DNA from: Dictyostelium discoideum
Lineage: Eukaryota
Length of the DNA: 64,000 nt
Direction of reading: 5' to 3'
Assembly (NCBI GenBank): GCA_000004695.1
Contig: CM000152.2
Coordinates: 4,608,001-4,672,000, forward strand
A program made the position numbers and the translations under genes. Positions 1-64,000 of the stretch are shown here, piece after piece. The notes under the pieces are model-generated. The model was not told where the DNA came from and made no database searches. It saw nothing but the letters and a program-made list of their open reading frames with translations. Every line of letters starts with the position of its first letter. The first letter of the stretch is position 1.

Positions 1-11953: not shown

Positions 11954-13317
11954 TTATATTTTAAGTTTGCTATTTTTGTTGTTGTTGTTTGTTGTTTTAT
12001 TGCAGTAAAAAGTTCACATATTATTTTAATATTAATATAAATTTTTAAAATCCTTTTTTATTTTTATTTTTTTTTTTATCTATCATTGTTTGCAAATACA
12101 ATTAAAAATTTATATTATAAATCTGAATCTTTCAATGTATGAACTCAATATTATTAATTTTATTAAATAATAAAATTTAATTTTAAAATTATAATTAAAT
12201 AAAAAAATTATTTGAAAAAAAAAAAAAACAAATAAAAAAAAAAAATTCTATAAATAAAGAATATTTTATTTAATTTTATTTAAAATTTTTTTTTTTTTTT
12301 TTTTTAATTTTAATTTTAATTTTATTTTTTTTATTTTATAATAATTTAAATGGTTTTCTTTTTTTTCTTTTTTTTTTTTTATTTGGTTAAAAATTGATGT
12401 TTTTTTTTATTAAAAAAATTATATTTTTAGTTATACTTTTAAAATAAAAATTGATATTGCCTTAAATATCATTGGTTGAGAATAAAATTTTAAAAGGTCA
12501 AAAACAGCATGATCAATCAAATTTGGTTTTTTTTTTTTTTCAAAAAAAATATATTTTTTTTTAATTTTGGAGAAAAAACAATTTTTTTTTGAATTATTTT
12601 TCTTTTTTTTTTTTTTTTTTTTTTAATTTTTTTTTTTTCAAAATCAGTTCCTTTTTTTATTTTTATTTTTTTTTATTTTTTTTTTATTTAATAATCCACC
12701 AAATAAATAACATTATCCGTTATATACTTTTTTTTTTTAAAATTTTTTTTTTTTTATTGTCTGTTGTTGTATTTTTATATTTATTAAGTAATTTTTGTAT
12801 TTTTAACAACACCACTTTTCATCACGACACGCTCTCCCCATCAAATCTCATTTTCCAAGATCTAGATTAAATATAACATTGTGGTAAGATTTCAAAAAAA
12901 AATTTTTTTTTTTTCCTCTTTTTTTTTTTTTTTTAAAAATAATAATATTATATTTTTGTCAATATTAACAAACTAACCCTACCCACACTCTCTAATCAAA
13001 AAAATAAAAAAATAAAAAAATAAAAAAATAAAAAATAAAAAATAATAATAAAAAAAATAAATAATAAAAATAATAAATAATAAAAAAAATAAATAATAAA
13101 AATAATAAATAAAAAAAAAAAAAAATAAAAATAAAAATACATATTTATTAATTGACAATTAAAAGTAATATTAAAATAAATTATTATTATTTTAATAATA
13201 ATAAATAAATAAAGAAGAGAAGAGAAGAAAAAAGAAAAAAAAAAAATAAAAATTTAAAAAAAAAGAAAAATAATAATAATAAAATAATAATAAAGTAATA
13301 ATAATAATAATAATAAA

Positions 13318-16300
13318 ATGGAACAATTATTAGAAGCAATTAGTGATGCAGTATCATCAATGGTATTATATTCAGTTGAAGCAGATGAAAGTAATGCAGC
13401 AATTCCAAATATTTTACCAGGAGCACAAGGTGTAAAATCAACGGTTGATTATTTAGTTGATTTAGCTTCAAAGAGTGCAGCATTATGGGACAACTTTAAT
13501 CAACCAGATATGAAAGTGAAAATGATTGACACATGTGATAAAATTAAAGAATCAACAGGATTCTTATTGGAATCAGCAACGATTCTCTCAAATATGCCAT
13601 TCAATAAACCAGCTAAAAAGATTCTATTAAAGGGTGCAAAGGGTATTATGGAGCATATGGTAGTACTATTGCAACAAGCCGATCTCTATGAGGTCACTCG
13701 TTTAATTAGATATTGCAGACGTTGCGAGAGTAAATTAAAGATTTTCATTGGTTTAGATCCTGGTGAAACCTTTTTCGCTACAGCTGCTCAAGATTTTGTT
13801 ACATCCACAGTTGAAGTTGGTAAAATCGTTACCAAACGTATTGGTGAAATCGATGACTACGCTCTAAAGAAACGTTTCGAAGAAGCAAATAGTTCTCTTA
13901 AAGTTGAAGTCCCAGTTGTCCTCCAACATTTTGCCTACTACCAAAGAGATGCTAACGATAGACATTCCTTTGATCAAGGTCATATCGTTGCTAAAACTAT
14001 CTTTTCAATCATTGATGAAATTATTACAGTCGCTCGTTTATCTGCAAAATCACCATTTGATTTATCAATGATTCAAGGTCTTGATCTTCGTGATGATGAT
14101 GATCTTAAAGATGTTAATATTTTAATTTCTCAAGAGAAATCAAGATTATTATCTGCAATTGAAGGTTAGTAATAATAATAATAATAATAATTAATAATTA
14201 ATGATTTTTTTTTATATATTAATTTTTATTTTTTTTTTTTTTTATTTTTTTAAAAAACATTTAGCTGGTGATGGTAAAGAAGCATCAAGAGCATTAAAAG
14301 CAATTAAAAAAGGATTAACAGATCAAATTGTTATATCAAAAGCATTAGCAAAATCAACAGATAATCCAATTGAAAAGAAGAGATTAGAAGATGCAGCAAG
14401 AAATGCAGAATTTATATTGGATAGTATTGTTGCACAATTTGGTCAAGCAGTTGAAGAATTATTATCAAGACCAGATAATTCAATACTTTTCAATAGATTA
14501 AAAGCAAATTTAGATACTATTATGGAGGCATCTGACCAAATGGTAACAAGTTCAGCACGTTTATCATCGAATGATGTTTCAGAGGCAACAAAGAATTTAG
14601 AAGAATTAATTGAAAAGGTTAGAGGTAATATATCAAAGAGTGAATTTGAAAAACTTGCAGTAAACATACCATTACTTCAACCAACATTTAATGATATTTT
14701 AGATATTGTCGATGGAATTGCAATGGGTACTCAAGACGCAACCATTAAACAAAGTCTCGAATTTGCAAGTAAGGAAGGTAGAAACAGAGGCTCAGAGATC
14801 ATTGGTAGATTGGAACAATTATCAAAACAACTCGAAAAGAATCCAAATAATAAACGTGAAATCGAATTGGAAATGAATCAATTATTGACTCAATTGAATC
14901 AAATTGGTAGAGATCTTTTGAAAGCCGTTTCATTGGGTACTTCGAATCAAATCTATGAAACTCATAAATCCATTGAAGAGAATTTAGCAAAACTTAAACA
15001 AGCCGTACTTTCAAATGACCAAAAAGAAGTCACCACTGCTTTACGTGCAATTAGAAAAGGTATGAATGATCAATTGAATATCGCCAAATCAATTGAACGT
15101 ATCACAGAGGACCAACAAATGAAAGATGCCCTACAAGCTGCAATCTTAAAGGCTGATGAAGAATTGAATGATTTAATTAAGAATCTTTACACTTCAACTC
15201 AAGAGGCAATGTTAGATTCATCAAATCCAAAAGCAATCGCTAAATTGGATGAATCAATTCGTGGTATCGATGAAATGAATCAAAGTTTTTTAGGTGCAGT
15301 TTCTCGTGATATCATGACTGAAAACACTAAACAAATGGAATTGAAATTGGCTCAATTGGTTCATTCATTGAAATCTGGTGATCAACAATTGACCGTTCAA
15401 GTTTTAAAAGGTGTCATTGAAGATATAAAGAAACAAGGTTTAGTAGCTGAATTGGCTTCAAATTCAATCAAAGACTCTGATGAACATCGTGCAAATCGTA
15501 TTAAAGAGAGAGCTGTCGATTTAACAAATACCGGTCCAAATTTGGTTAAATCAGTTAAAGCAAATCTAATTGAAATGAATTCTGATAATTTATCAGCATT
15601 GGTTCAAAATATTGGTCAAATTCGTGAAACAAATAAAGATTTAAATAATGCTGTTTTCATGAGTACCGAAGAGGAACTCTTGGAAAATTCAGCAAAGATT
15701 GATCAAGAGATGAGAAGAATTCAAACCGCTTTAGCCAATGGTAAACCAATTACAGAACAAGAGATAAACTCATTAATGAAGAAAATGAATAACCAAATTC
15801 GTTTGGCTCATCAACATGCTAAATCAATGAAAGATCCAAATTCAAAGAAAATCCTATTGGATACAACTGATAATTTAAATAAATTGGTATCATTATTGGT
15901 TGATGCTTGTAAACAATCAATTGATAATCCATCCGATGAGAAAGCAAAACAAAAAGTTAAAGATCTTTTGAATGAAGCAATCAAGGCCAACTTGGATTTA
16001 ATTGGTAATAGTTTCTCAACTGCTGAAGAATTGGTTTATGGTACTCCAAATCTTTTGAAATTAATTTCAAAACTTGAAGAGGCAATGGCAAATGGTGATC
16101 TCGATGAGATTAAACGTTGTTTCAAAGAATTGAATGAGGAACTTTCAAAACAACTATTCTTGGCTAGAATTGCTGAAGCTTCAATCACTGATCCAGAGAG
16201 AAAGAAACAATTATTAGAAGCAATTGCTGATTTAGAAAGATTACAAACTGATCTTTATCCATCGGTTATGGAATTCATTTCAAATCCAAACTCTAAGGAA

Positions 16301-18772
16301 GCTCGTGAGAATTTACAACAACTTTTAAGAAAATTAAAGAATGATGTTGAACGTGTTTCTTCAATCTCTTCAACCTCTCCTTCTGAACATCTTGAAAGTA
16401 AATCATATGCTGTCGCCAATGAATTGAATAAGGTTGAACGTGGTTTACATTCAAATAATCAAGCTGAAGTTAATGATGGTGCAAATAAAGCAATCGCTGG
16501 TATTAAACAACAAATTCAACTCTCTAAACATATCGCTGAACATACTGATAATATTGCTCAAAAGAGAGAAATCATCGATTTATCTGATCGTCTTGAAAAA
16601 CAAGCATTGGTTTTACAACAAGCTATCAAAGAATCATTGGCAAATCCATCATCTGCCGCTCATAAAGAAAAAGTTTATCAAGCTTCATGTGCTACTCGTA
16701 CTTTAATGGCTCAATTAATTGCTGCATCATCTTCAAAAGTACCAGAGGAACAAATTATTACCACTGCTCAATCAATTAAAAGAGATCTTGATAATTTATC
16801 CATTGCATTGGCAAAGGGTGGTAAAGATGCTGAAAAAGCAATTAAAGAATTTAAATCTGGCGAAACTAAACAAAAGATTGAATTATTGAAAGCCTATGCT
16901 TCAAAAGTTCAAAATCCACATCAAAAGAAACAAATCAATCAAGCAATTGCACAATTAGAGGAAAATGTTAAACAATCAATTGATTTCGTTGAGAAAACTA
17001 TTGGTACTACTACTGATAAGCCATCAACTGTTGAACAACAAAAGAAATTAAAAGAATTGATTGATAATAGTTCAGTTGCTGCTAATCAAGTGATTTCAGT
17101 TTCAACAGGTTCAAATGAAGATCGTTTACTTTCAAAAGCTGTTAAAATCAATGAAACCCTCGATAGAATTTCAAAATCTGCACATGGTGGTAATAAGGCT
17201 GATGTAGATTCAAATGTTAAAGAGTTGAGAGAAGAATTGGGTGATACCATTCAATTGATTAAACAAGCATCAGAGAATGTTAAAGATCCACATAAAAAAG
17301 TTGCCCTCAATGAAATTGCAGAAAAATTAAAATTAGTTTCACAACCAATTTCAAATGCTGCAAATAATACTATTTCAAAACCATCTGATAACGCTTCAAA
17401 GACTGAATTAAATAATCTCATCAATCAAACTAAAGAACTTTTGGGTAAAGCAGTTGTAAACTCTACAAACAATGATAATCCAACCCAACAATTGGATCAA
17501 GTACTTTATAAAGCAAGTAATGATATCAATCGTTTAAATAATGCAGTTGAAAGTGGTGATCAAAAATCAATTGGTGATTCATTAACTAATCTTAAAGACA
17601 CTGAAAATAGATTGAAAATACTTGGTAATTCATTACCATCCAATTCTGTAGAGAGTGAAAAAGTTAAGAAATCAATTCAAGAAATTAGTAATCAAGTTTT
17701 ACCAAGTATCATTAATAATGCAACCGTGATTTTAACTCAACCAAAAGATTCAAATAATTCTAAATCCATTGTTAATAAGGAATCAAAGAAAGCTTTATCA
17801 GATTTATCAAATGTTATCTCTATCACTAATAAATCACCAGAAGAGAAAATCATTGCAAATGGTACCGTTCTTCATCGTGATACTGATCAATTGAATACTT
17901 CCACTAAACAATCAAAAATTGATCCAACTCAAGTTCAAAATAATGTTGATACAATCTATAAAACTGTTGCTGAACAAACTTTATTAGCACGTGCTTTAGC
18001 TAATCAAACTTCAAATACATCAAGAAAACAATCTTTACAAGATAAATCTGATCAATTAGAGAAACTTTTACCAGAATTAGAAAAAGCCAATAAAGATATT
18101 CAATCATCCGCTTCAAGTGGTAAACCAGTTGATAAGCAAATGGTTGATAGACTTGATAAAATTACCAATGATATTAAATCAATCAATCAATCAATTGTTA
18201 GTGAAGCAATTAATGAAAAATTAGAGAAAGAACATAAAGAGAGAGAAATTCGTGAAGCCGCCTATAGAGAGGAACAAGAAAGATTAAGACGTGAAAAGGA
18301 AGAAAGAGAAAAAGCTCAACAAGATGAAGTTTTAGCTGCTGCTCAAAAAATCGCTGAAAGAACTAAAAATCTCAATAAAGATCAAACTCCAGAAGGTAAA
18401 CTTTATAGTACCGCTCAAGGTATCGCTGGTATCATGAGAGATCTTTCAATTGCTGCCACTACTAATGATAAGAAGGGTATGATCACTTGTTCGAAACTCT
18501 TGGCTGAACAAGTAGCTCTTTACCTTCAACAAGCTAAAGAAACCGCTTCTAAATGTACTGATCCAAAATTAAAAGAACAAATTATTACTGCTGCTCAAGC
18601 CGCTAAAAATTTCACTGTTCAACTTAAAATTATTGCTGCTGTTAAAGCCGCTAGCGATGATGATGATCCAAGTTCAAATAAACAACAATTGGTTAAATGT
18701 GCTAAAGGTTTAGCAAAAGCTATCGTTGGTACTATTAATGCTGTAGAAATTGGTCAAATTAGAGTAAAATAA
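13318..18772 (+). CDS. Vinculin/alpha-catenin-family protein, about 1784 aa. Exon 1 is 13318-14164, the intron is 14165-14264 (GTTAGT...TAG, phase 1) and exon 2 is 14265-18772.
   Basis: The N-terminus aligns to vinculin domain D1 (AIPNILPGAQGVKSTVDYLVDLASKS; RLIRYCRRCESKLKIF). The C-terminal about 150 aa aligns to the vinculin tail (ITCSKLLAEQVALYLQQAKETASKCTDPKLKEQIITAAQAAKNFTVQLKIIAAVKA versus vinculin [57 protein letters not shown]). The middle is a long helical-bundle region. The splice joins the two ORFs in frame. Confidence 0.85.
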
Positions 18773-19023
18773 AAAAATAAAAATTAAAATTAAAATAATA
18801 TATAAAAAAAAAAAAAAATGGATTATAAATAGAATTTCTGGATTTGGAAAATGTCCTAATTTTTTTTTTTTTTTTTTTTAACTAAAAGATATTAATTGGT
18901 TTAAAATAACTGATTGGTCACTAATTTTAAATATAAAAGTTGGTTGTATATAATTAAAAAAAAAAAAAAATTAAATTTTTAATTCAAAAAATCATGATAT
19001 TTTTCTTTTTTTTTTTTAATTAT

Positions 19024-19035
19024 GACTCCCATAAA
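19024..19035 (+). promoter_or_regulatory. DUSE-like box (CTCCCATAAA) about 60 nt upstream of the candidate ncRNA.
   Basis: It matches the Dictyostelium upstream sequence element consensus (A/T)CCCA(C/T)AA found about 60 nt upstream of D. discoideum ncRNA genes. Confidence 0.45.
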
Positions 19036-19092
19036 TTAATATTTTTATTAAAACAAATACAACAAAAATTTTTAAAACATTATTATTAATTT

Positions 19093-19333
19093 GAGGAGAG
19101 ATTAAAGGTGCAGGGCGGTCAGCTACTTCGTTCATTAATTTAATTAAAATTTGCCGTAACTTGAAATTACCGTAATCATTTGATAACTTCTGTGTATAAA
19201 ATTGGAGTTCATATGAGGAGAATCAGATTCTGATTGATCTTTCGTGAACAATCCAAAAACTGACCCCGCAAACACTTAATAATAACTCCTTTTGGCAATT
19301 TGAATTTTAATCTTTAAGACAAGTTTTTTTTTA
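19093..19333 (+). ncRNA. Candidate structured small RNA (about 240 nt, polymerase-III-like: DUSE upstream, T9 terminator). Identity unresolved: it has partial SRP-RNA Alu-domain-like features plus U6/U3-like boxes.
   Basis: This is a G+C-enriched island inside an AT desert, between two convergent genes. A 5' segment GGTGCAGGGCGGTCAGCTACTTCG can pair with the 3' segment CTGACCCCGCA to form a terminal helix. CAGCUACU and GACCCCG resemble 7SL helix 3/4 and the 3' end. The internal palindrome is AATCAGATTCTGATT. The locus ends at TTTTTTTTT (19325-19333). Confidence 0.4.
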
Positions 19334-19624
19334 CTTTTTTTATTTATTTTTTTTTTTAACATTTATTAACTAAACGGATAAAGTAAATAAGTAATTAATA
19401 GGTTTATTTATGAATCTTTAATTTTTTAAAATAAAATTTTTATTTTGGTTTAGACAGAATTTTGATTATAGAGTTGTTTTTTAAAAAAAAATAATAATAG
19501 TATAAATAAAATATAAATTTAAAAAATAAAAAATAAAAAATAAATCAAATAAAAAAACAACTAAATTAAAATTTTAATTTTAGTTTATTTTATTTTTTTA
19601 ATTTTTAAAAAGTTATTTTATTTA

Positions 19625-21268
19625 TTATTTATTTCCAACACTAACAAGAGTATTTGGTCTAGATATTGATAAATGTTCAATTGATTTATCAAAATCACCA
19701 ACATAAATTGGTTCCCATTGACCAAAATAATCAATTTGTTGTTGATTTGTTAAATTTTTAATCCAATTTTGATTATGATCATCTTTATTATTTTGATTAT
19801 ACCATAGATTTTGATTATCTAAAACCACTTTAAATAAATCATCAACAGCTATTTTATGATGAACCTTAACATTATCAGTTAATAAATGTAAACCAGGATT
19901 TGTATTTACCTCCAATAGCATTGGTTCCATTTGATCATTCAATAAAATATCGAAACCTAATAATTCAAAAGAACCTTTATTATGACCATTTCTTGGCCAA
20001 CTTTTAATGGTTGTAATCACTAATTTCTTAATTTTTTCATTTAATTCATTTTCCCATTGAACTTTGTTTTCACTATCAGCTGATAAATAATCTTTAAATT
20101 GTGACAATGACCATTGATTACTAACTTTTGACCATTTATTTTTATCTTTTGAAAAATCTTTTTGAACTTGATAATTACTAAGATGGACGAATCTATCATT
20201 TAAATCATCATTTGAATACTCTATTGAACAGAATCTAAGATAACATTCTCTAAATTTAAAAATTATTAACGGATTTAAACTCTTTACCAAAACAAATTGT
20301 CTAATATCAAACTTTGTATTTTCAATGGTATATGGTGATTCAATATATTTTTGTACAATAAATTCATCATTTCCTTGTGCTGAATATTCAAGTAATAAAT
20401 TTAAATCATCAAAAATTCTAATACCAACTCCTCTTGCATTTGCACTTGGTTTACAAATCCAAATATTTTTATTACCATCAATATGATTTTGAATTGGATA
20501 AATTATTAATTCTTCTTTATCATTTTCTAATATTATTTCTTTTTCATTGGTTGTTGTTGTTGTTGTTGTTGAAATTATATTTTCACCATAATGATTATTA
20601 AAATTTAATAATTCATCATTTGAAATTCCAACTAATTTTTCATTATTATTTTTAATTTTATTATTATTATTATTATTATTTTTTAATCTATTGAAATCCT
20701 TTATAAATGCTTTCTTTTCTAATGGGTTTGATAAAATATATGATCTTGGGAATATTTTAGAAATTTCATCTTTTAATTCTTTATCTCCATTTTGATATAA
20801 TTTATTCATATTTTTTGTTAAACCTGATTTTGATCCAATTTCATCATGATTTATAAAATGATTTACAATTTGATCTTTATTTCTTACTCCTAACATTTCC
20901 CAACACCAACTCCATTTAATATCAAATCCTCTTTTTTTAATTATTATTAATATTAATTTTTATTTTATCTTTATATATTATAATAATTAATATATTTACC
21001 TTGATATTGATTTACTTTCAGCATAACCTCTTTGAATTAAAGCCTCTCTAATTAATGTATGATTTGACGAAATTTGATCAATTTTAAATATCTTTTTTCT
21101 ATTCCTAATTGACTCTTTAATCTTTTCAAGATCAAAAGAATTTTGTGAATCCGGTTGTTTGGTGGTAGCAGTTAAAGTTTCAACCACATCTTCATTGATA
21201 TCAGTTGAACTATTAATAAAAGTACAAATAAATAATATAAAAACAATTAACACCACTAATTTCATCAT
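19625..21268 (-). CDS. Tubulin-tyrosine-ligase-like (TTL/TTLL) protein, about 524 aa. Exon 1 is 21000-21268, the intron is about 20931-20999 (GTAAAT...AG, phase 2) and exon 2 is 19625-20930.
   Basis: Exon 2 carries the TTL ATP-grasp core (IWICKPSANARGVGIRIF, FDIRQFVLV, SFELLGFDILLNDQMEPMLLEVNTNPGL). Exon 1 plus the start of exon 2 carries the TTL N-terminal motifs (TLIREALIQRGYAE ... DIKWSWCWEM ... QIVNHFINHDEIGSKSGLTKNM). The N-terminus MMKLVVLIVFILFICTF is strongly hydrophobic. Confidence 0.85.
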
Positions 21269-21487
21269 TGTCGGCTTTTAATAAAATAATATCTTTTTTT
21301 TTTTAAAAATAATTTTAATTTTTTTTTTTTTTGATTTGTATTGGGATTTTTTTTTTTTTTCACCACCAACCACCATTTTTCATGAATAAAAAAAAAAAAA
21401 AAAGATATTTTTATAAATAAATAAATAAATAAAAAAAAAAAAGATATTTGTATAATATTTTATTTTTATTATTTTTTTTTTATATAA

Positions 21488-21965
21488 TTAATTAGTTTCA
21501 TCATCATTTGTATCGCTAAAATATTCTTCAGAAGATGAAGATTGTTCTTCAAATGGTTGATTATCGAAATCATCTTGATCATTTTCATAATCAGTAAAAG
21601 TTGATTCTGGTGATTGAGGTGGTTCAATACCAACATCACTCATTAATTGTACAACCTTTTCTATTGTTGAAACTAAAATTTGTTTTTGTTCAATTCTATA
21701 TTGTAATACCATTTTCATTTGTTCTGATGATTGAAGATCAATTTCACTATTTGATGAATTATCATTTTCATCATCACTATCATTAGTATTATTTTTATTA
21801 TTATCATTATCATTACCACTACAACTATCATTTCTTTGTTTCTTTTTCTTTTGTTCATTATTACTAGTATTATTAAAATCTTTATTACTATTATTTTCGG
21901 TATTATTATTATTATTATCTAATGATAAATTATCAATATCATTTTCATTGTTATTTTCACCACCT

Positions 21966-22026
<61 letters not shown>

Positions 22027-25000
22027 TACTATTACTATTACTACTACTATTATTATTCATTGAATCTAATAAATGTTGATCTTCAATAAAAGTTGAAGAG
22101 AAATTTTTTAAAAGTGATAAACCTAATTGATATAAAGTTTGTAATACTGTTGATTCATTTCTTAGATTAATTGGATTCCAAATATCAATGAATGGATTAA
22201 ATTCTTTTTGAGTTAAAAGGATTACACGTAAACATGCGAAATTCTTTGAAGGTATTCTATCTTTTCTAAGGAAATGAGAATCTGCAACTAAATTATTTTT
22301 TTCTAATAATCTATCTTTTGCATCTTTTAATTGTTTTTTCTCTCTTTTACTTAAAATTTCTTCACCATTTTCATCATATTGTTTAATTTCATCATATTCC
22401 TCTTCTTGTTCTTCTTTTTCTTTTTCTTCATCTTCTTCTTCTTGATCTTCTTCTAATTCATAACCAATATGAAGACTATCATAAATATTATTTGGTATAA
22501 TGAAACCATAATAAAGTGCTAATTCCCAATTTTGAAGTGCACCATAATGTAAAAATATTTGATTATTTGCAGGAATATTACATGAGGAGATCATTTTAAA
22601 AGATTGACTATCATGATCAAAGAATCTTTCAGAGATTTGAGCATTTGTATGATGATTAATCATATCAGCCATTGGTACTAAACAACTTTTAATTGAACCA
22701 TCAATTTTTAATTGAATAGCTCTACTATCCAATAAAGAACGTGCCCATAAGAAATTCTCCCAAGAGAATTGTGACTCTGGGAAAATATCAGGATATTGTT
22801 TTGATAACTCTGGGAATAAATAATCTCTAAATGAATTCAATTGTTGTTTAGTATGTAATGTCTCTTCAAACAAATTGGTACCTTCTAATTCCAACAACTC
22901 GGTTGCAGAGTAATGAATCGATGTTGTGAAATATGATGGCAATGTGTCATAGAATGGTCTCCAAAATGAGTTTGCATTCCCTTTTTCATAGATCACAAAT
23001 AGGAATAGTATAGTATCATCATTTAAATGAAGTTCTTCAAAGATTGGACCTAAAATTGGATGAGCTTTAGCCACATCAACATTGATTAAATATTTCTTTG
23101 GTACTACAACAACCGCTTCATTTTCATCGACTTTTTTCGTTGTAACAACACCTCTACCAGTTGAATCAGTGAAATTTGCAATTTGTAACTTTGGGAATTG
23201 AACACCACCTGCTTTCAGCCAATTTTCAAATCTTTTATAAACTTCATCTGAAGGTTTAATAAATGGTACTGATTTAATTGTTGGTTTTGAAAATTGATTC
23301 TTTAAATTTGATAATTGAATTAATGATCTTTCAATTATTGATAAATGAAATTTATAATATTTTTCAATTTCATTTAATAAATTATTATTAATTTTAAAAT
23401 TATTATTATTATTATTATTAATATTTAATGTATTTGAAATTTGATTTAATTTTTTAGTGATTTTAATTAAAATCATTGTAAATTCTTTTGATAAATAAAC
23501 CAAAGATTCCATTTCATTACGTAAATTAATCATTGTTGATAATTGATCATCTTCATAAAAATAACCTTCAGTTTCTCTTAATTTTGATAATCTTGTTAAT
23601 TCTAATAAATTAATACCTAAAATATTCTCTTGTGATAAATAATCTAAATAATAACCTTCTTTATTATTATTATTATTATTACTATTACTATTGTTATTAT
23701 TGTTATTGGTTTGTGATTTTTTAAAACTACTTGTACTATTATGAATTAATGTTGATGAATTTATTTCATTCTTTTGTTGTTGTTGTTGTTGTTGTTGTTG
23801 TTTTTGTAATTGTTGTTGTTGTTGTTTACCTAAATGATTATCTAAAATTGATTTTTTAACTTTCATTAATTTAATTTCTCTTTGTAATTCATCTTTATCA
23901 GTAAATAATTGTTCTAATTGATTAATTGGTTTAAATACTTGAATTTCAAATTTAATTGAACTCATTTCTTCTTCATCTAAAATTGTATAACCATAAAATA
24001 ATAATAACTCTTCATTACTATATAAATCGAATTGATAATCATCAATTAATGATTGAGAATCATCAAAACTATTACTACTTAAATATCTTAATAAACTATT
24101 TGAACTATTTTGTTTTGTTTTAGCTAAAACACTACTTTGTTGTTGTTGTTCAGTTTGTTGATTTTGTTTTATTCTTTTATTAAATTCAGAGATTGTAATG
24201 ATTTCAATATTTTCTAATTGAATTGGTGAATCTTTAAATAAAGCTGTATTTAAAACTGCAACTAATTCACTAAATGATTCATCATCATTCTCTAATGATG
24301 AAAGGAATAAATTTGAATGATTTCTAGGTGATGATAATAATGATGACGTTGTAGTGGTAGTAGTAGTAGTGGTGGTGGTGGTTGGTGAATCAGTTGATAT
24401 TGATATTGGTGATGTTTTATTATTTAATAAAGTTTTAATTTGTTTATAAATATTTGATTGAATTATATAATGTGGTAATGGTAAGAATGATTTAAAAGAA
24501 ATATTTGGTAATGTTACATTTACAATTGAAGCAACTCTAATATAATTATAAGATCTATATAAACATGATTCTAATTTATTATAGATTTTATCTGATTGTT
24601 CATTCTCTGATGTTTTAAATCCAATAAATGTAATAATCCATTTAAATACAACATCTAAATCTAATTTAATCTTATTAAATTCAAAATTTAAATCTAAATA
24701 ATTACATGTTGAACTATTATTATTATTATTATCATCATTATTATTATTATTTAAAACTATATTTTGAAATTCATTAAAATTTGTTATTGGAGTTGAAATG
24801 TTTATTAAATTTTGAATGATTTCAAAATAAGATAAAGTTGAAACTTTTGATGATGAAAAGTTTAAATTTGAAGATTTCTTTAAACTTGATCTTGTGGTAT
24901 TTGTTAATGATGGTTCAATGATTGAAGTTTGATAATATTCTGAAACCAAGAATAATAACATTACGAAATCATCAATTGATAATGATAGATTTGAGAATGT

Positions 25001-55970: not shown

Positions 55971-56755
55971 CCACCAAATTGTTCAACTATTTTTCTATTT
56001 ATTATAATTGTTTTTAATACAAATAAATAATAATAAATAATTTAATCAAAAAAGAAAAAAATCAATTTGTTTTTTAGTTATAGTTATTTTTCTCAATAAT
56101 ATTTTTTTTTTTTTAAGAAATAGATAATTTCAAACACTAATCCCCAAGTTTAATAAATTTTTTTTTTTTTAAAAAATAAAAAAAAAAAAAATAAAAAAAT
56201 AAAAAAAATAAAATAAAAAAAAATTAGAATTTAAAATAAAAAATAATTGTAAAAGGGGTTATAAATATCATAATTAACTTCATTATTTTTAGATCATCAA
56301 ATTTTATGTGTTTTTTTTATTTTTTTTATTTTCTTTTTATTTTTTTTATTTTTTTTATTTTTTTTTTTTTTATGGGGGGGGGAATTGGGAAAAATTATTA
56401 AAGTATTTTTTTTATATTTTTTTTACAATTTAATAATATAATATTAAAGTAATAATAATTTTTAAATTATTTTAAAAAAAAAAAAAAGGTATACATATAA
56501 AAAAAAAAACATTTCAATATTAATATTAAATAATTGTGGGATTTATAATAGATCGTTTAGATATTAATTCTAAATAACTACCAACTATTATGGAATGTGT
56601 AAATATTTTATTTTTTATTATTATTAATAAACAATAGTTATTTATATTTAATTTTTTTTTTTTGTTTTGGAATTTTTTTTTTTTTTTTAAATTAATTCTA
56701 AATTAATATTTAAAATTAGTTTGAATATGATATATTATTAGAAATTAGAAGCCAA

Positions 56756-56956
56756 ATGAACTATGTTAGAAATGATAAAAATAAAAGAGTTATAGAATTT
56801 GAAGATGGATTAGAAATGCCAATTTTTAAAAACAATGATTTTTCATGCAAAGATATAGATTTAATGACTTCTCCAAATGATAAAAATTTTTCAACTCCAT
56901 TAATTGAAATAAATAACCCTAAATATACATTTCCATTTTTATCAAATACATTTTAA
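56756..56956 (+). CDS. Small ORF, 66 aa, of uncertain reality.
   Basis: An isolated ORF with moderately coding-like composition. No homology recognised. Confidence 0.2.
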   Translation: MNYVRNDKNKRVIEFEDGLEMPIFKNNDFSCKDIDLMTSPNDKNFSTPLIEINNPKYTFPFLSNTF

Positions 56957-56991
56957 AATTAATAATCTCGAATAAAAGTTTTTAAAAACCA

Positions 56992-57024
<33 letters not shown>

Positions 57025-57203
57025 AAAAAAATAAAATTAAAATAATAAATTTGTATATATATATATATAATTCATATTAATTTTTATTTTTATTTTTTAT
57101 TTATTTTTATTAAACTATTTATTAAATTATTTATTAATTTATTTATTCATTTATTTATTTATTTTTTTTTTGTTTTTTTTTTGTTTTGTTTTGTTTTTTT
57201 TTT

Positions 57204-62752
<5,549 letters not shown>

Positions 62753-62860
62753 TAAAAATTATTTAAAAATTTACAAAAATTATCAAAATGAATAAAAAAT
62801 AAAATAAATTAATAAATAAATAAATGTAACCTTTTTTTGATTGAATAAAATTATAAAGTA

Positions 62861-62899
<39 letters not shown>

Positions 62900-63158
62900 A
62901 AAATGAAAATGAAAATGAAAAAAAAAAAAAAAAAAAAAAAAAAGTCAAAAAACTATTTTTTTTTTTTTTTTTTTTTTTTGTGATTAGATTTTACTTAAAA
63001 GTAAAAATAGAATAATCAGAAAAAAAAAAAAAAAAAAAGATAATTTATTTTTTGAATTATTAAATTGGTTTTAAAAAATATTAATCAAACAAATTAAATA
63101 TACAGTTTTTTTTTTTTTTTTTTTTTTCAATTTTAATATTATAAATAATAAATTTATA

Positions 63159-63190
<32 letters not shown>

Positions 63191-63219
63191 ATTTGTATAT
63201 TTTTTTATTATTTTTTTAT

Positions 63220-64000
63220 TTAATTCATTGGATAATAAATCTTTGATTCACCATGATCGAGATAAACAGTGAAAGCACCACCAGCAACTTTAATACAATC
63301 TTCAGTTGGATAAAAGATGTTACAAAGAGTGGTACCTTCAAGGTATGGGTGATAAGTAATGTTACGACTAGTTTGAACTTCATTTGAACCACCATTTGTT
63401 AAGGCAACAAAAGCATTACCACGAGTGAAAGCGTAGAAACCATTATCAGAGTAACGTTGAACTTGAGCAATTGTTAAATCTTCGGTGATATTAGCACGGA
63501 ATGTATTAACGGTTTGAATGAATTGATAGAGTGGGGAAGCGGTATTGAAAGAGGTGGTCCATAATGGCTCACGATTGTTTGGATCGGAAGCACCATTGAA
63601 ACCTTGTTCAGTGCCATAGTAAATGATTGGGATACCTTGAGCCATTAAAACGTAGGTGATGGCATTCTTGTAGAGTTCAATATCGGATTGCTCATTAAGG
63701 AAACGTACTTGATCGTGATTATCAATAAAGGTACCCAACAATGACATGTTGCTAAAGAGTTGTTGATAGGATTGGAAAGTGGATTGAATTTGATTCATTG
63801 ATTGTTGTTGAGCAAAAACTGAACGAAGAGTGAAAAACATTGGGTAGGATAAAACACCGTCGACTGGACCTTGGTATGAGGCAACATAGGTTAAATTTCC
63901 ATTGTAAACTTCACCAACTGCGTAAACACCGGCGGCATCGTTATATTCTCTCCAGAAATCAGCTTTAACCTCTGGTACTGTATCGATACGAATACCATCG
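63220..64000 (-). CDS. Alpha-amylase (GH13, fungal Taka-amylase type), C-terminal 260 codons. The CDS continues past the window end.
   Basis: DGIRIDTV...GEVYNG (region II/III), GTFIDNHDQVRF (region IV, FVDNHD), GIPIIYYGTEQG, and a C-terminal beta-sandwich domain. The frame is open from nt 64000 down to the stop at 63220. Confidence 0.85.
   Translation of the reverse strand, partial: DGIRIDTVPEVKADFWREYNDAAGVYAVGEVYNGNLTYVASYQGPVDGVLSYPMFFTLRSVFAQQQSMNQIQSTFQSYQQLFSNMSLLGTFIDNHDQVRFLNEQSDIELYKNAITYVLMAQGIPIIYYGTEQGFNGASDPNNREPLWTTSFNTASPLYQFIQTVNTFRANITEDLTIAQVQRYSDNGFYAFTRGNAFVALTNGGSNEVQTSRNITYHPYLEGTTLCNIFYPTEDCIKVAGGAFTVYLDHGESKIYYPMN

What the first reader, a model, noticed from the sequence alone, without database searches (positions are those of the whole stretch)
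19020..19335. Unannotated structured small-RNA gene candidate between two convergent genes (DUSE-like box, terminal helix, T9 terminator)
This roughly 240-bp island of non-AT sequence is far too GC-rich and too palindromic to be dictyostelid intergenic filler, and it sits between two convergent genes. About 60 nt upstream is CTCCCATAAA, a good match to the DUSE element that precedes D. discoideum snRNA, SRP-RNA and Class I ncRNA genes. The 5' segment GCAGGGCGGTCAG can pair with the 3' segment CTGACCCCGC, a closing helix typical of SRP RNA helix 5 and other pol III RNAs. The locus ends in nine T. Internal motifs resemble the 7SL Alu domain (CAGCUACU, GACCCCG), U6 (AUAAAAUUGGA, UUCGUGAA) and U3 boxes B/C/D (GAGGAGAA, UGAUUGAUC, CUGA). 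None matches well enough for a secure call. It may be the SRP RNA of this species or an undescribed ncRNA.
Basis: partly seen in the sequence, partly recalled or inferred. Interest (0 to 1): 0.65.

Follow-up and report, generated by a model that had tools for sequence, protein, structure and literature searches.

The report
Conserved small RNA gene in Dictyostelium
The GC-richer island between two convergent Dictyostelium discoideum genes is very probably a real gene for a structured non-coding RNA of about 200 nt, conserved with its promoter in four sister lineages, matching no catalogued RNA family and of unknown function.

Summary
A GC island of 33-36% (flanks 9-15%) lies 63-64 nt downstream of a perfect DUSE promoter box (TCCCATAA, 19027-19034).

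Orthologous loci give the decisive evidence. The same DUSE, spacer and RNA body sit at the syntenic site in two D. cf. discoideum lineages, D. citrinum and D. dimigraforme. DUSE-to-RNA spacing is fixed at 63-64 nt, while flank lengths vary 254-425 and 163-1081 nt. Conservation stops at CUCC/CUCU followed by T4 to T19.

All orthologues fold alike: a long 5'/3' closing helix, a conserved small hairpin, and a second hairpin whose tip changes sequence but stays paired. Covariation is modest but positive.

The RNA is therefore about 19091-19293 (+).

No Rfam family matches, including SRP (with the Dictyostelium-specific model), U3, U6, MRP, P, vault, Y, 7SK and telomerase.

Best reading: an independent DUSE-driven, probably Pol III, RNP-scaffold RNA restricted to the D. 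discoideum species complex. It was absent at the syntenic site in D. firmibasis, D. purpureum and H. album. A vault or TEP1 partner role is a speculative lead only.

The parts
19027..19034 (+). DUSE promoter box (TCCCATAA; ACCCATAA in the other four lineages)
   Evidence: Matches [AT]CCCA[CT]AA. The CCCATAAA core is invariant in all five lineages. It lies 63-64 nt upstream of the conserved RNA 5' end in all five. This fits the published position of about 60-63 nt (PMC3188802, PMC7919456).
19035..19090 (+). Promoter spacer between DUSE and the transcription start, including the conserved AAAACAAA..A.AA..AAAA.TTT
   Evidence: 77-88% identical to the orthologues with no length change beyond 1 nt. 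The flanks change length by hundreds of nt.
19091..19293 (+). Predicted ncRNA, about 200 nt. The 5' end is inferred within +/-3 nt, probably G19093. The 3' end is CUCCUUUU.
   Evidence: Homology block with the orthologues L001 8166-8365, L056 4865-5067, L002 8259-8481 and L003 10711-10906. Identity is 90/90/73/76%, against 18-75% for the flanks. There is no + strand ORF of 20 aa or more within the RNA body; the one + strand ORF in the region (18994-19089, 31 aa) lies upstream over the DUSE and spacer. No Rfam match.
19093..19122 (+). 5' strand of the long closing helix (GAGGAG / AUUA / AGGUG / GG-GGUCAG segments)
   Evidence: Pairs with 19260-19291 in the MFE fold of every orthologue and in the RNAalifold consensus. 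In helices 1-3, 95-100% of cells are paired, with one double (compensatory) change.
19123..19130 (+). Conserved unpaired motif YUACUUCG, directly 3' of the closing helix
   Evidence: UACUUCG is invariant in all five lineages and unpaired in all folds. Candidate protein- or RNA-binding site (inferred).
19156..19170 (+). Hairpin H1: GUAA/UUAC stem with a 7-nt loop (CUUGAAA)
   Evidence: The CGUAAnUUGnAAUUACC block is invariant apart from two positions. All four pairs are kept in 5/5 lineages but never vary (helix 4), so it is supported by conservation, not by covariation.
19190..19202 (+). Conserved linker CUGYGUAU(A)AAAU
   Evidence: Nearly invariant across lineages and unpaired in the consensus.
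19202..19256 (+). Hairpin domain H2: conserved base (UUGGA-GUUC / GAAC-AA-UCCAA) and variable tip (19221-19235)
   Evidence: The base pair A-U (D. discoideum) becomes U-A (D. citrinum). The tip has a different sequence and length in each lineage, including a 20-nt insertion in D. citrinum and GGCC...GGCC in D. dimigraforme, yet is always a hairpin. Helices 7-8 carry 3 of the 4 pairs with double changes.
19260..19291 (+). 3' strand of the closing helix (CUGACCCC / CACUU / UAAU / CUCCUU)
   Evidence: CCGCAAnCACU is invariant.
19290..19293 (+). T4 run, the probable transcription terminator and source of the 3' oligo-U
   Evidence: All five orthologues end CUCC/CUCU plus T4 (D. discoideum and both D. 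cf. discoideum), T10 (D. citrinum) or at least T19 (D. dimigraforme). BLAST homology stops at 19293. A tRNA-Leu gene in the same window is followed by the same CTTTTGG context.
19325..19333 (+).
   Evidence: It lies 32 nt beyond the end of interspecies conservation.

Best explanation
This is an independent gene on the + strand of D. discoideum (TTL-side neighbour DDB_G0281541) for a structured non-coding RNA of about 200 nt.

Shown:
- A DUSE box sits 63-64 nt upstream of a sequence block that is conserved, with its promoter, in five lineages of the D. discoideum species complex.
- That block folds in each lineage into the same architecture. A closing helix of about 25 bp, interrupted by internal loops, joins the 5' end (GAGGAG...) to the 3' end (...CUCC). 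It encloses an invariant single-stranded UACUUCG, an invariant small hairpin, an invariant linker, and a second hairpin whose tip is free to change sequence while staying paired.
- It belongs to no Rfam family.

Inferred:
- DUSE is used by Pol II and Pol III small-RNA genes in Dictyostelium. I interpret it as the counterpart of the metazoan snRNA-type proximal promoter element.
- Transcription starts at about G19093 and stops at the T-run that follows CUCC in every lineage. This points to RNA polymerase III and a 3'-UUUU-OH end that would bind La.
- The closing helix protects both ends. The invariant unpaired motifs are the docking sites for a protein or RNA partner.
- The RNA therefore acts as a stable RNP scaffold rather than as an antisense guide of the box C/D or H/ACA type.

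Its cellular process is unknown. It is lineage-restricted or fast-moving, because it is absent from the syntenic site in D. firmibasis, D. purpureum and Heterostelium album.
For: Composition island.

DUSE at the published distance.

Phylogenetic footprint:
- Homology with D. citrinum and D. dimigraforme starts in AT-rich DNA about 90-100 nt upstream of DUSE and ends by 19293; the D. cf. discoideum and D. dimigraforme alignments end exactly there.
- RNA identity is 90/90/73/76%, against 73/75/60/43% upstream and 48/36/39/18% downstream.
- Spacer length is fixed at 63-64 nt, while flank lengths vary 254-425 and 163-1081 nt.

Structure:
- Four orthologues folded independently give the same architecture.
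- The RNAalifold energy beats column-shuffled alignments (z = -2.7; 3/300).
- 94% of cells are paired, against 45-50% when partners are slid.
- Four pairs show double changes; only 2/500 shuffles reach this.
- The hairpin tip differs in sequence and length in every lineage but stays paired.

Other points:
- There is no + strand ORF within the RNA body.
- All orthologues end in CUCC/CUCU plus T4-T19.
- T4 in the same context follows a tRNA gene in this window.
- The gene is single-copy in the 64-kb window and in the loci examined.
- In a relative, the mRNA of the upstream vinculin/talin-like gene has a 3'UTR of about 145 nt before its poly(A). The island starts about 320 nt after the stop codon, so it is not part of that UTR.
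Against: - There is no expression evidence of any kind. No tool here gives RNA-seq data, and the sequence was not found in searchable papers.
- There are only five orthologues, three of them close, and the pair counts were made on a model-fitted alignment.
- Single-sequence folding energy is not significant.
- SCI on the MAFFT alignment is low (0.33), and the reverse strand scores similarly. The strand call therefore rests on DUSE and the T-run.
- The Pol III inference is soft. T>=4 runs are common in flanking DNA (20 in 586 nt). Absence of internal TTTT in four orthologues is not significant (23-35% of shuffles also lack it). The D. citrinum orthologue carries three internal T4-T5 runs.
- The gene is absent at the syntenic site in D. 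firmibasis (only 181 bp of intergenic DNA), so it is not deeply conserved.
Confidence: 0.72

Rival explanations
1. It is the vault RNA (or a Y/vault-class RNA) of Dictyostelium. That would make it a Pol III RNA whose 5'/3' panhandle and oligo-U tail bind La, and whose central part binds the TROVE protein TEP1 inside or outside vault particles.
For: - D. discoideum has abundant vaults and a vault-associated TEP1 orthologue (Q54CB5). None of the papers I could read reports a vault RNA sequence for it.
- The architecture is the same in outline: terminal helix directly followed by UUUU, a conserved 5' motif and a variable centre (the vtRNA structures are in PMC10087102).
- The invariant motif GUCAG(C/U)UACUUCG resembles the most conserved vtRNA stretch CUCAGCGGUUACUUCG. 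D. dimigraforme shares an exact 10-mer, GUUACUUCGA, and D. citrinum the 9-mer GUUACUUCG, with human vtRNAs.
Against: - The Rfam Vault model gives no match at E<=10 in 211 nt.
- An HMM of the three human vtRNAs gives no hit even at E<=100.
- Local alignment scores are only weakly above shuffles (7 to 117 of 300 shuffles reach the observed score), and the motif was picked after the fact.
- There is no tRNA-like box A or box B conserved across the orthologues.
- At about 200 nt it is longer than the 80-140 nt quoted for vtRNAs.
- It is single-copy and absent at the syntenic site in D. firmibasis, although vaults are ancient.
Confidence: 0.1
2. It is a Pol II-transcribed, DUSE-driven snRNA- or snoRNA-like nuclear RNA. 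In that case the T-run is incidental and the 3' end is made by processing.
For: - DUSE precedes both Pol II and Pol III small-RNA genes in Dictyostelium (PMC7919456).
- The D. citrinum orthologue has internal T4, T5 and T4 runs that should impair Pol III.
- T-runs are ubiquitous in the flanks.
Against: - There is no Sm site: the only U-run followed by GG (CUUUUGG, 19289-19295) is not conserved.
- There is no box C/D or H/ACA motif conserved across the orthologues.
- No snRNA or snoRNA family matches. The snoR77Y and SNORD58 hits (E = 3.9-9.2, 12-15 bits against gathering scores of 42-52) are chance level and fall on non-conserved sequence.
- Conservation ends exactly at a T-run in all five lineages.
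Confidence: 0.12
3. It is the SRP (7SL) RNA of this species.
For: - A long rod-like helix joins the 5' and 3' parts, with two hairpins at the far end. This is loosely reminiscent of helix 5 plus helices 6 and 8.
- It contains a CAGCUACU string.
Against: - No SRP-clan model matches at E<=10.
- The apical loops of the larger hairpin are AUU, AAUA and UCAAG, with a larger irregular tip in D. dimigraforme. There is no conserved GNAR tetraloop.
- There are no Alu-domain hairpins at the 5' end.
- At about 200 nt it is short for a eukaryotic SRP RNA.
- An essential SRP RNA would not be missing from the site in D. firmibasis without trace, nor diverge by 25% within a species complex.
Confidence: 0.02
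4. It is the missing telomerase RNA of Dictyostelium. That would make it a ciliate- or plant-style Pol III transcript with a core-enclosing helix, with the closing helix acting as the template boundary.
For: - TERT and TEP1 exist in D. discoideum, and the RNA subunit is unknown (PMC6592521).
- Shared outline features are upstream-promoter Pol III style, a closing helix followed by a conserved single-stranded stretch, and a distal hairpin.
Against: - No conserved single-stranded segment is complementary to the reported A-G(1-8) repeat.
- The only C-rich run (CCCC, 19264-19267) is paired and not conserved (CUGAUGCC in D. cf. discoideum).
- UACUUCG has no permuted repeat.
- No pseudoknot was found.
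- No telomerase family matches.
Confidence: 0.02
5. It is not an RNA gene. It would then be conserved regulatory DNA, part of a neighbouring gene's UTR, or a precursor hairpin for small RNAs.
For: - No expression data are available.
- The reverse strand folds about as well as the forward strand.
- The long imperfect helix could in principle be diced.
Against: - A DUSE at fixed spacing, conserved together with the block, is a promoter signature.
- Paired positions co-vary, and the hairpin tip changes sequence but not pairing. DNA elements do not behave this way.
- The upstream gene's 3'UTR in a relative is only about 145 nt.
- Indels are not in multiples of three, and there is no + strand ORF within the RNA body.
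Confidence: 0.04

Closest known systems
DUSE-dependent small ncRNA genes of Dictyostelium (U6, SRP RNA, spliceosomal snRNAs, Class I/II RNAs)
   Same: A perfect DUSE box about 63 nt upstream of the RNA. The gene is an independent small transcription unit in an intergenic region. It has a T-run at the 3' end, as noted for many Class I genes. The 5' and 3' ends pair with each other.
   Different: It is about 200 nt, not 42-65 nt. It lacks the Class I 11-nt motif (CTTACAGC is absent from the window). It is single-copy rather than a multigene family. It matches none of the Rfam models that cover the Dictyostelium snRNAs, SRP RNA and DdR snoRNAs.
Vault RNAs and Y RNAs (Pol III panhandle RNAs bound by La and TROVE proteins)
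   Same: A terminal 5'/3' helix is followed directly by an oligo-U tail. There is a conserved motif just inside the 5' strand, and the central part evolves fast. It also shares a short motif, (G)UUACUUCG(A), with vertebrate vtRNAs.
   Different: There is no covariance-model or HMM similarity. It has no conserved internal box A or B, is about twice the usual length, and uses an upstream DUSE promoter. Association with TEP1 or vaults is untested.
Eukaryotic SRP RNA
   Same: A rod-like helix with two distal hairpins, and a DUSE promoter as recalled for the Dictyostelium SRP RNA gene.
   Different: There is no SRP-clan match, no conserved helix-8 tetraloop or loop motifs, and no Alu domain. It is shorter and poorly conserved outside one species complex.

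Membership tests
DUSE-driven ncRNA gene of Dictyostelium (a promoter class, not an RNA family) | [AT]CCCA[CT]AA about 60-63 nt upstream of the RNA 5' end | tested here: met
   TCCCATAA is at 19027-19034. The conserved RNA block starts 64 nt downstream of its first base, and the spacing is 63-64 nt in all five lineages. The definition comes from PMC3188802 and PMC7919456.
DUSE-driven ncRNA gene of Dictyostelium (a promoter class, not an RNA family) | Promoter and RNA conserved together in related dictyostelids | tested here: met
   Present in D. discoideum, two D. cf. discoideum lineages, D. citrinum and D. dimigraforme. Absent at the syntenic site in D. firmibasis, D. purpureum and H. album.
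DUSE-driven ncRNA gene of Dictyostelium (a promoter class, not an RNA family) | A discrete expressed small RNA | not testable with these tools
   No RNA-seq or northern data are accessible. The sequence was not found in searchable papers.
SRP RNA (Rfam SRP clan) | Match to an SRP covariance model | tested here: not met
   There is no SRP-clan hit at the gathering threshold, nor at E<=10 in 451, 211 or 208 nt.
SRP RNA (Rfam SRP clan) | Conserved helix-8 GNAR tetraloop with flanking conserved internal loops | tested here: not met
   The apical loops of the large hairpin differ in every lineage (AUU, AAUA, UCAAG, and a larger irregular tip in D. dimigraforme).
U3 snoRNA | Boxes A'/A at the 5' end and boxes B, C, C' and D; match to a U3 model | tested here: not met
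There is no U3 model hit.
U6 / U6atac snRNA | ACAGAGA and AGC boxes, 3' internal stem-loop; match to a U6 or U6atac model | tested here: not met
   There are no hits. UUCGUGAA is not conserved (CCACGAAC and UUUCGAAC in other lineages).
Vault RNA | Match to Rfam Vault, or sequence similarity to known vtRNAs | tested here: not met
   There is no Vault hit. nhmmer with a human vtRNA profile gives nothing at E<=100. Only a 9-10-nt shared motif remains, with marginal alignment statistics.
Vault RNA | Terminal 5'/3' stem followed by an oligo-U tail, with a variable centre | tested here: met
   This feature is generic to many Pol III RNAs.
Vault RNA | Internal tRNA-like box A and box B | tested here: not met
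   No conserved TRGCNNAGTGG or GGTTCGANNCC is present. The UUCG..AAC..CC region varies in spacing between lineages.
Vault RNA | Association with TEP1 or vault particles | not testable with these tools
   This needs RIP or vault purification. A TEP1 orthologue, Q54CB5, exists.
Class I RNA of Dictyostelia | 42-65 nt, short terminal stem, 11-nt motif CCUUACAGCAA | tested here: not met
   CTTACAGC is absent from the window. The RNA is about 200 nt.
Telomerase RNA | Conserved single-stranded template complementary to the telomeric repeat (A-G1-8 in D. discoideum) | tested here: not met
   There is no conserved C-rich unpaired segment, and no telomerase family hit.

The most novel reading that the evidence does not exclude
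This RNA is the long-missing RNA partner of a classical Dictyostelium RNP. The most plausible candidate is the vault/TEP1 (TROVE) RNA of an organism in which vaults have been studied since 1990 without, in the papers I could read, a reported vault RNA sequence. Its sequence would have diverged beyond recognition apart from a (G)UUACUUCG motif shared with vertebrate vault RNAs.
Probability: 0.1. Interest if true: 0.7.

Novelty: new member of a known kind. Interest (0 to 1): 0.45.

Why it matters
Dictyostelium is a major model organism, yet its catalogue of mid-size non-coding RNAs rests largely on one 2004 cDNA survey and on Rfam-based annotation. This locus shows that a DUSE box, a GC island and synteny together can reveal structured RNAs that every covariance model misses.

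The RNA has a clean promoter, defined ends and a testable fold. It sits in a genetically tractable organism where a knockout, a northern blot and RIP against La, TEP1 or MVP are each about a week's work.

If it proves to be the TEP1/vault partner, or another missing RNP RNA, it would open a genetic route to a long-unresolved question. If not, it is still a young, fast-evolving structured RNA confined to one species complex. That is useful for studying how such genes arise.

Tried and rejected
1. Rfam. I ran the gathering threshold on the whole window and E<=10 on 451, 211 and 208 nt of two orthologues. Only chance-level hits appeared (STnc410, CRISPR-DR51, snoR77Y, SNORD58, MIR1031).
2. Exact-protein look-up of the spurious 43-aa minus-strand ORF, hoping to fish out assembled RNA-seq contigs. 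Nothing was on record.
3. Two metagenome pattern scans with conserved motifs. The first gave 0 hits. The second gave 49 hits that matched only the pattern itself under nhmmer, with no homologue.
4. nhmmer and covariance model R1 on the syntenic loci of D. firmibasis, D. purpureum and H. album. Nothing was found.
5. An attempt to reach the 3' flank of the vinculin/talin-like gene in more distant dictyostelids.
   - The first protein search was swamped by low-complexity words.
   - The second returned only short metagenome or metatranscriptome contigs with 100-160 nt of 3' flank, one of them ending in poly(A).
   - The AX4 protein itself was not on record.
6. Literature.
   - No paper held mentions the sequence, its antisense probes or the neighbouring gene id.
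   - Aspegren 2004, Hinas 2006 and Kolev 2019 are not held.
   - The dictyBase GFF in a supplement is truncated to the start of chromosome 1.
7. Vault RNA homology by local alignment against shuffles and by a profile HMM. The results were marginal and nil respectively.
8. Considered and rejected by inspection:
   - RNase MRP/P: no CR-I/CR-V or P4 elements.
   - 7SK: no conserved GAUC pairs.
   - K-turn: no tandem G-A pairs.
   - H/ACA: the ACA is not conserved.
   - Box C/D: no C box, and CUGA becomes CUGU in D. dimigraforme.
   - Sm site: not conserved.
9. Avoidance of internal T4 runs as a Pol III signature was not significant.
Full report
**What is there**

The window is Dictyostelium discoideum. 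A second D. discoideum assembly differs from it by one 2-nt homopolymer indel across the whole 852-bp intergenic region. The downstream TTL-family gene belongs to the DDB_G0281541 cluster.

The finding lies between a vinculin/talin-like ORF ending at 18772 (+) and the TTL gene ending at 19625 (-).

- CTCCCATAAA at 19025-19034
- GCAGGGCGGTCAG at 19110-19122
- CTGACCCCGC at 19260-19269
- T9 at 19325-19333

GC is 0.33-0.36 over 19100-19300, against 0.09-0.15 in the flanks.

**The single-sequence features are weak on their own**

- The DUSE 8-mer occurs 5 times in the window, with 8.5 expected by chance.
- The fold of 19091-19333 is ordinary for its composition: z = -0.98 on the + strand and -1.38 on the - strand.
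- T>=4 runs occur 20 times in 586 nt of flanking DNA.
- No Rfam family reaches its gathering score in the region.
- At E<=10 only chance-level hits to unrelated families appear.

On this evidence alone the case would be open.

**Orthologous loci settle that it is a gene**

I used TTL orthologues as anchors and fetched the syntenic loci of these species:
- two D. cf. discoideum lineages
- D. citrinum
- D. dimigraforme
- D. firmibasis
- D. purpureum
- Heterostelium album

The first four carry a homologue in the same place and orientation.

In the BLAST with the island query, homology begins at the DUSE box. With the whole intergenic query it starts in AT-rich DNA about 90-100 nt further upstream. 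It ends by 19293, and the D. cf. discoideum and D. dimigraforme alignments end exactly there.

| Measure | Values across the four other lineages |
|---|---|
| DUSE-to-RNA spacing | 63-64 nt in all five lineages |
| Upstream flank length | 254-425 nt |
| Downstream flank length | 163-1081 nt |
| RNA identity to D. discoideum | 90, 90, 73, 76% |
| Upstream flank identity | 73, 75, 60, 43% |
| Downstream flank identity | 48, 36, 39, 18% |

Further points:
- Every orthologue ends CUCC or CUCU followed by a T-run: T4 three times, then T10 and at least T19.
- The conserved RNA is therefore about 19091-19293.
- There is no + strand ORF within the RNA body, and the indels are not multiples of three.
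- Of the two other DUSE matches read in full (4019 and 56534), neither is followed by an island.
- The upstream gene's mRNA in a relative has a 3'UTR of only about 145 nt. The island is therefore not UTR.

**Structure**

Four orthologues were folded independently, and the fifth was aligned to the model. All adopt one architecture:
- A long closing helix pairs 19093-19122 with 19260-19291. Its segments are GAGGAG/CUCCUU, AUUA/UAAU, AGGUG/CACUU and GG-GGUCAG/CUGACC-CC.
- Next comes an invariant unpaired UACUUCG (19124-19130).
- An AU-rich variable stretch follows.
- There is an invariant small hairpin, CGUAAnUUGnAAUUACC (stem 19156-19159 with 19167-19170).
- An invariant linker, CUGYGUAUAAAAU, follows.
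- A second hairpin domain spans 19202-19256.

In that second domain the base is conserved and co-varies (UUGGA/UCCAA in D. discoideum, UUGGU/ACCAA in D. citrinum). The tip is a different sequence in every lineage yet always forms a hairpin:
- AAUCAG/CUGAUU in D. discoideum
- AAUCU/AGAUU in the second D. cf. discoideum
- a 20-nt larger hairpin in D. citrinum
- GGCC...GGCC in D. dimigraforme

Quantitative tests:
- The RNAalifold energy exceeds column-shuffled alignments (z = -2.7; 3/300).
- On the model-based alignment, 94% of cells are paired, against 45-50% with slid partners.
- Four pairs carry double changes; 2/500 shuffles reach this.

Caveats: there are five sequences, three of them close. 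The alignment is fitted to the model. SCI is low on the MAFFT alignment. The reverse strand scores similarly, so the strand call rests on the DUSE box and the T-run.

**How it probably works**

Published work places DUSE about 60-63 nt upstream of both Pol II and Pol III small-RNA genes in dictyostelids. It also shows that DUSE is needed for Class I RNA expression (PMC3188802, PMC7919456).

The T-run directly after the last conserved base in all lineages points to Pol III and a La-binding 3' oligo-U. So does the identical CTTTTGG context after a tRNA-Leu gene in this window.

This step is inferred and soft. Internal T4 avoidance is not significant, and D. citrinum has three internal T4-T5 runs. 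I put Pol III at roughly 60-65%.

The closing helix would protect both ends. The invariant unpaired motifs are the likely docking sites. The freely evolving hairpin tip behaves like a spacer. That is the anatomy of an RNP scaffold, not of a box C/D or H/ACA guide. The process it serves is unknown.

**Comparison with known families**

- **SRP RNA.** It fails the covariance-model test and lacks a conserved helix-8 loop and an Alu domain.
- **U3 and U6.** Several of the quoted motifs fall in variable sequence. The conserved ones bring no model match.
- **Class I RNA.** The Class I motif is absent.
- **Telomerase RNA.** This RNA is unidentified in D. discoideum. It is unlikely here, because no conserved unpaired C-rich template for A-G(1-8) exists.
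- **Vault RNA.** This is the most interesting lead.
  - For: D. discoideum has vaults and a vault-associated TEP1 orthologue, but the papers I could read report no vault RNA sequence. The outline matches (panhandle plus U-tail, conserved 5' motif, variable centre). The invariant GUCAG(C/U)UACUUCG echoes the vtRNA core CUCAGCGGUUACUUCG, whose sequences I took from PMC10087102.
  - Against: alignment statistics are marginal. A vtRNA profile finds nothing. Rfam Vault finds nothing. No box A or B is conserved. The RNA is about twice the usual size.
  - I keep it as a 10% possibility.

**Distribution and novelty**

The gene was not found at the syntenic site in D. firmibasis (where the convergent genes are only 181 bp apart), D. 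purpureum or H. album. I could not scan whole eukaryotic genomes, so 'moved' and 'absent' cannot be separated.

It is a new RNA family with respect to Rfam 15, but an ordinary kind of thing: a DUSE-driven small structured RNA. I could not check dictyBase, so prior annotation cannot be excluded.

**Verdict**

This is a real, conserved and probably expressed ncRNA gene of unknown function. Interest is moderate.

Noticed in passing
window 5433-5515 (-) and 52155-52226 (-), with about 45-65 nt downstream of each: Two tRNA genes are present, Leu-UAA and Met-CAU. Each is followed by a second B-box-like GGTTCGAAT/GGTTCGATT element: about 24 nt beyond the 3' end for tRNA-Leu (5401-5409) and about 30 nt for tRNA-Met (52116-52124). 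From my own recollection, this is the 'external B box' described for Dictyostelium tRNA genes. tRNA-Leu terminates in only T4 (CTTTTGG), and tRNA-Met in T6.
   Followed up: partly
L003 10640-10710 (-), D. dimigraforme, just 3' of the RNA's T-run: After the T-run comes CCTCGAAGTTCTGGTCATAGGTAAAAAAAAATGCTCCTTTTTTT. This is a second copy of the RNA's last bases (UGCUCC plus a T-run), picked up weakly by the model (8.5 bits). It is preceded by TGGTCATAGGT, the same string that precedes the external B box downstream of the tRNA-Leu gene in the window. It may be a small duplication or the remnant of a Pol III-associated element. It is unexplained.
   Followed up: no
L004 7661-7841 (D. firmibasis); L003 7873-9629 (D. 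dimigraforme); L005 (D. purpureum): The intergenic region is highly plastic. It is 181 bp with no RNA gene in D. firmibasis. In D. dimigraforme a Ras-family gene sits between the RNA gene and TTL. In D. purpureum the vinculin/talin-like gene is inverted relative to TTL and another gene lies between them.
   Followed up: partly
L002 8259-8481 (-), D. citrinum orthologue: This is the only orthologue with internal T4, T5 and T4 runs (RNA positions 55, 83 and 96) and a 20-nt expansion of the variable hairpin. If the gene is Pol III-transcribed, either termination at short T-runs is leaky in this species or the copy is partly impaired.
   Followed up: partly
window 18907-18927: TAACTGATTGGTCACTAATTT is a non-AT-only patch about 100 nt upstream of DUSE. 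It is conserved with D. cf. discoideum (TAACTGATCAGTTATTAATTT) but not recognisably with D. citrinum or D. dimigraforme. It could be a distal promoter element or the poly(A) region of the upstream gene.
   Followed up: no
L060 (JGI metatranscriptome contig Ga0257206_1022169) and L058/L059: Environmental contigs encode the C-terminal vinculin/talin-like domain at 62% and 85% identity to the window protein. One ends in poly(A) about 145 nt after the stop codon. These are dictyostelid-like transcripts in soil or environmental data.
   Followed up: partly
window 21488-25507 (-) and 21922-22089: There is a long ORF of 1339 aa rich in homopolymeric Asn, Gln and Thr tracts, and a (TAT/TTA)n-type repeat that gives poly-Tyr and poly-Leu ORFs on the opposite strand. 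These are typical D. discoideum low-complexity coding sequence and are unrelated to the finding.
   Followed up: no
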